From Chiloscyllium plagiosum (lineage: Eukaryota), in assembly GCF_004010195.1 (NCBI RefSeq), contig NC_057719.1:26144542-26208541 (forward strand): DNA of 64,000 nt, given 5' to 3'. The position numbers were made by a program, and so were the translations under genes. The notes beneath the pieces were generated by a model. That model had not been told where the DNA came from. It searched no databases and was given only the letters and a program-made list of their open reading frames with translations. Within the stretch, counting starts at the first letter, position 1, and each line of letters starts with the position of its first letter. Below are positions 1 through 64,000 of the stretch, piece after piece.

Positions 1-127
1 CCTGAAGAAGGGCCTGTGCCCGAAACGTCGAATCTTCTGTTCCCTAGATGCTGCCTGACCTGCTGTGCTGTTCCAGCAATAAAGTTTCAGCTTTGATCTC
101 CAGCGTCTGCAGACCTCACTTTCTCCT
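1..127 (+). mobile_element. Penelope-like terminal repeat (pLTR) fragment with minimal hammerhead motif, cut by the window edge
   Basis: CTGAAGA-A-GGGC-CTGT-GCCC-GAAA-CG-TC-GAAT at 2-33. Followed by the ...TCTGCAGACCTCACTTTCTCC end shared with the PLE ends at 12.5, 37.4 and 43.8 kb. Confidence 0.75.
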
Positions 128-3093
128 CCTCTATAAATTTAGGACATGATCAAAAAGCATAAATTGCCTGATCTGGACATAAACAAAAAAGAGAATACCT
201 GGTTCAAATAAAAAAAAGTCACTTGGTCCAGAAATCTGGGATAGTGAAAGGTAGAAAGAATTTGTTTCATAAAATAGCGCTATTCTTTGATAGAAATTCA
301 GGCATTTCTTAAACAAATTTGTAACTAACCTCACTTCTTCTCGGCTGATCAGAACATAATGAAGCAGTTGATGACGCTGTTGCTGTGGTTTGGAAAGAGT
401 TAATAAGTAGCCACTTTAAGTCACAATTGTAAGAAGATGACTATTGAGATATTGGTGTGTGACAAGATACGTAGTGTTGACACCTTAAGTTCAAACTGAA
501 AACATGAGCTATAGTACACCCATAAAGCCACTATTATGCTTTAATAAATAGTAAGTATAACTTAAATGACATTTCCTGAGTTACTGAACCAGACTGTCTC
601 CAGTTGCCTTATTAGTTAAAGTCTCAAATTAATGTTGGGTTTTAAGTTTAAATTTTAATCCATAATTCACAGGTCACAATTTACTTTACATGGTGTATTT
701 TGCTGAAGTCACAGATAAGATCTTATAGTAATTGTTTCTTGTAGCATCATTCATGAAGAGCAAGTCTTATACACGACCAGAATTACAGATCAGAAACTGT
801 CGTTCCCCCTTAAATTATGTTACAGTTTTGCAATTATATAAAATCACCCATCATACATATACATATGTATAGATTTATGTACATATATAAGTACAGAACC
901 TTTATCCTCGTATAGAGCAGTTATGTCATAATGACCCTATAACACCTTCACACAATTACTTCAAACTATATTTATATAGTGACTTCAACATACTAAATTG
1001 ACCCAAGACAAAATTTGACAATATTCCTCAAAGAGAGATAGTAGGGCAGATTATCAACAGTTGGGTCAAAGAGGTAGGTTTTGTGGAGGTCATAAAGAAG
1101 GAAAGAGAAGTGAAAGCAGAGATTTAAGAATGGAATTTAGTGCTCAGATTCTTGATAACTGAAGGCACGATATCATGGACCAATTGTAATTGGGGTACTT
1201 AGGTGAGAATCAGTTACTGGTAACTTGGTCAGCTTCACACTGATGATTATTTTATCAGCTGATAATCCTCACTGTTGACATTGTACTGTTATTTAGCAAT
1301 ATCCAAGTGTAAAGCAATAGATTTCAGTCATCCACGTATGGTGAGTAATGCTTTTAATAGCACCCTTCTAACTTGGTTGCAACAGCGAATGACTCTTTGT
1401 AATGTTCCTTCTCATGATCCCTTCACCATTCATAAAAATATTACTTCTTTATCAATCCATAATGGAACAAAATACAGTTTTGTCTGTCAAGGATTTTAAT
1501 TCCTTTAATCTGCTTAAAATGCTGGTGCTTTTTACAAAGTAGCTTGGAGTGCCTCTGAAACTTCAATTAAAGAAGATTACAGAGATTAGGATGTACATTT
1601 TAGGCCCATGTTTTACAATTCAGTGGGTAAAGGTTATGTTTTTTTTTAAACACACACTTATGATTGAGTTCCAGCACATTATAAAACGCAAATTTGAGGT
1701 AATCATCTATTCTACTCTGGAATAATAACTGTCAACTGAAATGAGTGCTTTGATTTTTGTATTCAGATTTCAATGCAGTTTAAGCTTAAAATGCAAATGA
1801 TTGATACATTGAACAACATAAAAATATTATTTTAACTTTTTCAGGTCAATACTGAGGGACTGTTTCATAAAGAAAATCGTCTCTACTGACAAGAGAAGTC
1901 TAAGATGTGTGTTCCCTCAGTCACACTCTTGCCTTGCATCCAGCAGGAGGCCAGGATTCAGTCTAAAGGCAAGATTTTGAAGGACTTGCAATCTCTACTG
2001 TTCACACTGAGATCTATTGTATAGGACAGGGTGGAATGAGTGAACCCAATGCTGGAATTTTCTATTTGCTGGCAATTAAGTGGAATGGTATGCTATAGGA
2101 CAGCAGTGTTGTGTGTTGTCAAAGGGTTTATGTGTACCCTGACCTGGGCATCCATAATGGGGTCATAACCTTGTCCCCTGAAGAACAGGCAAGATGCATA
2201 CATTTAAATGTTGTCCACTTGCAATGGGGCAATCCTTAAGCCTGGGGCCTGAATGCTCCCATTAGTACAGTACAGAAATTCCCTAATTAGCTTCAAAGAC
2301 GTCTAAGCGCAAAATCTTTTTTTAAAAAGGGACTTGTTTTTCTAATGCAAAGGTTTTACAAAGTAGACTTTGATGTTCTCAGATATGAATTCTTCACCGT
2401 TTAGCAATGGAGACATTTTAAAAGTAATTGGCAGTCAACCAATTCAAACCAAAGTATCAAAGAAACATCAGCAATAAACAAAAAAGAGATTCCACAGAAA
2501 AAGGCATAAGTTGAACAGCAGAGCAGTGATGTTAGCCAAAGGCAGATAATGAATCAGATGCAAGAGAAACACCCACCCGGGATGTACAGCATTGGAATGA
2601 TCAAACAGACAGCTACATTGTGAGGGTTGCAAGTACTTCTAAATGGCAGATGAAAACAAGACTAGACTCATCTAGATTTAGGACAGATAGAAATGCAGAA
2701 TTCAGCCGTAACACAGTAAACTACAGTCAGAATAAATGCTTGTCATAATAAAATGTGACAATAAGGGCAAACGTTTATATAGTATTGCTTCAAAAGTACA
2801 TTGGCATATTTGGATAAGCAAGAGCATATAATGTTATCAAAGTCAGAAAGACAGATGTGGGTTGTCATGTCAGGATAGGAGATGATATGGAAAGAGGGAG
2901 TCAGCCTGGAATTAGAGATGATAAGAAAGCAAAATAATGTAATCGCTGGAAATCGGATAAAAAAAACAGAATGTTGTGGAAATATACAACAGGTTAATTA
3001 ATATCAGTGAAGAAAGAAAGCAGAGATACCATTTCACTTTCATCAGGACTAAAAAAATTAAAATGTTGAACAACTGATCAGTTCTCAGGTGGG

Positions 3094-3267
3094 CAGAAGT
3101 GGGTACTGCAGATGCTGAAGATTAGAGTGGTGCTGAAAATGCACAGCAGGTCAGGCAGCAACTGAAGAGCAGGAAAATCACCATTTCGGCAAAAGCCCTG
3201 AGACGTCGATTTTTCTGCTCCGTAGATGCTGCCTGACCTGTTGTGCTTTTCCAGCACCACTCTAATC
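3094..3267. mobile_element. Short inverted-repeat Penelope pLTR insertion with 16-bp target-site duplication
   Basis: Two inverted pLTR arms. TCAGTTCTCAGGTGGG is repeated at 3078-3093 and 3268-3283. Confidence 0.8.
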
Positions 3268-6200
3268 TCAGTTCTCAGGTGGGTCAGTCACTGAAATCTA
3301 TCAAAGGAGACCATGTGCCTTGATTTTAATAGGGTCCAGTGCATGAAGTGAAAGAAATCCAGCATCTAAAGGAAGCACAGTAGAGGTGGATCCCTGCAGT
3401 TACTGCACCTCCAGCATTGCTTGAGGACCAGGTATTCTTCTTCCAGGCCCTGCAATCAGACTCTGTGATCTCCAACTTCTCAAACACCCTTCCCCATAAC
3501 CTCCAAGTGCTCACAGTGCAATCCTAAATTTACCATGTAATCTCATACTTACTCCCACATCTGCTGATCTGGTGCTTCCCTGTCTGACACCAAGGAGGCT
3601 GTCAGGTGGAAAACATGTTGATAAAAATTAGGTATTTCTGTCTTGCCTCTTTGGAATCCTCCAACTACTACTATCTATGGCCTTATTTAAATATCAGCAA
3701 TATTTTCCACCTGCATTAATGTCTTAAATACTTTCCATTTCCATCCATTACTATCAGGAATCATCTTACTATTGTTTGTAAGCCTTACTACAGAGAACAC
3801 TGGAGAAACTAATAACACAGAAAATCAAATAAACAACTCAAAAAGAATAAATCCAGACAACTTATTTTCACCTGAACACAAGTTCATTTCAACATGTGTT
3901 ATTCACTACAACCAGCAGACACAAGACAACTTTTGAAGTTGATTTGAACAATATCAAATGTATTACAAATATATTTTTGTTGACCCTTTAGTTTATTAAT
4001 CCTATTTTTTTAAAAATATTGTTTACTGAGACACAACACTCATTGAAGAAAAGTACCAACAAAGAGCAGGCCTGAAATCTATCTACACAAAGTAAAATGG
4101 AAGTGCTCCCTTTCCAAATACTGAATGATCTATTAGTGAAACCAAAGGATCTACAGCACTGAAATCATACCAATTTATATGATGTTATTTAAGCTGTGTA
4201 TTGTATACAGACATTAGTATTGTTTATTTTGCAGTTCGGATTTTGAATTAGTGGCCTGTTGAATTTATTATATGCATATCTGGGGGTTTAATGATTTAAT
4301 GTTAATTTGGAGCTTTTTTAAAACATCCATAATGAGAAAAAGACTTGAATAAAAACAATGAAACAAGAAGAAATATTCAAACAGAAATCCAGGAGTTGAA
4401 ACAATAAATCTGTTTTCATCTCAAAGGTTTCTGCCAGATCTTTTTTTTTTCAACAATTTCTGTTTTTGTGTGAGGAAGAACTTTGCTGGGGTGGTAATGG
4501 GTATTTGTTTCCATTGGGAGAATTTTAATAGCAGACAGTAAATATTGAAGACCATTAGCTTGCTTTTACTCAGAAGGATCAGGAATTGATTTTTTTTGTG
4601 CTTAGTGGAAAATCTCATGTTTTATAAAGATGTTGGTATCAGTTTGCAGAAGTCCAATGTGAAGTTAGATGTACAAAATAATTTCTCCATTGGGAAGGAG
4701 TTTAAAACACGTGGGAAATAGTTTTACCCTAGTGTAAGGATTTCAGTTGAAAGCCCCAGACTACAGTATTTGTGTAGAACCTTGAAAGGATTATTTGAAG
4801 TTAAGAAAATGTAAGCTCCCTTGTATGACAAATGAAGAAAAAGGTTATCAGAATAAAACTTGAAAGAACCAGGTAAATAAAACCAATAGATGTAATATCA
4901 GTGGGATGATTTCTGGTGTCTGAATACTGTAACATGATGGCATTGAGATTGATAGGATTGTATTTTACTGTGTTTCAAAATCTTTCAAATCATTTGATAT
5001 GTAAAAAGCTTGCTTCATTCTATTTTATCTTCATTCCTTTTGCATAATAAACTTCTGTTTTATTGTTAAAACCAAATCCGCAATATTGCACATTTTATTT
5101 CAGTGAAAGATGACATTAATAAATAAAAACAAAACATGATCTAGTAAGCCAAATTTCAGTCTGAGGTCTACCTTGTCCAGTAATAACATCAGCTGGGGTG
5201 GGAAGAATTGTTCATTAATTAAGGATAATCTCTAATTATTCATTAAAAGGTGAATGTCATGCTGTGCAGTGCAACTGAATTTTTAGGATGTTTTCTGTTA
5301 GGAAAGAAATGTAGTTGAAGCTTCAAATATATTTCAGTTACAATGTATCAATTTCACTGCAACTGCTGCTATCGTTTCTGTAATGATTTCTGACTTGTCA
5401 GATATATTCTGTTATTTTTTTCATGTGCAGGAAAAGGGGAGATGGTGTCATACAATTGCTTAAATGCTACCACCATAACCAATTAAATGTGTCATTTTTG
5501 AAGGCTGTTGGGTTACTCCAGCACTGGGATATGACAGAGTGAGCTTTTAAAAAAGTGAGTTGTAAGTACTGAAAGATGCTCCATAACAAAACAGAAAAAC
5601 ATTCAGATATATCACAAAGGACCACAATTTAACAGACCATTTGTTTAGAATTTCTGCAACAATATTAAGGGGTCTGCTTTATAAAATATAAATAAATTCT
5701 CTGATCAAGCAAGTAATTGGATTTTAGCCAGTCTGAACATTGCAACTTAAGTTCATTTGGGTAGAAACAAGCTTTCACGGTGCTGGAAATTTTAGCTAAT
5801 TATGTAGGTGGGTTTGATCAGGTTAAACTTTCACAATTCTTTACTAATTGTGCAGCATCCTTCTGCTTGAAGCCTTTAAGTTTTAGATACTAACTATAAG
5901 AGAAGGACCGTGCCAATCCCATGGCAGTACTGTTATCCCATCTGCCCTGGCTCAATTCATAGATTTTCCCATGACATGCCAGAAAATAACAGAACTGCTT
6001 AAGTTAATGGCAGCTTATAAGATCCAGAGAAAATAAATGAGTCTCCACATTTGCAAAGACAAAGACAGAATTTTATGCCTTTAGTAATAATAATTATAAT
6101 TAGTATTTCCAGGTCTTGTCAAAACACTTGATAGCAAAGTGTCCACTGGCATGATCTTCTGGAACGCAACCTCCTGTGTCTGTGAAAGCTGTATTTAAGC

Positions 6201-6989
6201 ATGGTGTTTGGAATGGAATCACGTCCAAATGTCAGTCCTGGTTTGCTGAAGTCATGTGAGCTTTATCATGAGGCAGACGTGTTGCAGGCAGTTACATGCT
6301 GCTATTTGTTGGGTCAGATGATCCTGACAGACATGGAGGTGAAATTGAGTCCTTAAGAAAGCACAGCTGCTGACAGAGTGGCACAGGAATGTTCAGAGCT
6401 GTGAAAGTTGTTATAAGCAACTGAAATAAAATAAAATGCAACAACAAAGCAGCACACAAATGAAATCTGCAGAAGAGAAAATGGCCTTAGCTTTTCCTTT
6501 CCCAGGTTCGGTCCAAATGAAAGGTACGATTAAGCAAAACTGGCAGTTTTCCCACACACAATGGCATAGTTAGAAAATAACAACAGATTTGTTTAACAAG
6601 TCAGAAAAGATATACATCACTGTATATTTATCACAGATGGTAAGAAGATGTTTCAAAGTATATTCCATTCTGAAAGTTTAAAAAAACAGACTGCAGAAAT
6701 TTTGAAACGCTTGAAGGCAACCCTTGCACTCCACATCAATGTAACTTATTAATGGTACATGTACAATATTAGGGCCCAAGTTGAAAAAGATTTAATAATA
6801 TTAACCATAAATATGTGCTCTCATTAATTCAGTTCACAGAATCCTGTGAATTTGCACAATTAAAAGATAATCCAACTAAAAATAGAATTGTATTGTATAA
6901 GAGAACCTGCATTGAGAACATGTCAACTGTGGGAGAAGGTCTTGGGAGAGCAATTGACATGTACACAAATGCTTAGGATATAAAGCTGA

Positions 6990-7080
6990 GGGGTGGCATG
7001 GTGGTTCAGTGGCAGCACGGCTGCCTCACAGCGCCAGGGACGTAGGTTCGATTCTAGCCTTGGGCGGCTCTGTGTGTGTG
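6990..7080 (+). mobile_element. HE1-like SINE, 5' tRNA-related part only
   Basis: GGCATGGTGGTTCAGTGG...GGTTCGATTC (A and B boxes); matches the 5' end of the full copies at 47352 and 50672. Confidence 0.75.
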
Positions 7081-7284
7081 CGTGCGTGCAGAGGATGTCA
7101 AGCAAACGAGAAGACAACTCCAGCATGGGAAAGCAGTATTCTCAATGCAATACAAATCATTTTGTACACTAATACGTGGCTAGAAGGAAGCCCCAAATGC
7201 AAGCACAATTATCCACTGGAGCAATACCGACAAATCACTCTATAAGTTGCTTCAATCAGGTTGACAGATGGTACATAGTGGTAA

Positions 7285-7712
7285 AAACAATGACTGCAGA
7301 TTCTGGATTAATGGTGCTGGAAGAGCACAGCAGTTCAGGCAGCATCCAAGGAGCTTCGAAATCGACGTTTCAAACAAAAGCCCTTCATCAGGAATAAAGG
7401 CAGTGAGCCTGAAGCGTGGAGAGATACGCTAGAGGAGGGTGGGGGTGCGGAGAAAGTAGCATAGAGTACAATGGGTGAGTGGGGGAGGGGATGAAGGTGA
7501 TAGGTCAGGGAGGAGAGGGTGGTGTGGCTAGGTGGAAAAGGAGATAGGCAGGTAGGACAAGTCCGGACAATTCATGGGAACAGTGTTGATCTGGAAGTTT
7601 AGAACTAGGGTGAGGTGGGGGAAGGGGAAATGAGGAAACTGTTGAAGTCCACATTGATGCCCTGGGGTTGAAGTGTTCTGAGGCGGAAGATGAGGCGTTC
7701 TTCCTCCAGGAT
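7285..7712 (-). mobile_element. Penelope-like element 3' fragment (end of GIY-YIG ORF, 3' UTR, pLTR)
   Basis: Collinear with 12477-12900. Minus strand encodes LEEERLIFRLRTLQPQGINVDFNSF. Hammerhead-like motif at ~7360-7395. Confidence 0.8.
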
Positions 7713-8244
7713 GGTACATAGTTATGACTGCAGTGTGATGATTGCAGAAGGAGAATGTCAAGTGAACATAAAATGTCAGATAGATACTGGTGCTTCATGC
7801 AACGTCATGATCTTCAGAGACCTGTGCCAATTTGCTGAATGTGCTGATCTCTAAATGAAGCTCTCAGAAATAGGTTTAAGGGTATAGGGTGACACCACAC
7901 TCATCCCCAAGAGGACAGGTTATTCTGTGAGCCCATTATAGTTGCAGAATGAGGAAACTGCTTTCCCCAGACAAAACAGAAGCACTGAAAAGACCAAAGT
8001 GGCAAGAACTCTATTCGACCTTTTTCTCTCCACCCATTTAACAAGCTCAAACATTGTCTGCTGTTTGAATATTAATGTACTGCAGACAGAGGTTTTAAGA
8101 ACTCAACTCATCAACTGCTATCTCCAGATGAACAGATCAATCATCCACTTCCATCTTTAACCCATCTTAGTGCCAAAACTGGAAGGATCAGCGAGCTCAG
8201 CCTGGATCTGTCTAAATCAACTACCTACAAGAACCCTGTCACTT

Positions 8245-8462
8245 TAAAACAAAATGAAAGAACTGTGGATGCTGTAAATCAGAAACAAAAACAGAAGTTG
8301 CTGGAAAAGCTCAGCAGGTCTGGCAGCATTGAAGATAAATCAGAGTTAACGTTTTGAGTCCAGTAACCCTTCCTCTGAGTGAAGCATCACCGGATCCGAA
8401 ACATTAACTCTGATTTCTCTTCACAGATGCTACCCAGACCTACTGAGCTTTTTCTATAACTT
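8245..8462. mobile_element. Inverted pLTR pair of a second Penelope-like family
   Basis: GCTGGAAAAGCTCAGCAGGTCTGGCAGCAT arm and its reverse complement. Same family at 10470-10735, 53775-53940 and 58550-58645. Confidence 0.65.
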
Positions 8463-8749
8463 TAATCCTTACTAGACTTTAATATTGCTTCATCTATCAA
8501 CCCACACCATAACTTATTGTTGTATGTGTGTGTGAGAGAAAATTGGAATATTTTTACTATTCTTCTCAGACCACATTAAGTTCAATACACTTTTCCTGTT
8601 TGTCTTTCAAAATAAAAGTTAGTGTCTTTTGCTGTCCCTGCACAGACGCAGTTGAATTGACAGGTGTATCCATTAAGAATGGCTTGTGCTTTAATGTAGG
8701 TTGTGAACAGGAGAGCTAATAATTTCCTTTATATGATTTAATCCGCTGT

Positions 8750-10470
8750 CATTTGCCAAAGACAGTTCCAAACGTCTATCGCCCTTTCTGTGTTGAAATG
8801 CTTCCTAACATCTCTCCTGAATGGTCTGAGACAAATTCTCAGACTATGCCTCCTAGTCTAGAATCCCCAAACAGTTTATCTTTATCTACCCTGTCTTTTC
8901 CTGTTATTATCTGGAAGATTTCAATCAGATATAAAAGCAGTATTCCTTTAACCTTCTTGATTATATTATACACCTGTTTAAAGATCTACGCACCTGAATC
9001 CCCAATTTTCTTTGGACAACCATTGTATTTATCTTCATGCTATATAGAAAGTACCCTGATCTATCCTTTTTTGGTCAAAAATGGATAACATCTAACTTTG
9101 TCCATTCAGTTTGCCCATTTCACTTTGTATCCCTTATCATAAAATTACAATAGTCTACACTCTCTACAATGTTACCTAACTTTGTGTCATCAGCATTGAG
9201 TCATAGTCGTAGTCATACAGTACGGAAACAGACTCTTCGGTCCAACCAGCCCATGCCGACTATAATCCCAAACTAAACCAGTCCCACCTGCCTGGGCTTG
9301 GCCCATATCCGACCATTTCGTATTCATGTACTTATCTAAATGTCTTTTAAACATTATAAGTGTAGCTGCATCCACCACATCCTCTGGAAGTTTATTCCAC
9401 ACACAAACAACTCTCTGTGTAAAAAAGTTGCCTCTCAGGTCTTTTTAAAATCTTTCTCCACTCACTTTAAAAATGTGTGCCCTAGTCTTGAACTTTGCCA
9501 CCAGAGGGAAAAGATACCTGTCATTCACCTGATCTATACCCTTCTTTATTTTATAAACTTCTATAAAGTCACCTCTCACCTCCTATGCTCCAGTGAAAAA
9601 TGTCCCAATCTATCCAGCCTCTCCTTCTTATCAAATCCTCCATTCAAATTTGGATAAATGACTTTCTGTGCCATTATCCAAGCTATTCATAAATAAAGTG
9701 AATAATAAAGCACTAACAGAAATTATGGGACACCACTAGTCACATCCTGCCAATTTTAGTACCTACCTATTGTCCCTACTTTCTGTCACCTGCCACTTGA
9801 CTAATTTCCCAGTCAGAAATATACCCTCAATTCTATGGGTTTCCACCTCAGTTAACGGTCTTTTATATGGTACTTTATCAAATGCCTTCTGGAAGTGCAT
9901 ACAAACAACATTCATAGACATTCCTCAGTCCACAAACTGAGTCACTTCTTCAAAAAAAATTCATTGAGGTTTGGGCCTGACCTATCTGTCATGAATCCAT
10001 GCTGGCTCTCCCTGATTAACTGAAGGTTTTTAAGGTGTTCAGTTACCCTATTCATAATTATTGACTCCAGCAATTTCCCTATCACAGACATTACACGAAC
10101 TGGCCTAATTCTTTTGTTTTCCTCTTTTATCCTTCTTAAAAAAGCAGAGAGGGACAACATCAAAGGAACTCTAAAAGATTATAGTTATCACATGTAAAAG
10201 GTGCTTCTCTTCTTCCTTTAATATCCTTAGATGGAAACCATCAGAACCAGAGATTTGTCAATTTACTCATTCCCGACATTTTACTTAATGTTAATTTTAT
10301 TCAGTCTCAGTTCTAGATCTGCTACTAATTTATTTGGGACTTCAGGTAAGCTATTCTCCTTTTTTACTGCATATACTGAGGCAAAGTGATTATTCAACAT
10401 TTCTGCCATTTCCCCGTGGTCATTGACAATATCCCGACTTTCCATCTTTATTGGGCCAACATTGCTCCTG
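8750..10470 (-). mobile_element. Old CR1 LINE remnant with a younger CR1 3' end nested at ~9200-9645
   Basis: Minus-strand RPVRVMSVIGKLLESII...IRESQHGF and WNKLPEDVVDAATLIMFKRHLDKYM; CR1 3' UTR tail at ~9200. Confidence 0.85.
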
Positions 10471-10735
10471 AACAAAACAAAGGTGCAGATTTTGCAAATC
10501 AAAAGAAAAACAGAAATTGCTGGAAAAGCTCAGTAGTTCTGGCAGCATCTGTGGAGAGAAATCAGCGTTAACATTTCAGGTCTGGTGACTCTTCTTCAGA
10601 ACTGAGAAAAGGTCATTCGACCCAAAACATTAACTCTGATTTCTCTCCACAGATGTTACCAGTCCTGTTGAGCTTTTCCAGCAATTTCTGTTTTTGCTTC
10701 TGATTTACAGCATCTGCAGCTCTGTCGGCTTTTAT
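10470..10735. mobile_element. Inverted pLTR pair (second PLE family)
   Basis: Arms ~10490-10602 and ~10602-10715 are reverse complements. Minus strand 10567-10602 reads GTT-CTGAAGA-A-GAGTC-ACCA-GACCT-GAAA-TG-TT-AAC. Confidence 0.7.
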
Positions 10736-12476
10736 GTTGAAAGAAAGTTGGTTTAAAATCATAGACATTAATAAGGTTAGCTTGTTTTTTTATTATTAAT
10801 ACTGTAACTTTAACAGAGCAAAATTAAGTTGTTAATTTTTCTTTGAGCACTAAACGTGTTGTCTGATATCTGTTATCCTTAAAGTTGGGAACCATTAGGC
10901 AATTTTGAGGATGATTGAATGTTTTAATTTTACTGTGCTGCTGATTTGATTTGGCTTGCAGATCGAGTATTGTAACATTCCTCATATTACATGGCATCTG
11001 AATGAAGTGTTACTTTACCGTCCTCAATTATTGATTGACCCTCCTAAAACTGGATCTCAAAGCTGCAAGAAATATCTCCAATGGAGACCTGATTAAATTG
11101 TTTTATGTCACTCTTATGTACCTACATGGCAAACTTTCATAACCCAAATCTTGACAGTATAATGAAATCATACTTTACTAGGAAGGACCACCATTGCAAA
11201 ATTGATTTGTGAAAAGCCATATAATAATTAATTAATATTGATAAAAAATATGTAGTAGTGTTCATATATAAATGAAAGTAGAATCTGCATGAGAAAAAGA
11301 AATCTCCAGATGGACCTAAATATTCCAGAAATTATTTAATAGGTGCAGGTTTTACTTTCGAACTAGGGTCAATGTAAGAAATGTGAAAAACAAGAAGTTA
11401 ATTTTCTACCCTTGAGTGAGTAATTGGGCTGGGGGAAACACAAAGTGAGGAACCCCTTGGTAACTTACCCATTTCCAGCTTTAAATGAGATGAATTGAAG
11501 AAGAGCAACCAGGAGGAGACTCAGTCACTGAAACATTTTAAAAAGACTACAAACATCCATTTTCAATGTTTACCTTTAACGTCCGCACACCAGGATTTGA
11601 GAAGGATCAACAGGCTTCCCGCTGCCCTGAATTATTTCTCCTCTAGTTCCCTTCTAGACTGCTTCAGAGGACAGCAATAACATCAATCAATCTGCAGTGC
11701 ATGCTTACATGAAGCAGATGACATGGCACAATGTTTGCTGAGATAACCATTTTCAACACTTTCTCCCATGTACAATGAAGAGCAATAGGACTGGGTTTCC
11801 CTCCGGTACGGTTCAGTATCAATGATCTTGATTTACCAGCTTCTTCACATGAGCCCAAAGCTTTCATGAATTATTTAGGGCTTTCATGTCACTCCTGTGC
11901 ACCAAGGGTGTGATCACCAACATCTCGCACGAAGATGCCAGCCCAGAAAGGGCAAAGGGTGGCCACAATGCCTCCCAGAATTGTAAACTCAACAGCTCAA
12001 TTTCATTAAAATTAGTGAATAATAGTGCAAACTATTGGAATCCTCAAGCAATAATGCTGATACCTAGACAACTCCAATGTTCCTTCAACACAGTGCAGAA
12101 GAATTGTTAAAGGCAATTGTGATAGCCTATATGCTGCTAAAATCAGTTCTGTCAAAGAAATAGCACACAGAGTCACCGTTGGAGAGCATTGACTAGGATA
12201 AAGGTAATGATACTAAAGAGACAGTGAATGACAAAGCAGGAGGGAACTCCAAGGTAATGGCACTCCTCCAATTCTAAAGGTTCTTGCAAATTCCCACCAT
12301 TGACAACTGTGCTTTTTGTTGCCTAGGTCCTACTGGCTGGAATTCAATGCCAAAACCGGTCCAGTTCTCTACCTCACCTTCTCCTTAGCTTTAAGACACT
12401 CTTATATCTTGCCTCTTTAATCAAACTTGAGACCATTACTATAATATTCTCTTTATGAGTCCCTTGTCAAATATAG

Positions 12477-13465
12477 AGAGAGTGAGGACTGCAGATGCTG
12501 GAGATCAGAGTTGAAAAGTATGGTGCTAGAAAAGCACAGCAGGTCAGGTAACATCTGAGGAGCAAAAGAGTCTATGTTTTGGGATAAGCCCTTCTTCAGG
12601 AATGTGGGAAGGGAAGGGACTGAGAGATAAGTGGGAGGGGTTGTGGGACAGGGTGGAAGGTAGCTTGGATGGTGATAAGTAGATGCAGGTGGGGGGGGTG
12701 ACGGTGATAGGTCGGAGTGGAGGGTGGAGTGGATAGTTGGGAAGGAAGATGGACAGGTGGGACAGTTCAAAAGGGTGGTGCCGAGTTGGATCTGGAATGA
12801 GGTGGGGGAAGCGAGATGAGGAAGCTGGTGAAATCGACATTGATCCCGTGTGGTTGGAGGGTCCCAGGGCGGAAGCTGAGGTGTTCTTCCTCCAATCGTC
12901 AGGTTGCTAGGATTTGGCGGTGGAAGATGCCCAAGCCTTGCATGTTCTTGGCGGAATGAGAGGGGGTGTTGAAGTGGTTGGCCACAGGATGGTGGGGTTG
13001 TTTGGTGCATATGTCCCAGAGTTGTTCTTTGAAACATTCTGCAAGTTGGCAACCTATCTCCTCAGCATAGAGGAGACATGCATCAAGAACAATGGACACA
13101 GCAGATGAGGTGTTTGGATGTGCAGGAAAATCTCTGCCAGATCTGGAAAGATCCTTTGGGGCTTTGGACAGAGGTGAGGAGGGATGTATGGCATACGTTT
13201 TATACCTCTTGCAGTGGCAAGAGAAGGTGCTGGGAATGGAGGTGTGTTGGTGGGAGGGCATGGACCTAACAAGGAAGTCTGGGAGGGAATGGACTCTATA
13301 GAATGCTGATAGGGGTGGCGAAGGGAAATATATTTCTGGTGGTGAGGTCTGACTGTAGGTGGCGGATACTAATGTGCTATATCTGAAGTTTAGTAGGTGG
13401 AAGGTGATGACACAGGGTGGGGTGTTCTTTCCTTGTTGTGGTTGACAGGGTGGGGTTCAAGATTG
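12477..13465 (-). mobile_element. Penelope-like element, decayed GIY-YIG region plus pLTR
   Basis: LLYAEEIGCQLAECFKEQLW...HPVANHFNTPSHS resembles the PLE YIGETxRxLxxRFxEH...PVAxHFN motif; pLTR at 12477-12603. Confidence 0.85.
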
Positions 13466-13469
13466 GATG

Positions 13470-13756
13470 TCATCTTTTTTATAAAACCTTTAAATTATCT
13501 CAGGAATGTAACTTGAAAAAAGTTCTGGGATTTACATATTAATAAATCGAAACCTGCAACCCATTCTAAGTGATTAAAGATGTAACAGCAGTCTAGGTTT
13601 GTTCAATACATTGCATCAGTTGTATGACACTTTGATCTTTTACTCTAAATTCTGTGTCCTATGATATTGCTCCACTGACACAGGAACAGCGCTCTGAAAG
13701 CTTGTAATTCCAAATAAATCTGTTGGACTATAGTTTGGTGCTGTGTGATTTTTAAA
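13470..13756 (+). mobile_element. Penelope-like 3' UTR/pLTR related to the element at 26.65 kb
   Basis: GGAACAGCGCTCTGAAAGCTTG...CTGTTGGACTATA...GTGTGATTTTTAA is the reverse complement of 26685-26770 in diverged form. Confidence 0.7.
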
Positions 13757-14639
13757 ATTACATCAACAGTCAAGTTCAACTTGTGTCACTAACCCTAATA
13801 GCTACACCTGCCTAACGATCAACATTAGTATTCATGTCACCTTACTTTGCTGGGTCATCAATTACTAAAGCAGCAAACTGCACTAAAGTGTGTCCTCTCT
13901 TCTACTGACTACAATTGCAGGGGCACTAAAAACATCCTGAAGACTGGACATCTCAAAGAAAATTCATAAATAGAACTGGAGAAGACTTCAAGGTGAGGGA
14001 TATGGTTCAAAACATCTGAAAGTTATGCAGTAGTTAGGAGGGAATTCCATTTGTAAGTTAAGCAGGATACAACTCTGACCATGGCACAGATGCTAACAAT
14101 TGAATTACTACCCTTTCAAAAATTTCCTGCAAATTAAGCCCAGTCCTAATTATCATCTGGGAAATCTGTTCTGGTGCATGTTTTATATACATTTTTGATC
14201 TGATGAAAGGTCAGTTTACTTTCCTGTATTTGTGTACAATAAGGGGTGTTTGAGTTGCGAATGTTTAATTTTTTTTCAGAAGGAAGCTATTATAGAATAT
14301 TCATCATCAGAAAATGTTGGTGTTGACAGTTTATCGAACATATTGATCACTTTAGAATTTAGAGGGTAATTGCCAAATTCCACACTGTAGTCTAAAGATT
14401 TATTCATAAATGACCGACTGATAAATAAAACCCTTTTACATATTGCTTGGCTTCTATGTGTCACATGGGGCTCTGGATATCAACCACTGCTTGTGTTTGG
14501 GATAGTTTGCTGCTACGAGTTCTGCTTTCTAATTATTTTAAACAACCTGCTTGGACATATATATGGCAGACACTTGGCGCAGGGGATACTTGAAACTGGT
14601 ACCACTGCACAAGAGCCCAATCCTCCTTTCTACTCTTTA

Positions 14640-14945
14640 AACCAAAACTTAGATTAAAATTAATGAAATTTACTAAACCAAAATAACATTACCCAGAGGA
14701 TGATGCATCCCAATTCCAGTGGTGCCTATTGATCTCCCAAGGCCTCTCTCATGCCAATGGGCACTGCATGCTCCCTCTCAATGGGCACTCACCACAAGAA
14801 AGGAGCAAGCACTATGACCATCTCCACGATCTACTGTCTGGACCTATTGTTGGCAACTTTGACCAAGCCCAGGAGCAGGTGTACAATGAGGCCTTTGGAC
14901 CTACCCATTTATCCCCACATAAGGTGCCCATAGATTAGGGGTAAG
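14640..14945 (-). mobile_element. Decayed Tx1/L1-clade LINE ORF2 C-terminus
   Basis: Minus strand LLGLVKVANNRSRQ...PIEREHAV resembles Tx1-type ORF2 ends (recognised from memory). Confidence 0.45.
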
Positions 14946-16983
14946 AGGCTGAAGTGTATTGAACTGAAAACAACAAATGCTGGAGATCACTGCACATCAG
15001 GCAGAATCCATGGAGTGCGAGCAAGCTAATGTTTCAAGTCTAGATGACTCTTCATTATTTAATTGAATTGTATTAGCTTTATTGTCACATGTACTCACAT
15101 CAGTACAAGTCACCACTTACAGTGGTATCTTAGGTGTATGGTTACCTAGATACAGATTCTTGAGTACGAGTATTTAGGAAAACAAAAATTAGAAAAATAA
15201 TGAGATAATATGTCCAGCATTACAGAAATTCAAAGGTACAAAATCATGGAAATACATTAGAAAAATAAAGAAATAATACATTCAGAATAACAGTGCTTCC
15301 ACAATAATATAAAGAAATTTTAAAAAACAAGGAGTTAAGACAAAGTCCACTAATTGGGCTTAAAGTATCACAGAGGCAGAGAGCAGGCAGGACATTGTGT
15401 CAGCTGTAAGAGGAAAGGAAAGTCTCCTGGTGGTATTCAAAAGTGGGGTTAACATTGGCAGCAGATGGTAGAATTTAATATGTGATATATGCCCAGCCAC
15501 CTATGACAAATTAAAATAAAGATCAGGAGAAATGTTCAACCAAGGGTTAAGCTAATATTATACATTTTAAGCCATGCTCTAAAGTTCTTTGCAGCCATTC
15601 CCAACCTGATTTTATTCTCTTTGTCCTGCCCAGGTGACACTTTAGATCCATGGAGTAGAAATGAAAATCTATCCAGTGACAGAAACTAGGATAATGAGGT
15701 CAAATGGAATATATTAGGACACAGACTGACTAATGACTGATAGAAAATCATTGTAGTTTTGAAAAGATTCCAAAGCAGAATATCAGCTCTCAGCTGTGAA
15801 TTTCGAACCAACTGTAAGTAAATAACAGCGCCCACATTTCAAGAAGTGGCAGGTGTTAGGATATGTTCCCCAATGCAGTCATGTGAAGTATTACAATAAG
15901 TGCGAAAGATATTTAAATGAGATCTCTAGAATCATACAACTGGGCCTTCAGCAGAAAATGACAGCAATTTTATTTGTAGGATAATTTAACAGTAAAGGAT
16001 ACACTTTGGTATTCTTTGTTTATGTTCATGGTTGCCAAGTTGCTCATCTCAAAAGGAGGGAATTTCAGTTTTAAGTAGTTCAAGTGGTAGCATCTCATAA
16101 ATAACATGTAACGTTTAACCATTCGTGGTCAACCACATAGCCCTGATTTATTTATAGATATTCTCTTGACAGAAAGCATAACCATCGCATCCTGGTCATT
16201 GGTAGGAGGAGAGGAAAGCTGGCTGGAGAGAGTTCTTTGCCAGCACTGTCCTTGGTTAATCAACCTAGTAGCAACCTCTGACAGTAGAGTTATATTCTCA
16301 TACAGCACAGAAACAAACCCTTCGGTCAAAAAAGTCCTTGCCAACCATTTTCCAAACTAATCTCACCCCACCTCATTGCGCCCATATCCCTCCAAATCTT
16401 GCATATTCATTAACTTATCCAAATGATTTTTGAATGCTGTAATTGGACCCGCATCCACCACTTTCTCTGGCAGAACATGCCCCTCATGTCCTTTTTAAAT
16501 CTTTCACCTCTCACCTTAAAAATATGCCCCTTAGTTTTGAATTCCCCCACCCTGGGAAAAAGACCCTTGTCATTCACCTTATTCATGTCCCTCATGATTT
16601 TATAAACCTCAATAAGGTCACCCTTTGACCTCCTATGCTCAGTAAAAAAATGTTTCCAGTCTATTTTTATATCTTAAGCCCTCCATTCCTAGCAACATCC
16701 TGGGAAATATTTTCCGAACTCTCTCCAGTTTAATAGTATCCTTCTGGTGGCAGGCCTATCAGAACTGCACACAGTATTCCAGAAAAAGCCTCACCAACAT
16801 CCTGTAAAACCTCAAAATGACTCCCAACTCCTCAGTCTGAGGTCTGAGCAAAGAAGACAAGCATTCTAAATGCCTTCTTAACCATCCTTTCTGCCTATGC
16901 TGCAAATTTCAAAGAAATATGTTCCTGAACTCCAAGGTTCAGGTTCTACAACACTACCCAGGGTTCTTCCATTAATTGTATAT

Positions 16984-17083
16984 TCTGGATTACAGTGGTG
17001 CTGGAAAAGCACAGCAGTTCAGGCAGCATCAAAGGAGCAGGAAAATCGATGTTTCGAGCAAAAGCCCTTCATCAGCAATAGAA
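16984..17083 (-). mobile_element. Single pLTR fragment with 14-bp TSD
   Basis: CATTAATTGTATAT at 16970-16983 and 17084-17097. Hammerhead-like motif on the minus strand at ~17044-17079. Confidence 0.75.
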
Positions 17084-17288
17084 CATTAATTGTATATGTC
17101 CAGCTCTTGTTTGTTTTACCAAAATGCAATACCTTACATTTATCCAAATTAAACTCTATTTGCCATGCCTCAGCCCATTGACCCAATTCATTAAGATCCC
17201 TTTATAATCTTAGATAACCTCCCATCATTGTCCACTAAACCACCAATTTTGGTGTCACACATAAACTTTCTAATTGCCCCTCAAAGAT

Positions 17289-18790
17289 CAGCAAGGCGGC
17301 CTTTGTGTGGAGCCGCATAAAATGGGGGAGAAACTAAATGAGTATTTTGCATCAGTATTTACTGTGGAAAATGATATATGGAAGATATAGACTGTAGGGA
17401 AATAGATGGTGACATCTTGCAAAATGTCCATATTACAGAGGAGGAAGTGGATGTCTTGAAATGGGTAAAGGTGCATAAATCCCCAGGACCTGATCAGGTG
17501 TACCCAAGAACTCTGTGGGAAGCTAGAGAAGTGATTGCTGGGCCTCTTGCTGAGATATTTGTGTCATCGATAGTCACAGGTGAGGTGCCAGAAGACTGGA
17601 GGTTGGCAAACATGGTGCCACTGTTTAAGATGGGTGGTAAGGACAAGCCAGGGAACTATAGACCAGTGAGCCTGACGTCGGTGGTGGGCAAGTCTTTGGA
17701 TGGAATCCTGAGGGACAGGATGTACATGTATTTGGAAAGGCAAGGACTGATTCGAGGTAGTCAACATGGCTTTGTGTGTGGGAAGTCATGTCTCACAAAC
17801 TAGATTCAGTTTTTTGAGCAAGTAACAAAGAGGATTGATGAGGGCAGAGCGGTAGATGTGATCTATATGGACTTCAGTAAGGCGTTCAACAAGGTTCCAC
17901 ATGGGAGACTGATTAGCAAGGTTAGATCTCACGGAATACAGGGAGAACTAGCCATTTGGATACAGAACTGGCTCAAAGATAGAAGACAGAGGGTGGTGGT
18001 GGAGGGTTGTTTTTCAGACTGGAGACCTGTGACCAGTGGAGTGCCACAAGGATCGTTGCTGGGTCCTCTAATTTTTGTCATTTACATAAATGTTTGGATG
18101 CGAGCATAAGAGGTACAGTTAGTAAGTTTGCAGATGACACCAAAATTGGAGGTGCAGTCGACAGCGAAGAGGGTTACCTCAGATTACAACAGGATCTTGA
18201 TCAGATGGGCCAATGGGCTGAGAAGTGGCAGATGGAATTTAATTCAGATTAATGCAAGGTGATGCATTTTGGGAAAGCAAATCTCAGCAGGACTTATACA
18301 CTGAATGGTAAGATCCTAGGGAGTGTTGCTGAACAAAGAGACCTTGGAGTGCAGGTTCATAGCGGCTGAACAGGCTGGGGCTGTTTTCCCTGGAGCGTCA
18401 GAGGCAGAGGGGTGATCTTATAGAGGTTTACAAAATTATGAGGGGCATGGATAGGATAAATACACAAAATCTTTTCCCTGGGTTCAGGGAGTCCAGAACT
18501 AGAGGGCATAGGTTTAGGGTGAGAGGGGAAAGATATAAAAGAGACCTAAGGGGCAACTTTTTCACCCAGAGGGTGGTACGTGTATGGAATGAGCTGCCAG
18601 AGGATGGTGGAGGCTGGTACAATTGCAACATTTAAGAGACATTTGGATGGATATATGAATAGGAAGGGTTTGGAGGGATATAGGCTGGGTGCTGGCAGTG
18701 GGACTAGATTGAGTTGGGATATCTGGTCGGCATGGACGGGTTGGACCGAAGGGTCTGTTTCCATGCTGTACATCTCTACGACTCTATGCA
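17289..18790 (+). mobile_element. CR1 (HER1-like) LINE, 5'-truncated, RT domain to 3' tail, disrupted
   Basis: [67 protein letters not shown]. Stops and frameshifts; internal deletion at ~18362. Confidence 0.95.
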
Positions 18791-19244
18791 TCTGATGTTC
18801 TCATCCAAATCATTTATATAAATGACAAATGAAAGTGGACCCTGAACACCGCTGGTCACAGGTCTCCAAGATGGAAAACAACCCTCTACAACCACTCTCT
18901 GTCTCCTACCATAGAGCCAATTTTGTAATCAATTGGCAAGCTCACCCTGAATTCCATGTGATCTAACTTTACTAATTTGTACATGAAAAAATGTGGAAAT
19001 GTGGGGAATAATAAAGAATAAAGAACAATTAAATGAACCTCCAATGCTAAACAACATTTGGGAAGAAATAATTCTGAAAGGTTTTTCAGAATCTGATGCT
19101 TATCTGACATTTTATGTTCACTTGATGCTCTCCTTCTGTTATACCCTTTCCAAAAAAGAGAAACCATATCTAACCTATTAAGCTGACTGAACCAATTTAT
19201 TACATGGTATAGAGTGATTTGTCACAATCCTCAGCTGATATCTC

Positions 19245-19670
19245 TCTGGTCACCATTTCTACTTGCTTGCTGTACTTCCTTTTCACCAGACAATTGTGTG
19301 TAAAATGATTCAGTTTCTTGTAGTGAGAACATTGTTTTCCCCACCCTGGTCATACCTTCTTCACCTTTATTTGATAGCCTCTAGAGTACGTGCGGCCTGT
19401 CCTTTGGGTGCACTTGTGCCTTTTGTGCCTGGATGGTCTGTAAGTATAATGCAAGGCATGACATGTTCTGCCATGAATATTGCTTTAGCTGCTGGCTGAC
19501 AACCTCAGCACTTTTGCACACTTTCAATGCTCTCCTGAGTGTCAGTTTCTCTCCTCTTGGTTGGTCTGCTCTATGTGATCTCTTGGGTTTAATGCAATCT
19601 TATCTTTAATTATATCATCCTTTAGTTTTGCAAAATCACAGGCTTCTGTAAACTGAGCCAGTGACATTGG
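19245..19670 (-). mobile_element. Decayed Gypsy-type LTR retrotransposon gag with zinc-knuckle remnant
   Basis: Hand translation: EACDFAKLKDDIIKDKIAL / EKLTLRRALKVCKSAEVVSQQLKQ / GWGKQCSHYKKLNHFTHNC. Confidence 0.7.
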
Positions 19671-20299
19671 ATGGTCGTTAATTCTATTCTCCTTCTAAGG
19701 CTTCAAATAGTACAGGAACTGGTGGTCAGACTAATAAAACACAGCAAAGTTTGTTTTAACTGGCACCTTATCTACTGGCACCCTTGATAAATCAGCAAAA
19801 GTTATGTATCTCAAATACTGCGATGTCCAGACCATTTATGTTATAAATAAATTATAACAGTGATGTGTATTCCTCTGCATTATGTTTCCATTATGTACTG
19901 TGCATTTTTACATTGATTTTAGGAAGTGTGTTGATGTTTTAATACATTTTTTGAGAGATGCTGATGTCTCAAACTTTCACTTGCTCAGGGTTTACTGTGG
20001 TTATGTGGACCTCTTGATTATCTGAAATATTTGATCAACCAATGCACTCCTGGTCCCACGGTGTCAGCTAATAAACAGTTTGCTGTATAAAGAAAAAGAA
20101 AACAAATAATTGAATAACTTAGTTAAGTAGTTCATTAAAACACATTAAGTGATAAGACAGGTAATGTACATTGAAGCTCCTTAGTGCCAATGTGATGTAC
20201 AGAAAACACAACTGCAGTAAGTGTTTATAACTCAGGCAGCTTTGGCACAGAATTTAAGAGCCTTGTGTGGTAAGCTAATTGACCATGTCACTTTGGAAT

Positions 20300-21745
20300 G
20301 GAAAACATTCAAGTAGTGGGAGGAGCAAAAAGAAATGTAATGGAGTAGGGGGACAGTAGAATGAGAGAGATTTACACTGTTCTCTGAGTGTAATGAGTGA
20401 GACAGCTCTGTTAACTGCCTGGTGCCAGGCTTTGGGACATCTGCTCAGGTCTGTGGATTAGAGTTGGGAGGATCCAGCCATAGTGATCTACATAAGTCCA
20501 ATGACAGAAGTGGACAAGGAAGAGGTTTCATATAATCAGAATGAGGAGCCAGACACCAAATTAAGAAAAGGAGCCTCAAAGTAAGATTCTCTGGATTATT
20601 ACCTGAATAATGTACAGATTGGCATAGGGCAAATAAGATTAGAGTAATGAATGTGTGTCTCAAATACTGGTGCAGAAGAAATGGGTTCTAGTTCATGGGG
20701 CATTGGCACCACTACTGGGAAAAATGGGAACAACACTGCACTGTCTACACCTGGACTGTGCCAAGGTCAGTATTCTTGCAAATGGAATAATTGGGAAAGT
20801 AGTGAATTGGATTTTAAACTATATCATGTGGGCACAGGATCAAATCTGGGAAGATGGAATAAATCAAAGAGTAGTGACAAGGCAAAATAAAAAGATACTA
20901 ATATGAGAAATGAAAAACAAACCATTACAGGAAGATATACAGAAGGCATATCTAAGATTAAATCATCCTCAGAAGAGTTAGAGGTTACAGAAATAATAAG
21001 AAGCCAAAATTGAATGCATTCAAAATAAAACAGATGGACTGATAGTGTAAATATAAATAAATATGTGATCTGGTAGTAATTACAGAGACATCGCTGCAGG
21101 ATGAGATAAATTGGCACTAAATCTTGAAGGTTGCTGGACACTTAGGAAGGACAGGCAGCTTAGTTAAAGGTGGAGGAATGGCTCTGTTAATTAATGATGG
21201 TATTGGTGCAGGAGAGAGGGATGACTTAAATCCAGGAAACCAGGATATAAAAGCGGTTTGTGTATAGATGAGAAGTTATAAAAGCAGGAAGGGAATGCTG
21301 TACAGGCTCCTTAACATTGGAAATTAAGGAAAGATTAGTGGAAAGTTGTCAGAAATGTGTAGCAATAATCAAAAATCAGATGGACAAGGCTGAGATAACA
21401 GATGTTTAATCAGGAAGAGAATCAAGGTTTATGGTGATGAGATGATCAGACCAGCCTTTATCTCATTCAACGGTGGAGCAGACTCAGTGGGCTGAATGAC
21501 TTGCTTCTGCTTCTTTATCTTTTGGTCTTATAGTCTTATTGTACAATGAGATAGAAGTAATTCATGATTTCATTGTGGGGGAACCTCTCTAGGTAACAGT
21601 GGTCATAATATAATTGAATTTTACATTCAGTTGAAGGAGAAAAGAATAAAGCCCAAGACTGTTATTTTAAACTTAAAAGCAATTCCGAGGGTATGAAAGG
21701 AGAGCAGACTAAAGAGAGCTGGGAAATTAGGCTGGGATATGGGAA
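20300..21745 (+). mobile_element. Very old CR1 remnant (ORF1 esterase-like and ORF2 endonuclease region)
   Basis: Degenerate RFSGLLPE..., RKDRQ..KGGGMALLI and SGHNIIEF-like segments. Confidence 0.55.
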
Positions 21746-22349
21746 AGATGTTTGTTTCTCTTTGAGAGATTCTAGAACTAAAGATCAACCTTTCAAAATA
21801 ATGGGCTGCTCTTTTAAGAGAGAGATTAAGACATTTTATTTCTCACAGAACACTAAGAGTCTTTGGAACTCTTCCTCAAAAGGCAGAGCAAGTGGAATCT
21901 TTGAATCTTTTTTTAAGGGCAAAAGTGAGGACTGCAGATGCTGGAGATTAGAGTCGAGAGTGTGCTGCTGGAAAAACACAGCAAGTCAGGCAGCATCCGA
22001 GGAGCAGGAAAATTGATGTTTCGGGCAAAAGCCCTTGATAATGCAAGGGTTATTGTGGGTAGCCAGGAATGTGTAATAATTGGATCAGCCATGATGCTGT
22101 TGAGCTGCTGACCAGGCTGAAGGGGCAGAGTGGCCCGCTCCTGCTCCTAATGCATACATTGATAGGATTTTGAGATGGTCCACATGTGAGGCTTCACTCT
22201 AAGATCCAAAGCTGTTCTGCCCATAAGTTAAATCTGACATCATCATAGTATGTGGTACTTATTGAACTCCTCAGCATTAACCCATTCAGACTCATGTACA
22301 ACAATGAGGACCATGCCACTTTCCCACCCCATCCCAACTAGTCAAAGAA

Positions 22350-22670
22350 GTCAGAGAATCCTGTTAATGCGGAAAGAGGCCACTCAGCCCATCGAGTCTG
22401 CAACAACCCAGACCCACCACACTCCTAGCACCCTATATTTCTTATGGCTAACCCACCCACCCCTGGAGGCTATGGGCAATTTAGCACGGCCAATCCACCT
22501 AACCTGTATAACTTTGGACTGAGGAAAGGAAACTGGAGCACTTGACAGAAACCCATGCCGACACAGGGAGGATGTGCAAACTCCACACGGACAGTCACCC
22601 CAGGCTGGAATCGAACCTGGGTCCCAGGCACTGTGTGGCAGCAGTGCTAAGCAATGTGCCGCCATGCTGC
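22350..22670 (-). mobile_element. HE1-like SINE
   Basis: Diverged reverse complement of the copies at 34248 and 50672. Confidence 0.85.
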
Positions 22671-22899
22671 CTATAAATCTGGAACCAAAGGGCCCTTGGA
22701 CAGCTTCTCTGTCGCAATAGCAAGTGAGACCAGGCCTCATCCTGCCACCACCTTATAGGACAGACCCTGGTGAGTTTGCTTAAGACTTCCAGGGAAGATT
22801 TGACTGATGTCCCAAAACAAGCCTAATCTCTTGTGTCCTTGTGTTTATTTACACTTTAATAAAAGTGAAGAACAAACAAATATTATGGTGACACTAAAA

Positions 22900-25650
22900 C
22901 ATAAAGAGAATGATGAATTTAAAGTAAACAATATTAGTGAGGAGAAATTAATGGAATTAGTAATTAACAAATTCCCTAGTCCTTTGGCCATTAGCTTTGT
23001 TATTGGAAGAGATGGTTGCATAGATAGATAAATTGGTTTTGAGCTTCCAGAATTCCCTAGATTCTACAATGATCCTGTTGATTGTAAGTTCGCAAAAATA
23101 ACCGCATTTTGCAAGAATAAAAGAAGGAAAAAGCAGAGAATCGTTGGCCAGTTATCCTGACTTCAATCATAGGGAAGATGAAAGGATACATTAGCTGAGA
23201 TGGAAACAGGGCACTTGGTAAATCCTAATATGATAAAGTAGATTCAACACAGGTTTATGAAAGGGAAATCTGATGGGTTTTGTTTTGTGAATGTATCTAG
23301 TGTGGCACATAAATGGGATCCAATGGGCACATTATACTTGAACTTTCAGAAGGCATTTGATAACATGCCATATAAGAGGATGTTGCTCACAACTTGGTCT
23401 TCATGGGTTTGTGGATAATATATTAGCATGAATTGAGAACCGGTTAATGAACAGAAAGCAGAAAGGGGAATGAACAGGTCATTTTCTGGTTAATCATGTG
23501 GAGTGGCATAAGAGTTAATTTTTGAGGCACAGCTATTTGCCATATCAGTGATTTGGATGAAGGTACTATATCCAAATTTGTTGTTTCTAGGTGACATAAA
23601 AGCCTGGATTTCTTCACAGACTTCTGGATACCAACATTTGGACTCAATGCAGATCCCCACCCCACACTTACTGACAGCACACCCAATTGCACAAGATTCC
23701 TAAAGGTAATCTTCTGATTGGTTCACTGTGCATTCACTGTCTTATGTAGGACTGTAGGCAAGCTCTCAATATTGTCAAACCAATCTGAGGGCTGTCAGCT
23801 CCATGATCTATAAGATGATGGCTGATCTTTTCATGGACTTAGCTCCACTTACCCATATGCTCACCATAATCCTTAATTCCTTTACTGTTCAAAAATCTAC
23901 CTTTGCCTGAAAAACATACAAGGTAGCCTCAGCTGCTTCACTGGGCAGGGATTTCCAGAGATTCACAACCCTTCAGCTGAAGAAGGTCCTCCTTAACTTA
24001 GTCCTAAATCTGTTCCCTGTTATCTTCAGGCTATGCCCCCTCATTCCAGTTTCCCCCACCAGTGGAAACAACCTCCCACCTTCTATCTTATTTATTCCCT
24101 TCATAATTTAATATGTTTCTATAAGATCCATCCTCATTCTTTTAAATTCCAATGAGTGTAGTTCCAATGAGTCTACTCAATCGTTCCTCATAAGCCAAAA
24201 CCTTCAACTCTGGAATCAACTTGTCAACCTCCTCTGCAGCCCCTCCAGTGCCAGTACCAAGAAAGTGACTCAACAGAGATGCACATTTGGAGCTATAAAT
24301 TTGAAGTAAAGGTTTCAGAATGAAAGTTATTAGGATCATTGAAGTGGATGGGAAACATTTTGCTGCTGGTTGAACTATTTCACCTTCCCTGGCTGTTGTC
24401 CCTCCTCTTTTGGCCTTACAAAAGAGTTTGGCTCACTCCCCACTCACCCCCCCACCATCTGGCTTCAGGGAACCTGCCTACATGCTGTTGATGTGCTGCT
24501 CATTGGACAAAAGGGAGCCTGGGGACACCCCATCATTTGTAAGATGCTGTGCAGTTGTACAATTAAACCTAATATGGTTTCCAATTCAATTCAATAACTG
24601 CTTGCCTCTTCATTTTTGAGCCAGTTGTCCGCCTATTCATGGGAAATGTCTTTCCCCCCACGAGGAATGATTCATGGAAGTGACCTCGGATGACTCTTTC
24701 CCATGTTTCTAGACCTCACTGCTTCCAAGCCATCTACCACAAGGCTGGAAACAAATTCAGCCAAAAAAAAGCTGCAAGGAACCATATTACGAGTTAATTG
24801 ACTGGGTAAGGAGTTGGGAGGTGAAGTACAGTGTGAGCAAGAGTGAAATTATTCACTTTGTTTGGGAGAATGAGAAAGAACAATATTTTTTTCAAAGATG
24901 AGTGACAAGTAAATGTTAGCGTTTAGAGAGATTTGAAGGTTGTTGATCATGTATCACAGAAAGTTAACATGTAGGTACAGCAAGCAATTACAAAAGCAGA
25001 TGGAATGTCAGTCTTAATTGCAGGGAATTTGCAGTGTAAAAATAAGGAGGATTTGCTGGAATAAAGAAGCCTTTGGTGAGACCAAATGTGAAGCACTGTG
25101 TATAATTTTGAGCTCCCTACCCAAGAATGGATGTGCTTGCCTGTGAAGGGATGTTTTCTCGATTGATTCCTCAGATGTGAATGCTATCCTATGAGGAGAG
25201 ATTGAACAGAATGGGCTGTTAGATTAGATTAGATTACATTCCTACAGTATGGAAACAGGCCCTTCAGCCCAACAAGTCCACATCTCTCTGGAGTTTAAAA
25301 GATTAAGAGGTGATCTCATTAAAATGAATACAAATCTTCAAGGCTTAGCAGGCTAGATGTTTCCCCTGGCTATAGACTCTACAACTAAGGGTTATCAACT
25401 CAGGATAAGGGGTGAATAATTTTGAACCGAAACTTTTTTCACCCAGAGGATTGTAAATTTTTGGAAAGCTCTAGCTCAGTTATGGATGGCTGTGTCAATC
25501 AATATATTCAAAAGTGAAATCTCTTGATTGGAACATTAAGGAATCAATGCATAGGTGAATATGTTGGCAATGTGAGTTGATACAGTCATTGATTCGTGAT
25601 CTGGCACAGTATGCTCAAGATGCCATAAGCTTATTCCTACTCCCAGGTCC
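22900..25650 (+). mobile_element. Old CR1 RT remnant (~22900-23600 and ~24770-25650) with nested minus-strand CR1 3' end (~23790-24260) and SINE tail (~25220-25282)
   Basis: Degenerate QHRFMKGKS, YLNFQKAFD and RGDLIKM motifs. Confidence 0.6.
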
Positions 25651-26735
25651 TCTTCTTCATGTTTTTATGTTTCTCCAAATGGTGCAGTATCCTATAACCT
25701 GTTTGGCCTGAATACTGGACTTGGTCTTGATTCTTCATGTGAAAAATTATCAACTAATAATTTTGAAAACCTCTGTCATCTCTTTGAAGTCTCCTCTTTT
25801 CCAAAACAAGCCAAGTCTGATTCCCTTAACTTTCCATCATATCACAACAGAACAGATAAAAACAATGAAAATAATCAGCGATTAAATTAGATTCCATCAG
25901 AATCTGACTATAAAGACACAAAATACATTTTCTGACACTAGTATGCCGACAGAAATTTACACATTCAATTTATGAATTATTAAACAAACGGTAAATTGGT
26001 TATTTAGGTCAGTTCAATGGCAAACACTTTCTTCAGAAAATGCAGTTGATTTTAGCCTGATTTCATCGTACCTGAAAACCGTACCAAAAATAGATGCTGA
26101 AAAATCACCATAGAAACCTTTGTCACAGTTTGCGAGTGTGAAATGACAATTGTTATTAAGTGATCCAGAAATTTTCATTTAATACCAAATAGCTTCAGTG
26201 TATGTTAGAGCAGCCAAGCAGTTGCACAATTCTGCCCCCAGCATTATATTCAATGATATATAAGTTGTTATACAATGATATGTCAAATATTTATGTTTAA
26301 TCTCAGATAAAAACCTGCTCGCTTCAAAAGCTGTCAGTTCTGCTTTTTCCTGCTATTTAACAGGTGATGAGTGATGTGTGTAGTCCAGTCACTAAAGGCT
26401 AATGATTGCTGTAGAGTACTGTGCCCAATCTCCTTTCTGTAATTGCTTGTTTGGTTATCAGTGGTAGAGGATGTACCACTAAAAGGTCTTATAAAGAACA
26501 GGCACTTGCTTTAACAATAGGCCCAGTGTCTTGCGTGACAATAGGAACAAGCTACATTTACTAATTAGACGTAATGACTGAGACTATGAGGAGCCAGGGA
26601 AGATATCATCAGGGTCTCAAACCAAACTACTGTCTTCCTCATTCAAAATTTGGAGATGCTGGTGTTGGACTGCTGCGTACAAAGTTAAAAATCACACAAC
26701 ACCAGGTTATAGTCCAACAGGTTTAATTGGAAGTA

Positions 26736-26770
26736 CACTAGCTTTCGGAGCGTCGCTCCTTCGTCAGGTG
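26736..26770 (-). ncRNA. Minimal type I hammerhead-ribozyme-like motif in Penelope pLTR
   Basis: CAC-CTGACGA-A-GGAGC-GAC-GCTCC-GAAA-GC-TA-GTG: core present (one extra A), 3-bp stem I, 5-bp stem II, palindromic AGCT stem III. Confidence 0.7.
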
Positions 26771-27144
26771 ATAGTGGAGGGCTCAATCCTAAAACACAGA
26801 ATTTATAGCAAAAATTTACAGTGTGAAGTAACTGAAATTATACATTGAAAAATTGATTGTCTGTTAAGTCTTTCATCTGTTTGAATACCATGATAGTTTC
26901 ACTTCTTTCATGTGTAAATCACAAAACCTTTTTATAAAAAGTTGCATTCTCAGGTTAGCTGTTAACAATGGTGATGGCTAGACAATATGTTGAAAGTGTT
27001 AGCCCCCTGTGATCTCCGTCTATGCCATGATGTTTAGATTGTTGCTATTCTAAAAAGTGAGATAACAGAGTTTTACATGAACTCATGCAGTTTTTGAGCA
27101 ATGTACAATATAACCCTGCAAGTACAAATTCACCCCACAAAATA

Positions 27145-27440
27145 TATGGGTGCATGCGTGTCTTTGTCTGTGTATATGTGTGTCTGTCTCTCTGGGTTGG
27201 GGGTTGTGAGTGTGAGAAAGTGTATGTGTGTGTGTGTGTAGTGAGCGTAAAGTGTCTTAAGTCTGTGAGGGGGTGCATGTGTGAGTGTGGGAGTGTGTGT
27301 GCCTGTAAGGGTGTGTGTGGGTAGCTGTGTGTGCATCTGTGTATATATGTGTCCGTGTGTGTGTGTATAGGAGTGCCTGTGTGTGTGTGAGAGAGAGTGT
27401 GTGTGTGTGTAGGAGTGTCTGTGTGTGTGTGTATAGTGCA
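27145..27440. repeat. Degenerate (TG)n/(CA)n tract in the PLE 3' UTR
   Basis: Directly visible; source of the spurious His/Thr-rich ORFs. Confidence 0.9.
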
Positions 27441-28698
27441 ATAGTGGTCACCTGTAATGTGACATGAACCCAAGGTCCCGGTTGAGACCCTCCCTATGGG
27501 TATGGAACTTAGCTATCAGCCTCTGCTCAGCCACTTTTCGCTGCTGCCTGTCCTGAAGTACGCATTGGAGGATGGTCATCTGAAGGTCCGAGGTTGAATA
27601 TCCTGGACCACTGAAGTGTTCCCTAACTGGTAGGGAACCCTCCTGTCTGTTGATTGTTGTGCAGTGCCCATTCATCCGTTGTCGTAGCCTTTGCTCAGTT
27701 TCCCCAATGTACCTTGCCTCAGGGCATCCTTGCCTGCAAAGTATAAGATAGACAATGTTGGCTGAGTCACATGAGTACCTGCCATGTACAAGGTGGGAGG
27801 TGTCCCCACGTGTAATGGTGGTATCTATGTCCACACTCTGGCACGTCTTGCAGCACCTACCGTGACAGAGTTGTATGGAGTTGTCCTAAGAGCCGGGCAG
27901 CTTGCTACGAACAATGATCTGTTTGAGGTTTGGTAGTTGTTTAAAGGCAAGTAGTGGAGGTGTGGGGAAGATCTTGATGAGGTGCTCATCCCCATTGATA
28001 ATGTATTGCAGGTCACGAAGAACATGGCGTAGCTTTTCAGCTCCTGAGAAATACCGAACAACGAAGGGTACCCTGTCAGTTGCAGCACGTGTCTGTCTCC
28101 TGAGGAGAACATTACTGTTCCTTGCTGTGGCACGTTGAAACTGGCGGTCAATGAGTTGGGCATCATACCCCGTTCTTGTGAGGGCATCCCTGAGTACTTC
28201 CAAGTGTCCGTCACGTTCCTCCTCATCTGAGCAGATCCGGTGTACGCGTAGGGCTTGTCCATAGGGGATGGCTGTTTTAATTTGTTTTGGGTGGAAGCTC
28301 GAGAAATGTAGCATTGTGAGGTTATCTGTGGGTTTGCGGTAGAGTATAAATGTAGCATTGTGAGGTTATCTGTGGGTTTGCGGTAGAGTATGGTGCTGAG
28401 GTGTCCATCCTTAATGGAGATGCATGTGTCCAAGAATGAGACAGATAATCAAGAGTAGTCCATGGAGAATTTGATGGTGGGATGAAACTTGTTGATGTTA
28501 CTGTGTAGTTTTATCATTGACTCCTCACCATGGGTCCAGAGGAAGAAAATGTCGTCAATGTACCTGGTGTATAATGTTGGTTGGAGATCCTGCATAGAGA
28601 AGAAGTCTTGTTCGAACCTGTGCATAAAAATGTTGGCATATTGGGGTGCACATTTGTCCCCAAGGCTGTTCCATGTGTCTGGATGAAGAACTGGTTGT

Positions 28699-28866
28699 CA
28701 TGCAGTTTTTGAGCTCAGAGTTCTACACAACTCATCCGCTTTATCCTTGATCAAAATGTCTTCACCTTTGACAACCAGTTCTTCATCCAGACACATAGAA
28801 CAGCCATGGGGACCAATTGTGCGCCCCAATATACCAACATTTTTATGCACAGGTTCGAACAAGACT
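28699..28866 (+). mobile_element. Inverted copy of the PLE RT segment running into the gap
   Basis: QLIRFILDQNVFTFDNQFFIQTHRTAMGTNCAPQYTNIFM; reverse complement of 28604-28700. Confidence 0.85.
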
Positions 28867-29366
28867 NNNNNNNNNNNNNNNNNNNNNNNNNNNNNNNNNN
28901 NNNNNNNNNNNNNNNNNNNNNNNNNNNNNNNNNNNNNNNNNNNNNNNNNNNNNNNNNNNNNNNNNNNNNNNNNNNNNNNNNNNNNNNNNNNNNNNNNNNN
29001 NNNNNNNNNNNNNNNNNNNNNNNNNNNNNNNNNNNNNNNNNNNNNNNNNNNNNNNNNNNNNNNNNNNNNNNNNNNNNNNNNNNNNNNNNNNNNNNNNNNN
29101 NNNNNNNNNNNNNNNNNNNNNNNNNNNNNNNNNNNNNNNNNNNNNNNNNNNNNNNNNNNNNNNNNNNNNNNNNNNNNNNNNNNNNNNNNNNNNNNNNNNN
29201 NNNNNNNNNNNNNNNNNNNNNNNNNNNNNNNNNNNNNNNNNNNNNNNNNNNNNNNNNNNNNNNNNNNNNNNNNNNNNNNNNNNNNNNNNNNNNNNNNNNN
29301 NNNNNNNNNNNNNNNNNNNNNNNNNNNNNNNNNNNNNNNNNNNNNNNNNNNNNNNNNNNNNNNNNN
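28867..29366. other. Assembly gap (500 N)
   Basis: Run of N. Confidence 1.
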
Positions 29367-29619
29367 GACTAACTGAGTGACATGTGAGAAAGTAACAGGA
29401 TTTCCATCTTGCACCTTTTTACTCAATCACACATTGAGGGCATTATTCTGCCCTTAACATTTGTTTGATTGTTGAAATATGAATCTCTAAAACATATAGA
29501 ATTTACATATCAAACAAACTGGTATTGTACCATAGTTAAACACCCTATGAGCTTGCTTGTTATTTGGTTAGATCCAATTATTACTTCAAATGCTGAAAAT
29601 ATCAAAACCCATATAATAA

Positions 29620-30100
29620 AAACATACAAAATGGTAGCAGGATTTAGCCATTCAGCTCTTTGAGCCTGCTGTGCCACGCATTATGATTAGGGCTAACCAT
29701 CCAACCCAAGCCCGTTCTTGCCTTTTCCCATAAGTGCTAAATTCAACTCCCTCTTGAAATCGTACAATGTTTTGATCTTGACTGATTTCTGTGGTTGCAA
29801 ATTCTATAAGCTCACTATTCTCTGGGTGAATAAATTTTTCCTCATCTCAGTCCTAAATGGTTTACCCCTTATACTTAAACTATGACCCCGGTTCTGGATT
29901 CCTCAGCATTGTGAAAATCCTTTCTGCATCTACCCTATCTAGCCCCGTTAGAATTGTATAGGTTTCTATGAGAACCACTCTCATTCTTCTGAACTGCAAC
30001 GAGTATATTCCAAACCTATTCAACCTCTCTTTATATGTCGGTCCAGTCATCACAGGAATCAGTCTGGCAAGCCTTCACTGCACTGTCTTTGCAGCAAGAA
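29620..30100 (-). mobile_element. Old CR1 3' end
   Basis: Similar to the minus-strand CR1 3' ends at 23790-24260 and 36575-37100. Confidence 0.65.
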
Positions 30101-33100
30101 CTGAGTTATGGTTAGGATTGGTGTTACAATGATGTATTTTATGTGGACAATTCAATTGAACTCGACTGAGGGACTTTTACAACTGCAAACTCTTTAAATT
30201 TTTTTTTCATAAAGCATCTTTCATAAACTCAAGGTTCATCAAATGGCTTCAAAATAATTCACTAGCTGCTTCTTTTGATTTGAAAACGTCTTTATGACCA
30301 CACATTGGGCATGTCCTCAGAGTGGTCTCTGAACTGAGTATGTATAATATTGTAGTGCCTTTTTAATTATCAAATATTTTAATGTAAACTAACCAGCAGC
30401 ACACTTTATGACTTAAACAAGATATGAGGCTAGATTATTATATACCTAGTTCTGAAATTAAAAAGTAAAAGGTTATTAGCTAAAATACAGATAAAAAGAG
30501 TGAAAGTAAGTACATTTACATTTAAGTTAGATCAGCATTTAATACCATTGCAGGCCTGGCTTGCTTGAAAATTCACTTTCAGATTTAAAGTCGTTGAAAC
30601 ATGTAGTCTAATTCATCAGCTGTGATAGCTTCTAATGTTGAATAGTTGCAGGTTGCTCCCATAGGTGTACTCTACAGAACTGGTAGAGAGTGAAGGCTCC
30701 TTTATTACATTTTTACAGCACTACAGGTTGTGGCTCTTGGCGGTCTGGTTTGGTACAACTGGACTTTATCCAGGAAACCTTTCTCTGCCTCCGTTTGTTT
30801 CAAATGTCTCTTTCAGATGACTCCCCTCCACATGGCTGTCCCTAGCCAGCTATATCACAATCAAACAAAATGTCTGCAGCTGTTAATTTCAAAGCATTTT
30901 GTTTCATAAAACAAAGTTAATTATTTTGGATTCCTTGTGTGATGTCCCACACTTTTCCCATTCAATAATGAAACGTTTAAGCCTTTGCAACATTTCACTG
31001 ACTATTCAGTGAACAATCATGGAATTCTTGAATTATTCAATGACCTATTATGATTGACTGTTTGGAGAACATAGTCTGAATTTCTGCTTTTGGATACAGT
31101 TGAATCCACAAGAAAAGTCATATGACTTTCAGGAACCATTTTCAAAGATGCTTTACACCCATCTTAAAGAGAGAGTTACTTTATTCACAAAATATATAAA
31201 ATTATAATTATACCTCTGTTACAAAGCAGATAAAAGAAATTAATCAAATAATTAAACATTTTATGTCATCACTCAGTATAATGTTTTAGTTATGATTTTT
31301 ATGTTCATACAAAATCTCTTTGTTAAAATTACAAGTTCCATATTATTGAACAATGAAACCATTCATCATCTTTAATAGTTCTGAAATACCCAGGGATTTA
31401 ATAAGTTGCTTTGAAAATTCTCTACTTCCTCATCAAGGTCATTTTTAATCTTAATCTTTTAAACACATATCAATACCAATGCAATAACCCAAAATCCAGT
31501 TGTATTATAGTGGATCACATTTGTGGTACTCTTTGAAATACCCCAACAAAACTGCTAAACTGATTCATTTCAAATGGTGTCTCTAACATTTGCTTGGTAA
31601 TTAAGCCAAAATGAAATATTCTTGTTGATAAATCTGCCATCAGCAACTGTCTCCAAGTGAAACACAAAAATCCCTCACACAACAGCCACACTGGGCTCTA
31701 AGGGGAAGCAGCCAATTGCAGAAGCTGGTGAATGCAGAGTTGGTACAGTGAAGGAGAATACACATGCAACATCATTCTGAAAACAGTAATAAATGATGGG
31801 AGATCAATGACCCCAGTTAATGAGAGAAAAAATACTTTCAACTTCAAGAGTCTGTCCTGGGCTCAACCCAAAATATTTAAAGAATGTCTCTGTATGTTGG
31901 ATTGTTTGTAATATGGCAATAGATTTTAGGTGACTACTTCCCTGATATTTATTGGGATACTATGGAAGTTTTTTTTAATTTAACTTGCTCAAGGATGTTA
32001 CATGTCTCTGGGGTGTGTTGGACTTGAATCCAGGCCTCTCAGGTCCAGGACAGGGACATTACTACTGTGTCACAAGAGGGCCCTACCATGGACAATACTG
32101 CCCATCCTTTTTGTTGAATGTTTTTAAAATGGTTACAAATTGTTGTTTCAGTAAGGAGTTGACAAATTAGTTAATAATTATTGAATTAGCACTCAATATG
32201 GATAAATATTGTCAGTTTATTGATTAAACCCTGTCACTTTTACTGGATTGGATGACAATGGATTAATTGTTTGTTGACATTTTAATGGTCTGTAAAATAG
32301 CAATTTCAGTTTCATAAATATTTTGTCACAAATGCAGAACATGGTTCTCAAAATTTTAAATACCTTTAACACTAATGATCCTTTCAGCATGACTGATAAA
32401 CACACAGGCACTAAGTTAGATGATCACAGCAAGGAGTAGGAGTAGGTTGCTAAAATTAGCTCTGAGACTCAGTAGGACAGGCAGAGAAAGCAGTGTTTTG
32501 AGGGTGGAAAGGATGGGTTGGTGAGTGAGAAAGAAATCTGAATGTGCCATGACATGCTTCCACATAGATAAACAGCTCCCTTACTGTTAATGAAAAGTTG
32601 CCATTTTACACTACAGCACTCATGTCCTGCCAATACCATCTCATCACATCACGATAAAGGACTTACAGTCAGGTGATGACCAAGTTTCACTTACTAATAT
32701 AAGAGAACCTGATTCTACCACTCAACTATTACACAGTATCTGAAAAGAGAGTAAAAAGAGACTTTTCCTTTTCTGCTCTGGGATTGCCCAACTCCATCTT
32801 CCTGAAGTTCAAACATATGGATCGGCCAACATGTTTTTATTTTTCTATTGCATACCTTTCCAAGTACATTGGCAAAGTACGCATAGAATTCAACTTGCTT
32901 TTGTGTACTGGCCAATTGATTACACTTCACAGATTTAGAAGCAGGAATTTGCTGCAACGTTGAGAAAACGCCAAAATTGAATGAGTATTTCTCAATTAAA
33001 GAGAAATCTCCATTTAGTATAAGCTGGTTACTGACTGGGCATATAGCAAATAGATAAGCTTACAGAAACAAAAAATTCTTTTGAAGCTTGCCAAAGGTAA

Positions 33101-33609
33101 ATAAAATCCCTTGTATGCATGCATCATATATATCCAGGACAAATGTACTTTGTTCCAAATGACAATGTAATAACAGTCCTGCCTATGAAAGGATGAAGCT
33201 GTAATACAACTGCCACCAGGTCTGGGATCTTTCACATCACCATTGACATTTAATATTTGTTGTTGCCATGTTGCAGTGTTGTGGGTGGCTTTTCTACTTC
33301 AATAACTGGAACAAATCTCAGTCAGGTTCCATTCTTTTTCACCGATACATAGGTTCCCCTTGGTGTTTTCACATCAAAGCTTTTAAATCATTGATGAATA
33401 AAAATGGTCAGCTCAGGAGCAAAAACAGGACCTCAGTGGACAGCTGCTTCTCATTTCCACATTACTAACCAAGAGTAGGTCACATTCCTTTCAAGCTATC
33501 TCAGGTAAGTGAATTCCAGGTACTGACCATTGTTGTTCCGTATACATCGTTTTTGCATTTAGAACACTAGTTATTCTTCGCTACCAAAGATACAGGATCA
33601 TTAGCAATT

Positions 33610-33960
33610 TAGATCATTAGAGTCATACAGTTGTACAGCACAGAAACAGACTTTTCGGTCCAACTCATCCATACCGACCAAATATCTGAAATTATTCTAG
33701 TCCCTTTGCCAGCATTTGACCCATATCTCTCTAAACCCTTCCTATTCATGTACCCATCCAGATGCCTTTTAAATGTTGTAATTGTATCAGCCTCCAACAC
33801 TTCCTCGGCCAGCTCATTCCATACATGCACCACCCTTTGTGTGAAAAAGTTGCTCCTTGGGCCCCTTTTAAATCTTTCCCTTCTCACCTTAAACATATGC
33901 CCTCCAGTTTTGGGTTCCCCTACCCCTGGGGAAAAGATTGTGGGTATTCACTCTATCCTG
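33610..33960 (-). mobile_element. CR1 3' end
   Basis: NFFTQRVVHVWNELAEEV...FKRHLDGYMNRKG plus 3' UTR. Confidence 0.9.
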
Positions 33961-34247
33961 CACCATAATTATTCCAAAATAAAAATAGATATTTCAATTA
34001 AAAATAGATATTTAAATCAAAAATAGAAACTAAAGGATTAATACAACCACAAGACAATTTGAAACTGCCCTGCCAGCAACTACCTTGTGTAAAGAGCAAG
34101 TGCAGGTTAGTTCTGTTTTGATCTCTACAGATGCTGTTTGACATGCTGCTTGTAGCATTTTATCTTTTTGATTTTGTATTTCAGTGATTGTTGGCTAGCT
34201 AACATACTTGGAGACTGTTTAACCATTTTGTGGAAGATGTATAATAC

Positions 34248-34568
34248 AGGTGGCATGGTGGCTCAGTGGTTAGCACTGCTGCCCCAGGGTACCAGGTTTG
34301 ATACCAGCCTCGGGTGACTATCTGCGTGGAGTTTGCACATTCTCCCCGTGTCTGCGTGGGTTTCCTCTGGGTGCTCCAGTTTCCTCCCACAGTCACAAAG
34401 ATGTGCAGGTCAGGTGAATTGGCCATGCTAAATTGCCCGTAGTATTAGGTGCATTAGTCAGGGGTAAATATAGGGGAGTGGGTCTGGTTGGGTTGCTCTT
34501 TGGAGAATCGGTGTGGACTTGTTGGGGCGAAGGACCTGTTTCCACACTGTAGGGAATCTAATCTAATC
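34248..34568 (+). mobile_element. HE1-like SINE, near full length, (TAATC)n tail
   Basis: A and B boxes, central domain, CR1-like 3' end, tail AATCTAATCTAATC. Confidence 0.9.
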
Positions 34569-34752
34569 AGTCAGTTTGTGTAACACTGAGCTTCCTGTCA
34601 TTTGTGTGCTCCAACTGGGACCTTTCTGTCCTTGGCTTGCTCTAGGCTTAAAGCAATTTTGAGGAAATAACCTCGTCTCTCAACAGGCCTCTGGATGGAA
34701 TGTTGAATTCAATAATTTTAGATCATAACCTCTGCCTCCGTTTTGCTTTATA

Positions 34753-36227
34753 GGGTAGAATTTTTCCATTTTATTGCAGGAAATTCACAATGTCTGGTCC
34801 ATCACAGCTCCAAGTGACTTTTCTCACATATTGGTCTACTCTTCTCTTGACTGATTATGTAACCAGGCTTCTGGGCACCTTTCCCGGGAACCTCAGGCTC
34901 AGAGAGGTGAAATCCTCACCACTGCCACAAACTTGTGGCTTTCATGCCACATTTAAAGAGCCAATACATACCATTGCAGATAATCCAAACTAGGAATCAC
35001 CCCTCACACTGTGGCGCTCACCACTCAACACATGACTGAGAGGTAAGGAAAGCTCACTTTCTGCATCAGACCGAGACTTTGGGCGCGTTAGTGAACAGGA
35101 TAGTGGAGACCCGGGCAGTTAGTTTTCCGGCTGATCACCACAGGAGGCCACCAGTGAAGCCAGCCTGGATGTAAATTGCAGTTTGGGTCATTACTGAGTC
35201 CCAGCTGAAGACGGATGCCCAGCACTGTAGGAAGGAAGTCAATGAATGCCTGGCTTCACAAGGGTAAGAGCCACTATCATCCCTCTGCTACCTCACACCT
35301 CCCTGCACTCAGTCCAGCTCTGTCACTGCATACACATCTTCCTAAGTGTCAAGGACTATAACTTTCAGCATCGTTTGCTTTCTACCCATTCAATGGAACA
35401 TCCTCCCAAGCCACCAAACCTTCCTGCCCTCTGTGCATCCCACTCACTCACTGGGGTCACCTCACCATCTCACCATCACTTCTAATCATTCTTCCAGCCA
35501 CTTCCATCATTCCCAGTCCTTCACTTTGTCTCACTGTGGGAAACGCTGGTCTCAGAGATGGATAGCCTCAGGAGGCAGTGTGAGTTACATAGAAGCTGGC
35601 AGTCTCCAGGTAAGTGATAAAGTGATTAAGAAAATGAACCAAGGGCCAGTGGATGCACATGTGTATGTGAGTGTACATGCATGAGAGACTTGAGTAGCCC
35701 TGCATACAAACAACCTGGCAGAAGCATGCAAACCATCAGTGTCTGTGAGCTCCAGGATGAAGTTGTGGAGGGCTAAAATGGTGAGAAGGTTGGTCTGAGA
35801 GCAGGCATGACGATGTGGTGAGATTGGTGATGTGCCGATAGTGACCTATGTGGATGAAGGCTGAAGAGGATGACACTCACGAAGCATGCTGGGATATTGG
35901 TTTGAAAAACCAGGTTCCATTTGGCTGGAACACGCAATCAGTGAGCTTTTTTTTAGATACTTACTTTGAAGTACAGTCAGGAATCTGAGTTATCTAATTT
36001 CTCACTGAAGAAGAAGAGAATTGAAAGTGGTGTATAAGTAAGGCAGGTTAGGGCTTTAATGACGTGCAAATGTAAGATAAACCCAGTGGTATAATTCTGA
36101 AGTCGTTATACTTAAGACTTGGGAGAAAATCGGGAACATTTTTCTAGACTTTAAGAATCTGCTTTTTTTCATTCTCACTATTTTCTCACCATTGCTCATG
36201 TCACGCAAGAGAAGAAATTTTCTGCCT
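34753..36227 (+). mobile_element. Putative decayed Harbinger-like DNA element with Myb/SANT-like exon (~35032-35263)
   Basis: LGALVNRIVETRAVSFPADHHRRPPVKPAWM*IAVWV...DAQHCRKEVNE followed by a GTAAGA donor. Imperfect short terminal inverted repeats: GGGTAGAATTTT (34753) and AAATTTTCTGCCT (36215-36227). Confidence 0.5.
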
Positions 36228-36574
36228 AGTTTTGTTTTTGTTGATTCAGTTTTAGTTCTCTGCCCTTTCTTTGTTCCTTCACCTTGTATTTAGACCTATG
36301 CTCTCCAGCCATTCACACCTTACACAAACACATCCTTTGATTGATTTCCATATCCATTCCACTCCCTTTGGTTTTGCAATATTGGAAACTTTTACCACAC
36401 AACCTCTCCTGCCCACCATCCTGGTCTTTCTCCTCCTTACCTCCTTTCACTTACTTAAACCCTAGAGTTCTGATTGGCACCAACTCAGAACATTAACCTG
36501 GTTTCTTTCTTCCTTAATGACATCTGACCCATTTGTATTTCTAGCATTTTCTGATTGAATTTTGCTCTGATCTA

Positions 36575-37100
36575 TTAGTTATGGAATTGGAACAGATGTA
36601 GACCATTCAGCCCATCGAACCAGCTCTGCCATTCATCATGATCATGCCTGATTGTCCACTTTAATGCCTCTTTCCAAACATTATCCTCTTTGCATTGCTA
36701 TTTACAACTCTGTCAATCTCTACGTTAAAAATGCCCTTCTACCGCCCTCTGGGGTAGATAATTCCAAAATTTCACAACTCACTGAGTAAAAAGAAAGTTC
36801 CACTATCTTAGTCTTAAGTGGCTTCCCTTATTTTCCCCTTGTGACCTCTGGTTCTAAACTCCCAATCTCAAACACCCAACCTGCATCCACCCTGTCTATC
36901 ATTTTAAGCATGCTGTAGGTTTAATAAAATCACTTTTCATACTTTGAAACTCTGAAGAATACAGGCTCATTTGCCTAGTACCTCTTCACAGAATGTTCCT
37001 GCAATCCTGGGAACAGTCTGATGAACCTATGTTGCACTCCCTCTATGACAGTAAATCTTGAGATAAGGAGACCAAAGCTGCATACTGCATTCCAGGCGTG
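36575..37100 (-). mobile_element. Old CR1 3' end
   Basis: Similar to 29620-30100. Confidence 0.6.
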
Positions 37101-37194
37101 CAGGTTAGCTTTGCTCTATTTATATCATGCTGTTTTTGCTGTTTAATGTGCCAGTTGGCACCTTATTTTGATGTATGCCTAATATTGCTTCTAG

Positions 37195-37405
37195 TCAAGA
37201 GTGTGGTGCTGGAAAAGCACAGATGGCCAGGCAGCATCCGAGGAGCAAGAGAATCGACGTTTCAATCATAAGCTCTTCATCAGGAATCAGTGAGCTTATG
37301 CTCAAAACGTCTTTTCTCCTGCTCCTCAGATGCTGCCTTACCGGCTGTGCTTTTCCAGCACCACTCTCAACTCTGATCTCCAGCACCTGCAGTCCTCACT
37401 TTCTC
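37195..37405. mobile_element. Inverted pLTR pair with 17-bp TSD
   Basis: CCTAATATTGCTTCTAG (37178-37194) and CCTAATGTTGCTTCTAG (37406-37422) flank the inverted arms. Confidence 0.85.
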
Positions 37406-38202
37406 CCTAATGTTGCTTCTAGGCTACTTTCCAAAACCCTTCGATAAACCAAAAAGTTTTTGTTCGCAGCATAAGGCATATCCATGCAACAAGGTGATTG
37501 TGATGGAGTCCTGCTGCTGTTGATGGCGAGACTTTAGCAAATAGATCTGTTCCATATGAATAATTTCCTCAGTGTGAAGATGAGACTTTGTCCCCAATGA
37601 GGTGGTCATTCCTATTTCCATAGGTAAATGAATCTGTGACAGGTAGGTTGGTGAAGGTGGGCCCAAATAGGTTTATCCCTTAGGTCTGACGTCTCATCAT
37701 GTGTCGCTGACCCAATCCGGCAGACATGTACTTGAGCACATGACCAGTTCTCCTTTAGTGATAATGCCAAGCTATTGGAGGAGGCATGCAAACACAATCT
37801 AATAAATCGCAATGTGTTTTTTTTCAATCTATTTTATTTCATTGGCCATATTTCAGAATCAATCTATGCTAAGGATGGAAAGAAGTATCAGTGACAATGA
37901 GAGGATAAAAGACAAAACTGTCTTTGCATTTAACCTTGAAACGAATAGTAACAAGTACCATGGGATTTTTGAAAAATACTTTCAGTCAGCATTTTCCTTT
38001 ACTTCTCTTACAACTTGCTTTCAATAAAATTGTGCAAGGCCTCTGTTGCCCTGTTGAGTTAATTATTTCTGTTGCCAGCAGTCAGCAGATTATCTACATG
38101 AATCAGCAGAGTAGAATGAGCTTTTTTTTTTAACTTAAATGCATTCAAAACTATGAAAACTGTGAAATATACAACATGCTTCATACTGTTCACCAGGTTA
38201 TA

Positions 38203-38458
38203 GGTGTGGCATGGTAGCTCAGTGGGTAGCACTGCTGCCTTGTAGCACCAGCGTCCCAGATTCAATTCTAGCCTTGGGCAACTGTGTGGGTTTCCTCCCA
38301 TGATCCAAAGATGTGCAGTTCAGGTGAATTGGCTATGTTAAATTGTCCATAGTGTGAAGTGCATTAGTCAGAGGGAAACAGGTCTGGGTGGGTTACTCTT
38401 CAGAGGGTCAGTGTGGACTTTTTGGGCCGGAAGGCCTGTTTCCACACTGTAGGGAATC
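38203..38458 (+). mobile_element. HE1-like SINE with internal deletion
   Basis: Matches the 34248 copy. Confidence 0.85.
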
Positions 38459-39026
38459 AAAAGCTTTTGTGATAGGTTTTAGTAATACCTAACTTATTTA
38501 AGTCAGAACTGTTAATGGTGAAGAAGGTGTATCAGCTCCTCTCTCTTTAGTCCCCTTGGTAAGTCCCATCATAAGTTATTGTTTTAGCACACAACAACAC
38601 CACACTTCAGTTAAAACATAGTACCAGTCAAAATTAAGGAGTCAGTTGAACAGTTTTCTTGAGTAAAAGATGAAGGCATTTTTTAAACTTATAAACCCCG
38701 AGGAAAGTAACAAAATGCGGGATCAAACATAGACATCAATTTGGATAAAAAACTTTAAAAAGAAGAATGCACAGTATGGTCAGAAAAATACGCAATTTAA
38801 AAAGTTCTTACAACTATTGAATTGTTCTAGTTGAACGTGAGACCACAGCTGTCTATTTGTTTTGTGCTCTCAACTATGGTGAAATTTATAGAATCCTTGA
38901 GTACTTGTAGATGGATGTTTCTCTAATTTGTTTTATGACAGATGCTGGCTTTTGGATGATGAAAGGAGTCAATGAAATAAAATGTTTCACTCTTTAGTTT
39001 GACCAATTAATTTTCTTTCTCTTTCT

Positions 39027-41021
39027 AGGAACAAATTACTGCAGATGCTGGAATCTGTTTTGAAAACAAAAAGTGCTGGAGATCACAATGGGTCAGGCAG
39101 CATCCATGGAGAGGAAGCAAGCTCATGTTTTGAGTCTAGATGAGTCTTCTTCAGAGCTGACATGAGGTGTGGAGGGACAGCATTTATGTTAAAGTGGAGG
39201 GGAGATGAAATGCTGGGGGAGAAATTGTTTTGGTGATCGGAATGTGAGAATGGCAGAACAATGATGTGTCTAACTGCCAGACTGGAAAGAACAGACAGTC
39301 CCACAGGGGTGGGGGAAGGGAAAGAGGACATGGTGACAGAGAATGTAACAAGTAAAGCTAGAAGAAAGAGAAGAAATTGGAGTGGGTTCATAATTGGAGG
39401 ATGTTAAACCCAATATTGCATCCAAAAGGTTGTAAAGTGCCTAGTCTGAAGATGAGATGTTGTTCCTTGATTCCCTGGAGCTCTGCAGCATGCTGAGGAC
39501 AAACAAGTGGGCATGCAACAGAACGGTTTGTTAAAATGGCCAGCTACAGGAAGGTCAGGGTCACACTTGCACACGGACCGGAGGTGTTCTGCAAAGCGAT
39601 CATCCAGTCTGCGTTTGGTTTCTCCAATGTAAAGTAGGCCACACTGGATGCAGTGAATAAAATGCACAAGTTTGGAGAAGGTACAGGTGAAATGCTGCTT
39701 CATCTGGAAAGACAGTTTATACCTTTGGATAGTGAGCAGGGAGGAGGTGAAGGGGTAGGTGTTGCTCCCTTCTGCGGTTACATGGGAAGGTGCCATGGAA
39801 AGCAGTGATGGAGTTGACAATTGAGGAATGGACTAAGGTGTTCCGGAGGAAAAATCCCTGGTGAAATGCAGACAAGGGGTGTAAGGCGAAGATGTGTTTG
39901 GTGATGGTGTTCTACTGAGGTTGTCCGAAATGGCGGAGAGTGATCTTTGAATGTGGAGGCTGGTGGGATGAAAAATGAGGACAAGGAGGAACCTGATCCT
40001 GCTGTTGTGAGTGATGGGAAGGGGTAAGGGTGGAAACATGGGTGATAGGTCAGATGTAGTTGATGGCCCTTTCAACCTCAGTAAGCGGGAAACCACAATT
40101 ATGGAAGAAGGATGCCATGTCAGCAGCGCTGTTTTTGAAGGTAGCATCTTCCAAATAGATATGGCATAGGTGAAGGAACTGGGAGAATTGGATAGAATCC
40201 TTGCAAGATGTGGGATGTGAAGCCACATAGTGAAGGTAGCTATGGGAGTCAGTGGCTTTGTAGTGGAGAGCAGATTATGGAGATGGAGAGGTCAAGGAAA
40301 AGAAGGGAAGTGAAGGAAATGGATGATGTGAAAGTTATACACGGGTGGAAATTGGAGGCAAAATGAACAAATTTTTCAAGGTCCAGGCAGAGCATGAAGT
40401 GGCATGAAAACAGTTGCCGATGTACCAAGAAAACAGTTGTGGGAGGGTCCAGTGTAGCACTGGAACAAGGATTGTTCCACATAACCCATAAAGAGGCAGG
40501 CATTACTGGGACCCATGTCACTGCCCATAGCCACTCTTTGACTTGGCAGAAGTGAGATGAATTAAAGGGGAAATTGTTCACTGAGAGAACAATTTCAGCC
40601 AGGCGGAGGAGAATGGAGGAGGATGGGGATTGTTCAGGCCTCTGGTCGAGGAAGAAGCCAAGAGCTCTCAGACCATCCTGGTGGGCAATGGAGTTGGAGA
40701 GGAATTGGACATCCATGGTGAATAGGAGGCAGTTAGGGCCAGGGAACTAGAAATTGTCAATATGGCAGAGGGCATCAGAGGAATCATGGATGTAGGTGGG
40801 CAGGATCCGGAAAAGGGGAGAGAGGATGGAATCAAGGTAGGAGGAAGTGAGCTTGGTGGGGCAGGAACAGACTGATACAATGGGTGCACCGGGACAGTCT
40901 GGTTTGTGGATTATGGGAAGGAGGTAGAAGCGGGTTGTCTGGGGTTGGGAGACTGGAAACATTAGCTTGCTTTCTCTCCATGGATGCTGCCTGACCCACT
41001 GTGATCTCCAGCATTTTTTGG
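39027..41021 (-). mobile_element. 5'-truncated Penelope-like element (third family) with inverted pLTR at its 5' end and 15-bp TSD
   Basis: RFYLLPIIHKPDCPGAPIVS, MDVQFL..SIAHQDGL, LSVNNFPFN, CGLLYIGETKRRLDDRFAEH. Inverted arm ~40957-41021. TTTCTTTCTCTTTCT at 39012-39026 and 41022-41036. Confidence 0.9.
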
Positions 41022-42117
41022 TTTCTTTCTCTTTCTGCTGCTGTGCCAAGCAGTTACTGAAAAATAGTTCATTTGTGTGTCTTAAGTCTGGGTCCTATAT
41101 TTCTTAAAGTTGAGTTGGTGTTGGCAAACTTTTAATATCCAACTTCGTGTACAAGTGTAAATTAAAACAGATCTGAAGTTCTTGACACTTGACTCAGTTC
41201 CCTGATTTCAAAGTCTTTAAAGAAAATGGTAATTTTAATTCAAACATCTTTGTTCTTTCTGCATTGGTTTCTTGAACTTGCCTCAATCTGTGGTCAGGTG
41301 ATCACTGCCATTTAAGGGCTGTGTTTATACCCTTTCAAAAACTATTTTAGCCCATGAAAATCTTAAGTGTTATAACCTGATACTGGAAGTTGAGAATCAA
41401 GACTCCATATTTTACCATACCACAGGTTAATTGTTCTTTGAAGCAAATTTATTGTGAGATTTCAAGGCATAGTGGAACTACCCAGAGAGATCTCATCTTT
41501 CTTAGGTGCAAGATAAATCAAAATAAATGTCCCTTGCAACACAAGCACAGTGTTGTGGATACTCCAAGGTCAAATATTATATGAATGTAATAACATGCAA
41601 TTCCAAATGGCCCTAATATAATGATAGTGATATAGCCTTCACAAGACTCAAATGCATACCATCAACTGCCGACTTCCAGATTCATTGGGCTGAATTTTAC
41701 TTTTTACTTTCTTTCTCAGCAAATTGTATCAAGCTTTTCTTTTAAGAGAGGTGGATGAAAGGGTTTTCTCACTGTATCCAACCAGATTCACTTCATTAAC
41801 ACCAAATCATGCCCCATTACATCGTATACATCCGATTCCAGCCTATTTTACCACACACCATTCCAAAACAACTCTCCAGGCAGCAGATATCTCAGAATTA
41901 ACCAGCATCCCTGGCAGCAATGCCATCTCTAAGACCCTATTGAGCATTCAGACAAACACTGTCGGTCCTGATGTGCCCTAGACAGTTCCTGACATTTGCC
42001 CCAGGCACAACAAACAGGAGAAAACTAGCGCCCTACATTATGGGCATGGTATGATACATAGGTAGGATGTCCTCTCCCCCCAGGACCAGTAGAGGGAGAT
42101 AGTACTCCAGACCATGC

Positions 42118-43621
42118 CATAGAGTCATAGAGTCAGAGAGATGTACAGCATAGAAACAGACCCTTCGGTCCAACCTGTCCATGCCAACCAGTTATCCCAA
42201 CTCAAACTAGTCCCACCTGCCAGCACCCAACCCATATCCCTCCAAACCCTTCCTATTCATATACCCATCCAGTTGCCTTTTAAATGTTGCAATTGCACCA
42301 GCTTCCACCACTTCCTCTGGCAGCTCATTCCAGACACATACCATCCTCTGCGTGAAAACATTGCCCCTTAGGTCCCTTTTATATCTTTTCCCTCTCATCC
42401 TAAACCTATGCCCTCTAATTCTGGACTCCCCCAACCCAAGGAAAAGATTTTGTCTATTTATCCTATCCATGTCCCCCATAATTTTGTAAACCTCTATAAG
42501 GTCACCCCTCAGCATCTGACGCTCCAGGGAAAACAGCCCCAGCCCGTTCAGCCTCTCCCTAGAGCTCAGATCCTCCAACCCTGGCAACATCCATTTAAAT
42601 CTTTTCTGAATCCTTTCATGTTTCACAACATCTTTCCGATAGGAAGGAGACCAGAATTGCATGATATATTTCAACAGTGGCCTAACCAATGTCCTGTACA
42701 GCCGCAACATGACCTCCCAACTCCTATACTCAATACTCTGACCAATAAAGGAACGCATACCAAACGCCTTCTTCACTATCCTATCTACCTGTGACTCCAC
42801 TTTCAAGGAGCTATAAACCTGCATTCCAAGGTCTCTTTGTTCAGTAACACTCCCTAGAACCTTACCATTAAATTCATAAGTCCTGCTACACGCTTAATGG
42901 TATGAATTAAATTCCATCTGCCACTTCTCAGCCCATTGGCCCATCTGATTAAGATCCTGTTGTAATCTGAGGTAACCATCTTCGCTGTCGACTGCACCTC
43001 CAATTTTGGTGTCATCTGAAAACTTACTAACTCTACCTCTTCTGCTCGCATCCAAATCATTTATATAAATGACGAAAAGTAATGGATCCAGCTGTGATCC
43101 TTGTGGCACTCCACTGGTCACAGGCCTCCAGTCTGAAAAACAACCCTCCACCACCACCCTCTGTCTTCTACCTTTGAGCCAGTTCTGTATCCAAATGGCT
43201 AGTTCTCTCTGTATTCCAAGAGATCTAACCTTGCTAATCAGTCTCCCATGGGGAACCTTGTCGAACGCCTTACTGAAGTCCATATAGATCACATCCACCA
43301 CTCTACCCTCATCAATCTTCTTTGCTACTTCTTCAAAAAACTCAATCAAGTTTGTGAGACATGATTTCCCATGCACAAAGCCATGTTGACTATCCCTAAT
43401 CATCCTTGCCTTTCCAAATATATGTACATCCTGTCCCTCAGGATTCCCTCCAACAACTTGCCCACCGCCGATGTCAGGCTCACTGGTCTATAGTTCCCTG
43501 GCTTGTCTTTACCATCCTTCTTAAACAGTGGCACCACGTTAACCAACCTCCAGTCTTCTAGCACCTTACCTGTGACTGTCAATGATGCAAATATCTCAGC
43601 AAGAGGCCCAGCAATCACTTT
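42118..43621 (-). mobile_element. CR1 (HER1-like) LINE, 5'-truncated
   Basis: ORFs 43400-43672, 42894-43403 and 42207-42824 give a continuous CR1 RT C-terminus; (CATAGAGT)n tail at 42118. Confidence 0.95.
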
Positions 43622-43815
43622 CGCGTCAGCCTGATCCAATGTTAGCATCCGACCCAATGCAGTCTCAACCAACTGGACAGCATTGTAGGAAGGTCAGTGT
43701 CCTTTGCCAGGGCAAGTGTCATATCTTCTCTTTGATAGCTCACACTCTATCTCTCACATCTCCCTTCACTTGTTATCACTCACTCCAAACCCCAACAGCA
43801 CTTTCCCCCCCTTGT

Positions 43816-44051
43816 GGAGAAAGTGAGGACTGCCGATGATGGAGATCAGAGCTGAAAATGTGTTGCTGGAAAAGCGCAGCAGGTCAGGCAGCATCCAAGG
43901 AGCAGGAGAATCGACGTTTCGGGCATGAGCCCTTCTTCAGGAATCGAGAAGAAGGGCATTCCTGAAGAAGGGCTCATGCCCGAAAAGTCGATTCTCCTGC
44001 TCCTTGGATGCTGCCTGAACTGCTGCGCTTTTCCAGCAACACATTTTCAGC
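43816..44051. mobile_element. Young inverted pLTR pair carrying two hammerhead-like motifs
   Basis: Arms 43851-43944 and 43958-44051 are complementary at about 92 of 94 positions (manual count). TT-C7/8-TTGT is duplicated on both flanks. Confidence 0.9.
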
Positions 44052-44097
44052 CCTTCCCCCCCCTTGTACCAACATTAACAGCTATGCCACCCACTTT

Positions 44098-44445
44098 CAT
44101 AGAATCCCTACAGTGTGGAAGCAGGTCATTCAACCCATCGAGTCCACACCAACCCTCTGAAGAGTATTCTACCCAGGCCCCCACCCCAACCCCACCCTAT
44201 CCCTGCATTTCCCATAGTTAATTACATAGCCAGCACATCCCTGGACATTATGAGCAATTTAGTATGGCCAATCCACCTAACCTGAACATCTTTGGACTGT
44301 GTGAGGGAACTGGTGCACCCAGTGGAAACCCATGCAGACACAGGAAAAATGTGCAAACCCCACTCAACCGCCCAGGGTGGAATCGAACCTGGGTGCTTGG
44401 TGCTGTGAGGCAGCAGTGCTAATCACTGAACCACCATACCAACCC
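44098..44445 (-). mobile_element. HE1-like SINE
   Basis: Diverged reverse complement of the SINE copies elsewhere in the window. Confidence 0.85.
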
Positions 44446-47063
44446 CTGTAGTACCTGCCACTCTCTCATTACAGTAACAAAACAGCCCCAATCGGATGGA
44501 AAGTGCCATGATGGATGGTGGGCTAGCCTAGTGTAGACAGCATCTTGACTCTGACCATCCCAAGTAATATGAGTCTGGTAGCTCTGAATGTACACACAGG
44601 CAAGGCAATGCAAAGGAACATGCAGGTAGACTCAGAGTGAGTGAGCATTGGACAGCGAATAGAGCATGGAGTTACAGCCTGGTCCAGTACAAGGTCTGGG
44701 TACATGTCCATGAGTACAGAGTGTCTTTGCTGCAGTATTACAATGATAGTAGCTGCAGTAGTAAAGGTGCAGCATTGAATAGCATGGGTCAGAGATGTAC
44801 ACTGAGGCATCCTGAGGCTGACACATATTAGGAGCTTAGGTCCAGAGATATAAGGTGCATGTGGCTGGTGCTCATAGAGCATGTTCATAGATGTTGGGAT
44901 CTGGTATCCAACATGGCCATCAGTTAGAGCATGCAGCAAGCTGAGGTCACCAACTATCTATTCTGATATGCATTTCAAGATCTCTTCATGTGCAGCTTGC
45001 TTAACCAGACAACTGAACATTAATGACGTGAGTGGACCCGCTAACCAAATGTTTAACAAACAACTCTACTTGCTGCTGCCTGTGAGAAACTCATTACGCC
45101 ATGGTCAAATCATAAAAGCTGGAGCGAGATGCTCCTGATGTACAAATAGGCCCTGTCAGACTTTGTAATTCTTCAACAAATCTCCCGACCCACTTTGCTG
45201 AACCCCTATAAGATTCCACCCATGGTTTAAAAACAATAAAATATCTTCAAGATGCCTTGCTACTTCATTGGCACACCACCTTCCTCTTAACCCTTTCTGC
45301 ACTGATCATGAACAAACCTTGATATCTTTCAGTAAATCCCTTTTATTAATTTGTCCAGTACTTCAAGCAAATAAGTTCATGCAATATACGTCCTGCTTTG
45401 TCGTAATGATAGTTGTGGCTTACAATATAGATCATCTTAACAATGTCTAAAGTTCAGTGAAGCAAAGGGATCACAGGCTACTCTCATTTGAGAGACACAA
45501 TTAATGGTGAGTTAAACTTGAGGATTTCAACACTTCAGGCAGGAAGCAAAGTTGAGAGGTAAGTTTCATACTATCGAAGAGATAGAAAGAGGTGAGGATA
45601 GTGGATTAGCCAAAATGGTCTCTGCTACTATCAAAATTGAAGAGAGGTTCAAGATGAGGTACAAGCAAAGAAGCAGTAACTGCAATGTCTGCACCATTTG
45701 AGGCAATAGATAAATTTGCAATTAAGTTGTGTCAGATTGCAACAGAGTTCGGTGAACAATTATTTATGACAAATTCAACATTTGTGGTTAAGGTGATTGA
45801 AAAAGAATAAGTTCATCCAAAATCCAGCCTTTGAACCATAAATCCCCTGGGGCTAGTGTGCTGCCAACTGTCTTTGTGGTAATGTAGGTCATGTTCATGT
45901 AACCTGTAAATAGCTCCTGTAATGCAATAAACTTGATCTTGTTTACTCAACATGACTCTTCTAGTTAGACCTAATCCACATGAGACCACTTCAGGCTTGA
46001 AGGAACCCACACACAAGACACTTGGCCACAGTTCTGAAATAATAACCACCAAAGTAACATTTCAAATCAACAGCATCAATTAAATCATGACATGTTGCAT
46101 ACAAGATCACCCTTGCACATCCCTTTATTTTTGTTTTCTATGTGCCATACATCGCGCTCTTTCACAGATCTAAGCAGGTGGTTGTGTATAACTAGTTGAA
46201 AGCTCCTGACTTCTTGTATAAGGTGACAATTCCCTAGTTTTGGACTGCATCAGCCTCAGCTTGTGCAGCTTCAGTCTGTGTTGTCTGGCTGACCGGCCAC
46301 AATAAGGATGGAGTGGCAGTGATGGGAAGATTATTACTGCCATCCTGAGAGAGGACAACAGAGTCACTGACATTTCCTTGGAGTGTTGCCTGAGCTGCCC
46401 AGTACAGTTTTGCATAGATGAGAAACTCTGAAAAGTATAGAATTAGAGATCCATTATTTGAGATGGTCTTTTGTAGGCTGTACCAATGGAGTGTCACTTA
46501 TTGAGGTGTGTGTTGAGTGGCATGGGCAAGTTGGGTCGAAGGGCCTGCTTTCATGCTGCAGACTTCTAGGACATGTTTTTCAGGATATGCAGCTGTTATA
46601 CATTGCTAATATATAGCTCCCTTGTTTATTTCAGCTTTTATTGTGTGCTGCTCTGTCTTTTCATCACGTATGATTTTAATGGTTGTAGAAGTTTCTGATC
46701 ACCCTATAACACTGACTTTTTATATAAAGTTAACAAGGAAAACATTGTCATCTTCTGAAATTTACCTTTTGTTATCTCTGAATAGCATTGATGTGTTTAA
46801 GTTCTGCACCTTCTTAGCCCTTCCCTTGTTGCCAGCATGATGGTGCTGTTGGTCACCTATGTTTTGTTCTGACATCTGGCTTGGCTTTTGGATCTAGATT
46901 TCCTGCATCTGGGTAATCAGTGATCCCAGGTATAACAAGCTATACAGAGATCAAGAAATGCTAGACAGTTTTTGGATAGGTGTGACAAACAGCAACCATT
47001 AGAAATTTTATAGGTTTGGTACATTTTGCTAACCACAACAATATTGGCCATGCTAGTGTGGCT

Positions 47064-47145
47064 GGTAGTGTGGCCGAGCGGTCTAAGGTGCTGGATTAAG
47101 GCTCCAGTCTCGACAGGGGCGTGGGTTCGAATCCCACCGCTGCCA
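47064..47145 (+). tRNA. tRNA-Leu-AAG: tRNA-Leu(AAG), 82 nt, probably a retroposed copy of uncertain function
   Basis: GGTAGTGTGGCCGAGCGGTCTAAGGTGCTGGATTAAGGCTCCAGTCTCGACAGGGGCGTGGGTTCGAATCCCACCGCTGCCA. Full cloverleaf, anticodon AAG at 47098-47100, long variable arm. Two C>T changes at CpG give G.U pairs. Only TTTCT downstream. Confidence 0.93.
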
Positions 47146-47351
47146 TTTCTGCTGATCAACTTCAACGACGCAGCTTGTTAAAATGCTGTTTCAATCCCCG
47201 CTGTATTGATGTTTAAAACAGAAGCAAAATGCGTTTGCTTCGCGGGGAATTAACTGTGGTGTGGGAAAGTGCGGAAATTTCGAAAGTGTCTGTGCTGTCA
47301 TGATCGTGTTCGCCTCCCGCGCGGAAAATCGCAAGCAGTTCTACTGTTATT

Positions 47352-47653
47352 GCGGCATGGTGGCACAGTGGTTAGCACTGCTGCCTCACAGCGCCAGAGA
47401 CCCGGTTTCAATTCCCGCCTCAGGCGACTGACTGTGTGGAGTTTGCACGTTCTCCCCGTGTCTGCGTGGGTTTCCTCCCACAGTCCAAAGATGTGCAGGG
47501 TCAGGTGAATTGGCCATACTAAATTGCCCGTAGTGTTAGGTAAGGGGTAAATGTAGGGGTATGGGTGGGGTTCGCTTCGGCGGGTCGGTGTGGACTTGTT
47601 GGGCCGAAGGGCCTGTTTCCACACTGTAATCTAATCTAATCTAATCTAATCTA
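47352..47653 (+). mobile_element. Young HE1-like SINE with (TAATC)5 tail
   Basis: CpG-rich, A and B boxes; lacks about 19 nt between the TTTCCTCC repeats compared with the 50672 copy. Confidence 0.92.
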
Positions 47654-48686
47654 AATTGCTTGTAGTGTTAGGTGAAGGGGTAAACATAGGGGAATGGGTC
47701 TGGGTAGGTTGTGCTTCGGTGGGTCGGTGTGGACTTGTTGGGCTGAAGGGCCTGTTTCCACACTGTAAGTAATCTAATGGTGTTGGCTGTATCTAAAGCA
47801 TTTAATTGCTGTTGCCCTGCCACTATGACTTCACATTTACACCGATCCTCAAGAAACGGGTTAGTCGTACGGCCATTTATCTTGTCCACAAGAATCTTCC
47901 TAAAGGCTCTACTTTGTAATGATGACTAACCTGATGAGCCTTTTTCACAATTCCTCTTCAGAAAAGTCACACAAATGTCCTTTGTGCTTGGCATCTTCAG
48001 AACAAACTGGCCAGTGGACTCTTGGAGCACTGTCTGTATGACATGAGTTAGAGTCCATTAATCTTGAAGTTAATTCTGACGTTGAGCTGATCTTCAAGAA
48101 CCTTACAAATCTTTTCTGGATCTTTCTAATTGACCATGTAAAAATCTGATGTGTTAACTCTGTGAAGTCTCTCCTTGCCAGTGACAAGCAAGACATTTAG
48201 GCCTATTTTCTCAAGATTATCTATCCCCTGATCTATGAAGTAGAACTGCACGCCTTGATTGCACAGTTGTAGGCAGCAAGCATGTCACTGGATGCCTGGT
48301 CCATAATGAGGTTTCTGTCATCTGTGGTCCTCCATTAAAAATATTGTACTGTGCCACCTTAAGCGATGTGACCCTGATTTTGTGTCAGCTTAAAACTTTA
48401 TTTTCCAAGAACATAAACTTCGCAGCTCCTGTTCTGAGAAACTGTTACTTATAAGGATTAGGGCATCCTGGCTTCCAGCTTCTGTACTGTATTGCACTGA
48501 TATTGTGTCCCAACTCATGAATGCACCTCAGCCTTTTTAACATTTATTTTGTTCTGAAAGAACTTACATTCTAATCAAAAATAAATTTGTTTTCATTTCT
48601 TCCTGGTTAATACCCTATCTACAGATCTTTCCAGCTGTCCATCTTCAAAGAAACTGGTCCTGGTGTTGGATGAGAAATTCTCTTTT

Positions 48687-49481
48687 AGAAAAATACAGCA
48701 CAGTACAGGCCCTTTGGCCCTCGATGTTGCGCCGATCCAAGCTCACCTAACCTATGCTAGCCCACTATCTTCCATATGCCTATCCAATGCCCGTTTAAAT
48801 GTCCGTAAAGAAGGAGTGTCCACCACTGCTACCGGCAGGGCATTCCATGAACTCACGACTCGCTGAGTAAAGAATCTACCCCTAACATCTGTCCTATACC
48901 TACCACCCCTTAATTTAAAGCTATGCCCCCTCGTAATAGCTGACTCCACACGTGGAAAAAGGTTCTCACGGTCAACCCTNNNNNNNNNNNNNNNNNNNNN
49001 NNNNNNNNNNNNNNNNNNNNNNNNNNNNNNNNNNNNNNNNNNNNNNNNNNNNNNNNNNNNNNNNNNNNNNNNNNNNNNNNNNNNNNNNNNNNNNNNNNNN
49101 NNNNNNNNNNNNNNNNNNNNNNNNNNNNNNNNNNNNNNNNNNNNNNNNNNNNNNNNNNNNNNNNNNNNNNNNNNNNNNNNNNNNNNNNNNNNNNNNNNNN
49201 NNNNNNNNNNNNNNNNNNNNNNNNNNNNNNNNNNNNNNNNNNNNNNNNNNNNNNNNNNNNNNNNNNNNNNNNNNNNNNNNNNNNNNNNNNNNNNNNNNNN
49301 NNNNNNNNNNNNNNNNNNNNNNNNNNNNNNNNNNNNNNNNNTTAGCTACATTGAACTCCATTTGCCACCTTTCTGCCCAGTTCTGCAGCTTATCTATATC
49401 CAGCTGTAACCTGACACATCCTTCCTCACTGTCAACAACTCCACCGACTTTCGTATCATCCGCAAACTTGCTCACCCAACC
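48687..49481 (-). mobile_element. CR1 LINE, second young subfamily, spanning a gap
   Basis: WVSKFADDTKVGG and RGRFFTQRVVSSWNALP; near-identical to 61195-61920. Confidence 0.9.
48980..49341. other. Assembly gap (362 N)
   Basis: Run of N. Confidence 1.
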
Positions 49482-50177
49482 AAGTTTCTCTGAATTCTCT
49501 GTTGTTTGGTTGGTCTGCAAATCCATTTTAAAATTTCTGCAAACAAATTACCTCAGGCTTTCCAAGATGACCACCATTTGCGTGGGTTTACCTCCCACAG
49601 TATGTTTGTGGGAGTGCTGATGTCAGTGCTTAGGTTATCTCCTGTAACAGAAGGAACTGGAATGTAATTATTATGTACATTCCTCAGGCACATGATGTCT
49701 AAGCTAACAAAATGCATCTGTATGGATACATGGTTAGGAAAGGCTTAGAGGGATATGGGCCAAATGCTGGCAAATGAAACTGGATTAATTTGGGATAACT
49801 GGTCGGCATGGACAGGTGGACCGAAGGGTCTAATTTTGTCCTGCACAACTCCATGACTGTGTGGCTCTATTAAGCTACCAATTTACAACAGAGGAGCATA
49901 CTTCCCATAGGGAGCCATGCCTCAAGTAAATTTGAGACAAGATGGACGATAAGGTCTTTATACCCTCAGGTCACAAGCCAGGATGATACCTCTTATAGCC
50001 ATATTGACACATTGACACTAAGACATCACACAACAGGTTATAATTAATGTAACAGCAGGACTGCCTACACACTTCCAGTAAGGTGGCAGTGAAGAAGGGC
50101 TTCTGAACCTGGGGACCCTCTGCTCCATCCACTTTTCTATTCGTTCCACTTTTTTTCCTTTTTTTCCCTTTTAGTAC

Positions 50178-51055
50178 AATGGTAAAGTCCTGGGGAGTGT
50201 TGCTGAACAAAGAGACACTGGAGTGCAGGTAGATAGGATGGTGAAGAAGGCGTTTGGTATGCTTTCTTTTATTGGTCAGAGTATTGAGTACAGGAGTTTG
50301 GATGAGCTCTAGGGAGAGGCTGAACAGGCTGGGGCTGTTTTCTCTGGAGCGTTGGAGGTTGAGGGGTGATTTTATAGAGGTTTACAAAATCATGAGGGGC
50401 ATGGACGGGATAAATAGACAAAGTCTTTTCCCTGGGGTCGGTGAGTCCAGAACTAGAGAGCATAGGTTTAGGGTGAGTGGGCAAAGATATAAAAGAGACC
50501 TAAGGGGCAACATATTCACACAGAGGGTGGTACGTGTATGGAATGAGCTGCCACAGGAAGTGGATTGAGCCTGGTACAATTGCAACATTTGAAAGGCTTT
50601 TGGATGGGCATATGAGTAGAAAGGGTTTAGAGGGATATGGGCCGTGTGCTGGCAGATGGGACTAGATTGGGTCGGCACGGTGGCACAGTGGTTAGCACTG
50701 CTGCCTCACAGCGCCAGAGACCCGGGTTCAACTCCTGCCTCAGGCAACTCTCTGTGTGGAGTTTGCACATTCTCCCCGTGTCTGCGTGGGTTTCCTCCGG
50801 GTACTCCGGTTTCCTCCCACAATCCAAAAATGCGCAGGTTAGGTGAATTGGCCATGCTAAATTGCCCGTAGTGTTAGGTGAAGGGGTAAATGTAGGAGTA
50901 TAGGTCTGGGTGGTATACGCTTCGCCGGGTCGGTGTGGACTTGTTGGGCCGAAGGGCCTGTTTCCACACTGTAAGTAATCTAATATCTGCTTGGCATGGA
51001 CGGGTTGGACCGAAGAGTCTGTTTCCATGCTGTACATCTCTATGACTCTATGATC
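50178..51055 (+). mobile_element. CR1 3' fragment with internal deletions, interrupted by a SINE
   Basis: RERLNRLGLFSLERWRLRGD...WNELP; 3' UTR resumes at ~50985. Confidence 0.9.
50672..50984 (+). mobile_element. Full-length young HE1-like SINE
   Basis: GGCACGGTGGCACAGTGGTTAGCAC...GGGTTCAACTCC...CCTGTTTCCACACTGTAAGTAATCTAAT. Confidence 0.93.
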
Positions 51056-51084
51056 TCTTGTTGAAGAACTGGGTTGTGGCAATG

Positions 51085-51732
51085 GCATCAGCGGTGGTGA
51101 GAGAGCCTAACCCAGACACCAGTGGGCCCAGAACAAACACATTGCAGTGATGTTGAAAGTGGGGTTTGGTTTTCCGGTGTCTGCTGCAGCGACATGGCAG
51201 TCCTAGCACCACTCTCGAGTGCTCCGGTGAGGGCGTTTGGATTTATGGTGACATCTGCATCCAGCGCAGGCTCATGGAGGCAGCGGCGGAGGTGAGCTTG
51301 GGTCCAGGACAAGACCTGGCAGCATTAGGAGCAGCTGCATCAGCGAGGTGGGTCTGAAGGGACTCATGGCGGAGTGGAGTTTGGGATGGTGTGGTACTGG
51401 TTGGCCTAGGTGGGGTTTGCATGGTCAAGGTCCAGCAATGACATTGGTGGTGGTGAGATGACACCGAAGAGTCGTGCCTTTCATTCCAATGGCGGCAGTG
51501 TGGCAAAGGGGACTCTGGCATGTCCACTATGCCCATGGCCCTTGGCACAGCACGTAACAAGAAGGACTGTAAATTTGAATACTTTTTCTTTATTGTTTCT
51601 GCCTGTATATTCTATATGTTGGTTTATTTTCCTGTATTCGAAGATGGCGCCAGAGAGTGGCGACACTCTGCAACACTTTTCACGGTGTTTTGTAATAAAA
51701 TACACGTGACAATAAATAAATCAAATCAAACC
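51085..51732 (+). mobile_element. GC-rich non-autonomous retroposon with a Rex1/Babar-like 3' end
   Basis: Ends ACTTTTCACGGTG...TACACGTGACAATAAATAAATCAAATCAAA. A similar 3' end lies on the minus strand at ~15060-15100. Family assignment is from memory only. Confidence 0.4.
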
Positions 51733-52288
51733 AAAAACCCAGACAAATAGCAAGATAACCTTCCTGCTCAAGTAGAATATGGTTTATTTTGTATGCCTGC
51801 TTTATTTACTTAATTTTTGTCTGACTTTATGTGAAACACAATAAGAAATGTTTATTGACATTTTTGATTCAAAAATACAGAATTGCTTCTTGCAGCAGAT
51901 TGTTCCAGTCCACCAAATCTAATTAGTGTAGTTACTGTAATGGAAATTAGACACAGTTATAGGAGGGGGAGTAAAAGAGATGGTACCAGAAATGATATCC
52001 TAAATCTGACATCTGAAAAAAATGTAAATCATGACAAAGCTTGGAGATATATTATCCAAATCATTATATTGTGACATTTAATTAGAAAGTTAACTCTGAG
52101 CACCAAGATAATGTTTCAAATCTGGAGTTATTAAAAGAAGATGGATTTTTGGTATCATGTTCAATTACATTTTCTTCATGAATGAAAATGATTTTTTTTT
52201 CTGGAAATTTTGGCCAGAGATAATTCTGTGGTGAATTTTAGCTCTTTGACCTTCATTATGTGAATAACATAGACAGGGCAAAGGAAAG

Positions 52289-53715
52289 CAGGAGCAAATT
52301 ACTACAGATGCTGGAATCTGAACTGAAAATAAAATATTCTGAACATCAGAGCAGGTCAGGTGGCACTCATGGGGAGAAAGTGAGCTAACTTTTTTGATTT
52401 CAAAAATATACTTTATTCATAGAAAATAAATCTTTGGTACATAGTCAAAGGTGTTTTTTCTTCACAAATTTCTTCACAAGGGGCAGGTGATACGGAACGG
52501 TCCAACTATTTGAAGCGTACCACAGCAACGAGGCCAGGCTCATCTTTCCCAAAACCGGGGACAAGTAGAACCTCAGTACGTAGTGACACTTGGTGTTTGC
52601 GTACCGGGGAACCACACACAGCTTGATGCAGCCACACACAAAGGTAGCCATCAGGGTGAGGGTAGCATTGGGTGTGTTTTTTCTCCCCCTTTCTCCAGAT
52701 CTTTATACATGGTATCTCTTCAGACACGGTCCATCTTTGATCTCCACATGAAGTGGAAGATTGCACCACTGGCTGCGGCAGCGCAGGTTCGGGGGATAGG
52801 CCAGACCTGTGCCGTGTACAACAACACAGAGAATACCTCACACCAGAATACCAGGCTTTTACCTGTGATGGAGAGTGACCATTGCTTCCATCTGGCCAGT
52901 TTCTGCCTCGTTTTGGTGACACGCTCCTCCCAAGTCTTGGTGCACGCCCCAGCCCCTCCAAACAAAATACTCAGCACCTTTCCATGTAACTGCAGAAGGA
53001 ACAAAATCTGCCCCTTCACCTCCTCCCTGCTCACCATCCAAGGTCCTAAACAATCTTTCCTAGTGAAGCAGCATTTCACCTGTACCTACTCCAGTCTTGT
53101 GTATTGTATTTGCTGCACTTAATGTGGCCTACTCTACATTGGACAAAGCAAACGCAGACTGTGACTGCTTTGAGAAACACCTTTGGTCCACTAGCAAGTA
53201 TGACCCTGACCTTCCCGTATAGTGTCCTGATCAACAGACAGTATGTCTGCACGCTCCAGCGAATCACAACTCATGCTGGAGGAGTAACGTCTCATCTTTA
53301 AACTCGGCAGTTTACAACCATCTGTGCTCAATATTGAGTTTAACACCTTCAAATTGTGAACTCATTTCTTCCCTTTCTTTCAGCTTTCCTTGTTACATTC
53401 TCTGTGACCCTCTCTCCCCTTCCCCCAACACCGTGAAACTGTCTGTTCTTTCCAGTCTGGTAGGTAGACACACCATTGTTCTGCCAATCTCACATACCGA
53501 TCACTTAATCTGAATTGTCAACATCCTTTCTCCCCCAGCACTCCAACCCGCAACATCCCTCCCTCAACCATAGTATAACTGCTGCCCCCTCCACACTTCC
53601 TGTCAACTCTGATGAAGAGTCATCTAGATTCAGAACGTTAGCTTGCTCTCTCTCTCTCTCTATGGATGCTGTATGACCCGGTGTGATCTCTAACATTTTT
53701 TTTTGTTTTCAGTGT
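52289..53715 (+). mobile_element. Penelope-like element (third family): inverted pLTR 52289-52388, body ~52970-53715
   Basis: CNCRRNKICPFTSSLLTIQGPKQSF..KQHFTCT..LVYCICC (GIY-YIG). Hammerhead-like CTGATGA-A-GAGTC-ATCTA-GATTC at ~53608-53643. AAAGGAAAG duplicated at 52280-52288 and 53716-53724. Confidence 0.85.
52389..52970 (-). mobile_element. Tx1/L1-clade LINE fragment with AATAAA and A-tail, nested in the PLE
   Basis: KTWEERVTKTRQKLARWKQWSLSITGKSLV...FHFMWRSKMDRV; minus-strand ATGAATAAAG...AAAAAAA end at 52389-52420. Confidence 0.85.
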
Positions 53716-54714
53716 AAAGGAAAGGTTTGTCTGTGTGTGAAAAAAAATTGCAGAACTGTCAATGGTATTTTCAATAAAAACTGAAACAACTGCGGATACT
53801 GTAAATCAAAGACAAAAACAGAAATTGCTGGAAAAGAACTGTTCTTAGGAAGGGTCACTCAACCTAAAACATTAACTCTGATGTCTCTCCACAAATGCTA
53901 CCAGACCTGCTGAGCTTTCCCAGCAGTTTCTAGTTTTGTCAATGATAATTTTATCTTGATAAAAGCACAACAGTATGAGCACTTTACGCCTATTCAACAA
54001 TGAACGAGAACTTAGCTAAAACATGGCATTAGCTCAGATTAATGAAAGTGAATGTAAAGCTGATGTTTGGAAGATATTTGTCATGCAGCAATGATGAACA
54101 TTGGAATGGATTTTTTGATATGCTGGAGCAGGGTGTTATAGATAGGGGCAACGTAGGGAACTTATTTTATTTGTCTTGCCTCCTATCCAGCCAGATTAAA
54201 TTTCAAATGAACTGTGTATATTTCCCAATCTCCTGCCTGTGAAGTCAATTTTTAAAGTGACTCCTGGTATACACATTATTAGATCGACATGCCAATGAAT
54301 CACTTCTGCTTACAGAAGCTGATGCCCTATACAAAGCTCAGCAGTGCCCACAGTGGAAGTTTGGAGAGAATGTTTCAGTTGAGGACTTCAGTCGTGATTA
54401 TTAGCACTTTTGCATGCATAATGGGTTTCAATACGTCTTCTTTGTTGTCAGTTCTGGTTCAAAATTGAAAGATCTGTGCCCTCATTGTCTTACTATGCTT
54501 GCCGTATCATGGAATTATACGTATAAAAATTCCTCAAGAATGATGGGTTAGCATTCTACACTGGCTGTGCCTAGAACAGTACAGTATCAACATGTGAATC
54601 ATGTAATCTGGAGCAGCCACTTTAGTCCAGCAAAGTCCATTTTTTAAGTTATATAAGAAAGTAAATATGATCCTGAGGGAACTTGACCAGGTGGATATTG
54701 AAAGCACTTTCCTC

Positions 54715-55256
54715 ATAGAGTCATGGAAACCTACAGCATGGAAACAGACCCTTCGGTCCAACTAATCCATGCTGACCAAATCTCCTAAATTAATCTAGTC
54801 TCATTTTCCAGCAGTTAGCCCATATCCCTCTAAACCCTTCCTCTTCATATACCCATCCAGATGCCTTTTGAACATTGTAATTGTACCAGCTTCCACCGCT
54901 TCCTCTGGCAGTTCATTCCATACATGCACCACCCTCTGTGAGAAAACATTGCCCCTTAGGTCCCTTTTAAACCTTTCCCCCCTCACCTTAAACTGATGCC
55001 CTCTAGTTCTGGACTCCCCCACCCGAGGGAAAAGACCTTGTCTATTTACCCTATCCATGCCCCTCATGATTTTATAAACCTCTATATGGTTACCCTTCAG
55101 CCTTCAACGCTCCAGGGTAAACAGTCCCAGCCTTTTCAGCCTCTCCCAATAGCTCAAACCCTCCAACCCTGGAAACATCCTTGTAAATCTTTTCTGAGCC
55201 CTTTTAAGTTTCACAACATCCTTCCTACAGGAGGGAGACCAGAATTGCACGCAATA
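54715..55256 (-). mobile_element. CR1 3' fragment
   Basis: MRGMDRVNRQGLFPRVGESRTRGH...WNELP. Confidence 0.92.
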
Positions 55257-56237
55257 TGTGGAAGAGTCTAGAACTAGTAGTCATAGTTTAAAAATAGGTG
55301 GACATCTATTGAAAATAGATGAGGAAACATTTTTTTTTCTGTCAGGGTATTGTGAGTCTTTGGAATTCCCTTCTTCAAAAAGATGTAGAATTTTTAAATA
55401 TTTTTAAGGCAGGGGTAGAGAGGTTCTTGATTACCAAGAAATGGAAGATTATCAGACATATGCAGGAATGTAGAGTTACAGTTAAAATCAGATTAACCAA
55501 ATCTTACTGAATGGCAGAGCAGACACGAAGGGCCGAGTGTCCCGCACTTGTTCCTTGTTTGTATATTCTTAAGTTTATATATATTTTTTAAAATCATGTC
55601 TCTAATGTCTTATTGACCTGACAGTAGGCAAACCTTAATGTTATTCAATAGCTAACCGGGTTGCACTAAGGGTCTGGTGACATTTTCGATCTATATCTGA
55701 TCTTGTGATCTGCTTACTAAATAGTAATTCTGATCTACCTATTTTTCAACAGGCAATCCTTTTTCCTTTAACTAGTCCCACTGGGCATGAGAATCTCAGT
55801 AGTCACTTTGCTGGATCCGACTGATTTGGACGAGCTGTGAAAATCTCTTTGCCAGCTCTCCCCCATCTCTGCTTATCGTGACACCATGTATTCCTGGTTT
55901 CACTGTCAATACAGCTGGTCATGTCTTCTGCTGCGTGGGTTTGTTACTACAACATTTTGTATTTTTCCTCAAGCAAACATATCTGCATTGATATTGATGT
56001 CTATTTCTCCAAAACAGGAAATGTGACATTACTACTATTCTGTTTCACACAGCTGGTGCACGCAAACATTATCAGATATCATGCCATTAATTTTTTCATC
56101 TGTTAATTTAAAATGACCATTTAAACAATCAACAAATTTCAGATTTGCAAGATACAAATACAACAGATTTCTTCATCACTGGGCAACATTTTTTGAAATA
56201 ACTTATGAATAGAGTTTTCTCTGGAAACAATTGACAC

Positions 56238-56975
56238 TTTTTGTCATTTACATAAATGATTTGGATGCGAGCATAAGAGGTACAGTAGTAAGTTTGCAGA
56301 CGACACCAAAATTGGAGGTGTAGTGGACAGCGAAGAGGGTTACCTCAGATTACAACAGGATCTTGATCAGATGGACCAATGGGCTGAGAAGTGGCAAATG
56401 GTGTTTAATTCAGATAAATGCGAGGTGCTGCATTTTGGAAAAGCAAATCTTAGCACGACTTTTACACTTAATGGTAAGGTCCTAGGGAGTGTTGCTGAAC
56501 AAAGAGACCTTGGAGTGCAGGTTCATAGCTCCTTGAAAGTGGAGTCGCAGGTAGATAGAATAGTGAAGAAGGCGTTTGGTTTGCTTTCCTTTATTGGTCA
56601 GAGTATTGAGTACAGGAGTTGGGNNNNNNNNNNNNNNNNNNNNNNNNNNNNNNNNNNNNGGGAGTCCAGAACTAGAGGGCATAGGTTTAGGGTGAGAGGG
56701 GAAAGATATAAAAGAGACCTGAGGGGCAACTTTTTCACGCAGAGGGTGGTACGTGTAAAGAATGAGCTGCCAGAGGAAGTGGTGGAGGCTGGTACAATTG
56801 CAACATTTGAGAGGCATTTGAATGGATATATGAATAGGAAGGGTTTGGAGGGATATGGGCTGGGTGCTGGCAGGTGGGACTAGGTTGAGTTGGGATATCT
56901 GGTCGGCATGGACAGGTTGGATCGAAGGGTCTGTTTCCATGCTGTACATCTCTCTGACCCTGTGACTCTATGACA
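56238..56975 (+). mobile_element. CR1 3' fragment containing a 36-N gap (56624-56659)
   Basis: KFADDTKIGG, LQQDLDQM..WAEKWQM.FNSDKC, tail GACTCTATGAC. Confidence 0.93.
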
Positions 56976-57126
56976 CTCTGCCTGAAATTGTGTGGATTGT
57001 TGAATTGCTTGGAGTCTGCAACATTTAATTTCTCTTTGATAGGTACTCATCTTGGTCTCAGCCTTATTAACAATGGAGCCACTGATAAGTTATTTTCCAA
57101 CTATTAGGAGGTTAGGTGAGGAGTTT

Positions 57127-57438
57127 TAGATTAGATTCCCTACAGTGTGGAAACAGGCCCTTTCGCCCAACCAGTCTACACTGACCCTCCGAAGAGTAAC
57201 CCACCCAGACCCATTTCCCTCTGACTAATGCACCTAACATTATGGGCAATTTAGTATGGCCAATTCACCTGCACATCATTGAACTGTGGAAGGAAACCAG
57301 AACACCCAGAGGAGACCCACACAGACACGGGAAGAACGTGCAAACACCACACAGACAGTTACCCAAGGCTGGGGTCGAACCTGGGACTCTGGTGCTCTGA
57401 GGCAGCAGTACTAACCACTGAGCCACTGTGCCACCAGG
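57127..57438 (-). mobile_element. HE1-like SINE
   Basis: Reverse complement of the 34248-type copy with (GATTA)n tail. Confidence 0.9.
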
Positions 57439-58844
57439 GTGTTTGCCTAGTTTTCCATAGATATGTCCCTGCACTATTCTTTAAGGCCACGTGTTCGGAA
57501 TTCTATTTATTAGGTTAAGAAGTTGCTCCTAAATACTCTATTTAATTCATTTATGACTAATATTTATGATATCTGGATTTGGATTTGTCAATAACAGCTG
57601 CTATATGATAGCCAGCCACCCGGCTTATAGCTAGGCTTGCCTCATGCCTAAGAAAACCTCTTCAAAGACTAGTTCTGAAAGAAACCTGGCCTAGATTTTC
57701 TGAGGAGTGCAATCTCATGCAGAATGCCTCTGCGCTTTTTTTTAATGTGAAATGAAACAGCTTTTCTGACAGAAAATTCCAATCAGGGTTCCTTCAGAAA
57801 TGCAGACTCGTACATCCATTCCAACAAGTCTCTCATAGCATCAAGGAGTCTGGGAAGAGAAACCTCCTTTTTCACAGCAGCCGGTTGATGTACTTTGAAA
57901 CTTGAAGTTCCAGTATCACAGATAGCCACATGGAAAGCTTCTGTGGAAGGGTAAATACATTAGATAAGCATGCTATTAGGGTGCCAGGAGGGTATGTTAT
58001 CAAGTGTGTATGGATGTAGATGCCAGGTAGGTCAGGTGCCAGTAAGGAGACAACCAAGAGTACGGTGTAGCATGCCAATGAGTAGGGCATGGGTTAAGTC
58101 CTGGGAGTGGTAGGGCGGTGAGAGGGGAAGGGATGCAGAGGGGTTAAAGGCATCAAAGAGGTAGAAAATACCCAGCCAGGAATAGATTGCCAGGTGGTTA
58201 AATTGTAGGGTGCCAGGTGAGTAGGGTGCCAGATGAGTTATGTCCCAAGACACAAGGTGACAAGGTGTCCAGGTAGGATTGGGGTGATTGGAGTGACAGG
58301 GTAGTGTTGGGTGTGTCGGACATATCAGTCTTGTTGGGAGCAGAGGATGGTGTCTGGTCTGGTTGGGGTTCAGATCCAGCAACGGGCAGGAGTTTGGGGT
58401 CCAGCAACAAGGGTGGAAATGGGGGAGGGGGTGGGGGTGGGTAGAGTGAGGTGGTATGGTGACTGGTCTTGAGCGGATCTGGAGGAGAGGGGTTGTGTCG
58501 GATTCTGAATGGGGAAAATCATGTTGAGACTGGCAAGGGGATGGGAGGAGTGTTCTGAAGAATGGCCACTGGACCAAAATGTTAACTCTGTTTCTCTCTT
58601 CACAGGTGCTGTCTGACTGCTGAGCTTCTCCAGCAAATTTTGTTTTAAAGTCTCTTTTTACCTGCATAGCTATTTAATTAACTGCAGCAGAACCCTTCAA
58701 GTTCTCTGGTTTAAATTGAGACTGGGTAGAGATTGAGAGCAGGATTTCTACCTCAGAATGGGGCCAGAAATGGAAGTGAACACACGTCACTTTGTGGCAC
58801 TAGCTGGTGTGATAACACCACACCATCCCTTGCACCATCGTCCC

Positions 58845-59195
58845 AGTTTATAAAATATGAGGAGTACAGATAGAGTTAATGGTCGTTGTCTTTTCCCTAG
58901 GATGGGGGATTCAAGACTAGGGAGCACCTTTTTAAGGTGAAAGGCAAAGAGATTTTAAAAAGACACGAGGGTACACTGTTTACACAGAGGGTGATTCGCG
59001 TGTGGCGTGAACTTCCTGAGGAAGTGGTGGATATGGGTACGATTGCAACATTTGGATGGATACATGAATAGGAAAGGTTTGAAAGGATATGGCCTGGAGC
59101 AGGTAGGTGGGACTAGTTTAGTTTGGGATTATGTTCAGCATGGACTGGTTGGACTGAAGGGTCTGTTCCTGTGTTGTATGACTATATGGCTCTAT
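58845..59195 (+). mobile_element. CR1 3' end
   Basis: HLDGYMNRKGLKGYG plus CR1 3' UTR. Confidence 0.85.
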
Positions 59196-61194
59196 GATGG
59201 AGCAGATTAAAGGGTTTGAATGGTTTAATTGTGCTCCTATTTGTATGTTTAGAAAAGCACTGTTAGGATCCATATGTGCTTATATACTGTCTCCTAGACT
59301 AGCAATTACCCCTAATGGGTTAGGCTTACATTTATTCATCGTCAGTTGATAGAAATCTGGAGGTATATTTCATTTGGATTTAAGTTATATTTCTAATAAG
59401 TCAACTATCCCATTACTAAAAGCACAGAATCTTAGAGGTAAATTTATGTTGTGTCTTGGACTACACGTTACAAATAATTAATAGGCCTTGTGCATAGTAA
59501 TTATAATTCACAGGACAGGCTGAAGCATGTTAGCTTTTAAAAATCCAAATACTTCAAAAAAACGTAAACATCAAAGTACTGGGTTGGTGTCAGTTTCCGA
59601 CTACTATCTGGAGACAGGTTATTACTGTACACAAGAAATTGGATAATTTCATGATTAGCAGCAACTTAAAGTTCCAAACCAGCAGCTAGACTGCTATTTC
59701 AAGAAAATTGGAATGAGGATAAGACATTCAGCCTCTTAAGTTTGTTCTGCTATTCAGTTACATTAAGCCTAATTTGTACATCAACTTCATTTATCTGTCT
59801 TCCAAGCATATCTCTTTGTAGTCTTACCTCACATAAATCAATAAAGTTCAGTCTTGAAATTTCCAATTGACTAATTTGGCCTTTGGTGAAGAGAATTCAA
59901 GATTTTCACAATTCTTTGTGCAATAAAGTGCTTTCTGATTTCATTTCTAAATTATTTAGCTCTAATTTTAACATTATGCCCTCTTAATCTGGACTCGACA
60001 TTTCATTATAGGAGGTTCAACATCACAAATGGAACACAGGTGCGACCTGAACAAAGCTCCATACAACTTAAGTATCACTCTCTCATATTTAAATTTCAAT
60101 CCCACCCCATGCTCAATGAGAAAAAGACAAATATTCCATTCACATCTTTGACTACATTTCCTTGTCCACTAATGTGGAGTGACATTTTGCATCCTAACAT
60201 AGTGTAACTTGTAAGGTTGGATACTCAGAGGTTATTTGGGTGGAACTGAGAAATAAGAAAGGGATGATCACCTTATTGGGATTGTATTATAGTCCAAGAG
60301 AATGCTGCTTTGATCCCCACACTGTCTTGCAGCTCAGTCCATGACTAGCCCACTTCATAAGGTTACCTCCAATTCCATGCAGTCTAACCTTTGTTAATAA
60401 TTTTTCAAAAGTTGTTTTCAATATTTTTAAGGTCAAACTATTTACATGTGATAGATTGACTTGATGATTAAAAATGCATATTTTTATGATAAATTATTTT
60501 CCATTCTTAACTGTGTTAAACAGCAGATTTTTAAAAGCAAAATTGTCAAAACAAATGTCACATAATGTACCATTTATGTTGGTTCATGCCAGATTTAGCT
60601 TTAATTGATGTGCAACTGAGTTTGAGTGGAAAATAAGTGTGGGGCAATGTTAATGAGGGAATGCAATTCTCAAAACTCATGGACGTTTTGGTACAATTTG
60701 TACCTGGATTGCCGAATATGCTCAAAGCAAAATCTCCACTCCACTTCGCGGTATGGAGAGTGTGTTGCTGGAAAAGCACAACAGGTCAGGCAGCATCCAA
60801 GGAGTAGGAGAATTGACTCAATTGCATTCACATATTTGATACATCTGGATGTAGGTCTGAGAAATTAAACTGTATGAATAATAATAGGGCTTTCAATTTC
60901 TGTTCATTGAAACACTAATAAAATGCTTCTTAAAATCACAGTATTGATTATATATCACTATGATTTACTATGAATGCAAGATCTTGAAGCTTTCAGTTCA
61001 TAGCAGAAGTAAAACAAGTCAAGACAGACATTTGGATTATACACTTTGGAATATATAAGGAGAAGGGGTTTGCAATAAATTTATGGATTTTATTATTGAT
61101 TGAGCAGTTTCAGTTTGTGTACACATGTTGTAAAAATAATCTTAAATTAAGAAATGGTATAGTGCTTTATTATGGTAGGCAAGCACTGATTATA

Positions 61195-61920
61195 GAACAT
61201 AGAATATAGAAGAATACAGCGCAGCACAGGCCCTTTGGCCCTCGATGTTGCGCCGATCCAAGCCCACCTAACCTACACTAGCCCACTATCCTCCATATGC
61301 CTATCCAATGCCCGCTTAAATGCCCATAAAGAGGGAGTGTCCGCCACTGCTACTGGCAGAGCATTCCATGAACTCACGACTCGCCGAGTAAAGAACCTAC
61401 CCCTAACATCTGTCCTATACCTACCACCCCTTAATTTAAAGCTATGCCCCCTCGTAATAGCTGACTCCATACGTGGAAAAAGGTTCTCACGGTCAACCCT
61501 ATCTAAACCCCTAATCATCTTATACACCTCTATCAAGTCACCCCTAAACCTTCTTTTCTCCAATGAAAACAACCCCAAGTGCCTCAGCCTTTCCTCATAC
61601 GATCTTCCTACCATACCAGGCAACATCCTGGTAAACCTCCTCTGCACCCATTCCCGTGCCTTCACATCCTTCCTTTAGTATGGCGACCAAAACTACACAC
61701 AATACTCCAGATGCGGCCGCACCAGAGTCTTATACAACTGCAACATGATCTCAGGACTCCGGAACTCAATTCCTCTACCAATAAAAGCCAGTACGCCATA
61801 TGCCTTCTTCACCGCACTATTTATCTGGGTGGCAACTTTCCAAGATCTGTGTACATGGACACCAAGATCCCTCTGCTCATCCACACTACCCAGTATCCGA
61901 CCATTAGCCCAATACCCCAT
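61195..61920 (-). mobile_element. CR1 LINE (second subfamily) 3' part
   Basis: LYKTLVRPHLEYCV, VQRRFTRMLPGM..SYEERLRHLGLFSLEKRR; (AGAACAT)-type tail. Confidence 0.93.
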
Positions 61921-62571
61921 TTTTTTGTTACTCTTTATAAATTTTAAATTATAAATTTTACTAAAAATTAGCCATAGACTGCAAAGGTACCTCTCACCAT
62001 TAGCAAGACATTTGGTTATATGTACCTTAAGGGCACCATTATGCAAGCATGGGGCATGGTGAAGAGGCAATTGCCACAGCTGGTACACAGATTAAAACCA
62101 ATACTGGCATTATTCTGCATCATGCTTCAACCAACTAATATAACCAAAAACAGTTAATGCAACTCATTTTGGGAGTGATTTTCTTTTCCACTTTTGATGC
62201 ACAAGATACTTATTTCTCATTTGAAACATCTTTATTCAGTACTTGGTGAAGGTATTGTAGATATTAGTGGGATAGGTTATTAACAAGGCATTGTGTTTTT
62301 TTAATAAATTTTCTGAATTAACTTTTACATTTTCTAGCTAATTATATATTAAGATACAGTGCTACTGTATATCTTTACAATGTATTTATTTCTAATTTGT
62401 CTTAAATTTGCCATTATGAAGTATTGTGGGACAAGGGGTAGCATCTCCGTCTCTGGCCAAGAAGCTCCAAGAAGCTTCATGTCCCAGTTCAGAACTTGAC
62501 CGCTATGTAAGATGCCTTCATGATATGGCTGAACAGGTGAATTATCAACCTGACAACCTGGGGAAGAAGCT

Positions 62572-63390
62572 CTTAGGTTTCAGGAGAATACAAATGGATT
62601 GGTCAAATATGCAGATCAGTGGCAGATGGAATATTAACCTCATAAATGTGAGGTGATGCACTTTGGAAGCAGTGAGAAGACAAGGATGTACTCAATGAAT
62701 AGCAGGGCACTAGGAAGCTCAGAGGAACAAAAGAACCTGGGATGCTTGTACAAAGATCCTTGAAGGTGGCTGGATAGTGTAAAAGATAAGTAAAGAATAC
62801 AAGGGAGGTATTTGTCTTTAACAGACGTGGCAAAAAATTAGAAGAGCCAGGAGGTTATGTTGGAACTGCACATGATATTGGTCAGGCTACAGCTGGAGTA
62901 ATGTGTGCAGCTCTGGTCACCACACTATAGGAACAATGTGAGTGCAGAGGCAATTCACCAGAATATTGCCTGGGATGAGCATTTAAATTATGAAGTGAGA
63001 CTGAATAAGGTCAGTTGTAGATCAGAGAAGGCTGACAGGGGACCTGATTAAGGTGTATAAAATTACAAAGTGCTTGGAAAGGGTGGATGGCAAGTAGCTG
63101 TTCCCCTTAGTTGATGGGTCAATAACAAGGGGGGATAGGGTTATGGTGAAAGGCAGAAGGTTTAGAGGCAATTTGCAGAAAAACCTTTCACCCAGAGGTA
63201 ATCATCTGGAATACACTGTCTGGGAGGTTGTTGAGGCAGAAAACCTCACAAAGTATTTGAAAGAGCATTTTAAATGTCATAACATCCAAAACAATAGGCC
63301 AAGTACTAGAAAATGGCCTACTGTAGATTTAGAGTAGTTTTTGTCGGTGTAGACTCGATAGACTGAAGGGCCTCTTCTGTACTCTGTGAG
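62572..63390 (+). mobile_element. Old CR1 3' remnant
   Basis: Degenerate KCEVMHFG, VRLQLE*CVQLWSPH and RGNL motifs, plus 3' UTR. Confidence 0.75.
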
Positions 63391-64000
63391 CCTTCCTTAT
63401 GCCAGTGGCAAGCAGTAAGAGAGGGAGAGTTGCCTGGTCAGTGAGAACGATGTGGCAGCTGTAGCACAGCAGCCTCCCCATGTTCAGAGTGTCCACACCT
63501 CAGTTACTGACACAGGCTATACTCTATGGCAAGGTTTCTACTCATTTCAAGGATCGCCAGTTTCTAAAAGTTTCTCATTACGAAGATATGTTTAATATAG
63601 TGGGCAAAAAGCATGACTTCAGGTACTTAGAAACATTACTCAAGGCATTTGACCAAAGTAGTTGAAATTTTGAACCACTTTTAAGCATTTAATTCTTAAT
63701 ACTTTGAACTTAACACCATCAATAGGAAACTAATGGGATCAGATCAGTTGGTTTTACATCAAGCTGATCTTATTTGGTACATAGCTGGGGCTTAAAAAAT
63801 GATGGGCTGAATATTACTTTTTTTGGCTAAATCCAAGTCGCTTCAAGTATTTTTGAGGAATTGTCAATGTGAGGCCAAGCGAATTCTCTCATCATATCTT
63901 AAATGTGACTCATTGATTGTCTACCTCATCCTTCCAGTGTCCATTCCTTGTGGTTTACGGCCCATCCCCCTGTGCATGAAAGCTGGTCACTCAGTGGTAT

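Follow-up and report, generated by a model that had tools for sequence, protein, structure and literature searches.

In the shark Chiloscyllium plagiosum, a complete tRNA-Leu(AAG) gene is joined to a SINE through a 203-nt trailer derived from sequence that flanks the genes of a tandem tRNA-Leu array. The resulting 598-nt unit splits an older SINE. The unit is likely a copy of an unprocessed tRNA-Leu precursor that was joined to the SINE and inserted as one piece. It belongs to a class of fusions, found across the genome, in which a tRNA or U6 sequence lies 5′ of a SINE, and it was probably made when a reverse transcriptase jumped from the 5′ end of the SINE onto the pre-tRNA. The window referred to below is the whole 64,000-nt stretch of contig NC_057719.1 that was analysed, and the 3.56 Gb C. 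plagiosum assembly was examined using genome-wide pattern and similarity searches.

Structure of the unit and of the SINE that it splits

The unit and the two parts of the host SINE are made up as follows.

47043..47055, + strand: left remnant of the older, 5′-truncated host SINE, ending CTA (13-mer comparison with SINE copies)
47056..47063, + strand: 5′ junction, about 4 extra nt and a 4-6 nt pre-tRNA leader (comparison with array genes)
47064..47145, + strand: tRNA-Leu(AAG), complete, with no encoded CCA (Rfam RF00005, 53.4 bits; ARAGORN)
47146..47348, + strand: 203-nt 3′ trailer, a copy of the flank of the tandem tRNA-Leu array (comparison with array loci)
47349..47351, + strand: three extra bases (ATT) at the junction of trailer and SINE
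47352..47626, + strand: HE1-like SINE, near full-length, with a 19-nt internal deletion
47627..47653, + strand: (TAATC)n tail, 5.6 repeats
47654..47778, + strand: right part of the host SINE, of a different subfamily and 86.8 % identical to the inner SINE

The small RNA is thus 5′ of the retroelement, both are in the sense orientation and the 3′ tail is intact. As originally predicted, the tRNA is complete; it is the only tRNA that Rfam and ARAGORN find in the window and is 94-95 % identical to the array genes. The predicted (TAATC)5 tail was also recovered, and the + strand of the unit has no run of four or more T (T4+) over its 598 nt, which is true of just 91 of 1269 sampled windows of this length. 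The first T4+ downstream of the unit is at position 47941.

Other parts of the original description had to be modified. The sequence between the tRNA and the SINE, described as a unique, CpG-rich flank of about 206 nt, is indeed CpG-rich (observed/expected ratio 1.35 versus 0.24 for the whole window), but it is not unique, with 460 candidate places in the genome, and it consists of the 203-nt trailer and three extra bases. The 8 nt preceding the tRNA were taken to be a leader. Their final 4 nt match the conserved bases -4 to -1 of the array. When the eight are compared with 24 array genes, no exact match exceeds 6 nt, and the remaining bases (about 4) belong to a repeat in which a 9-nt word from the tRNA start occurs again. 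The near full-length, HE1-like SINE was recovered with its tail, but it has lost 19 nt internally. The trailer ends in TT only, with no T3+ run at the SINE junction, and the ATT that precedes the SINE head is found again after the tail; this ATT is either a variant of the SINE leader or copied target-site bases. A structured RNA in the trailer was considered and rejected, as the fold of the tRNA plus trailer has a z score of -1.2, with 22 of 200 shuffles equally good, and Rfam reports only the tRNA.

The host SINE is 5′-truncated and about 140 nt long. In 13 of 26 SINE copies, the 13 nt of this left remnant run on unbroken into AATTG, and CTA is present at both outer junctions of the unit, in agreement with the prediction that an older SINE had been split. 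This CTA would reflect either microhomology to the tail or a target duplication of 3 nt. The window unit appears to have arrived in one event, with some doubt for this copy arising from the repeated ATT. A second fusion (L071) and the window fusion (47043-47660) each landed in the same stretch of a host SINE; that stretch is similar to the tail repeat and is possibly a preferred target.

To judge from sequence likeness, the inner SINE is a putative HE1-type element. Its head includes motifs resembling A and B boxes by eye and scores under the Rfam tRNA threshold. The 3′ 50 nt or so match three LINE-like ends, located at positions 18725, 54732 and 56901, with about 80 % identity, and because this segment is common to both, we infer that the SINE was primed by a partner LINE. 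These LINE-like ends are presumed to be CR1; a LINE-like fragment searched against Pfam gave no domain match. Decayed CR1-like LINE 3′ ends with the tail of the SINE lie at window positions 18395-18815, 54690-55110 and 56570-56990, and another full SINE copy, of a different subfamily, lies at 50673-50984.

The array source and the dispersed relatives

Among the 460 candidate places found with the spacer, 40 were scored, and the 39 other than the window are 86-95 % identical to it. The array comparison set consisted of 30 spacer loci retrieved from these 40. All but two of the 30 (28 loci) run past +203 (numbered from the tRNA 3′ end) into a common flank, where no SINE is present. The upstream flank is also common to 24 of these 28 array loci, and the remaining four (L002, L010, L023 and L024) are cut within the tRNA, with foreign sequence upstream and a normal flank downstream. 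Tandem Leu-Val tRNA units of 3.1-3.9 kb are seen on two contigs. Large Leu-Val tRNA arrays on unplaced contigs (L108 and L109) include many genes with stem or anticodon changes. The first T4+ after the tRNA is at +131/132 in 20 of the 28 array loci, earlier in three and at +226/228 in five. The trailer in the window does not have the T4 at +132 that is the first T4 in those 20 loci.

Including the window, five dispersed fusions carry this trailer, each starting 3-6 nt before the tRNA. One, L025 on C19, is a second example of the complete unit, joined at the same base as in the window and set in unrelated flanks. The trailer is joined to a SINE at about +196 in L035 (on C32) and at about +60 in L106 and L107, and a search with the junction pattern matched only the window, L025 and L035. 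The dispersed relatives end in TAATC tails; copies that begin near the same leader and end in this way had been predicted, and L025 and L035 are among those found. The flanks of the fusions do not continue the array, and three weak flank matches are repeats inside array loci. Because the relatives start near the tRNA, end in TAATC and have unrelated flanks, segmental duplication is excluded, and the fusion flanks are also unlike each other, where compared, and unlike the array flanks. The dispersal and the unrelated flanks agree with the predicted insertion, in one piece, of an unprocessed Pol III pre-tRNA carrying a SINE tail of LINE type.

The T4 at +132 is absent from all three long fusions and from 5 of the 28 array loci (p=0.012), and the three fusions lost it through three different lesions. 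This loss shows that Pol III transcription mattered, and it is equally compatible with an extended precursor and with a transcript that read through into a SINE. By contrast with other fusions, of which 12 of 16 have their junction at a T3+ run, none of the five with this trailer does (p=0.006).

The fusions do not make up a single family. Monophyly of the window and L025 was rejected for both the trailer (p-AU 0.030) and the SINE (p-AU 0.021), as was monophyly of the three long fusions (p-AU 0.006 and 0.022, respectively); pairs with L035 were not rejected (0.25 and 0.17). The SINE in L025 also has four subfamily markers that are common to a free-standing SINE (L042) and absent from the window SINE. 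As the window and L025 are not sisters in either half, they represent separate events and there is no single new SINE family. The predicted birth of a composite SINE headed by tRNA-Leu is thus not upheld, the copies being polyphyletic in both halves. A composite family with one master was rejected on the AU tests and on the five copies, which differ in their junctions or haplotypes.

Fusions of tRNA and U6 with SINEs across the genome

The class was defined by searches for SINE heads preceded, at a distance of up to about 60 nt, by the 3′ end of a tRNA, which gave 4 and 52 pattern matches; only sense joins were sought and a SINE head was required. Rfam found a tRNA in 18 of the 40 loci scanned, and these together with the window, L025 and L035 bring the number to at least 21 Rfam-validated tRNA-SINE loci, with at least the Leu, Ser, Cys, Arg, His and Lys isotypes represented. 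From the 52 matches, 34 were scanned using Rfam, yielding 14 tRNAs and 20 that scored under the threshold (mostly other repeats and a few tRNA fragments). Eleven loci (L113-L123) were picked by hand, partly for the appearance of a tRNA end. About 9 of the 14 tRNAs from the 52-match search look Leu- or Ser-like, with a long variable arm.

The fused pre-tRNAs have trailers of 3-203 nt. One, a tRNA-Leu(CAA) (L116:1164-1283), has kept its intron, leader and trailer, and the tRNAs in L072 and L074 are 5′-truncated. The SINE follows a T3+ run in 12 of the 21 fusions but at only 5 of 44 background heads (p=2e-4), and with the hand-picked loci removed these values are 7 of 14 and 4 of 40 (p=0.004). 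A T4+ run is located between the tRNA and the SINE in seven of the 21 validated fusions. Pol III should not cross T4+ runs.

A repeated word of at least 5 nt brackets the complete unit in 8 of 20 fusions versus 10.5 % of 380 mismatched pairs (p=6e-5). No excess of duplications was found around the SINE alone (p=0.88), but the same rule applied to 22 free-standing SINEs gave p=0.16, so the SINE-only test has little power. On C13, three filled copies were found among nine paralogous sites that are without both the tRNA and the SINE, showing insertion as one piece. Also on C13, L110-L112 (G000:C13:53368001-53398000) carry a tRNA-Leu-SINE fusion in a local repeat that has been tandem-duplicated at least three times, and a fourth junction, on C76838, is similar to them. 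By eye, L073, L114 and L035 lie inside older decayed repeats, both sides of which continue across the insertion. Several loci (L003, L081, L095 and L096-L098) have short local duplications resembling the 9-nt repeat in the window; these lie at a 5′ end or a junction and involve the tRNA start, the variable arm or the SINE head. Each fusion is likely to be a one-off and not the founder of a new SINE family.

A prediction that U6 should be found in the same arrangement was tested, and a near-complete SINE head is located within 20 nt downstream of U6 in 11 of the 30 best loci (48 were scored). One further U6 among these 30 is joined to a truncated SINE (L138) and one to a CR1-like end (L133). 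The U6 copies in L128, L135, L136, L140, L145 and L148-L153 are joined after a T-run to near-complete SINE heads. In L131 (G000:C17:47236055-47236161), U6 is followed by three A's and a sequence that by eye is tRNA-Lys-like. The nearest 700 nt contain no SINE, and this is possibly a U6-tRNA chimera.

Routes of formation and wider meaning

For the window unit, we consider a template jump the probable route. The source would be an array gene that had lost the T4 at +132, with a transcript reaching the T-rich stretch at about +203, which may have been a weak stop or a trimmed end. The CR1/HER1-type reverse transcriptase of the partner LINE would prime on the SINE tail at the target, copy to the SINE 5′ end and then jump end-to-end onto the pre-tRNA. 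The join would be made at the cDNA stage instead of by RNA ligation, and the fused cDNA would enter the older SINE as one piece. A jump is also expected to yield fusions at the usual array terminators, but nothing beyond chance was found there: exact patterns, which miss mutated copies, gave no matches for +132 and two chance matches for +228. The lack of T3+ junctions among the five fusions with this trailer also counts against it, as does the finding that, in both the window and L025, the tail is followed by a repeat of the bases that precede the SINE head, as for a duplication around the SINE alone. L2 insertions are known to carry additional junction bases taken from neighbouring sequence (PMC4245944), and bases copied in this way may explain the ATT.

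Read-through was originally proposed as the main route. A SINE would have inserted at +203 of an array gene without the T4 at +132, and the composite RNA made by Pol III would then have been copied by the LINE machinery. The missing T4, noted above for all three long fusions, favours this route, the junctions of the long fusions are not at T-runs and the window copy has no terminator between the tRNA and the SINE. SINEs do insert into the arrays (L027, in antisense, and L109). In L025, the 6-mer TACTGT at the end of the trailer, before the SINE head, is found again after the tail, like a duplication that was carried over. However, a source gene that has its native flanks and a SINE within the trailer was not found among the 28 loci of these incompletely assembled arrays, nor by junction patterns, nor by a pattern of tail plus flank (three matches, all ordinary SINEs without the trailer; another pattern gave none). 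The assembly breaks up the arrays and may therefore not include every source gene. Read-through also requires separate SINE insertions at the identical base in two gene clades, with one copy of each, and it leaves unexplained both the seven of 21 fusions with an internal T4+ and the U6 fusions (11 of 30). Since the trailer in the window has neither the T4 typical of the array nor a T-run at its end, read-through retains some probability for this copy, but overall we judge it unlikely.

The remaining explanations have much less in their favour. Had the SINE inserted first, duplicating CTAAATTGC of the host, and a tailless pre-tRNA later entered the left duplicate, this would account for the presence of 8 of the 9 bases of CTAAATTGC, with the tRNA and trailer lying between them. 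There is a duplication of the CTAAATTGC stretch at the same host position in L071, and mammals are known to have pre-tRNA retrocopies without a tail (work cited in PMC4476161). This scenario is nevertheless very unlikely, as a free-standing copy ending at +203 occurs in none of the 28 non-fused loci, the window junction recurs in L025, and across the class it is whole units that empty sites and duplications surround. Moreover, a single L2 insertion can by itself acquire additional 5′ bases from its flank (PMC4245944). Joining of a cut pre-tRNA to SINE RNA by RtcB or another ligase before retroposition has a precedent in U6/L1 (PMC6789731), the sense orientation fits, and cleavage could have produced the ends that are joined at about +60, +196 and +203. 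However, RtcB requires a 5′-OH and is blocked by a triphosphate (PMC6789731), and 11 of 12 U6-SINE joins begin at the SINE head, which would presumably be triphosphorylated. Because the tRNA searches demanded a SINE head, the tRNA set does not bear on ligation, which we regard as highly improbable. The chance of an assembly artefact or a duplication at the DNA level is negligible, given divergent, independent look-alikes with unrelated flanks on other chromosomes and a host SINE that is split precisely.

Chimeras of this general kind are known. In the platypus (Mon-1) and in Anolis (AnolisSINE2), U6-SINE or U6-L2 chimeras with 1-9 bp duplications have been attributed to template switching by stringent LINEs (Doucet et al. 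2015, PMC4476161). They too have a Pol III RNA joined in sense 5′ of a SINE mobilized by a stringent LINE, with some of the small-RNA parts 5′-truncated, and according to that paper switching may be limited to U6 and U6atac among the snRNAs surveyed. The passenger in the window unit differs from U6 in being an unprocessed pre-tRNA that brings an internal promoter. The oligo-U junction of template-switch chimeras is matched by the 12 of 21 class members with a T3+ junction, but the window trailer ends only in TT; in the other features compared, the window unit agrees with the U6-SINE chimeras. The 21 human tRNA/LINE-1 chimeras, in which the tRNA was co-inserted between duplications (bioRxiv 10.1101/2025.02.02.635956), are described there as mostly half-tRNAs in antisense, attributed to twin priming, whereas the shark fusions, recovered by sense-only searches, mostly have complete tRNAs in precursor form, in sense and with a full-length SINE. 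In the U6/L1 chimeras made by RtcB, an oligo-U end is likewise joined in sense to retroelement RNA, but a 2′,3′-cyclic phosphate and a 5′-OH are needed and L1 is usually truncated (PMC6789731), whereas the SINE is mostly complete here. The addition of an RNA-gene head 5′ of SINEU, tree-shrew SINEs and Bov-tA through template switching (Kojima 2015, PMC4494074) resembles our unit in placing a new small-RNA head before an existing SINE. Those cases became amplified families with masters, whereas by the Kojima criterion the shark fusions are independent one-offs. A table row in PMC3747384 lists the HE1 V-SINE and HER1 LINE pair of sharks and rays, which the window SINE resembles in a possibly tRNA-like head and in a 3′ end common to the CR1-like LINE ends; the part of PMC5499810 available contains nothing on HE1. 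The class of mechanism is already described for U6, which limits surprise, but a survey of mainly open-access literature turned up no earlier description of pre-tRNAs recurrently fused in sense to SINEs, in sharks or elsewhere.

Stringent LINEs are thought to mobilize only RNAs with their own tail, and genomes in which only tail-bearing RNAs are moved therefore have few processed pseudogenes (PMC4476161). Recurrent fusion of pre-tRNAs with SINEs bypasses this tail requirement and carries tRNA genes with their promoters out of the arrays. The step proposed for the replacement of SINE heads is seen here as repeated events in one genome, and complete SINE 5′ ends provide a means to distinguish a reverse transcriptase jump from ligation by RtcB. 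The fusion loci map the ends of tRNA precursors, and counts of tRNA genes will be inflated by them. More speculatively, the CR1/HER1 reverse transcriptase might jump routinely in this species from the SINE 5′ end onto nascent Pol III RNAs, making such jumps the main exit of intact tRNA genes from their arrays, with the fusions recording where pre-tRNAs start and stop. On this tentative view, which we think doubtful as a whole, fusions free of terminators, such as the window unit, would use the promoter within their tRNA to make tRNA-SINE RNAs and would be working dispersed tRNA genes and proto-dimeric SINEs. In any case, a reverse transcriptase jump onto a tRNA precursor would scatter whole tRNA genes.
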